Shown here: one piece after another, positions 1 to 64,000 of the stretch | Layout: the number at the start of each line of letters is the position of its first letter | Numbering within the stretch: the first letter of the stretch is position 1 | DNA from: Acidobacteriota bacterium | GTDB taxonomy: Bacteria; Acidobacteriota; Blastocatellia; Pyrinomonadales; Pyrinomonadaceae | Direction of reading: 5' to 3' | Assembly (NCBI GenBank): GCA_046725195.1 | Contig: JBKOYD010000016.1 | Location: 49,451 to 113,450, forward strand | Length of the DNA: 64,000 nt | Position numbers and translations under genes: made by a program | The notes under the pieces: generated by a model | Told to the model about the DNA's origin: nothing | Databases searched by the model: none | What the model saw: only the letters and a program-made list of their open reading frames with translations

Positions 1-677
1 TGATTGTCCTCTTGTTTGTTGACGATGGTCCATACGCTTTGCCATCGGCGAAATTTGATGTGGCACAGATTGTCAGAGTCTTCGGTAACCGCGGCGTGCG
101 TTTGGCGAATTTTGGATACTTCGGTCACATGTGGGAACTATACGGAATGTGGATTTGGATTCCCGTGATGATTCGCGCGAGTCTGGCTAATCATGGGGGA
201 AATCCGAAGTTAGCCGAGGTTGGTTCGTTCCTGGTTATCGGTGCCGGAGCAATTGGTTGCGTCGTCGCGGGATTGATCGCCGATCGCGTAGGACGAACAG
301 TGGTTACCTCCTGGGCCATGGCTATCAGTGGCAGTTGTTGTTTAGTGATCGGGTTCCTGTTCGGTGGTGATCCATTCCTGCTCCTGATTGTTGCCGTGAT
401 TTGGGGTGCCAGTGTGGTTGCTGACTCTGCACAGTTTTCATCCTGTGTGACCGAGCTGGGAGATCCTCAGTACATCGGCACTGCGTTGACAATACAGATG
501 TGCATTGGCTTTTTGTTGACCACGATTTCGATTGAGCTGATTCCGAAGGTCGTCGATCTGTGGACCTGGCGTTATGCATTTATGATTCTGGCGCCTGGAC
601 CGTTTCTGGGCGTCGTTGCTATGTTGCGTTTAAGGGCACTGCCAGAAGCTGTGAAGATCGCACACGGCAAGCGGTAG
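1..677 (+). CDS. MFS-type transporter, C-terminal part (5' end lies outside the window)
   Basis: The frame is open to the window edge (codons from nt 3: IVLLFVDDGPY...). About 6 hydrophobic helices (WIWIPVMI, FLVIGAGAIGCVVAGLIADRVGR, LLLIVAVIWG). The D-R-x-G-R loop is typical of MFS. Confidence 0.7.
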   Translation, partial: IVLLFVDDGPYALPSAKFDVAQIVRVFGNRGVRLANFGYFGHMWELYGMWIWIPVMIRASLANHGGNPKLAEVGSFLVIGAGAIGCVVAGLIADRVGRTVVTSWAMAISGSCCLVIGFLFGGDPFLLLIVAVIWGASVVADSAQFSSCVTELGDPQYIGTALTIQMCIGFLLTTISIELIPKVVDLWTWRYAFMILAPGPFLGVVAMLRLRALPEAVKIAHGKR

Positions 678-968
678 TGAGGGACCCAGGTTATGACTCC
701 GTTCTGCCGGTTAAAAACAAATCTGATACGCCTTGCAAAACAGAACACCTTTCGCTAGTCTCTGACCAAAGGTGATTTGTGATGAAACTTCTCTTCCTCA
801 AGTATTGATTTGGCGCTGACTTAACTCCGGCGCAGTTTCTCTTCAAACGACTGCTGGAGTTGGTCGCATCGCTTGCAGCTTTTTCGCGAGCGTTGTTGAG
901 GCGTGCTCAGCCACTTCCTCATTTCCTAATCCAAATAAATCGAATGGTCCGCTGGATCAGCTTTTGAG

Positions 969-1772
969 GTGATCATGCTACAACCTGCTATTCAAGTCCG
1001 TAACCTTCGTAAGAGTTTCCGCAAAAGGAATGGTTTTCGGAAAAAGTCTGAACTGTGGGCGCTTGACGACGTCTCGTTCAGCGTTGCCGAAGGCGAAACC
1101 TATGGGCTCCTCGGACCCAACGGTTCCGGCAAGTCAAGCCTGATTCGAATTCTCTCGACTTTGCTAATCGCCGACAGCGGCGAGGTCAGCATGCTCGGGT
1201 TGGCCCTTCCAAAGCAACAGGAAGAGGTGCGCCGAATCATCGGACGCGTCAGTGTTGACGCCGCGTTTTATAAGAAATTGTCGGCACGGGAAAACTTGCT
1301 TTACACCGCCTTGCTTTACGGACAAAAGGCGCGTGACGCAGAACGTCGCGCCATGGAAATTCTCGAACAGCTGGGCATGGAGAACGAAAAATTCTCTACA
1401 CCGCTGGAAGAGATGAGTCGCGGCATGCAGCAAAAAATAAGTATTGCGCGTGCGTTGGTCATTAATCCGCCGCTTTTGCTGCTGGACGAACCTACAACGG
1501 GTCTTGATCCAAAGAGTCGTCGTGACGTTCAGGCGTTCCTGGAAAATTTACGTCGTCGGGAAGGTACGACGATTCTTCTGACCACTCACGATATGACGGA
1601 GGCGGAGCGTCTATGCGCGCGTATTGGCTTTCTCGCGCACGGCAAACTCGTGGCTGAAGGAACCGCTGCACAACTTATTAAACAGGCCGCTGCAGCGACG
1701 TTGGATGACGCCTTCATCAAATTAACTGGTGAAGAACTCATCGATGAAGAAATGGCAGCGGTGGAGAAATAA
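969..1772 (+). CDS. ABC transporter ATP-binding protein
   Basis: Walker A GPNGSGKSS, ABC signature MSRGMQQKISIA, Walker B LLLLDEPTTGLD. The start could be ATG 975. Confidence 0.9.
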   Translation: MIMLQPAIQVRNLRKSFRKRNGFRKKSELWALDDVSFSVAEGETYGLLGPNGSGKSSLIRILSTLLIADSGEVSMLGLALPKQQEEVRRIIGRVSVDAAFYKKLSARENLLYTALLYGQKARDAERRAMEILEQLGMENEKFSTPLEEMSRGMQQKISIARALVINPPLLLLDEPTTGLDPKSRRDVQAFLENLRRREGTTILLTTHDMTEAERLCARIGFLAHGKLVAEGTAAQLIKQAAAATLDDAFIKLTGEELIDEEMAAVEK

Positions 1773-1775
1773 GCA

Positions 1776-2600
1776 ATGGAAACAACAATGCGTCAAACGT
1801 GGGCTTTCTTGTTTAGAGGCTATCACCTGACTCGTCGTTACATAGGTTGGGTCGTAGTATTCAACTTCTATGCCCTTGTGACCTCGGCTACGGTGGCGCT
1901 AATTGGCGTCGCAGCCAAGGACTATCAACTGACCTTGACGCTCGTCGTTGGTGCTCTGCTGTGGAACTACCTTTCATATCTCTACAACGAGATTGCGATG
2001 TCAATCGCCTACGAACGCTGGGAAGGCACCCTGGAATACACGTTCATGGCACCGGTTTCGCGAACGGTTCATCTGCTCGGCGTCAGTCTGTACTCTCTCA
2101 TCAATAGCATCGTTACGAGTGTAATTGTGCTTACTGGTCTGATGCTGTTCACAAGCCTCAATCTGCGAGGCGCGAACCTGCCTGGGGTATTCGTGGTGCT
2201 GGGTGTGAGCACGCTTGCGTTTGTTGGTCTGGGGCTATTTGCGGCAGTGTTTCCGGTCATGAGCGCGGAACGAGGAGCGGAAGCGACACACATCTTTCAG
2301 GGCTCGCTTCTACTGGTTTCCGGCGTTTATTATCCCATCGAGGTTCTTCCCACTTGGATGCAGCCACTCTCGGCGATTTCGCCGGCAACTTACACGCTGT
2401 CTGCTTGTCGAAAGCTATTCGGTGTGGGAAACAGTGGCTCAACCGCCACTTACCTCGCAGGCGCACCTTTGTCAGCAGTTTCACATGAATTGCTGATCCT
2501 GGCTTTGATGGGCGCTGTATTGATGCCGGTCGGGCTTTGGGTGTTTGTAAGAACTGAAGAGTGGGCCAAGAAGACCGGGAAGCTGAAGAGAACAGGATAA
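1776..2600 (+). CDS. ABC-2 type transporter permease
   Basis: Begins 3 nt after the ATPase stop. Six predicted TM helices, ABC-2-like layout. Confidence 0.8.
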   Translation: METTMRQTWAFLFRGYHLTRRYIGWVVVFNFYALVTSATVALIGVAAKDYQLTLTLVVGALLWNYLSYLYNEIAMSIAYERWEGTLEYTFMAPVSRTVHLLGVSLYSLINSIVTSVIVLTGLMLFTSLNLRGANLPGVFVVLGVSTLAFVGLGLFAAVFPVMSAERGAEATHIFQGSLLLVSGVYYPIEVLPTWMQPLSAISPATYTLSACRKLFGVGNSGSTATYLAGAPLSAVSHELLILALMGAVLMPVGLWVFVRTEEWAKKTGKLKRTG

Positions 2601-2610
2601 CCCAGAGACA

Positions 2611-3288
2611 ATGACCAAGTTTGAAAAACGTGACGAACTGAAAAAACGTCTGGGCGAGATAATTCGAAAACTTAAGCGCACTTATCCGGACGCTAAATGT
2701 TCGCTGAATCACACGAATGCCTTTGAGTTGTTAGTGGCGACCATTCTCTCGGCCCAATGCACCGACGACCGCGTCAATATCGTCACTGCTGATCTATTTC
2801 GAAAATACCGAAAGCCGCAAGATTATCTCAAGGTGTCCCCGAGGGAACTGGAAAAGGACATTCAGTCGACCGGCTTCTTTCGCAACAAGACCAAGTCGAT
2901 TCAGGGAACATCTAAGGTTTTGACTGAACAGTACGGTGGGGAAGTTCCTCACAAAATGGAGGAGTTGTTGGAACTGCCTGGGGTGGCCAGGAAGACGGCA
3001 AATGTCGTTTTGGGTAACGCTTTTGATGTCAAATCCGGTGTCGTGGTGGATACGCATGTAACCCGACTTTCGCATCGTCTTGGATTGTCGACCCAGAACC
3101 AGGCTGAAAAGATCGAACAAGACCTGGTCGAAATTGTACCGAAGAAGGATTGGGTAATCTTCTCGCATCTTCTCATTGCTCATGGCCGTAAGATCTGTAG
3201 GGCAAGAAATCCGCTATGTCAGGAGTGCTCGATTGAGAAACTGTGTCCCTCATCGTATTTGAAAACTGGTGTAATGCCCGGGAACTGA
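2611..3288 (+). CDS. nth: endonuclease III
   Basis: LVATILSAQCTDDRVN HhH-GPD core and a C-terminal 4Fe-4S loop, C-x6-C-x2-C-x5-C (CRARNPLCQECSIEKLC). Confidence 0.9.
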   Translation: MTKFEKRDELKKRLGEIIRKLKRTYPDAKCSLNHTNAFELLVATILSAQCTDDRVNIVTADLFRKYRKPQDYLKVSPRELEKDIQSTGFFRNKTKSIQGTSKVLTEQYGGEVPHKMEELLELPGVARKTANVVLGNAFDVKSGVVVDTHVTRLSHRLGLSTQNQAEKIEQDLVEIVPKKDWVIFSHLLIAHGRKICRARNPLCQECSIEKLCPSSYLKTGVMPGN

Positions 3289-3529
3289 TATCCGCCAACT
3301 GGGACCGTCTCAGAGACCCATTCCTCACCCTCGCAATGTCCTCGCTGGCGCATCCGTCTCGAGGCGGCTAGAATGGGCGCGCTCCGATAATCCTGAATTC
3401 GAGTTTCCGATCCTGCCGCATCAGAATGACAGGGGCCGGTATACCTTCTCCATCTTCCTTGACGACTGACCTTCAGAGACCACAGGATTTCGCCCTTCCC
3501 AACCCCGCTGGAAAGGGAGCTTCGACCCC

Positions 3530-4549
3530 GTGAGCTACAGATTTCCGTGGCAACGTCTCAGCGATGAGCAATTGCTTGACCTGCGCATCTGCGATTTGCC
3601 AATCAAGATCAAGGGGTCTTTTCTTGAGCCCCACATAAAGCGTCTTTACAGCGAACTGAACGCGCGCGGAATCCGCTTTAAACCGCACGTGTGGCTGGCG
3701 GAGGAGTGGTTTTCGCCGGACGGAGTGCCCGGGATTGCTATTCCTTTTTATTTGGCGCACCCGCGGCTGATGAAGCTTGAACGTAAGCAGATGTTGGAAA
3801 TTGAAGGTGGTACCGACACGGAGTGCATGCGTATTCTTCGGCACGAGGCGGGACACGCACTCGATACGGCTTTTCGTCTTCACTTCAAACGACAACACCG
3901 TGAGCTGTTCGGTTCGTTCGCGCAACCTTACCCAGATTTCTACAAACCGAAACCGAAGAGTAGGAAATATGTCTTGCATCTTCCGGCATGGTACGCACAG
4001 GCCCACCCGGCGGAGGACTTTGCTGAGACTTTCGCAGTGTGGTTATCCCCTCGATCGCAGTGGCGGCGACGCTACAAAGGTTGGCCCGCACTTCGTAAAC
4101 TCGAATACATCAATGAGCTTATGAGTGATCTAGCGGGAACAAAGCCAAGAAATAGAACACGTACTAAAGTTGAGCCTCTGACAGCGCTGCGAATAACTTT
4201 GCGTGAGCATTACCGTCGTAAACGCGAACGATATGACTTCGAATGGCCCGCCGTTTATGACCGCGATCTGTATCGAATTTTTTCCGACGATCCGCGGCAC
4301 AAATCCCGCCCAAGTGCAGCCAGCTTCATTCGAAGTGTGCGCCGCGAGGTGCGCCAAATTGTTGCTGAAGGTACAGGTGTGCATCAGTACACAATCGATC
4401 ACGTGCTCCAAAACATGATCGATCGGTGCAAGGACTTAAAGCTTCGGGTCTCGACACCTTCACGCGAAGCTCGTCGTCGTGTCATGATAGTGCTGACTGT
4501 GCAAGTAATGAACGTGCTCCATTCGGGTTATCATCGTATAGCCGTATGA
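3530..4549 (+). CDS. putative zinc metallopeptidase (single HExxH, Peptidase_Mx-like), cytoplasmic
   Basis: RILRHEAGHALD motif, GTG start, no signal peptide. Its stop overlaps the next gene's start (ATGA at 4546-4549). Confidence 0.7.
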   Translation: MSYRFPWQRLSDEQLLDLRICDLPIKIKGSFLEPHIKRLYSELNARGIRFKPHVWLAEEWFSPDGVPGIAIPFYLAHPRLMKLERKQMLEIEGGTDTECMRILRHEAGHALDTAFRLHFKRQHRELFGSFAQPYPDFYKPKPKSRKYVLHLPAWYAQAHPAEDFAETFAVWLSPRSQWRRRYKGWPALRKLEYINELMSDLAGTKPRNRTRTKVEPLTALRITLREHYRRKRERYDFEWPAVYDRDLYRIFSDDPRHKSRPSAASFIRSVRREVRQIVAEGTGVHQYTIDHVLQNMIDRCKDLKLRVSTPSREARRRVMIVLTVQVMNVLHSGYHRIAV

Positions 4550-5580
4550 CGTTTGAGCCGCGAAGGAAACTGCGCATCATCGTTCTCGTCCACGAAGACC
4601 TCGTGCCTCCCGATTCGTTGAACGGTCTTTCCGAGAAAGAAAAACTGGAAGTCAAGACTGAGTTTGATGTGATCTCAACTCTGAAAAAGATGGGCCATGA
4701 GGTCTATCCAGTCGGTCTTTACAACCAGCTCAATGTGATCGGAAACGCGCTTATGGAACACAAACCTCACATCGCGTTCAACCTGCTTGAAGAGTTTCAC
4801 GGCTATCCACTCTATGATCAACATGTCGTCAGCTATCTCGAATTGATGAAACAACCGTACACGGGATGCAATCCCCGTGGTATGACGCTGGCTCACGACA
4901 AAGCGCTCACAAAGATGATCCTTTCTTATCACCGCATCCAAGTGCCAAACTTTGCGGTGTTTCCGATGAATCGAAAAGTTCGCCCGCCAAAGCGTTTGAA
5001 GTTTCCCTTGCTTGTTAAGTCGATTAGCGAGGAAGGCTCAGTTGGTATAGCGCAGGCCTCAATAGTCCATGATGATGAGAAACTTGCGCAAAGAGTTGAA
5101 TTTATTCATCGCCAAAACAAGACGGCTGCTATAGCCGAGCAGTACATCAAAGGTCGCGAAATCTACGTCGGCGTTATTGGCAACCAGAACATCCAGACGT
5201 ATGCACCGTGGGAATTGGTGATGGAGAAATTACCGGAAGGCGCAGAGAACATTGCGACGCTGAAGGTGAAGTGGGACCCTACCTACCAGGAAAAGGTTGG
5301 GGTTGTGACGCGGGCGGCGGATTTGACTGCAGAGCAGACCAAGATTCTCGAACGGTTATCCAAACGGATTTATCGCTATCTCTTTTTGAGCGGCTACGCG
5401 CGGATGGATTATCGGATGACTGAAGACGGGCAGTTTTATTTATTGGAGGCCAATCCGAATCCGCAGATTGCTCACAAGGAAGACTTCGCTGACTCAGCAG
5501 AACATAGCGGAGTGCCTTACGATCAGTTACTACAGAAGATAATTACAGTGGGCTTGAACTACGCAGGACGAGGTACCTAA
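4546..5580 (+). CDS. ATP-grasp ligase, D-Ala-D-Ala-ligase family (not housekeeping Ddl)
   Basis: ATP-grasp C-terminal signatures (FPLLVKS..EGSVGI, ARMDYRM..DGQFYLLEANPNP). The internal ATG at 4546 is chosen because of its ATGA overlap with the upstream stop. The track ORF 4426-4545 is out-of-frame overlap with the peptidase gene. Confidence 0.8.
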   Translation: MTFEPRRKLRIIVLVHEDLVPPDSLNGLSEKEKLEVKTEFDVISTLKKMGHEVYPVGLYNQLNVIGNALMEHKPHIAFNLLEEFHGYPLYDQHVVSYLELMKQPYTGCNPRGMTLAHDKALTKMILSYHRIQVPNFAVFPMNRKVRPPKRLKFPLLVKSISEEGSVGIAQASIVHDDEKLAQRVEFIHRQNKTAAIAEQYIKGREIYVGVIGNQNIQTYAPWELVMEKLPEGAENIATLKVKWDPTYQEKVGVVTRAADLTAEQTKILERLSKRIYRYLFLSGYARMDYRMTEDGQFYLLEANPNPQIAHKEDFADSAEHSGVPYDQLLQKIITVGLNYAGRGT

Positions 5581-6066
5581 CTTCTCACCGCAAAAAAGGA
5601 ACCTCCGCTTCATTGGAACTGTAACTACAGCATACATCGAATATCGTGGTTCAGGAGTTTGCCCCGTGACTCTCGCTATTACTCTGCTTTTTACGATGAA
5701 TCTGTACCGTAAACTGCAGCGCGCTTAAGTATTGTGAGCCGTCCAATGACTGCTTGATCGTTCCCCCCGCGAGTCCCTGGTCCCGTGCAAGGTTGTCGAC
5801 AAATAATTGGGCAGATATTTCGCTCAGATTGACCGCGTGGTTATTTCCACACTGTAAAACCGGCACTCTATCGTTGGTTCCGCAAGGAATTCGTGACCTC
5901 TTTCAGTGCGCACGCGGGCTTCTGCTGGCGTTTCGTCACGAAACAGTCACATTGGTTGTTGAAGCACCCGTATCGAGAGGCTAAGATGCAAATGGCCTTC
6001 AGCGGCGCTCTCCTCACCAAAGAAATACAAAATTAAGAAACTTAAGGAGAAGGTGCTTCCCCTTTT

Positions 6067-6699
6067 ATGGTGTTGAGAAAATTATTCCCTCGTGTGTTGG
6101 TTGCGTGTTTGGCGCTTGGTATTTGGTCGACGTCCTCTGCTCAAACTCGTCAACGGCTCACAACACAAGACGCTGACGCAAACGAAGTGACGTGTGCGCC
6201 AGATGATTTCGTTCTCCTATCGAATCCACCCGTTGCAGAATCAAAGCCGGTCTGGGAGGTAAAGCCGAAACCAACGATTGATGTAACTCCTGTCGTTACC
6301 TCTGTTAATTCCGGTTTCATTAAGTTCCAACCACTTCTTAGTGCTGCCATAGATCAGCGGCTAGGTTCTCGTTATCGTTGGGGTGCTACTGGACCAAACA
6401 CCTTCGACTGCTCAGGATTTGTCTGGAGTATTTTTCAGGAGTCGGGAATAACTTTTGAGAGAGGCAGTGCCCGAACATTGTTTGCGCGTTTCGCGCCGGC
6501 TACGATTGAAGAACAATATAAATTTGGAACACTGGTGTTCTTTAGTGGCCTGACTCACATTGGCGTTGTTGCGGACGAACACGGCTTTTATCACGCCTCC
6601 CGACGTCATGGAGTTGTTTACTCTCCATTTAACGAGTATTGGCTGAAGCGCATCGATGGTTTCCGGCGCGTGCCGCTACCATCACCAGTTACTGATTGA
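6067..6699 (+). CDS. NlpC/P60 (C40) family peptidoglycan endopeptidase, secreted
   Basis: Signal peptide MVLRKLFPRVLVACLALGIWSTSSA. Catalytic motif FDCSGFVWSIF ... THIGVV ... FYHAS. Confidence 0.85.
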   Translation: MVLRKLFPRVLVACLALGIWSTSSAQTRQRLTTQDADANEVTCAPDDFVLLSNPPVAESKPVWEVKPKPTIDVTPVVTSVNSGFIKFQPLLSAAIDQRLGSRYRWGATGPNTFDCSGFVWSIFQESGITFERGSARTLFARFAPATIEEQYKFGTLVFFSGLTHIGVVADEHGFYHASRRHGVVYSPFNEYWLKRIDGFRRVPLPSPVTD

Positions 6700-6724
6700 T
6701 TGCTCCTTCTTAGAAGAAAGTAAG

Positions 6725-6755
6725 AACGCCGGCGCTTTAAGGCCGGCGTTTTTAC
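6725..6755 (+). terminator. rho-independent terminator after the NlpC/P60 gene
   Basis: 9-bp GC stem aacgccggc (6725-6733) / gccggcgtt (6742-6750), 8-nt loop, followed by TTTTT. Confidence 0.7.
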
Positions 6756-6789
6756 TTTTAAGTCGTGTTGACCTATTTGTGTAAAGCCT

Positions 6790-7011
6790 TCAAGACTTCT
6801 CACCCGGCACGAACCCAGCACGGTGATCGTCATCTCTCGCTTCCCACACCACTATGATTTTGTTAACGGCGACGTAACAGCTCTTCCCATCGGCGTCCCG
6901 CAGGTGCAGCACTCCTGTGTCTACCTTCAGCACTTCGCCACGAAGGCTGGACCCGCCGCCGCAATAAACGTCAATCTTCTTACCAGTCAGCCTTGAGAGA
7001 AATTCTTCCAT
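6790..7011 (-). CDS. small hypothetical protein (73 aa), beta-rich and Sm/DUF2642-like by eye
   Basis: Clean ORF with protein-like composition (KKIDVYCGGGSSLRGEVLKVDTGVLHLRD...YVAVNKIIVVWE). No motif I can name with certainty. Confidence 0.5.
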   Translation of the reverse strand: MEEFLSRLTGKKIDVYCGGGSSLRGEVLKVDTGVLHLRDADGKSCYVAVNKIIVVWEARDDDHRAGFVPGEKS

Positions 7012-7166
7012 AACCTCATTTCCAATTGCTAAATGCCGATTGACAATTTGCCTGTTGTCTTTGGTCCTTATATTTCGCTACTGCTCTAGATAGTTCCACT
7101 TCCATTCCAGATTCGTCAAATTCGGCGACGCAAATCGGCATCTGCAGTCGTCAATTGGCAATGGTT

Positions 7167-7580
7167 TCACTTCTTACCATTCTTAAACGTTATCTTCACC
7201 AGAGGTATCACATTGGGATCGTCCTGTTGCTCTCGTTCGAAAGTCAGGAGATCGTAATACGCGCAGCGCTTCGTTGTCGGAAATTCCCGGCATACCGCCG
7301 GACGAGCATGATAAATCGTGCAGCCGCGTGTTTCAGGGTTGATGAACTCGCACGCCTGGCCAAATAACGGGTCAGACCTTCGGCGTAAGACGCGCTCCTT
7401 TTCATACATCTTCGTATAACGCGCCGTAGCGACTTCTTCCGTCACGCCGAAATGCCTTGCCAATCGTCGGATATCACGCGGCGTCACTTGAACGCGATCG
7501 TAAACTGAACAACAGTACGCGGGGCAGTCAACGCAGTCATAATAACTTTTAGACTTTCCGTTAGTAGGGATGTCGCCCAT
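7167..7580 (-). CDS. YkgJ-family cysteine-cluster protein (CxxCxxCC)
   Basis: CVDCPAYCCS and a second cluster, GCTIYHARPAVCREFP. Confidence 0.75.
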   Translation of the reverse strand: MGDIPTNGKSKSYYDCVDCPAYCCSVYDRVQVTPRDIRRLARHFGVTEEVATARYTKMYEKERVLRRRSDPLFGQACEFINPETRGCTIYHARPAVCREFPTTKRCAYYDLLTFEREQQDDPNVIPLVKITFKNGKK

Positions 7581-7604
7581 GATCGCTCACTTGTCTCCGA
7601 TCAG

Positions 7605-8738
7605 TTATCGTCTTTTCGATTTCTTGTACTCCTGCAAGAGCAACTTCATAAACTCATCGCGTCGTTCATACAGCCGCTTTGTCTTACGAGGTTCGTGACG
7701 TGTTAAAGCATAAGCCGTAATGAGTGGAAGCGCCACCGTAGAATCAACATAACAAACAACTGCATCGGGCAGGCGATCGGGATCAACCTTGCCCCAGGAG
7801 ACTGCCTCACCCGGAGTCGCGCCGGAAAGACCGCCCGTGTCAGGACGTGCATCTGTCACCTGAAGGAAGTAGTCATGTCCACGTTCATCGATTCCGAGCA
7901 CTTCCTGAATTTGCGGCTCCGTCTGGAGCAAAAAGTTCTTTGGCGAACCGCCACCTAAAATAAAAACGGCCGAGCGTCCTTTCTGTCTCTTGCTTTTTCC
8001 GTTCGGGCTCGTCGTACCTCGCTTCGCAGCCAGCACTATCGCTGCTGTCTCGTTCACATCTAGTGAAGGATCGAATGCGAGCTTATTGCCCTGAAGCGCT
8101 TTTGCAGCCACATTCATGCCGATGGAAGAGTCGCCTGGCGAGGAAGTATAAATCGGTACTGCATGTTCGTAGGCGACGGCGATTAGCGACTTGTCTTTGA
8201 TTCCAAGCTTTCGTTCCCGTTCATAGACATAACGACCGCACAAGTAGTGAAACTCGGCGGTCGACATCGGTCGCTGAAACTCTGGACCTTCGATTATTTT
8301 CCGGAAGAATGCGTCAGTGTCGAGCAACACTGAATAGTCAAAAAAGATATCGTAGATTCGAACCACTTCTTCCTCACGCAAAACAATATCCGATGTCTGC
8401 GCGTTTCCCTGATGCAGTGCCAGTCCGATTCCAAAATGGGTGTCGTGATAGAGGTTTGCGCCAGTTGAAATAATCCAATCCACGAATCCGGCTTTGATAA
8501 GCGGGATGAGTGCTGAAATTCCGAGCCCGGCCGGAGTCAGCGCGCCGGTAAGGGAGAGACCAATGGTCACTTCGGGTTCCAGCATTTTTCTTGTGAAAAG
8601 CTGGCATGCCTCGCGAAGTCGTGCGGCGTTATAGGCGAGAAACGATTCATCAATTAGTTCGGCAAGACCAATCTTTTTCGTGATTGGAGCGGGATTGATG
8701 CGCGGTCCCTGAAGAAACTTACTTTTGTGCTTAGCCAT
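7605..8738 (-). CDS. deoxyhypusine synthase family protein (bacterial DHS-like)
   Basis: 377 aa. DHS-like blocks [26 protein letters not shown] and [10 protein letters not shown]. Confidence 0.75.
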
Positions 8739-8786
8739 TACGTATGTTTCTCATGTCCAAAACTGCAGTGCTTGAACGCGTCATAC

Positions 8787-9014
8787 TTATTCATTAGTTG
8801 CGCTCATCTCCGTGGCCGCTTCCAAACAAGCTCGACACAGACAGTCTGAATAACGAGAGCGCAAGTGAGCTCGCGTAGCGTCGTCTAATTTAATCTCCGC
8901 GCACCAACACCCCTTCAACGACGCTCCGCAAGTAAACAAAGTGCCGCAGGCTTCGCATCTCGTGCTTCTTTCGCCTGAAACTACCGTCGCTAATACTTTG
9001 AGTACTCTACTCAT
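8787..9014 (-). CDS. cysteine-rich CWC family small protein
   Basis: CEACGTLFTCGA..KGCWCAEI...CLCRAC. The start abuts the stop of the upstream corC-like gene. Confidence 0.65.
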   Translation of the reverse strand: MSRVLKVLATVVSGERSTRCEACGTLFTCGASLKGCWCAEIKLDDATRAHLRSRYSDCLCRACLEAATEMSATNE

Positions 9015-10316
9015 CTAACTTGCCGTCATCTCGGAGGCGTTTTCCTCCGGAGCTTTCTTAACTCGCAAACGACCGATCCGGCGTTCGTCCGCTTCAATCA
9101 CTTCAACCTCGAGACTGCGAATCATTAAGCGCTCACCAACAGCTGGAACCTTGCCCGATTCATTGATTACGAGACCAGCAATAGTTGTGAAATCGTCGGC
9201 CTCGATTTCCATGTCGAAGAGTCGCTCGATTTTTCCGATCTCAGTCGAAGCCAGCACTTCATAACTGCCCTCACCAGCTTCTACGATATCTTGTAACTCT
9301 TCACCAGCGATATCTTCATCTTCAATCTCCCCGACGATTTCCTCAAGAATGTCTTCTACCGTTACCAAACCGCAGACACCACCGTATTCATCAATCACCA
9401 TTGCAAGTTGCACGTGTGCCTTCTGCATCTCTTCGAGAAGTTCCGCAACGGGTTTGGTTTCCGGTACAAAATAGACCGAGCGAATTAGTGGCCGAATGTT
9501 TTCGTCTGCTTTTCCTTCAGCCCAGCATTGCAACAAGTCGCGTACGTAGATGATGCCTTCAACATTGTCAATCTGATCGCGATAAACGGGCAGACGCGAG
9601 TACTTCGACTCAATAATGACGTCACGAGCTTCTCGAACAGTTGCGGACTCAGGTACGGCAACGATGTCAGGCCTGGGAGTCATCACTTCACTGACTCGCT
9701 TGTCGCCAAACTCGATGATCGAATGAATGAGTTCACCCTCTTCTTCTTCCAGAATTCCCTCTGCCTCGCCAACGTCGATGAGCGCCTGCAGATCACCACC
9801 GTCGTCATCTTCCTGCTCCTCCTCTCCAACATCGGTGACCTGATCTTTCCGGCGCGACCGATCGAAAAGTTTCTGAAAAGGATCGGCAATGAAAGCCATG
9901 ATGGGAAAAAACGGCCGGATGATTGGTAGCAGAAATAGAAGCGTTGCTTCCGGGTTGCGTGTCGAGATGAACAGGGGAACTAACTGCCGAAAGATACCAG
10001 CGAGAATCAAGCCCGCGAGAAGACCAATCAGGACTAAACGAGGATCTGGAAAAAGATGCAGTGAGATTGAGGTTATTAGAACGGCAACGACGACCAGCAG
10101 TATCTGGATCATCGCTGAGAGGGCAAAGCCGAATCGCGGGCGATTCTCGAGGACTTGTTGCAGAAAGACTCTTGATCGCGGCTCGGGCTTTTCCCCGTTC
10201 TCCCCGATTAGACGGCGCAGACCCACGTCGCTCAGCTGACCGAAGGCCATGTCCACCGTGGCCAGCAACGAGAGCACTATGAGCAGCAGGAGCGTGAGCC
10301 CTATTTCAAGTTCCAT
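9015..10316 (-). CDS. CNNM/CorC-type hemolysin-family membrane protein (DUF21 + CBS pair + CorC_HlyC)
   Basis: N-terminal TM region, CBS pair ([11 protein letters not shown]..., YSRLPVY) and a C-terminal transporter-associated domain. Canonical position after ybeY. Confidence 0.9.
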
Positions 10317-10442
10317 CTATGGGTTGAATAGTAATAGTTACCACGGTAATCGTAAATGAGAGGTTGGGTCTTCGGCCTTGGGCTTTTGGTCTTTTGCGGC
10401 TTTTGAAGGCTAAATTGCCTGAGGCTGACGAAAGAGCTAAGA

Positions 10443-10856
10443 CTAAATCCCCAGCTTCTTCCTTAACCGCAACTCCAGTCTGTTCATCTCACCATTATCA
10501 GTTTCGTGATCATAGCCCGAGAGGTGGAGCAGACCGTGAAGAATCAACTGGGCGATTTCCTTATCAAAGGTCAAGCCATTCTCTTTTGCTTGCATCGCCG
10601 CAGTTTCTACTGAAACAGCGATGTCGCCAAGATTTGATTCATCCAATTCTTCATCAGCAGGAAATGAAAGGACATCCGTCGCTTTATCGATACCACGAAA
10701 TTTGCGGTTGAGTGTGCGGATTTGCCTGTCAGAAACGAAGGCAATCGTAGCGGACGTTTCACGTTTGCGAATTGCCTGAGCCGCGCTTTCCGCAAAAACG
10801 GACCATGGTTTGGTGTCGATCTTTCTGCGTCGCTGGCGATTGACTACTTCGATCAT
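10443..10856 (-). CDS. ybeY: rRNA maturation endoribonuclease YbeY
   Basis: HGLLHLSGYDHE zinc motif, 137 aa, follows phoH. Confidence 0.9.
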   Translation of the reverse strand: MIEVVNRQRRRKIDTKPWSVFAESAAQAIRKRETSATIAFVSDRQIRTLNRKFRGIDKATDVLSFPADEELDESNLGDIAVSVETAAMQAKENGLTFDKEIAQLILHGLLHLSGYDHETDNGEMNRLELRLRKKLGI

Positions 10857-10866
10857 CAGTCATCAA

Positions 10867-11820
10867 TCAAATTTGGCTCTTTTTGCCTTGTTCCTCATAA
10901 GCTCTGATGATCATCTGCACCAGCTTATGTCGCACGACATCTTTTTCAGTGAAGTACACAAACTCGATGCCTTCAAGGTTCGATAGAATACGTTCAGCCT
11001 CAATTAGGCCACTGCGTTTTCCAGTAGGCAGATCCACCTGCGTCACATCGCCGGTTATCACCGCCTTGGAGCCGAAGCCAATACGGGTGAGAAACATCTT
11101 CATCTGTTCGCTTGTCGTATTCTGGGCTTCGTCGAGAATGATGAACGCGTCGGACAATGTGCGACCCCGCATGAAAGCTAACGGCGCAACTTCAATGACG
11201 CGCTTTTCAAGTAATCTGGTTACGCGCTCATAGTCAATCAAGTCAAATAACGCATCGTAAAGCGGACGGAGATACGGATCGACTTTGTCTTGCAGATCGC
11301 CAGGTAAAAAACCGAGTTTCTCGCCCGCTTCCACTGCCGGCCGTGCAAGAACAATGCGGTTTACCTGCTTTTGCATCAACGCCTGTACGGCCATCGCCAC
11401 AGCCAAATAGGTTTTACCAGTGCCGGCCACGCCAATTCCAAACACGACGTCCTGTTCTTGAATCGCTTGAATGTATTTCCGCTGATTGACTGACTTCGGC
11501 GCTACCTGTTTTTTGCCGGCTGGGTTGAAGCGGGCCTTCGTGAAATAGTCGCGCAGGCTGAAAGCGCGATCCTCCGCAATCTGGGCAAAGGCCTCGCGCA
11601 GTTCTTTATCAGTGAAGTGCTTGCCTTCTTTGAAGAGGTCGGAGAAATCTTCAAGTATGCGTTGAACTGTCTCGACGTCCGCAGGATCGCCGTCGATGGA
11701 TACGTCCTGGCCACGCGCGTCAATTCTTACATCGAGAAGAGACTCCAGATATTTGATGTTCTGATCGTGAACACCAAACAGCGTCTCCAGACCACGGGGC
11801 GGAAGCTCAATCTTCTTCAA
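10867..11820 (-). CDS. phoH: PhoH family ATPase
   Basis: Walker [33 protein letters not shown]. Confidence 0.9.
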
Positions 11821-12059
11821 ACGCTCTTAAGTCTCTCCTTCACACAGCTGAACAATTAGTAGCCTGGCGGGATAGGGTGGCAGTAGAGTGATTTGCATAG
11901 ATTGCGAGTTCGACGCTACTACAGGCTCCTGCGAGTGTCAACAATATTGAATGTTGCAAATCTATGCCCTAGTAAGCACCACTTCACTGCTTACTCTCAC
12001 TTGTCGAGAAATTCACATCTCTCCAGTTGGAGCCTCAACTCGCGTCCTCTTTGGTTGCC

Positions 12060-12088
12060 TTGACACGCCAGTTTCGGATACCTATACT
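12060..12088 (+). promoter_or_regulatory. sigma70-type promoter candidate for rpsT
   Basis: TTGACA (12060-12065), 17-nt spacer, TATACT (12083-12088). This leaves a leader of about 95 nt before ATG 12190. Confidence 0.5.
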
Positions 12089-12189
12089 CCGTCACTTGCG
12101 CATTAGGGTGTTATGCGTGTTTTTGGGTAAGCCCGAGCATTTATCAGCACGTTTTTCACAAGGTTTTTGGTAGTTTTTGGAGATATTTA

Positions 12190-12456
12190 ATGCCGAATCA
12201 TAAATCAGCAGAGAAGCGCATACGTCAAAATGAGAAGCGTCGCGCCATTAACCGTGGTCATCGCACAAAGGTCCGAACATATATTAAGAAGCTACGCAGT
12301 GCCCTCGATTCCGGGGTGAAGAAGGACATAGATCAGATTCTCCCTGAGGCAATATCGGTGATCGATAAGTCGGTTCAGAAGGGCGTCATGCATGCAAATG
12401 CGGCAGCGCGTTACAAATCGAGATTGACAGTGCAGGCGAATCAAACGGGCAAATAA
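12190..12456 (+). CDS. rpsT: 30S ribosomal protein S20
   Basis: MPNHKSAEKRIRQNEKRRAINR... 88 aa. GGAGA lies 7 nt upstream. Confidence 0.9.
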   Translation: MPNHKSAEKRIRQNEKRRAINRGHRTKVRTYIKKLRSALDSGVKKDIDQILPEAISVIDKSVQKGVMHANAAARYKSRLTVQANQTGK

Positions 12457-12480
12457 CTTTTACGACAACGTAAAGAACGA

Positions 12481-12516
12481 CGAGGCGGATCGATAATCGA
12501 TCCGCCTCGTTTTTTT
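12481..12516 (+). terminator. rho-independent terminator after rpsT
   Basis: cgaggcggatcga...tcgatccgcctcg near-perfect hairpin followed by TTTTTTT. Confidence 0.8.
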
Positions 12517-12537
12517 ATTAACTGAAATGGAGTTTCT

Positions 12538-12954
12538 ATGAGTGGTACGTACCTGTCTGAGAATGACATTGAGAATGTCGTTCGCGGTTTTGAGTCGTGC
12601 GAGACCGACAAACCGAACTTCAAGCATCGAGACCATTTGACAGTTGCTGTTTGGTATCTACAAAGCCTCGACCTCGAACAAGCTGTCGATCGGATGAGAT
12701 CTGCATTACTGCGTTTCCTTGATCATCATAGCGTAGATCGACAAAAGTATAACGAGACGATCACTGTGTTTTGGATTCAAATGGTTGCCAACAAACTGAA
12801 TGAGATGCGAGACGCCACGCTTGTAGAAAAGTGCAATGGTGTTGTCGAGTCGCTGCACAATTCGAATCTTGTGTCGGACTATTATTCGAAGGACTTATTA
12901 TCATCTGACGAGGCACGGAGAAACTTTGTCGCACCGGATTTGCGACCCTGGTAA
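12538..12954 (+). CDS. hypothetical protein (138 aa)
   Basis: Clean ORF with globular-looking composition. No motif recognised. Confidence 0.55.
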   Translation: MSGTYLSENDIENVVRGFESCETDKPNFKHRDHLTVAVWYLQSLDLEQAVDRMRSALLRFLDHHSVDRQKYNETITVFWIQMVANKLNEMRDATLVEKCNGVVESLHNSNLVSDYYSKDLLSSDEARRNFVAPDLRPW

Positions 12955-12983
12955 TGAACAACTTGCGAGTGTTGGCTCGATCG

Positions 12984-13982
12984 TTAACCTGTTGCCAATT
13001 CGCAAACAAGAAGTTCAAGTTGGAGGCGAGGTGTGGCCTGTGACGTCTTGATCGCAAGATCGGCCGCGGCAATTAGCTGGATGCCACGTGCGATTTTGCG
13101 AGCATCGCTTCGCTGCAGTGTCGCGAGGTAAGTATCGCGTTTGAATGGAGGCATCGAGACGTTTCGGAAGACCTCGTCTCGGCCACCCCTCGATAGTAAG
13201 TGCCTACCAAGTGCAATTCGATGATAGTTGCTCGCTATGAGGCCGATTAGCATTACAGGTTCGGCTCCGTCGTCCAACAAGCGATGCAGAGTCTCCAATG
13301 CGCGTCTTCTGTTATTCGCCATCAGATGATCGCCTAACTCAAAGTTGGATAGTTCGCGCGACCTGCCAATTAGTTCGTCAACGAGTTCCAGCGTGATGCG
13401 GCCGCTATCGACAGCCGCTGAAGCGAGTTTGTCGAGTTCCGTGTAGAGCGTTTGTACGTTGGTGCCCACTAGCCTGACGATCTCCGTCAGAACCTGCTCG
13501 TCGGCCGCAACCTTTAGCTCCTTCAAACGGCTCTTCGCCCAAGCTTTTGCCTCAGCATCTTTCAATGGTGAGAAGTCAACCACCGTACAAACTTCCAGCA
13601 ACCTCCTTGTGGCTTTCTTTCGCTTGTCCAGTTCATCGGCTATGAAGATCATCACGGTCGAAGCCACAGGATTATCCAGGTAGCGAATGAGTATCTCCTC
13701 GTCCGCCTCCCGCAGCTTGCCAAAATTCCTGATGCGTATTACCCGTCGGTCGGACATCATCGGCAGTTGTTCGGCTGCCGCAACTGCCGCTTGAACTGGA
13801 TCACTAAGCAGGCTGAAACTCGACTCATTGAATTCGCGGAGCAGGGTGCGACTGAGAGCGGCGTCGGTGATTGCTTGAGCAGCGACACCGCGTAAATAAC
13901 TTTCGCTGCCTAGTAGCAGGTAGAGAGGCTGCGGCAAATCACGCAAAGAACGATCGAGCTCAACTCGCGATAGTGTTTTCAT
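12984..13982 (-). CDS. holA: DNA polymerase III subunit delta
   Basis: 332 aa with HolA-like layout (LYLLLGSESYL ... IRYLDNP ... ELDKL). ATGA overlap with the upstream lptE stop; canonical lptE-holA pairing. Confidence 0.85.
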   Translation of the reverse strand: MKTLSRVELDRSLRDLPQPLYLLLGSESYLRGVAAQAITDAALSRTLLREFNESSFSLLSDPVQAAVAAAEQLPMMSDRRVIRIRNFGKLREADEEILIRYLDNPVASTVMIFIADELDKRKKATRRLLEVCTVVDFSPLKDAEAKAWAKSRLKELKVAADEQVLTEIVRLVGTNVQTLYTELDKLASAAVDSGRITLELVDELIGRSRELSNFELGDHLMANNRRRALETLHRLLDDGAEPVMLIGLIASNYHRIALGRHLLSRGGRDEVFRNVSMPPFKRDTYLATLQRSDARKIARGIQLIAAADLAIKTSQATPRLQLELLVCELATG

Positions 13983-14524
13983 TTTTGGAGTTCGACTGCG
14001 TTGATTAGAGTAGAAACGATGCTCTCGGCAAAGCTTCGGGACATTCTAAGTATGGCTGGATCTTCCTCGTTGAAGAAGCTACGAGGGTCACTGGCGAATT
14101 CATACTCGCCACGGAACACGAAGTTCTGGTTGTCGTAAAGAACGCGATTCTCGGTTTGGTCGCGTACTGTTACAGCGGCGCCAATGGTCACTTCAAAAAT
14201 CCGTGCGCGGCCTTTGTCATCAAGAAGTACACCCGCAAAGTTGAAACTCTTGATTACCCCTTCGATCACCGCGTCTGCGCCTTCGCGCTGTCCTTGCACG
14301 CGCAGGCCCCGACCTCTATGCACTAGCTCTTTCATAACGGCTTCGGTGAAACGCGATTCGATCTTGTAACGCAACGCGTTACTCTCCAACTGAAATGCCG
14401 GCACAGCGACGGTCCGTATTCGTGACGGAAGTTGGTTCTTAGTTACCGGCTTGTAGCATTCGGCGAAACCGCAAACGAAGCAGAGCATCAACGTGAAAAG
14501 GAGAATATGCAGAAACTTAGTCAT
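13979..14524 (-). CDS. lptE: LPS-assembly lipoprotein LptE-like
   Basis: Signal/lipobox-like N-terminus (LMLCFVCGFAEC) and LptE-like block RTVAVPAFQLESN. Position immediately upstream of holA. ATG 14524 is preferred over TTG 14527. Confidence 0.6.
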   Translation of the reverse strand: MTKFLHILLFTLMLCFVCGFAECYKPVTKNQLPSRIRTVAVPAFQLESNALRYKIESRFTEAVMKELVHRGRGLRVQGQREGADAVIEGVIKSFNFAGVLLDDKGRARIFEVTIGAAVTVRDQTENRVLYDNQNFVFRGEYEFASDPRSFFNEEDPAILRMSRSFAESIVSTLINAVELQK

Positions 14525-14770
14525 CAAGAGTTCATCCTAGAACGGCGAGTTATAAAGCGTGGATTCTCTCGCAGCAAACAAACATAGGCAAGCGTGGAGA
14601 ATGTCAAACGCACTCCGGATTTGTTGGTCACGATGGGAGATTCGGGGATCGCGCCTATAAAAAACTTTGCTACCAATGGCCATCTGGTTGCTTCAAAGGT
14701 TGGAAAGTCGCACCTCTCATTCTCACCGGGCTTCAGCAGCTGTGAAGAAATTCTCTCCAAACGGAAATGA

Positions 14771-14886
14771 GCCACAGATTAAGCGGATGCCACAGATCAG
14801 AACGGGATAACCACTTAAGAAGCCTATCAATGAGACCATTTGTTTATCTATCGGTTTTGATCTGTGTCATCGGTTTTATCTGTGGC
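14771..14886. repeat. 29-bp imperfect inverted repeat built from the CCACAGAT word, arms 58 nt apart
   Basis: Left arm 14771-14799 gccacagattaagcggatgccacagatca; right arm 14858-14886 tgatctgtgtcatcggttttatctgtggc. 25/29 positions are complementary. Each arm contains the word twice. Confidence 0.7.
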
Positions 14887-15134
14887 TTAATTTAACCTTA
14901 TGCGCACACTGTCATTGAAACACTCGCGGATTTGTATTATCGTCCCCGAACCTCGCGATTTTCCACGATTGGTCGTTCCAGGTTGGTCCTCAAAGGCCTG
15001 CGTGATCGCATCCTCCAGTGCCAGCCATTTCAATAAGAACTTCGTCTCTCTGACCCTCTGTTAGTTTTAGATATCAAACACCGAGTCCTTACCACATCTC
15101 GCTCACCCAAAATACGAACGTAATAGGAGGCGCT

Positions 15135-17431
15135 ATGCCAAACCCGAAGAAGACGACGACCGCGAGCAAGAAGAGAAGCACAGCCAAATCTGATCTCAAA
15201 CCAGCTCAAGCTGAACCCGGTTCGAGGAGGCGAACGGCTGAAGAGTCGTTGGTTCCCGGACCGCGGAAGAAGCGAAAAGGCCCTGCCATTCGTCTGTCCA
15301 ATCACAAGGCCCGCAGCGTTTGGTTTCAAACTCGCGCGACTTGGCCGGTGCGGGAGGCTCCAGTGCGTACTCTCGTGAGTGAACGCAACCGGGCGACTAA
15401 AGCACTTGCACAGCCCGCAAATATTCATGCGAATTGGGAATGTGTGGGCCCAACGAATATTGGCGGCAGACTTACGTGCATTGCCTGCCATCCTACACAC
15501 CCTGAACGAATCTGGGTTGGGGGGCCGGCGGCGGCGTATGGCAGAGCAATGACTCCGGCCAGACATGGCAATCATTTTGGAATGACCAGGACATTCTGAA
15601 CATTGGATCGATCGCAGTTGACCCGAAGAATCCTGACACCCTTTATTGTGGCACGGGAGAAGCTAATCTCTCACTCGATTCCTACCCGGGAGTTGGTCTT
15701 TACGTAAGCGCCGATGCTGGACACACGTGGCAGTTGATCGCCTCCACTGAACGTACAGGAATACCACGCCACATCGGTGTAATTGCAGTTGATCCATTCG
15801 ACTCCAGACATTTGATCATCGGTGGCGTTGGCTACGCAGAAGTAAGTCAGACCGGCCGCGATTTTGGAGGTATGTTTGTATCAAATGACGCGGGCGTCAC
15901 ATGGAAGCGTGAGACGTTCATCTCCACAAAAAACTACTGGTGTCATTCGATCGTCATTCATCCTACGAAGAAGAACACGATCTACGCGACGTTTACTGAG
16001 CAAGGAGCGCGCAGTGGTATTTGGCGGTCTACGGATGGAGGTAAGAGCTGGACTCATCTTACGAGTGGCTTGCCCGATTCGGCACGTTTCGGAAGGACCA
16101 GTCTGGCCATCAGCCAATCCAATCCACAGGTCTTGTTCGCTTTTGCAAATGATGAAGCCAGCGGGAGCAAGGACTTACTGCTTGGTGTCTTTCGGAGTGC
16201 GAATGGCGGAAACACGTGGAAGGATGTAAGTGGAACACATTTCCAGGAGGAGGGTCAGATTTCCTACGGAAACACAATCGTCATTCACCCGACGGATCCG
16301 GATCATGTTATTTGCGGCGGTGTCGACCTTCACCGTACAAAGAACGGCGGCCAGACGTGGCAACAGATTACGCAGTGGGATCTTGAGCGAGACGATTCGA
16401 AGTATGCGCACGCGGATCACCATGCACTGTTAATGCCCGCAGCTGTCCCTGACCGCGTTTACGATTGTAACGACGGTGGATTGGATGTAAGCGAGAACGG
16501 CGGTCGTACGTGGGATAACCGGAGCAATGGACTATCGGTGACCATGTTTTATGACTTGGATGTGGCGCAGAGTAATGGGCTGGTCTACGGCGGCGGAGCT
16601 CAGGACAACGGCACTGTTGTCACAACGAGCGGATCGAGTACCAGCTTTTTTGAGTTGCTTGGTGGTGATGGTGGGTGGATCGTTTTTGACCCTGCAAATG
16701 CTGGCCGCGTTTATGCCTCCTATTACAACCTGAACATCTTTCGCTTTAGAGGCAACACCTTCAAGAATGTAACTCCCCGGGCCCCACAGAGTGAGAAGGA
16801 TTCAGTTTGGATGGCCTACATTGCCTTGGATCCTACGAATACCAGCATAGTGTTTACGGGATCATTCAGAGTTTGGCGCACGCGAAATGACGCAAACGAC
16901 TGGACGCCCGTGTCGCCGCCCCTGGATGGCAGTTCGATATCTGCAATTGAGGTGGCACCGGCAAATCCGAAACGAGTTTACGTTGGCACAGAAAACGGTG
17001 GCTTCTTCCGCAGTCTGGATGGCGGCGACACATGGAGTCCCAACCTTTCGAGCTCAATTCTCCCGGGCCATACTATTACGCGTCTCGAAACGAGCCCGAC
17101 GGATGCAAAGATCATCTATGCGACCGTGGCCAACTTCGGTCACTCGCATGTCTTTCGCTCGCTGGATGGTGGTTCAACCTGGCAGGATGTCGATCGTGGT
17201 CAATTACCCGATGTGCCGCACCATGCACTTTTGATTCGAGCCGAAGAACCGAACAGGCTATACGTAGGCAACGATGTGGGCGTCTTCGTCTTGGAGATCT
17301 CGACAGGCATATGGATGAATTTGACGAAGAACCTGCCTAATGCGATGGTGATTGACCTCGTCTATCACACGAAAGATAAGACACTCTTAGCAGCGACATA
17401 CGGAAGAAGTATTTGGAGATTGAAGCTCTAA
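15135..17431 (+). pseudogene. BNR/Asp-box repeat protein (sialidase/Vps10-like beta-propeller), reading frame broken at a G6 run
   Basis: At least 9 SxDxGxTW boxes (SNDSGQTW, SADAGHTW, SNDAGVTW, STDGGKSW, SANGGNTW, TKNGGQTW, SENGGRTW, SLDGGDTW, SLDGGSTW). ORF 15135-15599 and the frame feeding ORF 15734-17431 join if one G is added to the G6 tract at 15519-15524, giving ...IWVGGAGGGVWQSNDSGQTW... Confidence 0.75.
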
Positions 17432-17514
17432 TGTCCGATATGCTTCAGCTTGTCGCTGAGTGGCGGGACGCTTGGGATCGTCATGTTAGAATGCTTTTGC
17501 GCCTTTGTTGCTAA

Positions 17515-17706
17515 TCACTTCCCAGTACGTTTCTGAAACCAATCAGAGCGCTGCTTGAGATTATCAGCGCTCTCGCCAATCTTTGGCCGGGCCGGTTTGA
17601 GCTGGTCCTCCCCTGACTCCTCGGTTTCAGAGTCTTCAGCGACACCAAAGGAGTTCTTTTTCGGCTCAGACTTAGCACGCTCCTTGTTCTTCTTTTTCTT
17701 AGGCAT
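17515..17706 (-). CDS. small charged protein (63 aa), Lys-rich N-terminus, acidic centre, C-terminus ...DWFQKRTGK
   Basis: Clean ORF with its own extended -10 element 9 nt upstream of the ATG. Composition resembles small disordered tag- or ribosome-associated proteins. Family not recognised. Confidence 0.5.
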   Translation of the reverse strand: MPKKKKNKERAKSEPKKNSFGVAEDSETEESGEDQLKPARPKIGESADNLKQRSDWFQKRTGK

Positions 17707-17715
17707 GACAAGGAC

Positions 17716-17724
17716 ATTATATCA
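17716..17724 (-). promoter_or_regulatory. extended -10 promoter element (TGaTATAAT) for the 63-aa ORF
   Basis: The minus strand reads cttgacTGaTATAATgtccttgtcATG. Only 9 nt separate the -10 from the ATG, implying a leaderless or near-leaderless mRNA. Confidence 0.4.
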
Positions 17725-17802
17725 GTCAAGAAAACTCTTCGATAAGTGCCTGTGCTTGTACCATGCTGAGTGGGCTACGCATTAGTTTGCCTGTGACTTT
17801 CC

Positions 17803-18672
17803 TTAAGATGAAACATTCCTGATAGATTCGGAAACGCGGACCGTTTGAGCTGCGGCTTTAACGTCATGGACGCGGACGATGTGCGCCCCGCGAAGAATCG
17901 CAGCTGTAATTGATGCCATTGTGCCGTGGAGACGATGAGTTGCCGCTGCCGGTGTGCCGGATTCATCGGCAAGAATCCGGCCGATGAACGATTTTCTCGA
18001 AGTGCCGATGAGAAGAGGCAGGTCAGGGAAAGCCGCAATAAGTTGGTCGACCTTTGCTATTAGTTCCAGGTTCTGTTCCTGGCTCTTACCAAATCCAATT
18101 CCGGGATCGATCACTATTGAATCGCGTTTGACTCCACGTCGTTCCGCCATGCGAATGCTTGTGCGTAGGCTGCTGGTAACTTCTTCCATGATGTCGGCGA
18201 CAGGCGGAAGGCGATGCATAGTAGCGGGCGTGCCTCGAGAGTGCATTAAGACTAGACCTGCACCCACTTTCGCAGCCGCGTCGGCCACGTAGAAATCAAA
18301 CCTGAGCGCTGAGACGTCGTTAACAATCGCCGCACCGGCCGCGAGCGCCGCCCGGGCTACTTCCGACTTCGTAGTGTCGACGGAAATTGGGATGTCGGAG
18401 CGTTGAGACAGTTGTTCGATAACGGGAACGACTCGTCTTAATTCCTCATCCACTGAGATTGGTTCCCCTCCGGGTCGCGTGGACTCGCCGCCAACATCAA
18501 TGATGTCCGCACCGTCGCCAATCATTTGTTCAGCATGCGCGACTGCGTTGTCTAGTGACATGAACCTATCGCCGTCGCTGAAACTATCAGGAGTGACATT
18601 CAAAATGCCCATGATGAGAGTACGCTCACCGATGGGTAACGAACGATCTTTAATCTGCCAGGCGCGTGTCAT
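17803..18672 (-). CDS. folP: dihydropteroate synthase
   Basis: GILNVTPDSFSDGD, DIIDVGGESTRPG, DPGIGFGK. Confidence 0.9.
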   Translation of the reverse strand: MTRAWQIKDRSLPIGERTLIMGILNVTPDSFSDGDRFMSLDNAVAHAEQMIGDGADIIDVGGESTRPGGEPISVDEELRRVVPVIEQLSQRSDIPISVDTTKSEVARAALAAGAAIVNDVSALRFDFYVADAAAKVGAGLVLMHSRGTPATMHRLPPVADIMEEVTSSLRTSIRMAERRGVKRDSIVIDPGIGFGKSQEQNLELIAKVDQLIAAFPDLPLLIGTSRKSFIGRILADESGTPAAATHRLHGTMASITAAILRGAHIVRVHDVKAAAQTVRVSESIRNVSS

Positions 18673-18728
18673 GGAGGAATGATAGGTGAACGGCTGAGGG
18701 GAAGAAAATCCGAACGGCTGTGTCTTGA

Positions 18729-18766
18729 CAAATAAAAAGGGAACGGGCGTTTACCCGTTCCCTTTT
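18729..18766 (-). terminator. rho-independent terminator after ftsH
   Basis: Stem aagggaacggg (18737-18747) / cccgttccctt (18754-18764). The minus strand continues with TTTTTATTT. Confidence 0.75.
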
Positions 18767-18787
18767 TCTTCCTCGCCGGTCCCAAAT

Positions 18788-20728
<1,941 letters not shown>

Positions 20729-21054
20729 TAACGCCTCCGACGCCCGATAATACCTTATCGGGGCATCCTTTGTCGCTGCCTCTACTTCGCGCCCTGCGAT
20801 GGGCAGTCACTAAACCCCTACTCAATAAAAATAACCGCCACTTTGATGCCCAACGCCAAATTTCAGTTGTGCAAAAACGCACTCTAGGTTTGGGCGCTCG
20901 GTGAGTGCACGGCCATGCCTAATAAATCAAGGATCAAAACCCCTCGCTTGCGTCGGGTGATAAACCCAACGATTTCGACATGCAATGACCAACCAGTGTC
21001 AGCGCAATCCCGCCGTAAACACCAGTTTGACTATAAAGTTTAGCGGACGCTTTT

Positions 21055-22110
21055 TCAATCGTTTTTGCCTTCTAGCTGAAGCCAGCCTCGTTTCCGCCTC
21101 ACCCGTGCTCCCATTGGTAGTTCGACTACTCGTCCACCGACGTTTCCTTCCAGGAGTCGCTCAACCGCCACAAGATGTACCATTTCCAGCCTTCTCGTAT
21201 CGCCTTTTGCTTCCGAAATCCACTGGCGCAGGGCTCTTCGACGAAGAGCCGCTGGCGCACTGGAAAGTACAGTTACGTTTAACATTGGCGTATTAGTTTC
21301 GCTTTCTTCATCGGACGCAGACGCTCGCTTCAAGAGCTCGTCGGCATTGTCAACAAGCAACGCGCCGTCCTCTCGTAACAGAACCGCCGTTCGCGACAGT
21401 GCCTCTACAACTTTGTTGTTGAAGGATTCCATCAGCGGTAACAGCTGTTTCCGAACTTTTACACGGGCAAACCTCTCGTCTTCGTTCATTTCATCGATCA
21501 GGAACGTCGTTTTGCGAAGCCGACAATACTCCTCCGTGTCGGCTCGCCGAGCCCAAAGCAGTGGACGCACTAATTGAACCTTTGAGTCTCTCGCCAGTGG
21601 TCGCAAAGTCTCCATGCCGCCTAACCCTAAGCCAGAGCTGCCGCGCATTAACCTCAATAGAACTGTCTCCGCCTGGTCGTCCATTGTGTGCGCGGTCAGC
21701 ACGTACTTGGCCGCCTTCCTCTTCGCTGTTCTAGCCAGGAACTCGTAACGCGCACGGCGGGCAGCCTGCTCCAGGTTCTCCGAGTTTGTGCGCGCCATTT
21801 CAGTAACCTTGCTTCGTCCGACAACCACGTCGTAGCCGAGTCCTTTCGCCAATTGCGAAACCCATTTGGCATCTTTGCCACTTGATTTCCGAATTCCGTG
21901 GTCGAGATGGGCAACACAGATCGTTAGGCTAATTTTGTGGCTGTTTCTAAGTTCGTCGAGAGCCAGCAGGAGGGCAGTAGAATCGGCACCTCCGGAAACA
22001 GCCACGACGACGGTTTCGTTGGAGAACGGAAGTTTAAGTTTGCGCCATTCCGCGAGTAGCAAACGCGGGAACCGGTTGATCCTGGATGCTCTAAAATTTC
22101 CCCTTCGCAT
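21055..22110 (-). CDS. tilS: tRNA(Ile)-lysidine synthetase
   Basis: PP-loop VAVSGGADSTALL. Position upstream of ftsH. Confidence 0.85.
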   Translation of the reverse strand: MRRGNFRASRINRFPRLLLAEWRKLKLPFSNETVVVAVSGGADSTALLLALDELRNSHKISLTICVAHLDHGIRKSSGKDAKWVSQLAKGLGYDVVVGRSKVTEMARTNSENLEQAARRARYEFLARTAKRKAAKYVLTAHTMDDQAETVLLRLMRGSSGLGLGGMETLRPLARDSKVQLVRPLLWARRADTEEYCRLRKTTFLIDEMNEDERFARVKVRKQLLPLMESFNNKVVEALSRTAVLLREDGALLVDNADELLKRASASDEESETNTPMLNVTVLSSAPAALRRRALRQWISEAKGDTRRLEMVHLVAVERLLEGNVGGRVVELPMGARVRRKRGWLQLEGKND

Positions 22111-22298
22111 GTCTCGCGATTTTCAAACGCAACTCTTCCCGAGTCAACTGGAAGAGTTTTGATACTTTCAAAGCCAAATCCATAGTCGAACTTCAACGTA
22201 ATGAAGCTGGCACATTTTGTTGAAACAAACGCGTAGTTTGTCGTTTAGATAGTTCACACCTTCGGGTGACATCATTACGGACAAAAAGGGTAAAATCA

Positions 22299-22496
22299 AT
22301 GAGGGTTGAGAAAGAAATAGGATTTAATGAGTGGCTCTTGGGTTCTACAATTTTGTGTCAAGCGTGCGGATGTCTTTGGCTTGTTCCAGTAGCGCAAACG
22401 GGAGACAGTTACACCTGCAGGCAGTGCGGTAGCGAAGTAACGAGCAAACCAAAGCCCATGACTAATGATCAGCCGAAGAAACCGACTCATTACTAA
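22299..22496 (+). CDS. small zinc-ribbon-like hypothetical protein
   Basis: CQACG-x19-CRQCG pair. The start is uncertain (track 22266; ATG 22299 preferred). Confidence 0.4.
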   Translation: MRVEKEIGFNEWLLGSTILCQACGCLWLVPVAQTGDSYTCRQCGSEVTSKPKPMTNDQPKKPTHY

Positions 22497-22682
22497 CGGT
22501 TAACTGAAATCTCAAGCCGCGACAATTGGGGAACCCGTATCGAGCGCATCTTTGACTGACCCGTTATTGTCACAAAACACTTCAGGGCGGTGTTTACCTC
22601 ACAGAACCAGCTTGTAGTTTGTCCGTTTACCGGTTTTCCGTTCCAACCAGACCAGTTATCCCTAGTTCTTCAGGAGGTCAAG

Positions 22683-23792
22683 ATGAGACATTTTGCCGGA
22701 AAACTAGCTCTTTTTCTCGCCGACACCCGCCTACGCTTCGTCACTTTACTAGCAGTCCTGTCGCTCCTTTGGTGCTATCCAAGTTCGGAAATCAGTTATT
22801 CAAATCCGCAAGACTCAAGTGTTAATCAGTGGTTGATTGAGTTCACAACGAACGAAGCTAAAGTGCAGCTTACGATGCGGTACCGACGCGAACGCGATAC
22901 CGGTTTCAGTTACAGCAACACAGGATTCGGAATCGAGTTGGACCAACTAGTTGGCCTGACGCGCGAGCAGGTCATGTCATCAGGCTCCAACGTTCGCTTT
23001 CAGCTGAAACGCGATGCCGGTGTCTTTAACTTTGAAGGCTGGTTCAAAGATGGCAACGGATCTGGTCACTTTACCTTCAGCCCTAGTGCTTCATTCGCCG
23101 CTGACCTTGCCAGACAAGGATTCGGCAAACCAACAGACGAACAATTGCTTTCGCTGGCAATGACGGACACTGGCTTCGCTTTCATCAATGAGCTTAAGGC
23201 CCAGGGCTACGACACTTCTACTGTCGAACAGCTGGTAAGAATGGGCAATCACGGAGTGAGGTTGGAATACCTGCAAGGTTTAAAGGCTCTTGGTTACTCT
23301 GTCAAAACAACTGACTTAGTTGTGCGTATGAAGGACCATGGCGTCAACCTGAATTTCATTCGCGAGTTGGCAGCACTTGGTTACAACAACCTCAGCACTG
23401 AAGAGTTGATACGTACCAAAGATCATGGTGTCAACGCCCATTACATCAACGAGTTCATTGCGGCTGGTTACGGTCGCTCAACTCTGGATGACTGGATCAC
23501 GCTGAAGGATCATGGAGTCAGCACAGTTTTTGTAGCCGAGTTAAAAGACCTTGGATACGCCCGCCTACCACTGGAGGAGCTGCGGCGCATGAAAGATCAT
23601 GGAGTTAGTGCATCCTTCATAAGGGAACTAAAGGATCTCGGCTACAGCAATCTGACGGTGGACCAGCTGGTACGCCTAAAGGATCATGGAGTGACCGCCA
23701 GTTACATCCGCAGGATGAAAGAGCAGGGATTCAGCGATCTGACGCTTGATGACTATATCCGCATGAAGGATAGAGGAGCGCGCGACGAATAA
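22683..23792 (+). CDS. secreted/membrane-anchored protein with about 7.5 tandem 30-aa 'KDHGV' repeats
   Basis: AGGAGG (22672-22677) lies 5 nt before ATG 22683. Hydrophobic N-terminus. The C-terminal half is a repeat of L.R.KDHGV...FI.ELK.LGY..L.... Confidence 0.75.
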   Translation: MRHFAGKLALFLADTRLRFVTLLAVLSLLWCYPSSEISYSNPQDSSVNQWLIEFTTNEAKVQLTMRYRRERDTGFSYSNTGFGIELDQLVGLTREQVMSSGSNVRFQLKRDAGVFNFEGWFKDGNGSGHFTFSPSASFAADLARQGFGKPTDEQLLSLAMTDTGFAFINELKAQGYDTSTVEQLVRMGNHGVRLEYLQGLKALGYSVKTTDLVVRMKDHGVNLNFIRELAALGYNNLSTEELIRTKDHGVNAHYINEFIAAGYGRSTLDDWITLKDHGVSTVFVAELKDLGYARLPLEELRRMKDHGVSASFIRELKDLGYSNLTVDQLVRLKDHGVTASYIRRMKEQGFSDLTLDDYIRMKDRGARDE

Positions 23793-23800
23793 GCCGAGGT

Positions 23801-23912
23801 TTGCGCTTTGTACTTTGAGCAAGTTCTTTGTTCTTTGTCCGGCGACTTCTTGTAAGTCGCAAAGCACAAGGTACGAAGCACAAAACACAAAGTACAAGGC
23901 ACAAAGAAAGCA
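23801..23912. repeat. low-complexity palindromic element (CTTTGT / ACAAAG word family)
   Basis: The left arm is rich in ctttgtactttg..ctttgttctttg and the right arm in caaagcacaag..caaagtacaagg. Central hairpin gcgac(9 nt)gtcgc at 23842-23860. Starts 9 nt after the stop codon. Confidence 0.6.
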
Positions 23913-24042
23913 TCAAGCACCAGCTTGGGCCGTTTGACTATTTCAGTCTGTCGGTTTAGGTTTTTTCCCGTTCAGGCATCCAAATAGAGGGCAGTTCGCT
24001 CTAAAACATCTCCCGCAACGCTACTTAAGTTTGAGGATTGAA

Positions 24043-26130
24043 ATGAAATTAAGAAAATTCTGTTCTGCGCTCCTCCTGGCGCTGTTTACTCTGCAAACTC
24101 TCCATACTTCAGTCCTCGCCGACGAGGGTATGTGGACGTTCAACAACGTTCCACGCGCAGAGATTAAGAAAAAGTACGGCTTTGACGTTACCGCTGAATG
24201 GTTAAATAAAGTTCGCCTTGCCTCCGTAAGATTCAACAATGGCGGATCCGGCTCATTTGTATCGCCGAATGGCCTCGTTCTGACTAACTACCACATCGTC
24301 GAGGATATCGTCGGCGAGGTCAGTACCCCGCAGAAAGACCTGGCGAAAGAAGGATTCGTTGCCCGCACCCGAGCGGAAGAGATTAAAGCCCCGAGCCTCG
24401 AGCTTAATGTGCTGATGAGTATCGAGGATGTAACAGCGCGGGTGAATGGTGCTGTAAAGGCAGGTGCCACTGACGCAGAGGCATTCGCCGCACGACGCGC
24501 AGAGATTGCCGCAATCGAGGGAGAGTCGTTAAAAGCAACGGGCTTGCGTTCAGACGTAGTTACCCTTTATCAGGGAGGCCAATACAATCTCTATCGCTAC
24601 AAGAAATATACAGATGTTCGTCTCGTTTTTGTGCCTGAATTTCAAGCAGCGTTTTTTGGCGGCGATCCCGATAACTTTAATTTTCCTCGTTTCAACATCG
24701 ACATGGCGTTGGTTCGTGTCTATGAAAACGATCAACCGGTACATCCTGAACAATACTTCAAATGGTCCACAACCGGCGCGAAGGAGGGCAGTCTCGTTTT
24801 TGTTACCGGCAATCCCGGTTCCACCTCTCGGTTAGACACTGTTGCCCATCTTGAGCAATTGCGTGATACCAGCATCCCCATCATCCTTCGGCTTCTCGAA
24901 CGACGGGAGGCGGTGCTAAAGAAGTACATGGCACTCGGTGAAGAGCAAACACGCCAGGCCCAGAATGAGCTTAACAGTGTTCAGAACAGCTTGAAGGTTT
25001 ATCGCGGTCAACTTCAGGGACTCAAAGACGCGTCTTTAATTGCCCGCAAGACCAAAGAAGAACAAGCTCTACGCAAGTCGATCGCGGCCAATGCTGATCG
25101 ACAGAAAATGTACGGCGACGCCTGGGACTCCATTGCAAAGGCGCATCACGCTTATCCGAGCTACGTTCGCGACCGCAGAATTTTTGAGCAAGCAGGTGGT
25201 TTCAACAGCACATTGTTTAACTTCGCTCGTACTTTAGTCCGGCTTGCAGCAGAGAATGAGAAACCTAATGCAGAGCGCTTGCCTGAATACACTGATGCTC
25301 GTCGCGCTTCGCTCGAACTCGGGTTGTACTCGCCAGCTCCGATTCATGAAGATTTTGAGAAGTTAAAACTGGCTGACTCGTTGGGTTTCATGGTTGAACT
25401 CTTAGGAGCGGACAATGCTTTGGTAAAGCAAGTCCTCGATGGAAAGACTCCTGAAGCGAGAGCGAATGAATTGGTCGAAGGTACAAAACTGAAAGACCCA
25501 GCCTATCGCAAAGAATTGGCCAACGGTGGAAGGGCCGCAATCGACGCTTCGAACGACCCGATGATCGCTGTTGCCCGTCTCATTGACCCGAAAGCGCGTG
25601 AGGCACGCAAACGTTACGAAAGCGAAGTCACCGGTGTTGAGCGAACGAATTATGGCAAGATTGCCCGAGCATTGTTCGAAACTGAGGGGACCAAACTCTA
25701 TCCGGATGCGACCTTCACACTTCGTCTTTCATATGGTGCGGTAAAGGGCTACATGGAGAACGGAAAGAAAGTTGCGCCATTCACGACGCTTGGTGGACTC
25801 TATGCTCGCGCTGAATCGTTCAAGCAGCAGTTTCCGTACAACTTGCCCCCGCGCTGGATCGAAAAGAAGGCGGCGCTCGATTTGAACGCGCCCCTTAATT
25901 TCGTTTCGACGAATGACATCATTGGAGGAAACTCAGGGTCACCCACCATAAACCAGAACGGTGAGTTAGTGGGACTGATCTTCGACGGTAACATCCAATC
26001 GCTCGTAGGAGATTTCATCTACGATGAGTCCGTCAACCGCGCTATTTCAGTGGACTCGCGAGGCATGTTAGAGGTTTTGAAGAAAGTCTTTAATGCGAAT
26101 GAAATTGCTGCCGAGCTAACGGCGAGCTAG
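24043..26130 (+). CDS. S46 family dipeptidyl-peptidase (DPP7/DPP11-like)
   Basis: Signal peptide, then the mature N-terminus DEGMW. Catalytic Ser block GGNSGSP near the C-terminus. About 695 aa. Confidence 0.85.
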   Translation: MKLRKFCSALLLALFTLQTLHTSVLADEGMWTFNNVPRAEIKKKYGFDVTAEWLNKVRLASVRFNNGGSGSFVSPNGLVLTNYHIVEDIVGEVSTPQKDLAKEGFVARTRAEEIKAPSLELNVLMSIEDVTARVNGAVKAGATDAEAFAARRAEIAAIEGESLKATGLRSDVVTLYQGGQYNLYRYKKYTDVRLVFVPEFQAAFFGGDPDNFNFPRFNIDMALVRVYENDQPVHPEQYFKWSTTGAKEGSLVFVTGNPGSTSRLDTVAHLEQLRDTSIPIILRLLERREAVLKKYMALGEEQTRQAQNELNSVQNSLKVYRGQLQGLKDASLIARKTKEEQALRKSIAANADRQKMYGDAWDSIAKAHHAYPSYVRDRRIFEQAGGFNSTLFNFARTLVRLAAENEKPNAERLPEYTDARRASLELGLYSPAPIHEDFEKLKLADSLGFMVELLGADNALVKQVLDGKTPEARANELVEGTKLKDPAYRKELANGGRAAIDASNDPMIAVARLIDPKAREARKRYESEVTGVERTNYGKIARALFETEGTKLYPDATFTLRLSYGAVKGYMENGKKVAPFTTLGGLYARAESFKQQFPYNLPPRWIEKKAALDLNAPLNFVSTNDIIGGNSGSPTINQNGELVGLIFDGNIQSLVGDFIYDESVNRAISVDSRGMLEVLKKVFNANEIAAELTAS

Positions 26131-26134
26131 AGAA

Positions 26135-28654
26135 CTATGCCTTCTCGAGACCGGCATACTTCTGCACCAGCTTCTTCTGACCGTAACCAGGAAAACTAAC
26201 CGTCAACTTGATCGAGTCGCCGGCTCCTTCACGACGAAGAACGAGGCCGCGTCCATATTTCGAATGTTTCACGTACGACCCCGGAACGAATTCGCCTGTA
26301 GTTGAAGAAGATGCGTCGGAATTGATGGGGCGCTGAGACTTTGCCCGTTGCTCTTTGGTCCAGCCTCCGACATTCGGCAAGCTGCCTGACGTCTGGCCCA
26401 TCTTCTGGTCGCGTTGTTTGAAGAACTCGGCAATCGAATCAGCGCTGTCGTAGGTTTTGCCTGTGTACTTTTTCTTCTCTTTTCTATATTCACCGTTCTG
26501 GTAATCAATCGCCGAAGAGCCACGTGCAAACGAGAGCCATGATTTCCCCAAGCTCAGATCTTCGAGAAGGTCGATTGGCATTTCGTTCAAAAACTGCGAT
26601 GGTTCAGAAGCCAGCTCTTCACCATATACCCGGCGCTTCATTGCATGTGACACGTATAGATACCGTTCGGCGCGTGTCATTGCCACGTATGCGAGACGTC
26701 GCTCTTCTTCGAGGTCAGCCGGGTCGGTGGCGGCGCGCGAGTGCGGAAATAGTCCATCTTCCAGACCAACAATAAACACAAGCGGAAACTCGAGACCTTT
26801 TGCCGAGTGCGCCGTCAACAGCGTGACTGGCGCATCGCGTTTGTACGCGTCTTGATCGGAGACCAAAGCAGAGTGGTCGATGAATTCTCGAAGTCCTTCG
26901 AGTCCTTGATCATCGTAATCCACAGCGGCGTTGACTAGTTCCTGTAAATTCTCGAGACGCCCTTCAGCTTCGTCAGATTTTTCTGAACGCAACGCATTTT
27001 CGTAGCCGGTGTCGAGGATCGCCGAGCGGACGATATCGGAAACGGGAGAGTCGCTCGTTGTTTCGCGAAAGTCAGCCTGACGCGACGCGCTAGCTCTGAT
27101 CACAGTGCCGGCGTTTTCTGAATCCTCGGAAGGGATCGGAGGCGACGAGGCAGGCGTGACGCTCCCAGTAAGGGTGGTCCCAATGTCGGCGGTCCCAGCG
27201 ATGAGAGTGTTTTCGTTTCCCGCTAATTTCGCGAGGCGAATGATGATGTTACGGAAGCTCCTCAACGCACTAACGGCGCGAGTACTTAAATTGTCCGGCT
27301 TATCAACGATTATCGCAATTGTCTCCCACCACGAAAGCCCGTAGTCCTTCGCTCGTCGTTCGATCTCATCGATCGTCTGTTTGCCAATTCCTCGCGGAGG
27401 ACTGTTAATTACTCGCTGTAGCGCAATTGAATCGTTCGGATTCAGCGCGAGCTTCAAATACGCGATGATGTCGCGCACTTCCATCCGCTCATAGAATGAG
27501 AATCCGCCGATGATGTTGTACGGCAGACCGGCGCGGCGCATTGCTTCTTCAAATACACGCGACTGCGAGTTCGTTCGATAAAGAACAGCTGCGCGCACGT
27601 CGAATTCGTCACGACGATGCTCGAGAATTTTTCCCGCTACCCAGCGCGCTTCCGCCTCTGCATCAAACGCCTGGTAATATCCCACTCGTTCGCCGCGGGG
27701 ATTTGAAGTCCAAAGGCTTTTTCCCTTGCGTGCGATATTGTTCTTCACAACCGCGCCGGCCACGTCGAGAATTGTTTGAGTCGACCGATAGTTCTGTTCA
27801 AGTCGAATGATTTTTGTGTTTGGAAAATGCTTTTCGAAGTTAAGAATGTTAGTGATATCCGCACCACGCCACTTGTAGATCGACTGATCTTCGTCGCCCA
27901 CCACGCAGATGTTCTGCTGTTTCTGAGTTAGCAAGCTGATAAGGGAGAACTGCAATGAGTTAGTGTCCTGGTATTCGTCCACGAGGATGTAGCGAAACTT
28001 GTTGTTGTACTTCTCTCGAATCTCGCCGACATCGCGTAAAAGCCGCACGGTTTTAATCAGCAAGTCGTCGAAATCGAGCGCGTTGTTCGAGTGCAAGCGC
28101 TCTTCGTACATCTTGTAAACCCGAGCCATTGCCGCACGTCGTTCATCCACATAATCAGCACGGGCTGCAAAGGCTTCCGTATCTTCGCCACGATTTTTCG
28201 CTGAACTGATCGCAGACTGCGTTGCCCGTTGTCCCAGATATTTCTCGTCGTAACCGAGATCCTTAATGCACTGTTTGATTAGACGCAGCGAATCGTCCTG
28301 ATCGTAGATGGTGAATCTTCGACTGTATTTGTCGTCGAGCTTCTCAATGTCCTGGCGAAGAATGCGTACACACAAGCTGTGGAATGTCGAAACGAGCGGC
28401 AGGCTCGGGATCTCCTGCCCACGTAAAAGTCGTTGCACTCGTTGGCGCATCTCTTCGGCTGCCTTGTTCGTGAAGGTCACCGCCAGAATATTCCATGGAG
28501 GCACACTTTTTTCGGCGATGAGATAAGCGATGCGGTGAGCAATGACGCGCGTCTTTCCAGAGCCGGCGCCGGCCAGAATCAACAGTGGGCCTTCGGTAGC
28601 TAGTACAGCTTCACGCTGCTGTTCGTTAAGTTGTGACAGAAAATCGGAATCCAC
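26135..28654 (-). CDS. pcrA: ATP-dependent DNA helicase PcrA/UvrD family
   Basis: AGAGSGKTRVIAHRIAYLI, VDEYQDTN, and the SF1 motifs through to VAMTRAE. Contains a roughly 70-aa low-complexity insert and a C-terminal Tudor-like tail. Confidence 0.9.
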   Translation of the reverse strand: MDSDFLSQLNEQQREAVLATEGPLLILAGAGSGKTRVIAHRIAYLIAEKSVPPWNILAVTFTNKAAEEMRQRVQRLLRGQEIPSLPLVSTFHSLCVRILRQDIEKLDDKYSRRFTIYDQDDSLRLIKQCIKDLGYDEKYLGQRATQSAISSAKNRGEDTEAFAARADYVDERRAAMARVYKMYEERLHSNNALDFDDLLIKTVRLLRDVGEIREKYNNKFRYILVDEYQDTNSLQFSLISLLTQKQQNICVVGDEDQSIYKWRGADITNILNFEKHFPNTKIIRLEQNYRSTQTILDVAGAVVKNNIARKGKSLWTSNPRGERVGYYQAFDAEAEARWVAGKILEHRRDEFDVRAAVLYRTNSQSRVFEEAMRRAGLPYNIIGGFSFYERMEVRDIIAYLKLALNPNDSIALQRVINSPPRGIGKQTIDEIERRAKDYGLSWWETIAIIVDKPDNLSTRAVSALRSFRNIIIRLAKLAGNENTLIAGTADIGTTLTGSVTPASSPPIPSEDSENAGTVIRASASRQADFRETTSDSPVSDIVRSAILDTGYENALRSEKSDEAEGRLENLQELVNAAVDYDDQGLEGLREFIDHSALVSDQDAYKRDAPVTLLTAHSAKGLEFPLVFIVGLEDGLFPHSRAATDPADLEEERRLAYVAMTRAERYLYVSHAMKRRVYGEELASEPSQFLNEMPIDLLEDLSLGKSWLSFARGSSAIDYQNGEYRKEKKKYTGKTYDSADSIAEFFKQRDQKMGQTSGSLPNVGGWTKEQRAKSQRPINSDASSSTTGEFVPGSYVKHSKYGRGLVLRREGAGDSIKLTVSFPGYGQKKLVQKYAGLEKA

Positions 28655-29212
28655 TTATTTTATTAGTCCTTGAATTGCCTTGAACTGTTCGTGCTTAGCG
28701 TCTTTCATAAGCTCAAAGAGTGCCATTTCAATTGAAGATGGAAGGGCACCGCTAATTTCCATCTTGCGGAAAGCAGCTGCTTTGTCGTTTTGCTTTCGAG
28801 CAGTAATGCAGTCGGTCAACAAGTGAACCTGAAAACCGCTTGCGAGTAGATCGTGTACGGTTTGGTTAACGCATATGTGCGCTTCGATGTCGGTGACAAG
28901 CACTTGTTTGACTCTCGCATTTTCCAATTGCGACTGGAATTGATGCGCGCCGCAGGAACTAAATGCTGTCTTCTCGATTATGTCGGTTTGCTCGGGAAGC
29001 ACTTGGGCAATCTCCGCCGCCGTGTGGCCTAGACCTTTTGGATATTGTTCCGTCACGAACACGGGGAGATGCAACAAGTTCGCGGCTCTTACGGCAACCG
29101 ATATTCGTTCAGCGGTTTGAGTAAAGTCAGCGATGTTGGAGCGAAAAGCCTCCTGCATGTCGATTATGAGGAGACCCGACCGCGTGAGTTCGAGCGTATT
29201 CTGGTGTTGCAT
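28655..29212 (-). CDS. isochorismatase-family cysteine hydrolase
   Basis: LLIIDMQEAF, and the catalytic Cys context TDIEAHICV. Its stop abuts the pcrA start. Confidence 0.85.
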   Translation of the reverse strand: MQHQNTLELTRSGLLIIDMQEAFRSNIADFTQTAERISVAVRAANLLHLPVFVTEQYPKGLGHTAAEIAQVLPEQTDIIEKTAFSSCGAHQFQSQLENARVKQVLVTDIEAHICVNQTVHDLLASGFQVHLLTDCITARKQNDKAAAFRKMEISGALPSSIEMALFELMKDAKHEQFKAIQGLIK

Positions 29213-29452
29213 GTTGAATATGTGAGTAGCATTTAATCACAACGGCTGAATGAGACAAAACACGCGAGGATAAGCTTCGCACAAAAAGTGAAAATAGCAC
29301 TTATTAACCTCGGAGTCCGGAAGTGATTGATAAAACCGCACAGCAACTTTGGGCGCAAGAACCGGATAGATCGCGCTTCATCTAGGCTTTATGATCAGCC
29401 CTGGATTTCGGATACTGGAGGGACAAAATTGACGCTAGCCCTGAGACATCAA

Positions 29453-30529
29453 ATGGACACTTCAACGGCAGCAGATGAACGACTCTGGCAAGCGGTCGTC
29501 TCGAAAGACGCTCGCTTCGACGGACAATTCGTTTTCGCTGTGAGCTCCACCAAGATCTACTGCCGTCCTTCCTGTCCGGCACGGCGGCCACATCGTGAAC
29601 AAGTCACCTTCTTTAATTTGCCGGAAGCTGCCGAAGAAGCTGGCTATCGCGCCTGCTTGCGCTGCCACCCGAAAAAGGGCCGCGCGGTGGATCCGCAGAT
29701 CGAATTGGTCCAGCAAGTCTGCCGCTACCTGGATGCCGGTGAAACTGAGACCATCAAACTTGCGGAACTCGCAAAGCATGCAGGTGTCAGTGTGTTTCAT
29801 TTGCAGCGGACATTTAAGAACATAATGGGAATAAGTCCCCGCCAATATCTTGCGACGAAGAGATTTGGCAACTTCAAGACGCGCGTGCACAGAGGCGAAT
29901 CAGTGACTAACGCGCTTTACGACTCCGGTTTCAATTCGAGCAGCAGACTGTACGAACATGCTGCTGGAGAACTGGGAATGACGCCGGCAACATACGGTCG
30001 TGGCGGCCGTGGGGTGAAAGTCCGGTACACCATCGTCTCTTCGACTTTGGGTCGCTTGTTGGTGGCGGTCACTGAACGTGGGGTATGTGCCGTCAGAATG
30101 GCTGACAGTGATCAGGAATTAGAAAAGAACCTGCGAGAGGAATTCCCAGCCGCGGAAATTCAACGTGCCGACTCAGCACTGGCCGAGACAGTAAAGCGCG
30201 TCGTCAGTTACTTATCGAACAAAGAACCGCACGTCGATCTGCCGCTGGACATTCGAGCAACAGCTTTTCAGAGGCAGGTATGGGAGAAGCTACGCTCTAT
30301 TCCGTACGGTAAGACTGTTTCATACGGTGATGTGGCAAAGGCCCTGGGCAAACCCGGCGCGGTTCGAGCGGTAGGCCGGGCGTGTGCAACCAATCCGGTA
30401 GCGTTGTTAATCCCGTGCCATCGAGTCGTCCGTGAGGATCAGAGTTTGGGTGGCTATCGTTGGGGACTGGACCGAAAAAGAAAACTTCTCGAGCATGAGC
30501 GCGACTTGGTTGAAGAGACACACAAATAA
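29453..30529 (+). CDS. ada: bifunctional Ada: methylphosphotriester-DNA methyltransferase / AraC-type regulator / O6-methylguanine-DNA methyltransferase
   Basis: Ada Zn-Cys4 N-domain (YCRPSCPARRP...CLRCHP), HTH_AraC, and the MGMT active site IPCHRVV. The start may be TTG 29429, which has GGAGGG 7 nt upstream. Confidence 0.85.
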   Translation: MDTSTAADERLWQAVVSKDARFDGQFVFAVSSTKIYCRPSCPARRPHREQVTFFNLPEAAEEAGYRACLRCHPKKGRAVDPQIELVQQVCRYLDAGETETIKLAELAKHAGVSVFHLQRTFKNIMGISPRQYLATKRFGNFKTRVHRGESVTNALYDSGFNSSSRLYEHAAGELGMTPATYGRGGRGVKVRYTIVSSTLGRLLVAVTERGVCAVRMADSDQELEKNLREEFPAAEIQRADSALAETVKRVVSYLSNKEPHVDLPLDIRATAFQRQVWEKLRSIPYGKTVSYGDVAKALGKPGAVRAVGRACATNPVALLIPCHRVVREDQSLGGYRWGLDRKRKLLEHERDLVEETHK

Positions 30530-30793
30530 TCCACCATTACGCAGATCCCGCAGACTCAGCAATCCAAGCAAAAACACAACAGGCAGTCTCAGAGTTAACG
30601 TAAGTAACCAGATTAGCCTTTAGTTATCGATTGCAGATTTGCTCTGACCATCTGTGTGACCCTTTTCGCCACGAGATTGCGCGTGTAACTGGAAGGAGGG
30701 CAAAACTGGCTACTTCATCGGCGGGCACGCTTAGGGGGATGTGGTGCCTCAGCCATTGCCCTCCTCGCGGGGGGCCAGCATGCGAATTGTAAA

Positions 30794-32656
30794 TTATTCC
30801 ACAGTAACCGACTTTGCCAGGTTTCGAGGTTGGTCCACATCACAGCCGCGCCGTACTGCGATGTGATAAGCAAGCAATTGGAGTGGAACGGCGGAAAGAA
30901 TCGGCGACAGAAGATCGCTCGATGGAGGAATCTCAATCACATAATCAGACACAACTGACGACATCGCATCGCCTTCCGTCAGAACTGAAATCACAATACC
31001 TTCACGCGCCTTTACCTCGACAATATTCGAATGCGTCTTTTCATAACGAAGCTCCGAAGCGCGGTTACCTTCTTCGCGAGTGTTGATGAAAAGTACCGGC
31101 AGTCGTTCGTCGATCAATGCGTTCGGTCCATGTTTCATCTCACCGGCCGGATAACCTTCAGCGTGAATGTACGAAATTTCTTTCAGTTTCAGTGCGCCTT
31201 CGAGGGCTACCGGAAAGTTTATGCCACGACCCAGATACAGGAAGTCTGTTGAGCGGAAGAACTCTTTTGAAAGTTCCTCAATACCATCGGACTCATTCAG
31301 AAGATGCTCCAGTTTGACCGGGAGCTCCGCGAGTTGTTGTGCGTGATGTCTTACTTCGCTGTCAGAAAGTACTCCACGCAGTTGTCCGAGATATAGACCG
31401 AGCAAGTAAAGTGCGACCATCTGTCCTGTAAAAGCCTTTGTTGAAGCTACGCCTATCTCTGGGCCAGCATGGGTCAGAATGGTGCCGTCTGCCTCGCGCA
31501 CGATCATTGAACCCTGGACGTTGCAAATCGCCAGCACCTTGGCACCGAGTTCCTTAGCTTCTCGTAGTGCGGCAATCGTGTCGGCTGTTTCTCCTGATTG
31601 AGAAATAACGAGAAGAAGTGCGTTTTCGTCCATCACGGGATTGCGATATCGAAACTCGGAAGCATAATCGACATCGACCTGAATCCGCGCGAGTTGCTCA
31701 ATCATGTATTTACCCGCTAAGCCGGCGTGCCACGACGTTCCGCACGCAGCAATCTTGATCGAGGTGAAGCGTTTGAAATCAGTCTCAGTGATATTGTTCA
31801 TCTCGTCGAGAAAGACGTGACCGCTATCGAGTGAAATTCGACCCGTTACCGTGTCGCGAACGGAGCGCGGCTGCTCGTAAATCTCTTTGAGCATGAAATG
31901 CTTAAAGCCGCCCTTTTCCGCCATTATCGGATCCCACGTTATTCGCTGGATCGAGGGCTGTATCGAGTTTCCTTCGAAATCGATTACGCGAACAGCATCC
32001 TTATTGATGATGGCAATCTCACCGTCACCAAGAAAGAAAACGTCCCGGGTGTGTTGCAGGATAGGAGGGATGTCAGACGCCACAAAGAATTCTCGGTCGC
32101 CCAGCCCGATAACAACCGGCGGCCCTTGTCGCACAGCGATGATCGTGTCTGGTTCGTCGGCGTTGATGATCGAAAGCGCAAAAATACCGCGGAGTTCTGC
32201 TACGGCAGCTCTTACCGCCTGTTCGAACTTGAAATCCTGTTTGAGGTGCTCCTCAATAAGGTGGGCGATGATCTCGGTGTCGGTTTCGGTAACGAATCGA
32301 TGGTCGGTCTTACGAAGCCGCTCCTTGAGCTGTAGGTAGTTTTCGATGATGCCGTTGTGCACGACTACGACCCGACCAGTGCAGTCCCTATGAGGATGCG
32401 CATTTTCTTCGGTAGGCCGTCCGTGCGTGGCCCAACGCGTGTGTCCGATTCCGTAAGTTCCATCGAGCGGATTTAGGCGAATGGTCTCTTCGAGGTTGCG
32501 CAGTTTGCCTTCCGCGCGACGGATTTCAAGGTCATGTGCTTCGTTGACGACCGCGATTCCAGCGGAGTCGTAGCCACGATATTCAAGTTTCCGCAGGCCA
32601 TCAATGATCAGCGGTACTACCTGTTTGTTGCCTACATAACCGACGATTCCACACAT
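30794..32656 (-). CDS. glmS: glutamine--fructose-6-phosphate aminotransferase
   Basis: MCGIVGY N-terminal nucleophile, two SIS domains, C-terminal ...AKSVTVE. Confidence 0.95.
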
Positions 32657-32681
32657 GTTGCCAGTTGACTCCTGCTTCGAA

Positions 32682-34070
32682 CTATTTGAGTTTCTTCTTT
32701 ACTTCGGCCGGTACGCCAGCCACCAACGAATCGGGCGGCACATCCTTCGTTACTACCGAACCCGCCCCGGTAACGGACCGGGAACCGACACGAACCGGGG
32801 CCACCAACATCGTATCCGATCCGATCCTAACATCGTCTTCGATAATGGTTTCGTGCTTGGTCGTTCCGTCGTAGTTACAGGTTACCGTGCCGGCCCCGAT
32901 GTTTGTGCGCTCCCCAATAGTTGCATCTCCGAGATACGTGAGGTGCATTGCCTTTGCTTTGCGCCCAAGACGCGATTTCTTCACTTCGACGAAATTGCCA
33001 ACCGTGGCCTTCTCTTCCAGCTTCGCGTTCATCCGCAGATGCGCAAATGGACCCACAGCACAGTTTGCCTCTATCTCAGAATCGATGATTATGGAATGGT
33101 CCTTTACCACCACGTCGCTTCCCAGCCTTGAATTTGAGATGCGCGTGCCGGAGCGGATCAAGCAACCTTCGCCGATTACAGATTTTCCTTCGACGGTTAC
33201 GTCCGGATAAATGACGCAGTCCCTCCCGATTTGAACGTCAGCGCCGATGTAAGTGTGGGATGGATCGATAAAGGTAACTCCGCCCTCAACCATCAATCTG
33301 CGGATGGTTCCTCGGCGAAGTAGATTCTCGAACTCGGCTAGATCGGCCCTGGTGTTGATCCCCGAAACTTCCCGTGCGTCATTGTGGAGGTAGACACTGA
33401 CTTTCCCGCAATCAGACAGGAGAATTTCGGCGACGTCAGTCAGGTAGTACTCACCCTGTTCATTGGCTGGTTCAACGCGCCGGAGCGCTTTGAAAAGATC
33501 CCTTGTTTCAAAGCAATAGATTCCCGCGTTGATTTCCCTGACTTGTCGTTCTTCCGGCGTGGCATCTTTGTGTTCGACAATTCGTTGAAAGGCATCTCGA
33601 TCGTCGCGAATTATGCGTCCATAGCCTGTGGGATTTTCCAGTCGGACACTGAGAATGGAACAAACAGCATCGGTCTCACGATGATGATCTACGAACTTTC
33701 GCAGCGTGTCAGTGCGTATCATCGGCACGTCGCCCGACAGTATCAGCAGAATCGAATCCGAGCCTTCCAGCAGAGTACGAGCAGACTCCACAGCATCGCC
33801 CGTTCCTCGCTGTCTTGCCTGCATCGCAAAGCTTGCTAGTTCACCAGCTTCAGTCAGAACAAGCTGTTCAACTTCTTCTGCCTGATGACCGACCACAACC
33901 ACAATTGTCTGAGGATCCAGTGATTGAGCTGTTCTGACGACGTGCGTTATCAGCGGAACCCCTCCAAGCTCATGCAAAACCTTCGCGTGCTTGGACTTCA
34001 TTCTGGTGCCCAGGCCGGCTGCAAGAATCAGTACTTGCAGCGGTTGGCGCTTCGTGTCGTCATGTACCAA
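32682..34070 (-). CDS. glmU: bifunctional UDP-GlcNAc diphosphorylase / GlcN-1-P acetyltransferase
   Basis: [13 protein letters not shown], with left-handed beta-helix hexapeptide repeats in the C-terminal half. Confidence 0.95.
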
Positions 34071-34088
34071 GCAGGTTCTCCGTGATCT

Positions 34089-35114
34089 CTAGATTGCGAC
34101 CGTTGCGCGCGACAGGGCTTGTTGACGGCAAGCCATAACAACTCGCGCCAGACGCTCCGAATTGTGTCTGACCTTTTCGCCATCATCGAGCAGGTCGGCA
34201 CGCATAATTTGAGTTGCCTGATCGAGAGCCTCATCGATGGGATCGTCTATTCCGATCTGATAGGCGTTTTCAGCCGCGTAGCGCTTCGCTTGCTCTTCGC
34301 TGATTCGGCGGTTGTTGACAACGACAAAATCGAAGTGGATTTCAGGCGCATACTTCTTAACGGTCTCAAGGTGTGCGCGCGCAGTGTACCCATCAGTTTC
34401 ACCCGGTTGAGTCATCAAATTGCTTACGAAAATCTTTGTAGCCTGACTCTGACCGATCACACGTGCGACTTGGGAAACTAAAAGGTTTGGCAAAATGCTG
34501 GTGTACAGCGATCCCGGTCCTACGGTGATTACGTCCGCGGAGCGGATGGCCCTCAAGCCTTGTGGCAGGGGAAGACATTGCTCAGGTTCGAGTCGAAGAC
34601 GACGAATTGGAACTGACGATGCGGAGATTTGAGTTTCTCCCCGGACTTCTGAACCGTCTTCCAATTCCGCTACTAATCTGACGTCGCTAATTGTGGCAGG
34701 GTAAATGTGACCCTTGCTCGCAAGGACCTCTGACGAAAGTCGGATTGCCTCGGTGAAATCTCCGGTTACTTCAGTTAGTGCCGCCAGAAACAGATTGCCA
34801 AAACTATGACCGCCAAGCTCTCCCTCTCCCCGAAACCGATATCTAAAAAGACGGGAGAGCAAGCTCGAATCTTCTGAGAGCGCGATCATGCAATTACGGA
34901 TGTCGCCTGGCGGGAGCATTTGGAGTTCCTCTCGCAGGCGTCCTGAACTGCCGCCGTCATCTGAAACGGTAACTATCGCAGAGAGACCCTCTATCCATAA
35001 TTGATCGGGCGAATTTCCAACCAACTCCTTTAGACCGGCCAGGAGAGTAGAGAGCCCCGTGCCACCTCCGATGGCTACCAGTTGTTGACCGCTGTCGGTT
35101 GATCCCTTTTGCAA
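34089..35114 (-). CDS. yvcK: YvcK/GlmR family (UPF0052, gluconeogenesis factor)
   Basis: AIGGGTGLSTLLAGLK N-terminus and VTVSDDGGSSGRLR block. Confidence 0.85.
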   Translation of the reverse strand: MQKGSTDSGQQLVAIGGGTGLSTLLAGLKELVGNSPDQLWIEGLSAIVTVSDDGGSSGRLREELQMLPPGDIRNCMIALSEDSSLLSRLFRYRFRGEGELGGHSFGNLFLAALTEVTGDFTEAIRLSSEVLASKGHIYPATISDVRLVAELEDGSEVRGETQISASSVPIRRLRLEPEQCLPLPQGLRAIRSADVITVGPGSLYTSILPNLLVSQVARVIGQSQATKIFVSNLMTQPGETDGYTARAHLETVKKYAPEIHFDFVVVNNRRISEEQAKRYAAENAYQIGIDDPIDEALDQATQIMRADLLDDGEKVRHNSERLARVVMACRQQALSRATVAI

Positions 35115-35218
35115 TGGATAGCTCCCGGAAAGACGAATCCCAGGTCAAGTGACGCGTCGAATCATACCCTAATCTGGCAAATTATTGCCTGGCGGTGCGC
35201 AACTCCTCACTGCTCTAG

Positions 35219-36067
35219 CTAGGAGGGATTACTGAAGATGAGTCGATCGAAATCGGGGTCGTTACGGAGCGGATTCAAGTCGTGGTCATGCTGCGCACGA
35301 ACGCGGAGATTTGGCTGAAGGTCGAGGGCTCGCTGTAGCGATTCGAGCGCCAGGTCTATTGAACCCAACCGAGCCCGAGTGGCAGCCAACCCATAATGGA
35401 TGTGTGCGGCCTCAGGTTCCCGTTTGAGGGCGCGTTCAAACATTTCTTGCGCCGCGACATACTCGCCTCGGTTCAGTTCAATTACTCCTCTATCGTAAAG
35501 CGAGTCGGCATCGCGGGGCAGCATGCTTTCGGTACGAAGGCGAGACTCTGCGATAGCCAGATAGGTGCGTGCGCGAGCTGCAACCTCGGATACCTGCGAA
35601 TACTTGTCCAGCAGGATTCGAAACTGGTTGCGTGCCTCGGCGAACCTGCCTCTGACAAACTCTTTGTGGGCGCGTTCGAAAGCACTAAGGGCCGCTGACT
35701 CGTCTTGCGTCGGTTGTCGTGGCGGAGGTGGTGCCGCAGGAGTTGGCCTGACCGCTCGCACTGCCGCGAGTTTCTGCGTCTTTTTGACTCTTGAGACAGC
35801 CACCTTCTTTTGAGCTGACGCAGCTTTGCGAGCCACTGGCTTCGGTGTAGCTTTCCTGGCTTTGACTGCTTGTTTTGGCTTGGCAGCTTTCTTAGTTGGC
35901 CGAAGCTTTACGGCCTTGCGCGCCGGTGGCTTAGCTGTGCTAGCTCGTTTTGCTTGTGGGCGGGACGACTTTGGTTTTGCAGCGTGCTTCGCGGGTTTCG
36001 CCGATGCTCGTTTTGCCGTTGTACGTGATGTTGACCGTCGCAAGCCTTTTGTGAGACTGCTGCTCAT
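35219..36067 (-). CDS. histone H1-like Lys/Ala/Pro-rich N-terminal region fused to TPR repeats
   Basis: The first 110 aa or so are KxAxKPK-type low complexity (AKPAKHAAKPKSS...KKAAKPKQAVKARKATPKP). The C-terminal 150 aa or so are TPR-like (FERALKREPEAAHIHYGLA...). Confidence 0.75.
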   Translation of the reverse strand: MSSSLTKGLRRSTSRTTAKRASAKPAKHAAKPKSSRPQAKRASTAKPPARKAVKLRPTKKAAKPKQAVKARKATPKPVARKAASAQKKVAVSRVKKTQKLAAVRAVRPTPAAPPPPRQPTQDESAALSAFERAHKEFVRGRFAEARNQFRILLDKYSQVSEVAARARTYLAIAESRLRTESMLPRDADSLYDRGVIELNRGEYVAAQEMFERALKREPEAAHIHYGLAATRARLGSIDLALESLQRALDLQPNLRVRAQHDHDLNPLRNDPDFDRLIFSNPS

Positions 36068-36414
36068 CTGGGGAACTTAAAGTGCTGCACAACTGAGTGG
36101 CAGCTGAAGGATCGCGCGGAGCTTACCATAGCTGACGGCCTAAATCAACGAGCACAAGTATTTGCGGGCCCTTTTAACCCATTAAAAACAAAAGTAAATC
36201 CGTAAAAGTACCAACAAAGAAAAACACTTGAAGGTCATTGTTGGCTATGTTAAAGTTCTTGTCGGCTTACGGAGGCTTAATCCACCTCGGCATACGGCCC
36301 CAACCGAATTAGTAATCTCTTTTAGTATCAAAACTTGCGACCCACGAAGCTGCGTTTCGGGTTAACTCTCCGAATACACATACCCGCCCCGGCCTTCAAA
36401 AAAGAGTCGTAACA

Positions 36415-36888
36415 ATGGCAGACACCCCAATCCTGTTGCGCGAGCAACAATACCATCAAATAAAAGCTGTCTTGGCGCGTTTGCGGATGGACTCATCAGC
36501 GAAGGTCGTTTTCCTGGTAGACAAGGACGGTCAGGAAATCGCTTCGCAGGGCGAAGTGGGGAATCTTGACACAACTAGTTTGGCGTCACTCGCTGCCGGA
36601 AACGTCGCCGCAACGGGCGGAATGGCTCAGCTCATAGGAGAAAAGGAATTCCCAACTCTTTCACACGAAGGTGAGAAAGAGAGCATCCACATCTCCGTCG
36701 TCGGCCGGCTTCTGCTCGTGGTTGTTTTTGACGAGCGTTCGAGCCTGGGATTGGTAAAGCTGCGCAGCAAGCAAGTGTCTCAACAACTGGCCGCTATGTT
36801 TGAGGAGATTGCTGCTAGCGACTACGACGACCTTGACTCACCATTCGCCGGAATTACCGACGAAGACATCGACAGTCTCTTTAGCTAA
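36415..36888 (+). CDS. mglB: Roadblock/LC7 GTPase-activating protein MglB
   Basis: Near-identical blocks to Myxococcus MglB as I recall it ([35 protein letters not shown]). Confidence 0.85.
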
Positions 36889-36899
36889 CGACACGTGCT

Positions 36900-37484
36900 A
36901 TGACTTTCATTAACTACGCTTCAAGAGAAATTAACTGCAAGATCGTCTACTACGGCCCCGGTTTGTGTGGAAAGACGACCAACCTGCAGTACATCTTTGA
37001 TTCGACCGCACCCCAGGCGCGCGGCAAGTTGATCAGTTTAGCAACGGAAACTGACCGGACTCTGTTTTTCGATTTTATGCCGCTAGAGTTAGGTACTGTG
37101 CGTGGTTTCAAAACACGATTCCACCTTTATACGGTTCCGGGTCAAGTTTTCTATGACGCGTCGCGTAAGCTTATTTTGAAGGGCGTTGATGGTGTCGTAT
37201 TTGTCGCTGATTCCCAGGAAGAGCGAATGGACGCCAATATCGAGTCGCTGTATAACCTTGAAGAAAATCTTCAATCGCAAGGGTACGACCTCATGAAGAT
37301 TCCGTACGTACTCCAGCTCAATAAGCGTGATCTCAGGAATATCGTTCCGGCGGAAGATTTGGCCGCGGAGTTGCGGCGCAAGGGCGAGCCAGTAGTTGAA
37401 GCTGTTGCTTCAACGGGAGCCGGCGTGTTTGACACTTTGAAGGCTGTTGCGAAGCAGGTATTAACGGAACTGCGGAAGGGTTAG
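36900..37484 (+). CDS. mglA: Ras-like polarity GTPase MglA
   Basis: [51 protein letters not shown]. Confidence 0.9.
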
Positions 37485-37488
37485 CCGT

Positions 37489-38046
37489 CTACGCGAGATC
37501 GAGAGATTTCAGCATTAAAAGTCCGTCCCCACCATTTGAATAGTACTTAGGTAGTCTCTGCGTGATTGAGTAGCCAAGACTTTCGTAGAGTCTTTGCGCC
37601 GGTATGTTCAGAGTTCTAACTTCCAATCGTACCAATCTAACGTGACGTTTGCGGAAGCCATCCTCAACTTGCCGCATTAGTCTCTTCGCGAGATTTCGAC
37701 GTCTGTGTTCTGGTGCAACGCCGACCGTAGTGACGTGACCTGTGTGATCGGGTTCAACTAAACCGATTACAAAGCCCGCCATTACGCCACCGGATGTTAC
37801 CGCGCGATAGGAAACTGACTCGGGTGCAGTCAACAGGTAGTCGAAGGTCTCGCGGCTATAGGCCTCGCCATCGATGAAACACCGCTGATCAAGTCGCCAG
37901 CATTCGTCCAGTTGGGAGATCGTTAGGGGACGGATTTCATACCGAGTTCCCCACGACGGGGTGACTGTCTTTTCTTTAGCCTCGGAGGCGTAGGGAAGAT
38001 CCGATTGTGACCACCAGCGCGAACGAAATTTCTTTAGTACAGCCAT
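37489..38046 (-). CDS. GNAT N-acetyltransferase (RimI-like)
   Basis: Acetyl-CoA motif VGVAPEHRRRNLAKRLM ... RLYESLGY. Confidence 0.8.
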   Translation of the reverse strand: MAVLKKFRSRWWSQSDLPYASEAKEKTVTPSWGTRYEIRPLTISQLDECWRLDQRCFIDGEAYSRETFDYLLTAPESVSYRAVTSGGVMAGFVIGLVEPDHTGHVTTVGVAPEHRRRNLAKRLMRQVEDGFRKRHVRLVRLEVRTLNIPAQRLYESLGYSITQRLPKYYSNGGDGLLMLKSLDLA

Positions 38047-38108
38047 AACCTTTTTGGTATTGGAAGTGAACAGGTGACTTTAGTTTACCATCGACGTTTT
38101 TATAACGC

Positions 38109-39143
38109 CTACAGGATTAACATGCAATCCCCGTAACTGTAAAAACGATAGCGCTGTTTTACGGCGTGACGATAGGCGCGCAAAACGAGCTCGCGCCCCG
38201 CAAATGCACTCACCAACAGAAGCAAGGACGAGCGGGGCAAGTGAAAATTTGTAAGCAGAGCGTCAGCGGCGCGAAACCGGTGGCCGGGCTTAATTGTCAG
38301 ATTAGCGTCGCCACTACCCGCAACAACGCGGCCATCTTCTGAGGCAGAGGATTCCAACGCCCGGATCGTTGTGGTCCCCACTACGATAATCCTCCCGTTC
38401 CTTGCTCGTGCCTGATTAATTGTTCGAGCTGCCGAATCCGATATTTCGAATCGCTCGGAGCTGACTGAATGATCTTGTATATCGTCGACTCTAACAGGCT
38501 CAAAAGTTCCGTATCCTACATGGAGAGTGATCTCCGCCAATGTCGAGCGATCGCATACTTCTGAGACTACTTCGGGTGTGAAGTGTAGCCCCGCAGTAGG
38601 CGCGGCAATTGCCCCACGATGCTTCGAGTAAATAGTTTGGTAGCGTTCGCGATCTTCCGCAGTCACGCCGGTAGGGCGTTTAATGTAAGGCGGCAGTGGC
38701 GTCGAGCCAATTTCAGCAAGCACAGCATCGAAGGAGCCCTCGCAACGAAAATGTACCCTACGCAGTTCATGCCCGGGATCGTCTAATAACTCCGCAACCA
38801 ATTTGCCGTCGCCGAAAACTACATTGCAGCCGCGGCGCAATCTGCTTCCAGGACGAACAAGCGCCTCCCAGACTAGTAGTTCCAATTCCCGGACGAGAAA
38901 GACCTCTACGCGTCCTCCCGATTCTTGTCTTTGACCGATTAACCGAGCGGGGATTACGCGAGAGTTGTTTACAACAACAACATCGTTGGGCTGGAGATGC
39001 TCGGTGAAGGTTTGGAATGTTGAATCAGACCAGGCTTGCTTCTCGCGGTCCAGGACCAACATTCTAGAGGCACTCCGTTTCTCGAGAGGTTTCTGCGCGA
39101 TGAGATCTTCGGGAAGCTCGTAGTCGAAGTCGGAGATAAGCAT
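38109..39143 (-). CDS. queA: S-adenosylmethionine:tRNA ribosyltransferase-isomerase
   Basis: MLISDFDYELPEDLIAQKPLEKR..., TPLPPYI, AAPTAGLHFT. Confidence 0.9.
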   Translation of the reverse strand: MLISDFDYELPEDLIAQKPLEKRSASRMLVLDREKQAWSDSTFQTFTEHLQPNDVVVVNNSRVIPARLIGQRQESGGRVEVFLVRELELLVWEALVRPGSRLRRGCNVVFGDGKLVAELLDDPGHELRRVHFRCEGSFDAVLAEIGSTPLPPYIKRPTGVTAEDRERYQTIYSKHRGAIAAPTAGLHFTPEVVSEVCDRSTLAEITLHVGYGTFEPVRVDDIQDHSVSSERFEISDSAARTINQARARNGRIIVVGTTTIRALESSASEDGRVVAGSGDANLTIKPGHRFRAADALLTNFHLPRSSLLLLVSAFAGRELVLRAYRHAVKQRYRFYSYGDCMLIL

Positions 39144-39220
39144 TTGGACAATGGCTAAACTTTATTTGGTTGATAGCCTACTGCGAAAGATCTGACCACT
39201 GCACCGGAAGATGATGAACA

Positions 39221-40096
39221 TCAGGACGGATGTTCGCGATGAAATACCGCGGTGAGTTGAGCACCGAAGAGAAGGATCAAGCTCGACACATAACTCCAAG
39301 TCAAGACCGCAACGACAGCACCTACCGAACCATAAATCTGATCGTAGTGGAAATAATTAAGGCTCCAGGCAAAGATGTACTTCGCCAATTCCCACAACAA
39401 GCCACCGAGGAACGCCCCCGGCAAAGTGTCTCGCAGGGTCACTTGAGCCCGCGGCATGAAGCGATACACGATTACGAAAAGAGCAACAGTAACCAGGTAA
39501 CTCACTATCGCGAATAAGATTTGCCAAAACGCGCTACCGACCGAAATCATGAGCGGGTAATGTTCAAGTTGTCGTGGTGACAATCTCACAGTCATCTCCC
39601 GAAGAGCGACTAATACTGATGTCACCATCACCGAAAAGGAAAGTAACAAGCCGACAAGGCCCACCATCCCGATTGTCAGCGCTCTTCCATGCCAGAACGT
39701 TCGCGCGGCTGCGCCCCAGATCCGATTCAACGCGCGTTCAACTACCGCAAAAACCCATGACCCGGCCCACAGTACAAGCACGATACAAGTCAGGATTGCT
39801 CCGAATCCAAGCTCAGAAAAAGAACCGATAGTGTCACGGAGAAATTTGCTCGAACCTGGATAAACGTCCACAGCGTGGGCAAGCATCTGGCTGCCGGCGG
39901 CCAGTTTGTTACTGATTGCCAGCAGCAGAAGCAAGGCAGGAAAGAGCGCCATCAGCCCGAAATAGCTCATTGCCGCAGCCGAGGTGAATAGATCGTTTTC
40001 GTGGAACTGATGAAGCGAATGGGAGAGCATCGACCCCCATGGTGATCGGTTACGAACGCCGAATGAATGACGCGAAAATGGAAAGAAGCGCTTCAT
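39221..40096 (-). CDS. YihY/BrkB family membrane protein
   Basis: Six TM helices with the YihY-like N-terminal block AAAMSYFGLMALFPALLLL. Confidence 0.8.
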   Translation of the reverse strand: MKRFFPFSRHSFGVRNRSPWGSMLSHSLHQFHENDLFTSAAAMSYFGLMALFPALLLLLAISNKLAAGSQMLAHAVDVYPGSSKFLRDTIGSFSELGFGAILTCIVLVLWAGSWVFAVVERALNRIWGAAARTFWHGRALTIGMVGLVGLLLSFSVMVTSVLVALREMTVRLSPRQLEHYPLMISVGSAFWQILFAIVSYLVTVALFVIVYRFMPRAQVTLRDTLPGAFLGGLLWELAKYIFAWSLNYFHYDQIYGSVGAVVAVLTWSYVSSLILLFGAQLTAVFHREHPS

Positions 40097-40137
40097 TACG
40101 AAATGCGAAATGCGGAGTACTTCAACTGATAAATCCT

Positions 40138-41181
40138 TTACTGGGGATCAAAGAGGCTGAGCCTGTGAGGGCCAGGCGTATTGACGCCGAAATGATTGTA
40201 CGCGAGGGGGGTTGCCAGCCGCCCGCGAGGGGTGCGATCTAAGAAACCGATCTGAATTAAATATGGTTCGATAATCTCTTCTATGGAATCCTTCTCTTCA
40301 TGAATGGAGGCAGAAATAGTTCCCAGGCCGACCGGTCCGCCATTGAACTTCTCTATGATCGTCAGCAGTAGTTTGCGATCCATTTCGTCCAGACCGTAGG
40401 TATCGACCTCCATGCGGTTTAATGCATCACTTGCGACGTCTTTGTTGATTCGTCCGTCATAATCGACCTCTGCATAGTCGCGCACGCGACGAAGCAGACG
40501 GTTGACAATTCGCGGAGTTCCACGGGACCGACGAGCAATTTCTCTGGCACCCTCGTTGTCAATCTCCACTCCCAGAATCTCAGCTGAGCGTTTGCAAATC
40601 ACTTCGAGATCTTCATGCGGGTAGAAGTCGAGATGAAAGACAATGCCAAAACGGCCGCGTAGCGGGGCCGTGATGAGACCAGCACGGGTAGTGGCCCCGA
40701 TTAGCGTGAACTTAGGCAGCTCGAGTTTTATGGAACGCGCCGAAGGGCCCTGGCCAATCAAAAGGTCCAGTTGATAGTCCTCCATTGCCGGATAAAGCTT
40801 CTCTTCCAAAGCCGGCAAGAGACGATGAATCTCGTCGATGAAAAGCACGTCACCTTCCTGCAGGTTTGTAAGGAGTGCAGCGATGTCACCGGCTTTCTCG
40901 ATAGCTGGACCGGCGGTTGACTTCAGTTCCGCTCCCATTTCGTTGGCGATGATGTTTGCCAAGGTGGTCTTGCCTAAACCAGGAGGGCCAGTGAGCAAAA
41001 CGTGATCGAGAGCTTCATGCCTTCGCAAGGCAGCTTTCATGTAAACCCGGAGGTTTTCTTTCACCTGGCGCTGCCCGATGTACTCATCGATGCGAGTAGG
41101 TCGAAGCGTTACTTCGAGTTGACGATCTTCGTCGGTTGGGAAACTGTCTTTCACTCGCACGGGTGTTGATTCAGGAGCCAT
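40138..41181 (-). CDS. ruvB: Holliday junction branch migration helicase RuvB
   Basis: [38 protein letters not shown]. Confidence 0.95.
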
Positions 41182-41302
41182 GTCGGTTTCACGGATTCTA
41201 TTTCATTTGACTATACGCCACCAGGAGGGCTTATGTTACTCAGGCAACTGACGAATGCCATACGCGGACATTCTTGCATGCTCGCATCTTTCGCTCAGTT
41301 AC

Positions 41303-41926
41303 TTAAACGCGGGCAAGTTTCCTCAAACCGCGCCTTAGAACAGACTCTACCGTTAAGTCTCCGCCTTCACTAAGCGCGCCGTCGATTGCCTTTTCGGCGG
41401 ACGAGCGTTGATACCCCAGGTTGAGCAAGGCTGAAAGAGCATCTGCGCGCACACTGTCTTCGGTAGGTTCGGCATTGACTTCAGCCTTTGCTCCAAGTTC
41501 TTCTTCAAGTTGCGCCGACGACAGGGCTGCAACTTTCTCTCGCAGTTCAACAATCAGCCGCTCGGCAGTTTTGCGACCTACGCCAGGAATTAGCGTCAGC
41601 CTGGCCAGATTGTTTGTTCGAATAGATGCGATCATTTCATCGGCGCTCATTCCAGAGAGAAGAGTGATGCCTAATTTCGGGCCAATACCGCTAACAGAAA
41701 TTATTTTCAGAAACAGCTCGCGTTCGCGGGCTGTCTTGAAACCGTAAAGCTGCAAGGTATCTTCGCGTACATGTGTGTATATCCGGAGCTGAACATTTGA
41801 ACCTGTGTCTTCGAGATCATAAAAAGTGGAAAGAGGAATCGTGATTTCATAACCGACGCCGCCTACGTCGAGGATTACGGAAGTGGCTTGTTTGGAAAGC
41901 AGCGTGCCGCTGAGATGCGCGATCAT
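41303..41926 (-). CDS. ruvA: Holliday junction DNA-binding protein RuvA
   Basis: MIAHLSGTL..., HhH pair (VSGIGPK, IPGVGRKTAERL). Upstream of ruvB. Confidence 0.9.
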   Translation of the reverse strand: MIAHLSGTLLSKQATSVILDVGGVGYEITIPLSTFYDLEDTGSNVQLRIYTHVREDTLQLYGFKTARERELFLKIISVSGIGPKLGITLLSGMSADEMIASIRTNNLARLTLIPGVGRKTAERLIVELREKVAALSSAQLEEELGAKAEVNAEPTEDSVRADALSALLNLGYQRSSAEKAIDGALSEGGDLTVESVLRRGLRKLARV

Positions 41927-42183
41927 TGCGTTGAAGCCCGAGGTTTCGATTCAAATCGCTGCAAAAAAGTGTTCGGATTGTAGTGGATGGATATTCATTG
42001 AGCAATGCACTCATGTTTGGTATGTCCGATACGCTTTAGCTTGTCGTTGCTCGCGACAAGCGAACCTAAAGATTTGACTGTTGTCGCGCATTAAATCACT
42101 GAGAAGCTTTAAGCCGCGACAGGACAAACTAAAGTTTATCGGACACCACGTTAGCGCTATACTGATAGCGACAGGTCCCTCGA

Positions 42184-42888
42184 ATGAAGTCCGAGAAAAT
42201 ATCAGAACTGACAACCAGCCGCTTGAGCGTCTATCTTCGCTGTCTGAACACCCTCCAGACGGCCGGTATCAAAACAATTTCCTCGCAAGCGCTCGCCGAG
42301 CAGTTCAATCTTAATTCCGCTCAGATTAGGAAGGATCTGGGCTACTTCGGCGAGTTTGGCGTGCGCGGCGTCGGATATTACGTCGAGGATTTGCGCGACC
42401 ACATCACAAGAATTCTCGGTCTCGACAGTCCACATCGTGTCGGTATCGTCGGCGCCGGTCGATTGGGGACTGCGCTGGCCAACTATAATGGATTCGGCAG
42501 ATCAAACTTTACTGTCGTCGCCCTATTCGATAACGACAGTCAAAAGATTGGGCGAAAGATTGGCGACTCCGATATCGTCGTTCACGACGTCGAACGACTT
42601 ACTCAAATTACTCGTGAGGAGTCAATTGATGTGATGGTCATCGCGGTGCCGGCCAAAGCGGCGCAAAGGGTCCTAAATCTGATTATGTCTGCAGGAATCA
42701 AGGCCGTCTTAAACTTTGCACCAGCGTCGCTGAACTCACGACGCGGCGTGAAAGTTAAGACGGTGGATTTAACGACGTCATTGGAATCGTTGTCTTATTT
42801 TCTTGCTCAACCCGCGGCTGGCGCCGTCACTCATTTGCGACGGGCAGCCCCAGGGAAGATTTCGCAACGTAAAGAGCAACAGTTGTAG
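42184..42888 (+). CDS. rex: redox-sensing transcriptional repressor Rex
   Basis: N-terminal winged helix (RLSVYLRCL...ISSQALAE...AQIRKDLGYFGEFG) and a Rossmann fold (VGIVGAGRLGTALANY). Confidence 0.85.
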   Translation: MKSEKISELTTSRLSVYLRCLNTLQTAGIKTISSQALAEQFNLNSAQIRKDLGYFGEFGVRGVGYYVEDLRDHITRILGLDSPHRVGIVGAGRLGTALANYNGFGRSNFTVVALFDNDSQKIGRKIGDSDIVVHDVERLTQITREESIDVMVIAVPAKAAQRVLNLIMSAGIKAVLNFAPASLNSRRGVKVKTVDLTTSLESLSYFLAQPAAGAVTHLRRAAPGKISQRKEQQL

Positions 42889-42906
42889 CTTTCAGGAGTT
42901 AAGGTT

Positions 42907-43512
42907 ATGCGTTGTGTTCTAAAAACAGCAGTTCCTTTTTTGCTGACTCTGCTGATCGGAGTAGCCGCCGATCGTTTTCTCGGTCGCATCCTTTTTGAAT
43001 CTTTGGATCATCAAGCCGGGCCTGGTCCGATGTCCCAGCCGTTGAGAATTGAATCTGTTCCTGAGGTAGATTTTCCTGACTCTGTGAAGCGATTCGGTGA
43101 GCTCCGTGTAAAGGTCAGACTTCGCGCACTATTTGGCGAAACCGGCGAGGTCCGCGAAGTCATACCTTCTCCCTCGCTTCCCTATGGAGGACCGGAGCAA
43201 GGCATTGCGGCCCAGGATTTTGAGTCAAATAAGAGCAGATACATTGTTGATGACCTTACTCGTAACTTGACGCAGACGGCGATCCAGCAAGTAAGACAGA
43301 TCAGGTTTATGCCTAAACGGATGGACTCGACTTTCGTTCCTCAATGGGTCACGGTTGAGACCTCGTTTGAGCATATGTGCCGAGCGTGGCCACCTGGCGG
43401 AACCGATAAGTTCAGTTCAATCAGCGTCAAAGTAATGGATAACACCGGAGTGTTGTGGCAGGGGAATACTTGGGTCAATGACGGTACGGATTGCTTCAGA
43501 TTGCTCGACTAG
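42907..43512 (+). CDS. membrane-anchored hypothetical protein, weak TonB-C-like pattern
   Basis: AGGAG lies before the ATG, 18 nt after the rex stop. N-terminal TM helix (TAVPFLLTLLIGVAA). RVKVRLRALFGETGEVREV ... IRFMP resembles TonB_C. Weak call. Confidence 0.55.
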   Translation: MRCVLKTAVPFLLTLLIGVAADRFLGRILFESLDHQAGPGPMSQPLRIESVPEVDFPDSVKRFGELRVKVRLRALFGETGEVREVIPSPSLPYGGPEQGIAAQDFESNKSRYIVDDLTRNLTQTAIQQVRQIRFMPKRMDSTFVPQWVTVETSFEHMCRAWPPGGTDKFSSISVKVMDNTGVLWQGNTWVNDGTDCFRLLD

Positions 43513-43518
43513 AAAAAT

Positions 43519-44337
43519 ATGGATGAGCAAACAGCCAGACGAGATCTAATTCGCGTCTGCCATCTAATGTACGAACGTAGCTATGTCGTCGCGTCCGACG
43601 GCAACGTCAGCGTTCGTTTGGAAGATGGACGCATTCTGGCCACGCCGACGATGACGTGTAAAGGACGCATGACTGAGGATCTCATCGCGGTTACAGATCT
43701 AGAGGGCAAGTCGCTCAATGATCGACGCGCATCAAGCGAGTTGGCAATGCACCTTTTCATTTATCGCGAGCGACCCGACGTTAAGGCGGTGTGCCACGCC
43801 CATCCACCCCATGGAACAGCCTTCGCGGTCGCTGGTCTCGCGATCGACCAACCAATTCTGTCGGAGGTGATTCTCACGCTTGGCTGTGTCCCGCTTGCAT
43901 CGTATGGAACGCCTTCAACTGACGAGTTAACGGAGGCGATGCAACCCCTGGTCAAACATCACAACGCGTTGTTAATGGCCAACCATGGAGCCGTTGCGTA
44001 CGGAGCCGACCTTTGGCAGGCATGGGATCGTTTGGAAACGCTCGAACACACCGCGAAGATTGCGATCCTATCTCGCGTTCTGGGTGGTTCCAAAAACCTA
44101 CCTGCGGAGGCTGTCGAGAAGTTGATAAATGTGCGCGAGGCTGCGGGTTATCTTGGTGAGTCGGCGCGCTGCCAGGCGTGCGGATATTTGCATGAAACGC
44201 AGTTGACGTGTCCAACCGGTGACCGGCCAGCGCAGCGTTCATACGCTTCCGAATCTGCAAATGGAGGCGGCAAGATCTCGCTGACGCGAGAAGAGCTGGT
44301 AGAACTCTTGAGCCAAGCTGTAAACGGTAAATCGTGA
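43519..44337 (+). CDS. class II aldolase/adducin family protein with a 60-aa C-terminal extension
   Basis: Metal-binding His residues CHAHPPHGTAF and MANHGAVAY. The aldolase fold ends near residue 210. The tail carries CQAC..C and a terminal amphipathic helix ISLTREELVELLSQAV. Confidence 0.85.
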   Translation: MDEQTARRDLIRVCHLMYERSYVVASDGNVSVRLEDGRILATPTMTCKGRMTEDLIAVTDLEGKSLNDRRASSELAMHLFIYRERPDVKAVCHAHPPHGTAFAVAGLAIDQPILSEVILTLGCVPLASYGTPSTDELTEAMQPLVKHHNALLMANHGAVAYGADLWQAWDRLETLEHTAKIAILSRVLGGSKNLPAEAVEKLINVREAAGYLGESARCQACGYLHETQLTCPTGDRPAQRSYASESANGGGKISLTREELVELLSQAVNGKS

Positions 44338-44460
44338 CCGTTCAAGAATTGACTGGCTCATGTTTAGACGTTAGAGTCTGGGCTTCGCCTTATCAAGTGA
44401 ACGAAATCTCTTACCGTTAACTTCGATTAACGACTTCAATCAAGAAAGAGGAGCGTCTGA

Positions 44461-44742
44461 ATGCAAGAAGCACTCGGAATGGTCGAAACAAAAGGCTTGG
44501 TCGCAATGATCGAAGCGGCCGACGCGATGGTCAAAGCCGCAAATGTCACGCTGGTTGGTTATGAAAAGATTGGCGCTGGGTTTGTCACGGCTATCGTACG
44601 CGGTGATGTCGCCGCAGTGAAGGCCGCGACTGACGCCGGAGCAGCCGCTGCCCGACGTGTTGGTGAACTCGTTAGCGTCCACGTAATTCCTCGTCCACAC
44701 GGCAGTGTCGACGAAGCTCTTCCTATCGGCGATCGCGGCTAA
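44461..44742 (+). CDS. BMC-H shell protein (single PF00936 domain, PduA/CcmK-like)
   Basis: [27 protein letters not shown]...[26 protein letters not shown] lies 7 nt before the ATG. Confidence 0.9.
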
Positions 44743-44745
44743 AGC

Positions 44746-45015
44746 ATGATCATCGCTCGCATCCTCGGAACCGTTGTCTCCACTCAAAAGGACGAACGGC
44801 TAAGCGGAAAAAAGTTACTCATTGTTCGTCCTATTAATGTCGACGGTACCGATACAACTGGATACGTGGTCGCGGTCGACACGGTCGGCGCCGGTTTTCA
44901 TGAGCGTGTCCTGGTTGTTGCGGGCTCCAGTGCTCGACTGGCTCAGGGAATGAAAGACGTGCCCGTGGATGCCGCGATTGTTGGAGTGATCGATACTGTG
45001 GATGTGAACGAATGA
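44746..45015 (+). CDS. BMC-P pentameric vertex protein (EutN/CcmL family), paralogue 1
   Basis: MIIARILGTVVSTQKDERLSGKKLLIV...AVDTVGAG...DAAIVGVID. Begins 3 nt after BMC-H. Confidence 0.85.
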   Translation: MIIARILGTVVSTQKDERLSGKKLLIVRPINVDGTDTTGYVVAVDTVGAGFHERVLVVAGSSARLAQGMKDVPVDAAIVGVIDTVDVNE

Positions 45016-45196
45016 GCAGAAGCTTGAACTTTGCACTTGGTGCTTTGTACTTTGAACTTCGTCCTTGATCGCAAGACCCTTCAAATCACAAGCATTAAAT
45101 ACAAATCGCGAATACCAAGTACAAAGCACAAAGTTCAAAGTACAAAGCACCAAGCACCAAGCACCAAGCACCAAGCACAAAGCACAAAGCACTAAT
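45016..45196. repeat. 181-nt low-complexity element: perfect 24-bp inverted repeat plus 7-nt tandem array
   Basis: IR arms 45036-45059 cttggtgctttgtactttgaactt and 45131-45154 aagttcaaagtacaaagcaccaag (24/24). (GCACCAA)x4 then (GCACAAA)x2 at 45147-45192, ending 4 nt before ATG 45197. Confidence 0.8.
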
Positions 45197-45469
45197 ATGC
45201 AACTCGCTCGCGTCATCGGGACCGTGGTAGCCACAGTCAAGAACGAATCCCTGCAAGGACGCAAACTACTCGTCGTACAGTCTCTGGATAAGAATCTTCA
45301 GTCGACGGGTAAGCCAATGGTTGCCGTCGACTCGGTTGGGGCCGGACTCGGCGAGTTGGTTTTCTGGTGTCGCGGCAAGGAAGCGAGTTTTCCGTTCAAA
45401 CGAGAGGACACTCCGACCGATTGCACGATTGTTGGCATAGTTGATTCAGATGGCCACGTCACCCGTTAG
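45197..45469 (+). CDS. BMC-P pentameric vertex protein (EutN/CcmL family), paralogue 2
   Basis: MQLARVIGTVVATVKNESLQGRKLLVV...AVDSVGAG...CTIVGIVD. The 44-codon upstream extension in the track (from 45065) only translates the repeat. Confidence 0.8.
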   Translation: MQLARVIGTVVATVKNESLQGRKLLVVQSLDKNLQSTGKPMVAVDSVGAGLGELVFWCRGKEASFPFKREDTPTDCTIVGIVDSDGHVTR

Positions 45470-45480
45470 TCCACTTTAAT

Positions 45481-45765
45481 ATGATCCTCGCCCGCGTTAT
45501 CGGAAATGTAGTTGCAACACAAAAGAACCGTCGCTACGAAAATGCCAGAGTGATGCTCTGCCAACAACTCACTCCTGAGGGCCAGGAAACCAGCTATTCC
45601 GTGTTGGCCCTTGACTCCGTAGACGCTGGCGTTGGCGATACTGTGCTGATCGTGCAGGAAGGCTGGAGCGCCTCGACAGCTGCGACAGGAGAGGCGGGCG
45701 CCGCGATCGATTCAGCGATTGTTGGAGTTGTCGATCGAATTGATCTACTGTCCGATAAACTTTAG
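45481..45765 (+). CDS. BMC-P pentameric vertex protein (EutN/CcmL family), paralogue 3
   Basis: MILARVIGNVVATQKNRRYENARVMLC...ALDSVDAGVGD...SAIVGVVD. Confidence 0.8.
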   Translation: MILARVIGNVVATQKNRRYENARVMLCQQLTPEGQETSYSVLALDSVDAGVGDTVLIVQEGWSASTAATGEAGAAIDSAIVGVVDRIDLLSDKL

Positions 45766-45914
45766 TTTGTCGATCGCGTCGCCAAGAGGGCCTGAACAGT
45801 CAAAGAAGTATTGGCGAGTCAATCGAAAAGGTGAAGCTTATCGGACACTCGGTTGTGAAGCAGCAGCTCGAGGCGTATTGTGTATGTAAACGACAAGACG
45901 GCAGCATATCGAAC

Positions 45915-46334
45915 ATGAGTTTTGAACTTGATCAAGCACGGTTGATGGCCGAAAGAATTGCACGGCGAGTGGCTGCTAGTTCTTCTTCATCTCAGACTCG
46001 AACAAATGGTAACGCCGATATCACGTCAGAATTGTCGGCAATGCGTGCCAGCCTCCGTGAGTTGCAAGACCGACTGCTTCAGATCGAATCTAAAGTGCGT
46101 TCTGGAACTGATGTCTCAAGCTATTCGTCTGACACTTCCCCTAACGGTCCGCGTACGCATTCGCCATGGCTCGCCGGTGTAAACGCTAATCATCCAAGCC
46201 AGGAGCGTTTCGGAGTTGAAGAGGCGACCGTTTCAGAGCTCGTAGATTATTTTCAGAGTGAAAAGACATGCAGCGTCGAACCCGGCGGCAAACCCTGCGA
46301 CCACTGCTCTATGTGTAGTTCGCGTGGGTTCTAG
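45915..46334 (+). CDS. hypothetical BMC-associated protein (139 aa) with N-terminal amphipathic helix, poly-Ser linker and C-terminal Cys motif
   Basis: MSFELDQARLMAERIARRVAASSSSSQ...; C-terminus TCSVEPGGKPCDHCSMCSSRGF (C-x8-C-x2-C-x2-C). The start is uncertain (GTG 45831 in the track). Followed by a terminator. Confidence 0.55.
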   Translation: MSFELDQARLMAERIARRVAASSSSSQTRTNGNADITSELSAMRASLRELQDRLLQIESKVRSGTDVSSYSSDTSPNGPRTHSPWLAGVNANHPSQERFGVEEATVSELVDYFQSEKTCSVEPGGKPCDHCSMCSSRGF

Positions 46335-46355
46335 TGTTTTTTGGGAACAAATTGA

Positions 46356-46388
46356 GAGAGGCCGCCCAATCTGGACGGCCTCTTTTTT
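46356..46388 (+). terminator. rho-independent terminator closing the BMC operon
   Basis: gaggccg (46358-46364) / cggcctc (46376-46382), 11-nt loop, TTTTTT (46383-46388). Confidence 0.75.
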
Positions 46389-46402
46389 GACGAAGCGCGA
46401 GA

Positions 46403-47029
46403 TTATTTATTCTGATTCTGTCTCAGCGTGTTTGAATCCAGCTTCGGAACTTCCGTAGCTCCTTCTTCCGCTTTGAAGTAAGGCTCTTCTTTGAAGCCGA
46501 AGAGTTTTGCTGAGATAACTGTCGGAAAACGTGCGCGAGTCGTATTGTAGTCCTGCGTCGCGTCGTTATAGTCCTTACGAGCCGTCGCAATTCTGTTCTC
46601 AGTTCCCGCGACTTCATCCTGCAGTGCCCGGAAGTTCTGGTTCGATTGCAACTGCGGATACGCCTCCTGCAAAACGAGCAGGCGCCCGATCGTCCCACCG
46701 AAACTGTTCGCCGCGTCAATTACGGCTTGCTTCTGTTCCGGCGATTTGTCTCCTCCTTCGCCCTGAGGCGCCTGGTTAGTTGCGTTCAGCAGTCGCGATC
46801 GCGCTTCTGCAATTTTGCCGAACACCTCCTGTTCCTGGACGCCTGCCATCTTCGCCGATTCAGCCAGATTGGTCAGAAGGTCACCGCGTCGTTGCAGTTG
46901 AGTTTCGACATTGGCCCATTTTCCTTTCACGTTTTGTTGCTTTGTAGTTAGCGTGTTGTAACCACAACCACTGGCGGCGAAGGAAAACACTGCAATTGCG
47001 AGAAGCATTACTAGTCTTCGGGTTTTCAT
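46403..47029 (-). CDS. lemA: LemA family lipoprotein
   Basis: MKTRRLVMLLAIAVFSFAASGC lipobox and LemA blocks (KWANVETQLQRRGDLL, ENRIATARKDYN). The internal ATG 47029 is preferred over the track start 47065. Confidence 0.85.
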   Translation of the reverse strand: MKTRRLVMLLAIAVFSFAASGCGYNTLTTKQQNVKGKWANVETQLQRRGDLLTNLAESAKMAGVQEQEVFGKIAEARSRLLNATNQAPQGEGGDKSPEQKQAVIDAANSFGGTIGRLLVLQEAYPQLQSNQNFRALQDEVAGTENRIATARKDYNDATQDYNTTRARFPTVISAKLFGFKEEPYFKAEEGATEVPKLDSNTLRQNQNK

Positions 47030-47076
47030 TCTCAATTCTCCCATCTGTAAGTGACAGCCCATCACCTTTGGGGCTT

Positions 47077-47823
47077 CTACGAGCCGGAAATAGAATTTCG
47101 CTCAAGCTCGTCAACTGCATCAACGACGCGTTCAATCTGGAGCAAATATGCTGCGAAAAGTTCGTTGCATTCCTTCTCTGATGACGGTAGATTGCCGCTC
47201 CTGCGAAACTCGAAAATTCGTTCAAAGGGCGTAAGATCGAGTTTGAGCACTCGAGCAGTGGTACGTACGCATTCCGCCTTTGTGACCGGCGCTTCTTGGC
47301 CGTGAAGTAGCAGTACTGCGTGGAACAGTGTCGCAAAACTCGTCAGGCTCTCGCTCATCAGGTCGCATAACTTCTCGATCGAGACGGAAGCTGGGATATA
47401 AAGACGACGCAGCTGAATCAGCTTATTCCTAACTTCGTATTCGGTCTGGTGCCGTAGGTTGGCGTCAGAGAAAGTTACGAACTCAAACGGATCATGACCG
47501 TAGAGTACAACACGTGCATGGGCCATTTGGTGAAACTCAATCGGAAATACGTCTGCGGCACGGTCGAGTTCGCCCACCGTAAAATAAACCGGAAGCGGAT
47601 GGCCCAACCGTTGCCATTCGCGCATTGGTGCCTGGGCCAGCCGCAGATCTTCTGGAGTTATTCGATTCAGCGCGATCAGCAAGTTGTAGTCGGAACGCAG
47701 CTCTATGTAGTCTCCGGCTGCAGCTGAACCGTAGAGCACAACCGAAGCAAGATTGTCTCCGTGCGTAGCACGCAGATCATCGATGAGAACGCTCAAAGCT
47801 TGCTGTATAACAGTCTTCGCCAT
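47077..47823 (-). CDS. nucleotidyltransferase-domain (Pol-beta superfamily) protein with helical C-terminal half
   Basis: VVLYGSAAAGD-x8-SDYNLL pattern. ATG 47823 was chosen because the 77-codon upstream extension in the track overlaps the Gly-rich tail of the TPM gene. Confidence 0.7.
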   Translation of the reverse strand: MAKTVIQQALSVLIDDLRATHGDNLASVVLYGSAAAGDYIELRSDYNLLIALNRITPEDLRLAQAPMREWQRLGHPLPVYFTVGELDRAADVFPIEFHQMAHARVVLYGHDPFEFVTFSDANLRHQTEYEVRNKLIQLRRLYIPASVSIEKLCDLMSESLTSFATLFHAVLLLHGQEAPVTKAECVRTTARVLKLDLTPFERIFEFRRSGNLPSSEKECNELFAAYLLQIERVVDAVDELERNSISGS

Positions 47824-47857
47824 TACGAGTTTTGTGTGTACCGCGGATACTAGCACA

Positions 47858-48760
47858 CTACCAGCTACCACCTGCCCCGCCGCCGCCGAAACTGCCACCT
47901 CCACCAAAACCTCCGCCAAATCCACCGCCGCCCCCGCTGCTACCGCCGAAACCTCCTGAGCCCCATCCACTCGAACCGCCCCAGCCTCGTCCGCTTCCAC
48001 CAAGATTATTAAACAAACTACCCCACAGCAGAGCTTGCAAACATCCGCCACCACCTCTTCCTCCGCGACGCGACGCGGAAAAGAGCAGAATCATGATGAA
48101 CAGAATAACGAGTATGGCGCAGCAGAGGTTTGCCATGCCCTTATTGTCAGGCTGTCTTTCGTCGACAGTTCTTTCATCGCGATAGGCATAGCTTTGATCG
48201 ATACCCTCAACACTAAAACCACGTTTTGCTCCGAGAGTTGCGACATAAGCTTGGATCGTATCGAGTATTCCCTTGCTATAGTTCCTTTGCCTGAACGCAG
48301 GCACGAGTCGTTCGCGTTGAATCTGGCCCACAAGACCGTCTGGCAGATCTCCCTCCACATGATCGCTGATCTGGGTAAAGTACTTTCTATCCTGGATCGC
48401 AACCACCAGCAAAAGGCCTGCCTTGTCACCTTCCTTTGATCCAATCCCCCATCCACGCGCGACTGCAAGAGAAAAATCGAAGATGTCCAAGTCGCCGGTT
48501 GTGTCGACTGTCAAGACTGCGTATTCAATATTCGCCCGCTCTTTCAGATTTAGATAGATCGTTTCCAGTCGCTGCCTGGTTCCAGCATCAATGACATGCG
48601 CGTTGTCTACGATAGGCGTGAAGGGAACGGGCAAGGGAACGGGAGACTGAGTTCTTACCTGCGCTTTGGAGATGAGCGGTACGAATAGGAAAAGAATCAG
48701 CGTCAGTGCGCCGAGGCCAATTCGGAAGTTCAGTTCGGGTTTTCTCAAGAGCAAACGCAA
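47858..48760 (-). CDS. TPM (YgcG-like) domain protein with TM helix and Gly-rich C-terminal tail
   Basis: Signal peptide, TPM core (VIDNAHVIDAGTRQRLE...EYAVLTVDT...GLLLVVAIQDRK), TM helix (CCAILVILFIMILLF), and a tail of about 60 aa of GGSGRGWGG...GGFGGG. Confidence 0.8.
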   Translation of the reverse strand: MRLLLRKPELNFRIGLGALTLILFLFVPLISKAQVRTQSPVPLPVPFTPIVDNAHVIDAGTRQRLETIYLNLKERANIEYAVLTVDTTGDLDIFDFSLAVARGWGIGSKEGDKAGLLLVVAIQDRKYFTQISDHVEGDLPDGLVGQIQRERLVPAFRQRNYSKGILDTIQAYVATLGAKRGFSVEGIDQSYAYRDERTVDERQPDNKGMANLCCAILVILFIMILLFSASRRGGRGGGGCLQALLWGSLFNNLGGSGRGWGGSSGWGSGGFGGSSGGGGGFGGGFGGGGSFGGGGAGGSW

Positions 48761-48779
48761 TTCCGAAGTCTCGCTGGGC

Positions 48780-49589
48780 CTAGCCTTCTATCAACCTGTG
48801 CAAAAGATAGAAGAGGGCAACCCCTACAAAAACGACAATTGACACCGTGGGGTTTCTTTCTTCTTTATGATTGACTTCTGGGATCAGGTCGCTCGCGGCG
48901 ACGTAGAGGGTTACGCCCGCTGAAAATGGTAACGCATACCCCACAGCATTGCTCATTCTCGCGTCGAGAAGTGCGACGGCAATGACACCTGCCAGAGTGG
49001 CTGCGCCGATCGCGGCAGTTGCGATCAGCGCCTTTCGGGTGGATCGTCCAGAGGCCAGCATGATCGAGGCTACGGTGAATCCCTCGGGCATCTTGTGCAA
49101 CAAGATCGCGATAAATACCAGAATGCCGACCTTAAAATTCACTAAGAAAGCTGACGCTATCGAGACACCGTCAAAAAACGTGTGAATCCAAAGACCACCG
49201 ATAGCTGTGTAAGCCGCTGAGGGTCGCATAAATGATTCAGGGTGTGTCTCTGGACCAAAGTGAAAGTGAGGAGCGAGCGTGTGCTCGAAAAGCTGGATTA
49301 GTAGATACCCGGCGAGTAATAACGTCATTGCCCCGACAACTGCGCCCGAGGCCGGCTCACCTTGGAGTTTGTTACTCCAGATGCTGACTGTTTCTGGGAG
49401 AATCTCGATGAAGATTGCCGCAAGCATGAATCCTGCGCCCAGGGCCACGAGATATTTCAAGAACCGTTCGCCCAGCCGATGGGCGCCCGACTTTACCAAA
49501 ACGAGACCGCCGACGACGTTAGCGCCTGCCGCCAGCAAGCCAAACACGAGAAGCCCGGTGAATCTGAAACCGCCGAAGATAGTCTCCAT
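48780..49589 (-). CDS. ZIP family metal transporter
   Basis: 8 TM helices and the ZIP signature HKMPEGFTVAS. Confidence 0.85.
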   Translation of the reverse strand: METIFGGFRFTGLLVFGLLAAGANVVGGLVLVKSGAHRLGERFLKYLVALGAGFMLAAIFIEILPETVSIWSNKLQGEPASGAVVGAMTLLLAGYLLIQLFEHTLAPHFHFGPETHPESFMRPSAAYTAIGGLWIHTFFDGVSIASAFLVNFKVGILVFIAILLHKMPEGFTVASIMLASGRSTRKALIATAAIGAATLAGVIAVALLDARMSNAVGYALPFSAGVTLYVAASDLIPEVNHKEERNPTVSIVVFVGVALFYLLHRLIEG

Positions 49590-49775
49590 TCACGTGCTAG
49601 TCATTCCGCGAAAATGATGTCATGGATATGGCGCGTCAATATACATCATGGTTCGACTGATGGCCATTTATCTGCTGGTCGTTTAAACCGTAGTAGATGG
49701 CCGACAAGAGGCGAACAGGAACTTCGATTACCGAGAAGAGGTTCGGAAAACGCTAAAGGAATTACAGGTTGCCTA

Positions 49776-49804
49776 TTGACAGAGGTTGAGTCGCAGCGTA
49801 GTAT
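49776..49804 (+). promoter_or_regulatory. dcw cluster promoter (Pmra-like)
   Basis: TTGACA (49776-49781), 17-nt spacer, TAGTAT (49799-49804). About 115 nt upstream of mraZ. Confidence 0.55.
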
Positions 49805-49814
49805 CCGGCCTTGG

Positions 49815-49840
49815 GTGGTCAAAAGTGGTCGGAAGTGGGT
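49815..49840 (+). promoter_or_regulatory. putative MraZ operator: three GTGG(T/G) direct repeats at exact 10-bp spacing
   Basis: GTGGTC 49815, GTGGTC 49825, GTGGGT 49835, immediately downstream of the -10. This matches the repeated GTGGG-type boxes described for MraZ operators. Confidence 0.6.
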
Positions 49841-49920
49841 CCAATCTCGTAGCAACACCGATCATTCATTAACTCTTTTCCTTTAGGCCACCCACCAAAG
49901 CTCTCGTCAGGCCGAAAAAC

Positions 49921-50361
49921 ATGCTGCGAGGAAACTACACGGCACGAATTGACGCTAAAGGTCGCCTAAAAGTGCCGACGGAATTCCGACGACTAATCGA
50001 TGAGAAGCATGGCAAAGAGTTTTATATCACGAGTCTAACTGGCGAGTGCGTTCGCATTTACCCGCTGCCGGAGTGGGAATCTATAGAGCAACGGCTATCA
50101 CTACTGCCTTCAATGGACCCAGCCCGGCGAAAGTTTCTTGATAGAACGAACTACTTTGGGCAGCAGGCAACGATCGATGGACAGGGCCGGTTACTGATTC
50201 ATCCGCTGTTGCGCAAGAGTGCTGAAGTAATAGGGGACGTCGCAGTGATGGGATACCTGACCTATTTAGAAGTTTGGGAACTCGACAAGTTTCGAGCTCG
50301 CATGCTCGCAGATCCCTACACGGAAGAAGACGAGGCTGCAATTGCGAGACTCGGAATTTGA
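49921..50361 (+). CDS. mraZ: transcriptional regulator MraZ
   Basis: [24 protein letters not shown] and a second [10 protein letters not shown] SpoVT-AbrB repeat. Confidence 0.9.
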
Positions 50362-50370
50362 AAAGCAGTT

Positions 50371-50455
50371 GTAAGTAATAAGTGATAAGAGATGAGATGA
50401 AAGCGGGGGTCATGCAATGCGATATGACTACTTATCACTCATCACTAATCACCTT
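50371..50455. repeat. low-complexity palindromic element (AGTGATAAG / CTTATCACT word family) between mraZ and rsmH
   Basis: agtgataag (50381-50389) vs cttatcact (50431-50439), perfect 9 bp. The flanks are word-like: gatgagatga on the left, tcactcatcactaatcac on the right. Confidence 0.45.
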
Positions 50456-50493
50456 TTACTGATTGACGGATCTTTGAACGAGATCACGGGGCG

Positions 50494-51462
50494 GTGGTGA
50501 TGGCTGCGCCTTTGGGGGGCATGGGCGCGCCCCATCGCCCCGTGCTGCTAGGAGAGACAATAAAATTCCTCGCTCCTGAGCGAGGAGGTCTCTTTGTCGA
50601 TTGCACAGTTGGGCTCGGTGGGCACAGCGAAGGAATTCTTAAATCTTCCAGCCACACTCGCGTGTTCGGAATGGACCTCGATCCCGCAGCGCTCGAATAT
50701 GCACGACAACGCCTGGCAAGTTTTGGAAAGAGATTTCGCGCTGTTCAGGCTAACTTCCGCGAAATCAAGCAAGCGTTGCACAAAGCAGACGAGAGCGATC
50801 CACGCGGTATTCTTGTCGACCTTGGAGTCTCTTCACTTCAGTTTGATTCACCCGAACGGGGTTTTAGTTTTCGTTTTGATGCTCCGTTAGACATGCGAAT
50901 GGATCCGACTCGCGGCGCTACAGCGGCGGATCTTCTTCAGGAACTTCCCGAATCGGAAATTGCCCGGATTATTTTCGAATTCGGTGAAGAACGACTCTCC
51001 AGACGCATTGCCCGTCGCATTATAGAAAGGCGCGAACAAGGAAAGCCGATAACAACCACTTCGGAATTAGCAGAGCTGGTTCGGTTGGCAGTCGGCGGCC
51101 GCAAATGGAGTCAGATTCACCCGGCGACTCGGACTTTTCAAGCTCTGCGCATAGCTGTCAATCATGAACTTGAAAGCTTGGGTGAGTTTGTTGAGCAAGC
51201 CGTAGATCTTTTAGAACCCGATGGGCGCTTTGTTGCCATCAGTTTCCACTCGCTTGAAGATCGAATTCTCAAGCGAGAGCTACGAAGGCTCTCGGGCCAC
51301 TGTGAATGTCCGCGAACGTTACCGGTCTGTTCGTGTGGCGCGCGAAAAGTGGTTGAAGTATTGACGCGTCGGCCCGTTGTGCCCGGTTCTACGGAGGTAG
51401 AGGAAAACCCGCGTGCTCGTAGTGCGAAACTGCGCGCGTGCCGAAAGCTGGTCTCACATTAA
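50494..51462 (+). CDS. rsmH: 16S rRNA (cytosine1402-N4)-methyltransferase
   Basis: HRPVLLGE...FVDCTVGLGGHS...DLGVSSLQFD. The start is GTG 50494 or ATG 50500. Confidence 0.9.
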   Translation: MVMAAPLGGMGAPHRPVLLGETIKFLAPERGGLFVDCTVGLGGHSEGILKSSSHTRVFGMDLDPAALEYARQRLASFGKRFRAVQANFREIKQALHKADESDPRGILVDLGVSSLQFDSPERGFSFRFDAPLDMRMDPTRGATAADLLQELPESEIARIIFEFGEERLSRRIARRIIERREQGKPITTTSELAELVRLAVGGRKWSQIHPATRTFQALRIAVNHELESLGEFVEQAVDLLEPDGRFVAISFHSLEDRILKRELRRLSGHCECPRTLPVCSCGARKVVEVLTRRPVVPGSTEVEENPRARSAKLRACRKLVSH

Positions 51463-51481
51463 GGCTCTACTACGAAAGCAA

Positions 51482-51895
51482 ATGCAGGAAAGGCGACAAA
51501 TGAAAAGGTTCCCCGGGTATCAGCCTAACACGAAGATTCGGCGTACTCGTGATGTTAATGCCCTCTCACGCCTCGGCTTGCTGTTGTTCTGTGGACTAGT
51601 GTTGACAGGTGGCTTTGTATTTGCCGCCAAGCAGCACTTCGCCGCTGTGCAATACGGCTACAGGAGTGAAGGTCTACGAATTGAGCGAAAAAAACTGTTG
51701 GAAGAAAACCAACGACTGTCGCTTGAGATGGAGCGTGTCACAGCCCCCGCTCGACTCGAGCCTGCAGCTCGACGGTTGGGCTTGAAGCCGGCAAGGGCAA
51801 GCCAGATCGCCACCTTTGAAAAGAAAGAGGAGGTTGAGGCAACTAAACTATTGAACGGTAAAAAACCTCGAGCAGCTTCGAGTCAAACGAATTAA
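51482..51895 (+). CDS. ftsL: cell division protein FtsL-like
   Basis: Single TM helix (LGLLLFCGLVLTGGFVFAA), a coiled coil, and ...PARLEPAARRLGLKP. Canonical position. ATG 51482 was chosen to avoid overlap with rsmH. Confidence 0.65.
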   Translation: MQERRQMKRFPGYQPNTKIRRTRDVNALSRLGLLLFCGLVLTGGFVFAAKQHFAAVQYGYRSEGLRIERKKLLEENQRLSLEMERVTAPARLEPAARRLGLKPARASQIATFEKKEEVEATKLLNGKKPRAASSQTN

Positions 51896-51971
51896 CGGTT
51901 ATTCGAATTCATCAAGTCTTACAACTTTCCGCGTCCCCACCACGCTACCGGTAAGAAGGGATACAAGTTAG

Positions 51972-54047
51972 GTGATGTTGGCACGCCTAATTGCTCAATC
52001 AAAGGCAAAACCAGACGCATCATTGAGCCGCGCTCTTTTAGTCGCGGCTTTTATTGGCTTCTGGATGCTCGCAGTCTCAGCAAGGCTAGTTTACCTGCAG
52101 GTCTCGCAGCACGAAGGCCTCGCCAACCGAGCGCGACAACAGCAGCAGAATGCAGTCGAGACGAGCCCCCAGCGTGGAGAGTTGTTGGACCGGCAGGAGC
52201 GTCAGTTAGCTCGCAGCGTTCAAACAGCATCGCTGTTTTTAGATCCGGAGGACTTGAATGCCGAAGCGTTGGATTGTATTGCGACGCAACTCTCCCAAGC
52301 GCTGGGATTGAACTACAAAGATCTTCAGAGTCAGTTTCGCGCTGCGTTGGAACAGAAGCGAAGGTTTATTTGGGTAGCACGACGTTTAGACGCCGAGCAG
52401 GCAAACAAGATTCTTTTGATGAATCTGCCTGGTTTACAAGTGCGACTCGAGCCCAAGCGTTTCTATCCAAACGGTCCTCTGGCGGCACACGTGCTTGGAT
52501 ACGTGGGATTGGATGGCGAAGGCTTGGGCGGCGTCGAGCAGTTCTACAACAAGAAAATCGGCGGAGAGCCCGGCCAGCTGTTTTTAGAAAAGGACGCCAA
52601 CGGCAAACCGTACGAGAGTTTTGAGATCGCCTCGAAACAAGGCGAAACAGTTCTGCTGACGATCGATCAATCGATCCAGTATCAGGCGGAGCAAGCTCTG
52701 CAGGCCGCGGTTAAGCGCTCAAATGCAAAGTCAGGCACCGTTATCGTGCTCGATCCTCGAAACGGTGAAATTCTGGCACTCGCCAACGCTCCATCGTTCG
52801 ATCCAAACAACGTCGGCGCGGCGGCGCCTGAAGCGAGATCAAACTGGGCTCTTCAAAATGTCTACGAACCTGGTTCTACCTTCAAGATTGTTGCGTTCTC
52901 AGCAGCCATCGAGAAAAAACTCGCTAAGGTCGATGACCGGATTGACTGTCAGATGGGTTCGATCACAGTCGCGGGCCGCGTGGTTCACGATCATCATCCG
53001 TTTGGTTCGCTGACGATTTCAGAAGCACTCGCCAAATCGAGCAATGTTGCGGCAATCAAACTCGGAATCAGAGTCGGCGATCAGGGGATGTATGACTACA
53101 TCACAAAGTTCGGGTTTGGCGCGCGCACTGGCATTGAGCTTCCTGGAGAAACGGCAGGCATTCTGCGGAAGGTTGAACGTTGGCAGCCATCATCGATTGG
53201 TTCGATTGCAATTGGTCAGGAAGTCGCCGTAACTCCCGTACAAATGGTGGCAGCATTCGGCGCTCTGGCAAATGACGGGGTGAGAGTAGCGCCGCATCTC
53301 GTTCGTGAGATTCGCAATTCTTCCGGAGTCGTTATCTATCGACCTGAACCTGAGCAGCGTCGCGTAGTGAGCGCTGAGACTGCGATTGCATTGCGGGGAA
53401 TGCTTGAGGGCGTCACGCTCAATGGAACCGCCAAGAAAGCGCAGTTAGACGGATATTCCGCTGCTGGAAAAACAGGCACCGCACAAAAGATCGATTCCAA
53501 GACTCGCGGATACTCCAGGACAAAGTTCGTCGGGTCGTTTGTAGGTTTTGCACCCGTGAAGAACCCGCAAGTGGTGATCATTGTCGTAATCGATGAACCC
53601 GGCGGCGCCTATCATGGTGGCGATGTCGCAGCACCCGTCTTTCGTGAAGTTGCAGAGCAAATCCTGCCGGGTCTTGGCGTTATGCCGGACATTGAAATGA
53701 AATCGGTGCCTGACCTGATAGCACAAGCTAATCAGAATCCAGAACGCCAGGCTAAAGTCCGGCAGGAACAGATACGCATTGAAGAGGAGCGGAGAGCCAC
53801 GTTGCCAACCGTGGATAGCACCAGAGGTAGAGACGGAGAAGTTGTCTACGCTGTGGCGACAAGTCGGGCGATGCTAATGCCTGATTTGCGCGGACGAAGT
53901 GTTCGTGACGTTGCGAGGACGTGCGCACAACTCGGCCTGCAGGTTGAGGCGCGCGGCGACGGGCGAGTTTTTAGGCAAAACCCAGCTGCCGGCAGTGAAG
54001 TGAGCGCGGGACAAATTGTTTATATCGATTTCGGGAGATCCCAATAA
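51972..54047 (+). CDS. ftsI: penicillin-binding protein (FtsI-type transpeptidase) with a C-terminal PASTA domain
   Basis: STFK, SSN and KTGT motifs. N-terminal TM helix. The C-terminal 55 aa have a PASTA-like pattern. Confidence 0.9.
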   Translation: MMLARLIAQSKAKPDASLSRALLVAAFIGFWMLAVSARLVYLQVSQHEGLANRARQQQQNAVETSPQRGELLDRQERQLARSVQTASLFLDPEDLNAEALDCIATQLSQALGLNYKDLQSQFRAALEQKRRFIWVARRLDAEQANKILLMNLPGLQVRLEPKRFYPNGPLAAHVLGYVGLDGEGLGGVEQFYNKKIGGEPGQLFLEKDANGKPYESFEIASKQGETVLLTIDQSIQYQAEQALQAAVKRSNAKSGTVIVLDPRNGEILALANAPSFDPNNVGAAAPEARSNWALQNVYEPGSTFKIVAFSAAIEKKLAKVDDRIDCQMGSITVAGRVVHDHHPFGSLTISEALAKSSNVAAIKLGIRVGDQGMYDYITKFGFGARTGIELPGETAGILRKVERWQPSSIGSIAIGQEVAVTPVQMVAAFGALANDGVRVAPHLVREIRNSSGVVIYRPEPEQRRVVSAETAIALRGMLEGVTLNGTAKKAQLDGYSAAGKTGTAQKIDSKTRGYSRTKFVGSFVGFAPVKNPQVVIIVVIDEPGGAYHGGDVAAPVFREVAEQILPGLGVMPDIEMKSVPDLIAQANQNPERQAKVRQEQIRIEEERRATLPTVDSTRGRDGEVVYAVATSRAMLMPDLRGRSVRDVARTCAQLGLQVEARGDGRVFRQNPAAGSEVSAGQIVYIDFGRSQ

Positions 54048-54398
54048 CGGAAGCCAACAACAAGCTCGACTGGCGAAGACCAAAGCAAAGACAAGGCTAA
54101 CTTCCATGGATGAAGCCACTCAGCAAAATGACGTAAGATACGGTATTGCTGATTGCAGAAAACGACTACGCAGTCAGCGAATAACCCTCCGGGCGCAACA
54201 TCATCCCCCCACAGATGTCTTGAACGGTGCGCATACAGGTCCGGCAGATCGCAGTGTTGCGAGCTATGCCGAAATATTTGCAACCGTCTCAATGAGCCAG
54301 AGCTCACTGTCAAGATTGATTGAGTGCCTGCTCGATCCGGCAGACGAGCACAGATACGCCGCGGAAGAATCAGCAAAGCGAGAAGAGGCTGTAATAAC

Positions 54399-55871
54399 GT
54401 GAACGTTGGAGAGGCGGCAGGATTGATGGGCGCGAATGCAGCGAACGTCCGCCCAGAGATATTTGACAAACAGATTGCCGACTACTCGATTGACTCACGC
54501 TCCGTGGGCAGCGGCGAACTGTTTTTTGCGCTCTCGCAGCAGGACTACGTCCGTGCAGGATTCAATGGCGAGTTTGCCGATGCGCATCAATTTATCGCCG
54601 AGGCGCTTGAACGCGGCGCAATCGCAGCTGTCGCGCGTGAAGATCGGGTCAATGGCGATTCTCAGTTGGAGTCGTTGAAGGATCGCTTGCTGCTTGTGGA
54701 CGACGCCATCGCGGCTTTGCAACAACTGGCTCATCGTATTTATGTCGCCTGGGGAAGACGTGTTGTCGCGATTACTGGTAGTGCCGGAAAAACAACCGCA
54801 AAGGAGCTTACGGCTCATGTACTGAAAGATGTGGGTTACCGAGTACTTAAGAGCGAACGCAACTACAACAATGGTTTGGGACTTCCATTATCAGTTTTGC
54901 GCATGGTGAGTGAGGGGCGCTCACCCGATCAGTTTGATCTCGCCGTGTTGGAGATGGGGATGTCGTCTCCAACTCATGAGATTGCGAGGCTGTGCCGAAT
55001 AACACCACCAGATGTCGCCGTTGAATTGATGGTTGCTCCGGTCCACCTGGAATACCTCGGCACAATTGAGAATGTCGCAGCTGCGAAGGCGGAATTGATT
55101 GAAGGTATGAAACCGGAAGGTACTGCGATCCTGAACGCCGATGACCCGCTGGTTATGAAGATGGTCGAGAAGCATTGCGGCAAGACACTAACTTTCGGTA
55201 TTGACCATTCTGCGGACATCTCCGCAAGTGAGATTGATACGAGTTCATTGGGAAGCATCAGTTTCCGATTACGCACACCGCTCGGTGAAGCGCAGGCGTC
55301 GCTGGCGATGACCGGTCGCCACAATTTGAGCAATGCTCTTGCCGCTTCTGCTGTCGGAACCGCTTTCGAGTTATCGGCAGAACAGATCGCTGCCGCACTG
55401 AGTACGGCCACGCCGCCAAAGATGCGCGGGGAAGTATTGGACTTTGCCGCGGGTTTCACGGTTATTGATGACTCCTACAATTCGAATCCTCGTTCATTGC
55501 TGAACATGGTCAACACGATGTCGGAAGGGGGACAAGGCCGGAAGCGTTTGGTTGTTATTGCCGGCGAGATGCTTGAACTTGGACCGGAGGAGGTCAAGTT
55601 GCACAAGGAAACCGGCCGAGAGATGACTGCGCGCGGAATCAACGTGCTATGGGGAATTCGTGGTCTGGCAAAAGAGATGGCAGCTGGCGCTGCCGAAGCT
55701 GGACTGGCTGACGTAAGGTTTTTCGACTCTTCCGCGGAGGCCGCGGAAGCAATTGTTACCGGGGTTAAAGCAGGCGACTTGATTTTGGTTAAGGGCTCAA
55801 GAGGAGTTGCTACGGATAAAGTAGTTAAGGCCTTGAGAGAACATTTCCCCTTGATCGGCGAGGACATGTGA
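54399..55871 (+). CDS. murF: UDP-N-acetylmuramoyl-tripeptide--D-alanyl-D-alanine ligase
   Basis: IDSRSVGSGELFFAL, ITGSAGKTTAKE, NADDP. GTG 54399 gives a MurF-like N-terminus; ATG 54426 is the alternative. Confidence 0.85.
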   Translation: MNVGEAAGLMGANAANVRPEIFDKQIADYSIDSRSVGSGELFFALSQQDYVRAGFNGEFADAHQFIAEALERGAIAAVAREDRVNGDSQLESLKDRLLLVDDAIAALQQLAHRIYVAWGRRVVAITGSAGKTTAKELTAHVLKDVGYRVLKSERNYNNGLGLPLSVLRMVSEGRSPDQFDLAVLEMGMSSPTHEIARLCRITPPDVAVELMVAPVHLEYLGTIENVAAAKAELIEGMKPEGTAILNADDPLVMKMVEKHCGKTLTFGIDHSADISASEIDTSSLGSISFRLRTPLGEAQASLAMTGRHNLSNALAASAVGTAFELSAEQIAAALSTATPPKMRGEVLDFAAGFTVIDDSYNSNPRSLLNMVNTMSEGGQGRKRLVVIAGEMLELGPEEVKLHKETGREMTARGINVLWGIRGLAKEMAAGAAEAGLADVRFFDSSAEAAEAIVTGVKAGDLILVKGSRGVATDKVVKALREHFPLIGEDM

Positions 55872-55927
55872 GCTGAACCTGGAGTTGCGCAAAAGTCGAT
55901 CGGCAATCGCCAATCGAAAATGTTGAA

Positions 55928-57082
55928 ATGATCTACTACCTCCTTTACGAAATACTTTACAACCACTTCAAGGATAAGGATTGGTATCTCGTAAAGGCTC
56001 TCAATGTTTTTCAGTACGTTACGTTTCGCACCGCGTACGCGACAATAACGGCGTTGCTGATATCGCTCTTCTTTGGCGGCAAGCTGATTGAGGCACTGAG
56101 AAAATGGAATGTGGGTCAGCAGATTCGCGAAGAAGGTCCACAGGCTCACATGGTAAAGCGCGGAACACCGACAATGGGCGGAGTGCTGATTGTCGGCTCC
56201 GTTTTGATCTCGACGCTTTTGTGGGCGCGGCTATCAAGCGTATATGTCTGGACCACGATGGTTGCCACGTTGCTTTTTGGAGCAATCGGATTTGTGGACG
56301 ATTATTCGAAGATGGCAAAGCAGCGAAGCCTGGGTCTGACTGGCCGGCAGAAGCTGTTGGCGCAATTGCTTGTGGCGGTGATGGTGTGGGCCGTACTTTT
56401 TATCTCGACTAAGTACTGGCCGATTGATTACTCGTGGAACGTGAGTATCCCTTTTTTCAAGTTAACCTCCGAGCCGAACGGTCGCACTTTCATTGGGCCG
56501 TATCTGTACCTGGTCTTGATCGCTATCGTGCTCCTTGGATCCTCAAATGCAGTTAATCTTACTGACGGTTTGGACGGTTTGGCGATCAGCGTCACATTTA
56601 TTGCAATGAGCGCGTTGACAGGTTTCACCTATCTCAGCAGCGATCTTCGTTGGGCCAGATACCTGGAATTAACACATAGACCGGAGGCAGCAGAGCTGAC
56701 AGTTTTTTGTGGGGCGATGGCTGGAGCGAGTCTTGGATTTCTTTGGTACAACGCTCCGCCTGCGCAGGTCTTCATGGGAGACGTAGGGAGCCTTGCAATT
56801 GGGGGCGCAATGGGAACGGTTGCGGTTCTGACTAAGCAGGAATTCATGTTGTTGATGGTCGGTGGCGTGTTTGTCATCGAAGCAACCTCGGTGATGCTAC
56901 AGGTCGGCGTCTTCAAGATGACAAAGCGAACAACGGGAACGGGCCGCCGTTTATTCAAGATGACTCCGCTGCATCATCATTTCGAGATGCAGGACTGGAA
57001 GGAGTCGAAGATAGTCTTTCGCTTTTTAATATTGGCAATTTTGTTTGCACTGTTGAGTCTCTCGACATTGAAGCTCCGCTAA
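55928..57082 (+). CDS. mraY: phospho-N-acetylmuramoyl-pentapeptide transferase
   Basis: [40 protein letters not shown]. Confidence 0.95.
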
Positions 57083-57083
57083 C

Positions 57084-57118
57084 CAGGAGCAGGAGGCAGG
57101 AGCAGGAGCAGGAGGCAG
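57084..57118. repeat. (CAGGAG)n tandem array directly after the mraY stop
   Basis: CAGGAG CAGGAGG CAGGAG CAGGAG CAGGAGG CAG. It contains several Shine-Dalgarno-like AGGAG/AGGAGG motifs. Confidence 0.75.
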
Positions 57119-57250
57119 TCATTGGTCACATGTCTTTTGACATTTTTCATTTGCCATTTAGCGTCGAGCCCTATGGGCTGTTTCGAAAGGAAGCAGGTTT
57201 CAAAATAAAGAATGTCTAATGATATCTGACCGACGACATGGACCAATGAC

Positions 57251-58624
57251 GTGGACCTTAGTGGCAAGAAAGTCTTGATAATTGGGGCGGCACGAAGTGG
57301 AATTGCTGCTTCCAGGTTTCTGATGGCCCGTGGTGCCGTGGTTGCACTGAATGATCAGAAGCCCATCGAGCAATGGCCGGCTGAAGCTCTTGCGCTTAAA
57401 GATTCCGGAGTGGGTTTGCTACCGGGAGAACCGCCAACCTGGTTGCTGGATCAACTTGACCTGGTCGTTGTGAGTCCCGGCGTTCCGGCGAGCATTATTC
57501 CAATCCGTTATGCCGAGCGGGCCGGAGCGGAAATCATCGGTGAAGTCGAACTTGCTTATCGTTATTTGAAAGGACGGATCATTGCTATCACTGGAAGCAA
57601 TGGGAAAACGACCACCACAGCACTCATCGGAGAGTTACTCCGCGATGCCGGCTTACCCGTGCAGGTGGGAGGCAACATTGGCAAGGCGCTGATCTCGATG
57701 GTCGAAAGTTCTCGAGATGATGGTTGGACCATTATTGAGCTGTCAAGTTTCCAGTTGGAAACCATCAAGCAGTTTCATCCGTTGATAGCAGTCGTGCTCA
57801 ACGTTACGCCCAATCACATGGATCGCTACGAAACATTTAACGACTACGCAGCCGCAAAACATCGCATCTTCATGAATCAAACGGAGGCTGATGTGGCGGT
57901 GCTCAACGCGGACGACGCGACAATCTCATCGTGGGAGAACGGGTTGCGAGCGGAGATCATAAATTTCAGTGTTAAGCGACAACTCTCGAAAGGAGTCTTC
58001 TTGCGAGGAACTGACGTGGTCTTTCGCAAGGACGGAGCCGATCAGTTCCTCGTTCGCGTCGATGAAATGAAGTTGCGCGGTCTTCACAACGTAGAGAACG
58101 TTGCAGCGGCATTCGCTGCTGGGCTTGCTGCTGGAGCCAACATTGAATCAATGCGTGAAACGGTGAAACGATTTAGCCCTGTTGAGCACCGGTTGGAGTT
58201 TGTCAGTGAGATAAACGGGGTCAAGTTTTATAACGACTCAAAAGCAACAAGCGTCGATGCAACTTTGAAGGCGCTTGAAGCTTTCGGCCAGGAAAGAGGA
58301 AAGGTGGTTCTAATTCTTGGTGGTAGAGGAAAGAAAGTGCCATATGCTCCGTTGGCACCGCTGGTTCGTGACAAGGTTCGAAAGCTTGTGCTGATCGGCG
58401 AGGACGCAGAAACAATCGCAAAAGAACTGGGTGAATGGGCATCGTTTGAACGAGCCTCCGACATGCAGGAGGCGGTGGCCGTGTCTTTCAAATCGGCGGA
58501 GCAAGGCGACGTTGTGTTACTGGCGCCGGCATGTGCCAGTTTCGATATGTTTGAAAGCTTCGAACACCGAGGGAAGGTATTCAAATCTGAGATCTCAAAT
58601 TTGAGATCTCAGATCTCAGAATAA
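57251..58624 (+). CDS. murD: UDP-N-acetylmuramoylalanine--D-glutamate ligase
   Basis: GAARSGIAA, ITGSNGKTTTTALI. The last 12 codons or so (SEISNLRSQISE) are encoded by a palindromic repeat. Confidence 0.9.
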   Translation: MDLSGKKVLIIGAARSGIAASRFLMARGAVVALNDQKPIEQWPAEALALKDSGVGLLPGEPPTWLLDQLDLVVVSPGVPASIIPIRYAERAGAEIIGEVELAYRYLKGRIIAITGSNGKTTTTALIGELLRDAGLPVQVGGNIGKALISMVESSRDDGWTIIELSSFQLETIKQFHPLIAVVLNVTPNHMDRYETFNDYAAAKHRIFMNQTEADVAVLNADDATISSWENGLRAEIINFSVKRQLSKGVFLRGTDVVFRKDGADQFLVRVDEMKLRGLHNVENVAAAFAAGLAAGANIESMRETVKRFSPVEHRLEFVSEINGVKFYNDSKATSVDATLKALEAFGQERGKVVLILGGRGKKVPYAPLAPLVRDKVRKLVLIGEDAETIAKELGEWASFERASDMQEAVAVSFKSAEQGDVVLLAPACASFDMFESFEHRGKVFKSEISNLRSQISE

Positions 58625-58660
58625 AAGCGGTTTGAGATCTTAAATTTGAGATCTGAGATT
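58586..58660. repeat. GAGATCT-word element: perfect 28-nt palindrome plus a degenerate second copy
   Basis: 58586-58613 tctgagatctcaaatttgagatctcaga equals its own reverse complement. The second unit, tttgagatcttaaatttgagatctgagatt, lies at 58631-58660. Confidence 0.85.
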
Positions 58661-58671
58661 CACGAAGTGAT

Positions 58672-59862
58672 ATGGCTCGCAAGCTGGCACCAGATAAATG
58701 GCTCTTCGCAGCGACTACGGGGCTCGCGCTTTTTGGCCTGGTAATGGTCTACAGCGCTTCAGCCATGATTGCGCAGAAGGAAAATGGCAACCAGTTCTAC
58801 TACGTGATCAAACAAGGAGCCTGGCTGGGGATAGGCTTCATTGTAATGTTGCTGGCGATGCAATTTAACTATCAACAACTCAAGAGCCGGCGCGTCGTTT
58901 ATGGCTTGTTGATCCTGTCAACGATCACACTGATGTCGGTGTTCGCGTTCAGCAGTGTCAATGGTGCTCATCGCTGGTTGAAGTTTCCAGGTTTCTCCGT
59001 TCAGCCGTCAGAGCTTTCCAAGCTATCGCTGGCTATTTTTCTTGCGTACTTGCTGGAGAAGCGCGCGGGCGAAGAAAGAGATTTCTGGCGTACGTTCATT
59101 CCCTGCGGAATAGTAACCGGGTGGCTCGCGTTACTGGTGGTAATAGAACCTGATTTTGGCACGGCGATGATGCTCGCATTGATATTTACGGTTGTAATCT
59201 ACACTGCCGGCGCGAGGATGCTTCATCTCGCAATGGCAGCAGCGCCTGCATTGTTGGTGGCAATCGGACTACTCATTTTTGTGCCGTGGCGCTTGAAACG
59301 TTTGATCACTTTTCTCGATCCATGGGCCGATCAACAAGGTGCTGGCTTTCAAGTGGTACAGTCATTGATTGCGATCGGTTCCGGCGGCCCAAACGGCCTC
59401 GGTTTCGCACAGGGCAAACAGAAGATGTTGTTTCTTCCTTTTGCGCACTCAGATTTTATTTTTGCGGTCGTCGGGGAGGAACTTGGATTGGTAGGCGCGC
59501 TGGCGGTTGTGGCAGTCTTCGCCCTTTTCCTCTGGCGCGGGGTGCGGACGGCGCTGTTGGCACCCGATAGGTTTGGGATGCTCCTGAGTTTAGGGATCGT
59601 AACCAGCATTGTGGCGCAGGCACTCTTTAATATGAGCGTTGTGCTGTCGTTAGTCCCGACTAAAGGCATTCCGCTGCCATTCATTTCCTACGGCGGATCG
59701 TCTTTGGTGCCCACACTGGCGGCCGTCGGCATTCTGCTTAACGTGTCTCAGCATGCGAGCGGTTCTCTGGATGTCGGGCTTCTTGATACAGCGAAGGCGA
59801 ACGCACGGGAACGGAAGAACTTGACGTCGCTACCACAAGTAGAACGGGCACCACGCTTTTGA
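58672..59862 (+). CDS. ftsW: SEDS-family peptidoglycan glycosyltransferase FtsW
   Basis: 10 TM helices with blocks EPDFGTA, HSDFIFAV, GIPLPFISYGGSS. Confidence 0.9.
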   Translation: MARKLAPDKWLFAATTGLALFGLVMVYSASAMIAQKENGNQFYYVIKQGAWLGIGFIVMLLAMQFNYQQLKSRRVVYGLLILSTITLMSVFAFSSVNGAHRWLKFPGFSVQPSELSKLSLAIFLAYLLEKRAGEERDFWRTFIPCGIVTGWLALLVVIEPDFGTAMMLALIFTVVIYTAGARMLHLAMAAAPALLVAIGLLIFVPWRLKRLITFLDPWADQQGAGFQVVQSLIAIGSGGPNGLGFAQGKQKMLFLPFAHSDFIFAVVGEELGLVGALAVVAVFALFLWRGVRTALLAPDRFGMLLSLGIVTSIVAQALFNMSVVLSLVPTKGIPLPFISYGGSSLVPTLAAVGILLNVSQHASGSLDVGLLDTAKANARERKNLTSLPQVERAPRF

Positions 59863-59870
59863 TCATTGAC

Positions 59871-60953
59871 ATGCGTGTACTGATCGCTGCCGGCGGAACT
59901 GGCGGACATATTTATCCAGGAATTGCAGTTGCGCAGGAGATCATGCGACGTGCCCCGGCTTCGAAAGTACGTTTCGTCGGCACAGCGCGCGGACTGGAAA
60001 CAAGGTTGGTACCGCAAGCTGGGTTTGAGTTGTCGCTAATTGACAGTGCGGGTCTGAAGAATGTCAGGCTCGTCGCAAGAATGAAAAGCCTCGCGGTGTT
60101 GCCAAAGAGTTTTCTTTCCGCATGGAATGTGATTCGACAGTTTCAGCCGGACGTTGTGGTCGGCGCTGGAGGGTACGTATCAGGACCGGTGGTGATGATG
60201 GCGGCGTTGACAAATCGGCCGACGCTGGTGATGGAATCGAACGCCTTACCAGGTTTGACAAATCGCGTGCTAGCTCGCTTCGTTGATCGTGCTGCTGTCT
60301 CATTTGAGCAAGCGTTGCCGTACTTTCGCGGTAAGGGAACCGTAACCGGTAATCCAGTTCGTCGGGAGTTTTTTGAGATACCGGCTAAGAAACGAGAAGA
60401 CGGAAAGTTTTCGCTACTCGTCTTTGGTGGTTCTCAAGGAGCGCACGCGATCAATGAGGCAATGATCGAAGCGCTGCCGAACCTCGAGCATGTTCCCACC
60501 TTGCTGAGGATAAAGCACCAGACTGGTGCGGCTGACCTTGAAAAAGTGCGTTCCGCTTACCTGACGAATGGGTGGGGAGAACGTGCTGATGTGCGTAGTT
60601 ACATTGACAACATGGTCGCGGATTTCGCCGAAGCAGATTTGGTGATCTGTCGTGCGGGAGCAACGACAACGGCAGAACTGATTGCGGCCGGGAAAGCGTC
60701 AATCATGATTCCTTTTCCGTTCGCAGCTGACGACCATCAGCGAAAGAACGCTGAAGCATTACAAGCTGCGGGAGCAGCGACGGTGATTCTGCAACAAGAC
60801 TTGAGTGGCGAGCGACTCGCAAAAGAGATTAGCGACCTGGCCCAAGCGCCAGAGCGGGTTGGCCGCATGGAGGAGGCAAGTCGGAAATTAGCACACGGCG
60901 ATGCTGCAGCTTCTGCAGTGGAGTTGATCAAAGAACTAGCGGGAAAGAAATAG
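59871..60953 (+). CDS. murG: UDP-GlcNAc--lipid I GlcNAc transferase
   Basis: MRVLIAAGGTGGHIYPGIAVA, GGSQGA, RAGATTTAEL. ATG 59871 is preferred over TTG 59859. Confidence 0.9.
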   Translation: MRVLIAAGGTGGHIYPGIAVAQEIMRRAPASKVRFVGTARGLETRLVPQAGFELSLIDSAGLKNVRLVARMKSLAVLPKSFLSAWNVIRQFQPDVVVGAGGYVSGPVVMMAALTNRPTLVMESNALPGLTNRVLARFVDRAAVSFEQALPYFRGKGTVTGNPVRREFFEIPAKKREDGKFSLLVFGGSQGAHAINEAMIEALPNLEHVPTLLRIKHQTGAADLEKVRSAYLTNGWGERADVRSYIDNMVADFAEADLVICRAGATTTAELIAAGKASIMIPFPFAADDHQRKNAEALQAAGAATVILQQDLSGERLAKEISDLAQAPERVGRMEEASRKLAHGDAAASAVELIKELAGKK

Positions 60954-60955
60954 AA

Positions 60956-61013
60956 GCAGGAGGCGGGATACAGGAGCAGAGGGCAGGAGGCAGGAGCAGG
61001 AGCAGGAGCAGAG
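60956..61013. repeat. (CAGGAG)n-type array directly after the murG stop (same word family as 57084-57118)
   Basis: gcaggagg..caggagcagagggcaggaggcaggagcaggagcaggagcagag. It is followed at 61071-61093 by aagcacaagcacaaagtacgaag (ACAAAG family). Confidence 0.75.
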
Positions 61014-61097
61014 ACACGAGGGCCAGTTTTGTCACGCCGAACATTGCCCCCTCGGCGTTAGAGAAAAGAAAAGCACAAGCACAAAGTACGAAGAGAA

Positions 61098-62498
61098 ATG
61101 TTTCGCAGAATTCAACACGTCCATTTTGTTGGCATCGGCGGTATCGGCATGTCCGGCATTGCTGAGGTGCTGATCAATCTGGGCTTTCGCGTTTCCGGTT
61201 CGGATCTGAAACGTTCGAGCGTTACTGATCGGCTAGAACAAATGGGAGTGGAGTTCTACGAAGGTCATGATGCCGAGAACGTCGGGCAGCCTCACGTTGT
61301 GGTTCGTTCTACAGCAGTTCGCGACGACAACCCGGAGATCCTTGAGGCGAACCGCCGGTCAATCCCCGTCATACCGCGTGCCGAAATGCTGGCCGAGTTA
61401 ATGCGCCTCAAACCACATACGGTGGCTGTCGCGGGTTCACACGGAAAGACCACAACGACCTCGATGGTCGCCACTGTCCTGGGACATGCCGGCTTAGATC
61501 CAACGATGGTTGTGGGAGGCGTTGTTGGTGCCTTTGGTTCCAACGCACATCTAGGAACTAGCGACCTCATGGTTGTCGAAGCCGATGAGAGTGATCGTTC
61601 TTTTCTGATGCTGACACCGACGATTGCCGTCGTCACAAACATCGATCGCGAGCACATGGACTACTACCACGATATGGATGACGTGCGCGCGTGCTTCGCG
61701 AGTTTTGTAAACAAGGTGCCGTTCTACGGTTCGTCAGTTTTGTGTCTGGACGATCCGAACGTCCAGGCCATTATCCCACTCCTCGAACGGCGGCGCATGA
61801 CGTACGGGTTGAGTGCGCAGGCTGATGTTTCAGCGCACGGCATTCGATATGACAACAATTTTGGATCGACGTTTACTGTTTGGCGGGGCGCTGATGTGAT
61901 CGGCGAGCTGATTCTGCGCGTTCCGGGAATGCACAACGTTTATAACGCACTCGCAGCTATAACAGTCGGATTTGAACTGGAAGTCCCCTTCGAGAAGATC
62001 GTTGAAGGACTTCACAGTTTCACCGGAGCAGGCCGCAGGTTCCAGGCGAAAGGTGAAGTTGGAGGAGTACTTGTTGTTGATGACTACGGTCATCATCCGA
62101 CTGAGATTAGGGCGACACTGGCGGCGGCAAAGCTGGGCTCAGGTGGAAGGCGGATTGTGGTTTTGTTTCAGCCGCACCGCTACACGCGAACTCACGATCT
62201 AATGCAGGAGTTTGCCCGTTCTTTTAACAACGCCGACATACTGTTCATTACGGATATCTACGCGGCGAGCGAGGATCCTATCGAAGGAGTCACTGCTGAA
62301 GCTTTGACTACTGCCATAAAGCGTTTCGGCCATAAGGACGTCAACTACATAGGCGGACTCGACAACGCGGCTTCGGTCTTGCGCGAGTACGTCCAGCCGG
62401 GCGACCTGGTCTTGACGTTGGGAGCGGGAACGGTGAGCCGTATAAGCGAGCAACTCCTGGGTTTAATGCGAGAGCAGGTTGAAGGGACATCAGTTTAG
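61098..62498 (+). CDS. murC: UDP-N-acetylmuramate--L-alanine ligase
   Basis: [39 protein letters not shown]. Confidence 0.95.
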
Positions 62499-62510
62499 AG
62501 ACCAATATCT

Positions 62511-63521
62511 GTGTCGGAAGAAACGAACAAACTGGAAGAGCGTGACCAGGCGTTGGAGGGGATCGCCAGAAAGCTCAAGGTGCGTGCGGAGCGTGGACGC
62601 CGGTTTGCCGAACTGACCAGTCTCCGAGTGGGAGGAGCGATTGATTGGGTTATCTCGCCCGAGACCGAACCGCAAGCGGCGGCGATCGTGTACGAGTTGG
62701 AGAAGGCTGGAATTGGATGGCGACCTCTCGGTTCCGGCAGCAACGTATTAGCTGACGACAGTGACCATCATTACGTTGTGTTGAGTTTGAGTGAGATGAA
62801 GGGTGAGGTTCGCATCGATGGTGATCTAGTTTCGGTTAGTGCCGGATATTCTCTGCCGCGCCTATGTATTGATGTTGCTCGCAAGGGCCTGGCTGGAATC
62901 GAGGGGCTAGGAGGCATTCCCGGCACCGTTGGCGGCGCGCTTTGGATGAATGCAGGAGCGTATGGTCACGAAATCGGAATAGTGACTGAAACTATACGGG
63001 TTGCGCGTGAAGGGCGAGTGATAGAAATTCCGGGATCAAGCATTCAGTGGAACTATCGGCACAGTTCATTCAAAGAGGGGGAATTGTTGCTCGGTGCAAC
63101 ATTGCGCCTGCATCCGGACGATCCAGATCAGATCAAAGCTCGAATGGACGACGCCAAGAGTCGCCGCCTGGCGACGCAGCCGCACGGAGCTCGTTCGGCT
63201 GGTTGTTTCTTCAAGAATCCACCGGCAAGCACAATCGGCACGGGCAAGATGATTGATGAGATGGGTATGAAAGGAAAACGTCGAGGCAGCGCAGTGATTT
63301 CCCCAGTTCATGCCAACTTCATTGTTACGGAAGGCGAGGACGCGCGCGCCGAAGATGCCCTTGCGCTGGCAGAAGAGATCCGCGAACGCGTGCGACGAGA
63401 ACAGGGAATTGAGCTGGAGTATGAGGTGGAGCTTTGGCGCGCTAATCCTCAACCAAATGAGAAGGCGCCGGACGAGGAAACGGTCGAACAGTCTCCTAAC
63501 GCGAGCGGAAAGGAGCAATGA
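62511..63521 (+). CDS. murB: UDP-N-acetylenolpyruvoylglucosamine reductase
   Basis: TSLRVGGAIDW, LGSGSNVL, GSAGCFFKNP. GTG start. Charged C-terminal tail of about 30 aa. Confidence 0.9.
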   Translation: MSEETNKLEERDQALEGIARKLKVRAERGRRFAELTSLRVGGAIDWVISPETEPQAAAIVYELEKAGIGWRPLGSGSNVLADDSDHHYVVLSLSEMKGEVRIDGDLVSVSAGYSLPRLCIDVARKGLAGIEGLGGIPGTVGGALWMNAGAYGHEIGIVTETIRVAREGRVIEIPGSSIQWNYRHSSFKEGELLLGATLRLHPDDPDQIKARMDDAKSRRLATQPHGARSAGCFFKNPPASTIGTGKMIDEMGMKGKRRGSAVISPVHANFIVTEGEDARAEDALALAEEIRERVRREQGIELEYEVELWRANPQPNEKAPDEETVEQSPNASGKEQ

Positions 63522-63524
63522 GTT

Positions 63525-64000
63525 TTGAGAGATCAGGTCGTGCCTCAAAAAGTTGGAAATAGAAGTGGCTTCGGTGCCAAGGGTCGTCCGGCGAGCGCGA
63601 CTCAGCGCCCGGCTCGACGTGGCCGCGATTCGTCCCAGCCGCTCGGCGCACGCTTGCGAGCACTGTTGGGCTACGTGCCTATTGCGCTCAAATTTGCCAT
63701 GGTCGCGATTATCGGTGTTCTGACTTTCGTTGGGTATCGCGCTGCAGCCTCAGCGAGTTTTTTCCAGATTCGAACCGTTGAGACTGGCGGAACCATTCGC
63801 GCTTCGGTCGAAGCGATTCAAACCGCCGTGCGTCACGACGTTGCGCCGACTGGAGTGTGGAACGCTGATCTGCAAGAGATCAGTAAACATCTTGAGCGGT
63901 TGCCGTGGGTAAGAACTGCAGTGGTCACCCGTGTCTTACCAGATGGTATTCGTGTTCGCATTACTGAACGCCAACAACGCGCTGTCGTGCGTACCTCATC
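63525..64000 (+). CDS. ftsQ: cell division protein FtsQ (3' end outside the window)
   Basis: Not in the ORF track because no stop lies in the window. My translation: LRDQVVPQKVGNRSG...IALKFAMVAIIGVLTFVGY (TM helix)...FQIRTVETGG...LERLPWVRTAVVTRVLPDGIRVRITERQQ (POTRA). AGGAG lies 9 nt before TTG 63525; GTG 63540 is the alternative start. Confidence 0.7.
   Translation, partial: MRDQVVPQKVGNRSGFGAKGRPASATQRPARRGRDSSQPLGARLRALLGYVPIALKFAMVAIIGVLTFVGYRAAASASFFQIRTVETGGTIRASVEAIQTAVRHDVAPTGVWNADLQEISKHLERLPWVRTAVVTRVLPDGIRVRITERQQRAVVRTS

Follow-up and report, generated by a model that had tools for sequence, protein, structure and literature searches.

The closest described system is the ACI type of bacterial microcompartment (BMC) of soil Acidobacteria, catalogued with 125 loci, one Blastocatellia MAG included (Sutter, Melnicki, Schulz, Woyke & Kerfeld 2021, Nat Commun 12:3809, PMC8217296, Supplementary Data 2). 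The Blastocatellia MAG AA13 is designated 'ACI (main)' in the BMC-P tree of that catalogue. By its name AA13 belongs to the series of gp4 AA21/24/25 MAGs (our related loci L017, L020 and L032). The aldehyde dehydrogenase (AldDh) of the ACI type carries an encapsulation peptide and sits on a satellite locus in most genomes (PMC8217296). In the same catalogue, the aldolases closest to that of ACI are those of the HO (Haliangium ochraceum) and MIC3 ('metabolosome with incomplete core' 3) types, the AldDh closest to that of ACI is the one of MIC3, and these types also share the BMC-P triplet. The HO type has BMC-T and AldDh in its main locus, and by this description only it was set apart here. The PVM and PVM-like types of other phyla have a class II aldolase with an encapsulation peptide as signature enzyme, a BMC-P triplet and a simple BMC-H complement, but their loci also hold AldDh, a PduL-type phosphotransacylase and acetate kinase.

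We analysed a 64-kb stretch of DNA (the window) from an acidobacterium of the Pyrinomonadaceae/Blastocatellia. Positions 42184-46388 probably represent its main ACI-type BMC locus in a reduced, lineage-specific form; AldDh would be encoded elsewhere, and rex would be co-transcribed with the BMC genes and not repress them. The kind of BMC is thus one already known, and the locus is a further example of it. The following features were found:

42158-42163, + strand: TATACT hexamer, 26 nt before the rex ATG; likely the -10 box of a rex promoter
42184-42888, + strand: rex, redox-sensing repressor, 234 aa (NCBIfam Rex, 256 bits; PF06971 and PF02629)
42907-43512, + strand: 201-aa ORF with a hydrophobic N-terminal anchor
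43519-44337, + strand: class II aldolase, 272 aa (PF00596, E 5e-47); putative signature cargo enzyme
44349-44377, + strand: sigma-70-like element TTGACT-17-TAGAGT upstream of BMC-H (consensus scan, 9/12 matches)
44461-44742, + strand: BMC-H hexamer shell protein, 93 aa (PF00936, E 7e-31)
44746-45015, + strand: BMC-P paralogue 1 (pentamer), 89 aa (PF03319, E 1e-30)
45024-45192, + strand: two inverted heptamer tandem arrays in the P1-P2 spacer (TRF and RNA fold)
45197-45469, + strand: BMC-P paralogue 2 (pentamer), 90 aa (PF03319, E 4e-32)
45481-45765, + strand: BMC-P paralogue 3 (pentamer), 94 aa (PF03319, E 4e-22)
45915-46334, + strand: 139-aa Cys-motif protein with a putative N-terminal encapsulation peptide (alignment of orthologues)
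46356-46388, + strand: GC-rich hairpin followed by a T-run, terminator-like, between the convergent Cys-protein gene and lemA

The genes form a one-strand cluster in the order rex, anchored ORF, aldolase, BMC-H, three BMC-P and Cys-motif ORF, which is followed by the hairpin; the successive gaps from rex to the Cys-motif ORF are 18, 6, 123, 3, 181, 11 and 149 nt. Upstream lie ruvB/ruvA, based on the window translations and on Pfam names from syntenic relatives, and downstream LemA, a TPM-domain protein, a ZIP transporter and the dcw cluster. Every ORF was at the position given in the initial annotation, and its family assignments held in the Pfam and NCBIfam searches. Translations and domain matches agreed with the flanks it had named (ruvAB and lemA/dcw), and the AGAGGAG it had noted ahead of BMC-H was present as that gene's own ribosome-binding site. 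The terminator it had proposed at 46356-46388 was recovered as a hairpin with a T-run (-24.7 kcal/mol, z -2.9); a rule-based scan did not pick up this hairpin. The gene order of the cluster was seen again in about 50 species-level relatives, and chance is therefore far too weak to explain it. The record titles of the 80 species-representative loci were all Pyrinomonadaceae, Blastocatellia or Acidobacteriota, as were the NCBI names of the shell-protein 90% clusters.

The shell set consists of one standard BMC-H, with the KAAN and PRPH interface motifs, and three divergent BMC-P. The identity of BMC-P 1 to paralogues 2 and 3 is 37-42%, and the orthologues of the paralogues keep the same positions in the relatives. 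Among the relatives BMC-H is 94-100% and the aldolase 80-94% identical, compared with 69-93% for RuvA, which indicates constraint on both. The arrays in the P1-P2 spacer, of GTGCTTT/GTACTTT-type and AAAGCAC/AAAGTAC-type, form a long hairpin (-50.2 kcal/mol, z -6.4) and gave only sub-threshold matches to Rfam. The promoter-like element before BMC-H has a similar counterpart at the same place in three related loci (L010, L017 and L005). The promoter scan found 6 sites against 3.3 expected, and this element is not significant alone; with such an element present, the shell genes may here also have transcription of their own.

Two proteins encoded in the locus have terminal amphipathic helices of the encapsulation-peptide kind, the aldolase, with an intact metal/catalytic site, and the small Cys-rich protein. 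The aldolase comprises a catalytic domain (aa 1-205), a C-x2-C-x3-H-x5-C motif (aa 218-231, nt 44170-44211), a variable linker and a conserved C-terminal amphipathic helix, SLTREELVELLSQA (about aa 254-268, nt 44278-44322). Both the Cys/His motif and the terminal helix were invariant across 28 homologues. In the homologue alignment H93, H95 and H156 were also invariant and E74 nearly so, and by analogy with E. coli FucA we take these residues to be the metal ligands and the catalytic Glu. In a structure model of low confidence (mean pLDDT 49.6) an unstructured stretch leads into a helix at 257-268. Its pattern, together with the published description of ACI, suggests that the SLTREELVELLSQA helix is a C-terminal encapsulation peptide. 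The 139-aa protein had no Pfam or NCBIfam match. It starts with an amphipathic helix, DQARLMAERIARRV, with the highest hydrophobic moment at aa 5-19, and continues with a variable linker or coiled coil and a C-terminal domain, C-x8-C-DH-C-x2-C-SSRGF, that was invariant among the 40 listed of about 60 orthologues. As its start the orthologues favoured the ATG at 45915 rather than a GTG at 45831. On the same grounds as in the aldolase, the DQARLMAERIARRV helix is a putative N-terminal encapsulation peptide.

The locus thus shares with the ACI type (PMC8217296) an acidobacterial host of subdivision 4, a PF00596 aldolase with a C-terminal encapsulation peptide (putative here), three adjacent BMC-P, one BMC-H with standard interface motifs, a main locus without AldDh, and a small protein with an N-terminal encapsulation peptide (again putative here) and conserved C-terminal cysteines. 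It differs in that the window contains no 2-hydroxyacid dehydrogenase, a member of the type in the catalogue's account, and the sampled loci with that gene form a separate lineage without rex. It also lacks a His-motif (HELTHVWQGHH) protein, likewise named in that account, and a protein of about 200 aa, both kept by the fuller Pyrinomonadaceae loci, and its Cys protein has 139 aa as compared to about 80. Furthermore, the cluster is headed by rex and a TonB_C-type or unrecognisable anchored ORF, neither of which appears in the text of that paper.

Window ORFs of at least 150 aa were searched with PF00171, PF00389/PF02826, PF06130 and acetate kinase profiles, and no aldehyde dehydrogenase, PduL, acetate kinase or 2-hydroxyacid dehydrogenase was found among them in the 64 kb. 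A tblastn probe of the window with E. coli EutE gave no match, and no DeoR regulator was found at the locus. These profile and EutE searches agree with the absence of AldDh, PduL and acetate kinase reported initially. Across four lineages the same EutE probe found no ACI-like locus with an AldDh at 10 kb or less, and more than 80 syntenic loci were all without AldDh, phosphotransacylase (PTAC) and kinase. In the same scans EutE-like AldDh was detected beside the aldolase in four loci of other BMC types (L149, L152, L158 and L167), which shows that the probe works. The initial annotation had framed the locus as a PVM or PVM-like one, and a fucose/rhamnose metabolosome of that kind, with AldDh, PduL and acetate kinase lost or located elsewhere, would share the PF00596 aldolase with a terminal encapsulation peptide, the one BMC-H and the BMC-P triplet; the catalogue also records the same aldolase family in PVM and GRM5 (PMC8217296). 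However, the host is an acidobacterium and neither a planctomycete nor a verrucomicrobium, the Cys-motif and His-motif proteins are specific to ACI, and the enzymes and the DeoR regulator are absent from the 64 kb, as the enzymes are from the syntenic loci, although the probe did detect AldDh in other BMC types. The PVM frame was therefore not borne out, and we regard this origin as highly improbable.

As the AldDh of the ACI type is described on a satellite locus, being enzyme-poor is a known state for a main locus, in agreement with the split locus that had been suggested initially. A different explanation of the same absence would be a truly reduced compartment independent of AldDh, with the aldolase-family enzyme as its sole encapsulated catalyst, e.g. 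an acid-sugar phosphate decarboxylase, and the Cys-rich protein as scaffold or redox partner. The best curated match of the enzyme is 3-oxo-tetronate-4-phosphate decarboxylase (OtnC). OtnC is a decarboxylase that gives DHAP and CO2, not an aldehyde. This match, at 141 bits, is well below the 250-bit cut-off. The empty 10-kb surroundings of the ACI-like loci in four lineages would fit such a compartment, as would the catalogue's placing of the satellite in most rather than all genomes; an AldDh with an encapsulation peptide on a satellite locus is nevertheless the catalogue's rule for ACI, and we consider AldDh independence quite improbable. In an ACI compartment with its AldDh elsewhere, the aldolase would be targeted into the shell and would split a phosphorylated ketose, similar to fuculose- or rhamnulose-1-phosphate, into DHAP and an aldehyde. 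The aldehyde would then be oxidised by an encapsulated AldDh encoded elsewhere in the genome, as the catalogue describes for the type.

Immediately upstream of the cluster rex was found in all 49 close relatives with enough flank. It also heads the cluster in a lineage (L092/L093/L097) in which aldolase identity falls to about 49% and other genes follow downstream. The position of rex at the cluster head, as first annotated, was thereby confirmed, and neither of the two BMC catalogue papers mentions rex in its text. In nine related loci (L004, L055, L056, L059, L066, L068, L071, L074 and L076) rex and the aldolase overlap, and in L090 all gaps of the whole cluster are at most 75 nt. A TATACT was present 16-35 nt before the rex start in 73 of 73 ruvA-rex spacers, and this box probably works as the rex promoter. 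Judged from the spacing, rex and the aldolase gene would share a transcript, which in many relatives would extend over the whole cluster. The 201-aa ORF between the two genes had no Pfam or NCBIfam match and no recognisable domain, and it was found in the window's own population only, plus weak matches of 31-32% in L010 and L089. The same slot in relatives holds a TonB_C-domain protein (PF03544 at 55-60 bits in L079 and L042; TonB_C also in the gene tables of L089 and L091). In other ACI lineages rex is missing and its place is taken by a 2-hydroxyacid dehydrogenase or a Glu/Leu/Phe/Val dehydrogenase, so Rex is not a general part of the ACI system. The slot beside the core always held one of these three NAD(H)-binding proteins, never two together.

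The encoded Rex aligns full-length with solved Rex structures, and in the alignment with 5zz5, the Rex of T. maritima, about half of its residues are matched. With its winged-helix recognition region and Rossmann NAD(H) domain it resembles the Rex of Gram-positives and Thermotoga, and its DNA-recognition region is near-identical to that of 5zz5 and therefore canonical. It differs from those regulons in the lack of an operator here and in an extra charged C-terminal tail of about 25 aa. The length of the tail is conserved and its sequence variable, and for the latter reason it does not resemble an encapsulation peptide. Known Rex targets carry a TTGTGAA-N4-TTCACAA operator (PMC2883068). Allowing up to 3 mismatches, this operator was absent from 41-47 kb of the window, and the best matches in the 73 ruvA-rex spacers did not exceed those in shuffled sequence. 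Related loci amounting to about 1.2 Mb gave 3 matches with up to 2 mismatches, which is chance level; none was at the operon, and the GTGAA-N4-TTCAC core was absent.

The initial annotation had placed the compartment under an NADH/NAD+ sensor. Rex would then repress its own promoter and hence the BMC genes, with release when NADH/NAD+ rises, and its first place in a tightly packed cluster on one strand, kept in the 49 close loci and in the distant lineage, would be consistent with this. Rex proteins also commonly autoregulate; compare those of S. avermitilis and S. aureus. A canonical recognition region leads one to expect a canonical site, however, and no such site was found in the window, in the 73 spacers or at the operons within the 1.2 Mb. 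In addition, some ruvA-rex spacers are only about 41 nt long, and the palindromes at 42036-42121 of the window are not conserved in relatives. This control of the cluster was thus left unsupported, and we consider it unlikely.

A further possibility, to which we give some but clearly the lesser weight, is that the adjacency is inherited synteny without a functional tie, and that a general redox regulator happens to lie between ruvA and the BMC genes. Synteny across the family indeed spans the whole neighbourhood (CofD, TPR, queA, brkB, ruvBA, lemA and dcw) and not rex alone, ACI lineages without rex exist, and no operator is present. On the other hand, rex lies on the same strand as the next gene and touches or overlaps it, which makes a common transcript very likely, the link survives where the aldolase and the downstream genes have diverged, and the slot next to the core is never without its single NAD(H)-binding protein. 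Given the lack of a Rex operator, we think it most likely that rex and the BMC genes lie on one transcript and that Rex does not repress the latter but would act in trans on targets elsewhere. What the catalogues do not record is rex as the constant first gene of the BMC cluster in this bacterial family.

[quoted passage not shown] The genes of the cluster are as follows:

42184-42888, + strand: rex (NCBIfam Rex model, 256 bits; PF06971 and PF02629)
42907-43512, + strand: 201-aa ORF
43519-44337, + strand: class II aldolase (PF00596, 160 bits, E 5e-47)
44461-44742, + strand: BMC-H (PF00936, E 7e-31)
44746-45015, + strand: BMC-P 1 (PF03319, E 1e-30)
45197-45469, + strand: BMC-P 2 (PF03319, E 4e-32)
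45481-45765, + strand: BMC-P 3 (PF03319, E 4e-22)
45915-46334, + strand: 139-aa protein with conserved cysteines (Cys protein)

The 201-aa and 139-aa ORFs had no match among the Pfam or NCBIfam families. From rex through the gene for the Cys protein the intergenic gaps are 18, 6, 123, 3, 181, 11 and 149 nt. The terminator-like element claimed at 46356-46388 was confirmed as a hairpin with a T-run, and the flanking genes claimed were confirmed too: ruvB and ruvA lie on one side, and lemA and the dcw cluster on the other. The latter side also has genes for a TPM-domain protein and a ZIP transporter. Elsewhere in the window, a Roadblock/LC7 gene and, after it, a 194-aa ORF without a Pfam match lie at 36415-37484; the counterparts of this ORF in relatives gave faint to weak matches to Arf-type GTPases. 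The pair resembles MglB/MglA, and its position is conserved across the family.

The BMC-H protein carries both the KAAN and the PRPH motif. All three PF03319 genes are contained in 1.02 kb, and the proteins they encode are 37-42% identical to each other. The window encodes a complete minimal shell set. Across relatives the identity was 94-100% for BMC-H and 80-94% for the aldolase, as compared to 69-93% for RuvA, showing strong sequence constraint on the aldolase and BMC-H genes.

The cluster is very probably the main locus of an ACI-type BMC in its Blastocatellia form, and the version in the window is reduced. The ACI type is an acidobacterial BMC type for which 125 loci have been catalogued, found in Acidobacteria only and mainly in subdivisions 4 and 6 (Sutter et al. 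2021, PMC8217296). [quoted passage not shown] 2021, PMC8217296). The aldehyde dehydrogenase (AldDh) of the ACI type is missing in the main locus and is encoded on a satellite locus, with an EP near its C terminus (Sutter et al. 2021, PMC8217296). The window has a PF00596 aldolase with a putative C-terminal EP, an adjacent BMC-P triplet, a BMC-H with KAAN and PRPH, and a short Cys protein with a putative N-terminal EP, the latter being 139 aa long in comparison to about 80 in the ACI description. Missing from the window are the protein with the histidine motif and a 2-hydroxyacid dehydrogenase. Accessory genes excepted, the window fits the published description point by point.

The host is likewise an acidobacterium, and its group is Acidobacteria subdivision 4. 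The 90%-identity clusters of the shell proteins, with several hundred members, bear the NCBI names Pyrinomonadaceae or Blastocatellia bacterium. Scanning with one genome per species gave at least 567 confirmed stretches, of which the best 80 were all from Pyrinomonadaceae, Blastocatellia or Acidobacteriota metagenome-assembled genomes (MAGs). The best 120 aldolase homologues were all 84-100% identical at full length. The genome of the window is not itself named in the BMC-P tree of the catalogue, which lists 'unclassified-Blastocatellia AA13 ... bmcType=ACI (main)'. Judged by its name, MAG AA13 goes with the gp4 AA21/24/25 MAGs, whose loci L017, L020 and L032 share synteny with the window (L numbers denote loci from other genomes with related aldolase or BMC genes).

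The initial annotation had instead framed the cluster as a compartment of the Planctomycetes-Verrucomicrobia (PVM) or PVM-like type. This frame is unfit because the phylum differs and every PVM core enzyme is missing. PVM hosts are Planctomycetes or Verrucomicrobia, in contrast to the acidobacterium found here, and PVM and PVM-like loci contain an AldDh, a PduL-type phosphotransacylase and an acetate kinase, whereas the window has no PF00171, no PF06130 and no acetate kinase. PVM-like loci have a DeoR-type regulator and are found in gut bacteria and in other taxa, whereas the sole regulator in the cluster of the window is Rex.

The enzyme screen covered each ORF of at least 150 aa in the 64-kb window. 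Within this scope AldDh, PduL and acetate kinase were not found, in agreement with the initial annotation, and neither was a 2-hydroxyacid dehydrogenase (PF00389/PF02826). Motif matches that looked like the latter came merely from the GxGxxG of Rex itself. Searches with tblastn using E. coli EutE, EutD and EutG gave no match in the window. In L149, L152, L158 and L167, four loci that belong to other BMC types, the EutE probe detected an AldDh beside the aldolase, and it detected none in any ACI-like locus of four lineages; a PROSITE-style motif scan also gave no AldDh in ACI-like loci. This agrees with the catalogue (PMC8217296). The enzyme-poor, AldDh-less state had been considered an anomaly. 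Since the window matches the ACI description, it is the normal published state of the main locus, and correct filing under ACI dissolves the apparent anomaly.

In the alignment of aldolase homologues H93, H95 and H156 were invariant and E74 was nearly invariant. By analogy with E. coli FucA we take the histidines to be the metal ligands and E74 to be the catalytic glutamate, and the active site is intact. The best curated family match of the aldolase was the decarboxylase OtnC, far under its cut-off. After a variable linker, a conserved amphipathic terminal helix, SLTREELVELLSQA, was found in 28 of 28 homologues, and a low-confidence model of the aldolase (shallow alignment, mean pLDDT 49.6) placed a helix at aa 257-268. 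Because a hydrophobic-moment scan did not single out this helix, its assignment as a putative C-terminal EP is based on the conservation and the published description. Between the catalytic domain and the putative EP the aldolase has an invariant C-x2-C-x3-H-x5-C motif (ARCQACGYLHETxLxCPTGDRP; aa 218-231, nt 44170-44211), which looks like a small metal-binding knuckle and was absent in the alignment from distant aldolases of other lineages.

In the orthologues of the 139-aa protein, a DQARLIAERIARRV helix at the N terminus is joined by a variable linker to a C-x8-C-DH-C-x2-C-SSRGF tail that is invariant. Two proteins of the window, the aldolase and the Cys protein, carry terminal amphipathic helices. 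Judging from the protein families, the aldolase would be encapsulated and would cleave a ketose phosphate to DHAP and an aldehyde, which a tagged AldDh encoded on the satellite locus (PMC8217296) would oxidise; the Cys-rich protein might be enclosed along with it, serving as a scaffold or as a metal-binding partner. One BMC-H, three BMC-P and two putatively tagged cargo proteins make up a minimal set of 2.8 kb, which would be convenient for heterologous reconstruction.

The remaining genes around this core vary. The protein with the histidine motif HELTHVWQGHH, not found in the window, is present in the relatives L048, L065, L075, L079 and L087-L091. In these fuller relatives its gene lies between those of the aldolase and BMC-H, mostly with a further unknown protein of ~200 aa, and it is accessory within the family. 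The 201-aa ORF is nearly confined to the window's own population, and in many relatives its slot is occupied by a membrane-anchored TonB_C-domain protein with a similar N terminus. This gene is accessory and evolves fast, and it may not belong to the organelle. Another lineage-specific insert is an ORF of 141-157 aa between aldolase and BMC-H in three loci (L041, 10908-11333; L007, 5251-5676; L015, 2923-3396); the L041 copy matched Clp_N (E 1e-5), and those of L007 and L015 are clearly alike in sequence.

The linkage of rex to the cluster was scored in loci whose sequence extends at least 1.5 kb beyond the aldolase on the upstream side and at least 3.5 kb beyond BMC-H on the downstream side. 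Directly upstream and on the same strand, rex was found in all 49 scored loci with an aldolase at least 75% identical to that of the window. The rex and aldolase genes overlap in nine species, and in the relative L090 all gaps from rex to the Cys protein are at most 75 nt. A distant lineage (aldolase ~49% and Rex 64% identical) has retained the order ruvBA / rex - 9 nt - aldolase - BMC-H - BMC-P, with downstream genes that differ from those of the window. An invariant TATACT hexamer precedes the start of rex by 16-35 nt in each of the 73 ruvA-rex spacers examined. The linkage of rex to the cluster is real and robust. The relative with the highest-identity full-length aldolase match (94%) is L001 (GCA_973518055.1, contig CCXVWC010000175.1, 9247-17078), where genes for a large histidine kinase and for response regulators come after rex and the aldolase gene. 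This aldolase has retained the C-terminal helix, and shell genes are absent within 10 kb, indicating that they have been relocated or lost.

Rex is unmentioned in the text of both BMC catalogue papers, and a full-text literature search found no paper placing rex inside a BMC locus, in line with the initial annotation, whose author was not aware of Rex as a built-in regulator of a BMC operon. The rex-first arrangement is the one uncatalogued point; the ACI type itself, without an AldDh in the main locus, was already catalogued. The C-terminal tail of Rex was also considered as an EP and was ruled out, being variable and charged and having no conserved helix.

The operon had been described as placed under an NADH/NAD+ sensor, and this could not be substantiated. 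The recognition region of this Rex is nearly the same as in T. maritima Rex, whose structure with operator DNA is known. The hallmark of a Rex regulon is TTGTGAA-N4-TTCACAA or a close variant in the promoter, a feature that the cluster of the window lacks: no such site with up to three mismatches was found at 41-47 kb. The 73 spacers fitted the Rex consensus no better than shuffled sequence, and about 1.2 Mb of related loci contained zero GTGAA-N4-TTCAC cores, with near-matches at chance level only. Two other candidates were rejected. Arrays of TCGTGAA/TTCACGA in the spacers, considered as Rex half-sites, nowhere formed an inverted pair with N3-N6 spacing, and the TTGTCGCG/CGCGACAA inverted repeats upstream of rex (42036-42121), considered as an operator, are genome-specific and unconserved in 72 relatives. 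The simplest reading is that rex shares a transcript with the BMC genes and does not control them. The shell genes may also start transcription on their own, because a sigma-70-like element (TTGACT-17-TAGAGT, 44349-44377) precedes BMC-H in the window. A similar element was found in the three closest comparable relatives. Some relatives have aldolase-to-BMC-H spacers of 26-57 nt, leaving little room for a separate start.

In the Pyrinomonadaceae genomes compared here, intergenic spacers were found to be filled with arrays of tandem heptamers. In the window they occur at 45024-45192, 23860-23906, 58581-58620 and 60956-61008, and they are also present in the aldolase-to-BMC-H and ruvA-rex spacers of L004-L083. 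The heptamer varies by spacer and species (AAGCACA, TTCACGA, GGTAAAT, GAAACTC, GACCTAT). The arrays are often paired in inverted orientation and form long hairpins, with -50 kcal/mol and a z of -6.4 for the spacer between BMC-P 1 and BMC-P 2. When the locus was searched against Rfam, the long hairpin matched only miRNA precursors, and these matches were below threshold. The arrays resemble the short tandemly repeated heptamers known from cyanobacteria.

Other ACI lineages were reached via distant aldolase representatives. In a large soil group (L141, 10350-11294; L133, L112 and others) an aldolase of 41-46% identity, BMC-H and three BMC-P are directly followed by a true PF00389/PF02826 2-hydroxyacid dehydrogenase; rex, the Cys protein and the His protein were not detected in this group. 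In "Candidatus Acidoferrales" (L084-L086 and L154) a Glu/Leu/Phe/Val dehydrogenase comes first, with the aldolase, BMC-H, three BMC-P and ruvAB after it in this order, and rex is absent. None of the rex-type loci scored has a 2-hydroxyacid dehydrogenase, and in the loci sampled this enzyme was never found together with the Cys protein or the His protein. It appears that the published ACI description combines accessory genes of different lineages, which surround one constant core, and for this reason we do not count the 2-hydroxyacid dehydrogenase as a strict requirement of the type. Depending on the lineage, the neighbour of the core is a 2-hydroxyacid dehydrogenase, a Glu/Leu/Phe/Val dehydrogenase or, in Blastocatellia, rex. 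No scored locus had two of them, and all three proteins bind NAD(P)(H).

It is conceivable, and in our own estimate rather unlikely, that the ACI genes of Blastocatellia share one transcript with rex in a way that ties the amount of an NADH/NAD+ sensor to how much of an aldehyde-handling compartment is made, or that Rex controls the cluster via a non-canonical site or partner. In a broader form of this reading, the three alternative NAD(H)-binding neighbours of the core would make NAD(H) handling the exchangeable module of the organelle. The phylum of the ACI hosts can account for much of the bacterial community in soil (Sutter et al. 2021, PMC8217296), and as far as the literature examined shows, the ACI BMC has been described bioinformatically only. 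Two leads follow from the present analysis, i.e. the operator-less rex-first order in one large family, and the swap of rex, 2-hydroxyacid dehydrogenase and Glu/Leu/Phe/Val dehydrogenase beside the core. Either of them could help to explain the NAD(H) balance of the ACI organelle.

Follow-up and report, generated by a model that had tools for sequence, protein, structure and literature searches.

The 181-nt spacer between BMC-P1 and BMC-P2, two vertex-protein genes of a BMC shell operon in Pyrinomonadaceae, is a hairpin built from heptamer arrays. It belongs to a genome-wide and family-wide class of such elements and is not an operon-specific device. We consider it likely that the spacer is a non-coding copy of this STRR-like class and that its presence loosens the link between P1 and P2. 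As such, the hairpin between the shell genes is probably not a purpose-built switch.

The window (i.e. the whole 64,000-nt stretch analyzed here) comes from a Pyrinomonadaceae MAG of 4.54 Mb (182 contigs, 72.5% complete, 82% coding). According to Pfam, its shell operon encodes one BMC-domain protein (BMC-H) and three EutN/CcmL-domain proteins (BMC-P1, -P2, and -P3; Table 1), with intergenic distances of 3 nt (BMC-H/BMC-P1), 181 nt (BMC-P1/BMC-P2), and 11 nt (BMC-P2/BMC-P3). The gene order rex-aldolase-H-P1-P2-P3-unknown is conserved among relatives. Downstream of BMC-P3, a 167-aa ORF (45831-46334) matches no Pfam family and has conserved counterparts in 76 of 80 loci; alignments suggest either that its translation really begins 3′ of GTG 45831 or that, in relatives, the ORF and P3 overlap (median spacer -63).

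With a class II aldolase, a BMC-H, and a BMC-P triplet in a member of the Pyrinomonadaceae, the operon is an ACI-type BMC locus, an assignment based on the Pfam matches, the taxonomy of the relatives, and the published definition. In the ACI entry of the published catalogue, this type consists of a class II aldolase, at least one BMC-H, a BMC-P triplet, and unknown proteins, and is assigned to Acidobacteria subdivision 4 (Sutter et al. 2021, PMC8217296). The entry describes the host operon and not the hairpin element, and the ACI portion of that catalogue mentions neither intercistronic repeats nor the small coiled-coil gene that lies between P1 and P2 in some relatives.

Table 1. Coordinates of the shell genes, the spacer element and its parts, related arrays, and the coiled-coil ORF (positions in the window unless a locus of a relative is named)
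Feature	Position	Strand	Description
BMC-H shell hexamer gene	44461-44742	+	Pfam PF00936, E = 7e-31; GAGGAG Shine-Dalgarno upstream
BMC-P1 vertex pentamer gene	44746-45015	+	Pfam PF03319, E = 1e-30
P1|P2 spacer, entirely a heptamer-array hairpin element	45016-45196	.	181 nt
5′ arm, T-rich words TTGAACT, TTGCACT, TGGTGCT, TTGTACT, TTGAACT	45024-45066	+	TRF period 7 and 21
Perfect 24-bp stem, 5′ half	45036-45059	+	Exact reverse complement of 45131-45154
Loop, unique sequence, A/C-rich	45067-45116	+	0.75 unpaired
3′ array, A-rich AAGCACA-type units, 10.9 copies	45117-45192	+	TRF score 96, 89% matches
Perfect 24-bp stem, 3′ half	45131-45154	+	71 nt separate the two 24-nt arms
Single-stranded tail up to the start codon	45155-45196	+	Composition A20 C15 G5 T2
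BMC-P2 vertex pentamer gene	45197-45469	+	Pfam PF03319, profile positions 1-83 from residue 1
BMC-P3 vertex pentamer gene	45481-45765	+	Pfam PF03319, E = 4e-22
Second hairpin, CTTTGT/ACAAAG word family	23801-23912	.	9 nt after a stop codon
Short CTTTGT/ACAAAG array	61071-61093	+	Ends just before the next start codon
Coiled-coil ORF	L009:1271-1609		Also in L007, L012, L015, L022, L028, L030, L036
Coiled-coil ORF, further carriers	L046, L048, L049, L061, L062, L064		Between P1 and P2

Anatomy of the spacer and the start of BMC-P2

The preliminary description of this DNA had reported the three spacer lengths, a 24-bp inverted repeat, a 71-nt loop, and a heptamer array, and every coordinate holds. 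Its term for the spacer, low-complexity DNA, is right as far as it goes and too weak as a description, as both arms are heptamer arrays whose variant words mirror each other. TRF finds period 7 in the left arm (45024-45059) as it does in the longer 3′ array, which includes (GCACCAA)x4 and (GCACAAA)x2 and ends 4 nt before ATG 45197. The wider arms (45029-45066 and 45124-45161) are 87% complementary, and the word pattern has 15 matches in the window compared with 0.01 expected.

Variant words of the TTCA, TACA, and CACC types occur in mirrored order across the two arms. Since these three variants are mirrored in both arms, the arms were copied from each other as a block; i.e. the element originated by inverted duplication of a word block, probably followed by slippage in the 3′ array. 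The greater length of the 3′ array indicates either that this array expanded later or that the 5′ arm contracted.

The spacer folds as RNA at -56.8 kcal/mol, compared with -34.9 +/- 3.7 for shuffled sequences (z = -5.9). The 5′ arm (0.18 unpaired) is paired in the MFE fold, and partition-function folding gives the same picture, with paired arms, an open loop, and a tail (45162-45196) that is 0.68 unpaired. In the operon mRNA we predict a stem of ~24-38 bp, followed by an unpaired A/C-rich tail of ~40 nt that bears the P2 start; in the predicted fold, the last 35-42 nt before P2 are single-stranded. Searches of Rfam return no family at gathering score. Plant and animal miRNA-precursor families match at 22-43 bits, compared with cut-offs of 89-180, and we rejected a miRNA-precursor identity because such subthreshold scores are typical of any long hairpin.

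Orthologues of BMC-P2 align from residue 1 in 80 of 80 loci, with ATG as the first codon in 79 and GTG in 1. Judged from these orthologous sequences, the true start of BMC-P2 is ATG 45197 and, by the same alignments, the 181-nt spacer is shown not to be translated. Because all 80 orthologues align in this way, the 44-codon extension that appears in the ORF track is an artefact, as had been proposed. The alternative, in which the element is translated from TTG 45065 as a 44-residue N-terminal extension of BMC-P2, strikes us as extremely improbable: although its frame is open, and heptamer words of this type hold no stop codon in any frame, the orthologues start at the methionine of MQLARVIG, many of them after spacers of 0-3 nt, the EutN profile begins at residue 1, and the extension is of low complexity and has no Pfam match. 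Such elements yield false N- and C-terminal gene extensions in annotation.

The same data bear on how BMC-P2 is translated. It had been suggested that the element occludes the P2 start, which is unsupported because, among the four shell genes, P2 is the one whose start region is predicted to be most accessible (0.59-0.68 unpaired). Neither GGAG nor GAGG nor AGGA occurs within 20 nt upstream of ATG 45197, in agreement with the earlier statement that a Shine-Dalgarno is missing. That absence is nevertheless ordinary, since a Shine-Dalgarno core precedes only ~33% of the starts predicted for this genome and is missing from P1 and P3 as well.

A genome-wide class and its turnover among relatives

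Period 7 dominates the tandem repeats that TRF detects in the genome, with 618 rows, followed along its multiples by 220 rows for period 14 and 63 for period 21. Neighboring periods have 89 (period 6), 193 (period 8), and 212 rows (period 9), and periods 6, 8, 9, and 10 together span 89-212. Most of the period-7 arrays (495 of 604 non-overlapping ones) are mostly intergenic, and 350 of the 604 have at least 2 tandem reverse-complement units within 200 nt, whereas a control with reversed but not complemented units returns 1. Clustering gives ~408 elements, ~206 of them of the hairpin type, with an architecture that consists of a T-rich word array, a unique loop, and a complementary A-rich array.

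Gene calls come from a crude ORF and codon-score model, which makes the context percentages approximate; with these calls, elements are present in 15% of the co-directional spacers that measure at least 60 nt, and the figures for convergent and divergent spacers are 16.6% and 6.5%. The upstream stop and the element are a median of 13.5 nt apart, and 34 of 128 co-directional hairpins fill their whole spacer, as the P1|P2 element does. Copies within one word family have their words in common, and their loops and termini are unrelated.

The genome contains 136 canonical units. A CAA core on the A-rich strand is present in 71% of these units compared with 19% expected, within the consensus [G/T][G/A][C/A]CAA[A/T]. 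The T-rich arm is 5′ and the A-rich arm 3′ in 125 of 128 hairpins, in every gene context. Because a hairpin reads alike on both strands, this order is intrinsic and is not a polarity with respect to genes. Two explanations of arm order were tried and rejected: transcription polarity (T-rich first in 76 hairpins vs 4), as arm length gives 39 vs 30 (P = 0.34), and terminator avoidance, as convergent and divergent spacers show an equal bias.

In the window itself, the CTTTGT/ACAAAG word family forms a second hairpin and a short array (Table 1), and other word families fill other spacers. For example, murD and ftsW are separated by a GAGATCT-type heptamer hairpin (58586-58660), the first palindrome of which falls within the murD frame, and the C-terminus of murD may be element-extended. 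Arrays of (CAGGAG)n with a period of 6-7 are found directly 3′ of the murG and mraY stops (60956-61013 and 57084-57118). Their words are Shine-Dalgarno-like and tandem, and these arrays are spacer fillers of the same class with another vocabulary.

The best matches to the operon are all Pyrinomonadaceae MAGs (Acidobacteriota, Blastocatellia); the unpublished genomes G040, G043, and G046 enter only the tally of genomes with a match (101/101). Among relatives, the length of the P1|P2 spacer varies between -1 and 585 nt. It is at most 11 nt long, and mostly 1-3 nt, in 25 loci (~1/3 of relatives), which bears out the idea that the window's spacer is extra DNA. Another ~36 loci have P1|P2 spacers of 30-160 nt, most of which are heptamer-array hairpins with words that differ between species. 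Specifically, repeat spacers occupy P1|P2 in 36 of 77 loci (36 of 74 tree species) and P2|P3 in 23-26 of 78 (23 of 74 on the tree), compared with 6 of 75 for H|P1, a junction that is tight in 69 of 75 relatives. In 68 of 70 relatives, a long spacer (median 111 nt) separates the aldolase from BMC-H, and 34 of 70 have heptamer arrays there; the aldolase|BMC-H spacer of the window (44338-44460) has no array and contains a promoter-like site at 44349-44377.

Occupancy of these junctions changes rapidly. A tree of 74 species (median support 0.98) requires at least 20 state changes for P1|P2, 13 for P2|P3, and 1 for H|P1, and even sister species can differ at P1|P2 (e.g. 2 nt vs 87 nt). Hairpins with CTTTGT/ACAAAG words are found at P1|P2 in at least 5 other species, where they measure 62-135 nt and have unrelated loops. 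In this species-level comparison, P1|P2 hairpins with the same words have lengths of 62, 80, 87, 93, 135, and 181 nt, and the earlier proposal that repeat number is labile is correct at this level. Of the 80 related loci, 60 show a period-7 excess. Across the family, the CAA core (28%) and the arm-order bias (19 vs 12) are much weaker, and the vocabularies are thus genome-specific. A metagenome scan for exact matches to the 5′ end of P2 found nothing.

Repeat words also reach into gene ends. In L052 they extend the last BMC-P1 codons, with the gene ending in AGTCAGTAG and followed by TCAGTTGTCAGTAG, and BMC-P1 ends in GTACAAA or ATACAAA in L017, L033, and L025. Gene ends may be the source from which arrays are seeded, or arrays may overwrite gene ends.

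In 14 relatives (12 on the tree), the P1|P2 junction holds a small, conserved and unannotated coiled-coil ORF of 100-168 codons that belongs to no Pfam family. This gene is absent from P1|P2 in the window. The idea that the window's spacer is a remnant of it was set aside: tblastn of the gene against the whole genome, the spacer included, gives only a weak match elsewhere (C137:29380-29589). The encoded protein may be an unrecognized component of ACI microcompartments.

Possible consequences for expression and competing readings

The stop-to-start distance between P1 and P2 is 181 nt, compared with at most 11 nt in ~1/3 of relatives, and re-initiation coupling across the junction would be abolished by the hairpin for this reason. 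BMC-P2 would then have to initiate on its own, from an unstructured leader that lacks a Shine-Dalgarno. With 24 bp, the perfect helix has the length required of a substrate for RNase III or of an obstacle to 3′-exonucleases. The long stem is thus a likely site of RNase III cleavage or of 3′-exonuclease blockage, and the upstream aldolase-H-P1 and downstream P2-P3 segments of the mRNA would gain different stabilities. RNase III was not found with two Pfam models in the 72.5%-complete assembly, and is present in 10 of 12 genomes of the same genus.

Attenuation within the operon had also been proposed. As far as intrinsic termination is concerned, the proposal fails: a scan of 45016-45196 finds no intrinsic terminator on either strand, and the stem is followed by CACCAAG words and not by a U-tract. 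No sigma-70-like promoter was detected inside the element in the scan.

A different route to attenuation is Rho-dependent polarity, in which the untranslated, C-rich and G-poor RNA loads Rho and part of the transcripts end before P2. Some features are suited to it, i.e. the loop and 3′ array have 37 C vs 17 G in 130 nt, the tail is unpaired, Rho is encoded (contig C34), and ribosomes are not expected on the spacer. However, the stem ties up about half of the C-rich stretch, and since in this genome a hairpin read on either strand begins with its T-rich arm, any such effect would be unspecific to the BMC operon; we regard this explanation as quite unlikely. The hairpin might instead be a neutral passenger, i.e. 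slippage-prone junk that has no measurable effect on P2 and P3 and is kept because the junction tolerates it. This is conceivable, if on the unlikely side. The ~200 similar elements in unrelated spacers, the at least 20 flips of the junction, the sisters with 2 nt and 87 nt, the lack of conservation of words and loops, and an arm length without polarity to transcription (39 vs 30) are all in keeping with it, yet 181 nt and a 24-bp stem in a place where relatives have 1-3 nt must remove translational coupling, and the 2.4-fold depletion in divergent spacers implies some selection on position.

At the other end is dedicated dosage control, in which the hairpin is selected at this junction because it reduces or adjusts BMC-P2/P3 relative to BMC-H/P1, with heptamer slippage as a source of heritable tuning. 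Repeat occupancy at P1|P2 (36/77) and P2|P3 (23-26/78) is far above that of H|P1 (6/75) and the ~10% co-directional baseline of the genome, and could reflect selection for the hairpin rather than tolerance, although the related species in these counts are kin and not independent. The architecture moreover recurs with different words, so that structure is kept and sequence is not, and in hmw1A a hairpin links the expression level to the number of heptamer copies (see below). Against it, 26-27 relatives, including most of the window's own clade, do without the spacer, which is therefore dispensable; the P2 start is predicted to be open, a terminator is absent, and the same elements adjoin murD, murC, and many other genes. 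We judge dedicated control unlikely. If the spacer is, as we favor, one copy of a genome-wide class that loosens the P1-P2 link, any effect on vertex-protein dosage would be a side effect of repeats colonizing tolerant junctions and not the work of a dedicated regulator.

Relation to known repeats and significance

Heptamer repeats are over-represented in bacteria, which has been noted since 2007, and their origin and function are largely unexplained; intergenic examples include the cyanobacterial STRR, GGGAATC in Xanthomonas, and GGGGAYT in Nostoc (PMC4692102). TAACTGA heptamer repeats are found in Beggiatoaceae (PMC4679880). The element described here has the defining features of intergenic STRR-like heptameric repeats, i.e. 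a 7-nt unit, hundreds of arrays per genome that are mostly intergenic and often abut start or stop codons, and a length and sequence that vary at the same junction between close relatives. Inverted arrangements have been noted occasionally for the Xanthomonas heptamers, whereas in the present genome more than half of the arrays have an inverted partner around a unique loop. Other contrasts with STRR-type repeats are the spread of the 136 units over many word families in which a loose CAA core is common, the nearly fixed arm order (125/128), and the host, an acidobacterium. The hairpin organization, genome-specific vocabularies, and arm-order bias are differences of degree and arrangement. Our literature search found no report of heptamer hairpins for Pyrinomonadaceae or Blastocatellia.

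In Haemophilus influenzae, an (ATCTTTC)n repeat forms a hairpin in the 5′-UTR of hmw1A that is cut by RNase III, and its copy number tunes expression (PMC12721329). This heptamer hairpin is the closest tested counterpart of the P1|P2 element: in both, a heptamer repeat of variable copy number lies 5′ of a start codon as one arm of a long RNA hairpin, which is a predicted one in our case. By contrast, the hmw1A repeat occurs once, downstream of a promoter, in a contingency locus of a pathogen, and its partner arm is a non-repeat, G-rich region, whereas the element studied here is intercistronic, has arrays as both arms, and is one of ~200 copies.

REP/BIME and REPIN elements of Enterobacteria and Pseudomonas stabilize upstream mRNA segments (e.g. 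malE-malF). REPs are copies of one conserved sequence of 20-40 nt that is tagged with GTAG or CGTC and associated with RAYT transposases. Like the heptamer hairpins, REP, BIME, and REPIN elements are extragenic hairpin repeats that are common 3′ of stop codons and within operons. The P1|P2 element could be thought of as a REPIN- or MITE-like mobile element copied in by a Y1 (HUH) transposase, given this extragenic location, a hairpin architecture that resembles REP doublets, and the ~six Y1_Tnp proteins encoded. We find this very improbable, and REPIN/RAYT and MITE identities were both rejected. Specifically, there is no conserved sequence, terminus, or tag, every loop is unique, and the 136 units are all different; no tie to Y1 transposase genes is seen, the nearest Y1_Tnp gene being 1.2 kb from an element and the others at least 7 kb away, and comparisons of filled with empty sites show no target duplication.

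A more far-reaching possibility, which we put forward tentatively and think unlikely as a whole, is that Pyrinomonadaceae harbor undescribed self-propagating hairpins with heptamer-array arms and vocabularies of each genome's own, which preferentially colonize and re-colonize certain operon junctions like P1|P2 and potentially set the ratio of vertex to facet proteins. Inverted duplication and slippage would generate such hairpins, with an arm order that is almost invariant in this genome, and the hairpins could act as RNA processing or uncoupling modules at operon junctions.

For microcompartment biology, the shell operon of the uncharacterized ACI type is unusually plastic between its three pentamer genes. 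This soil lineage provides hundreds of natural comparisons with and without a hairpin at the same junction, which make it testable how the hairpins arise and whether they shape relative expression within an operon.
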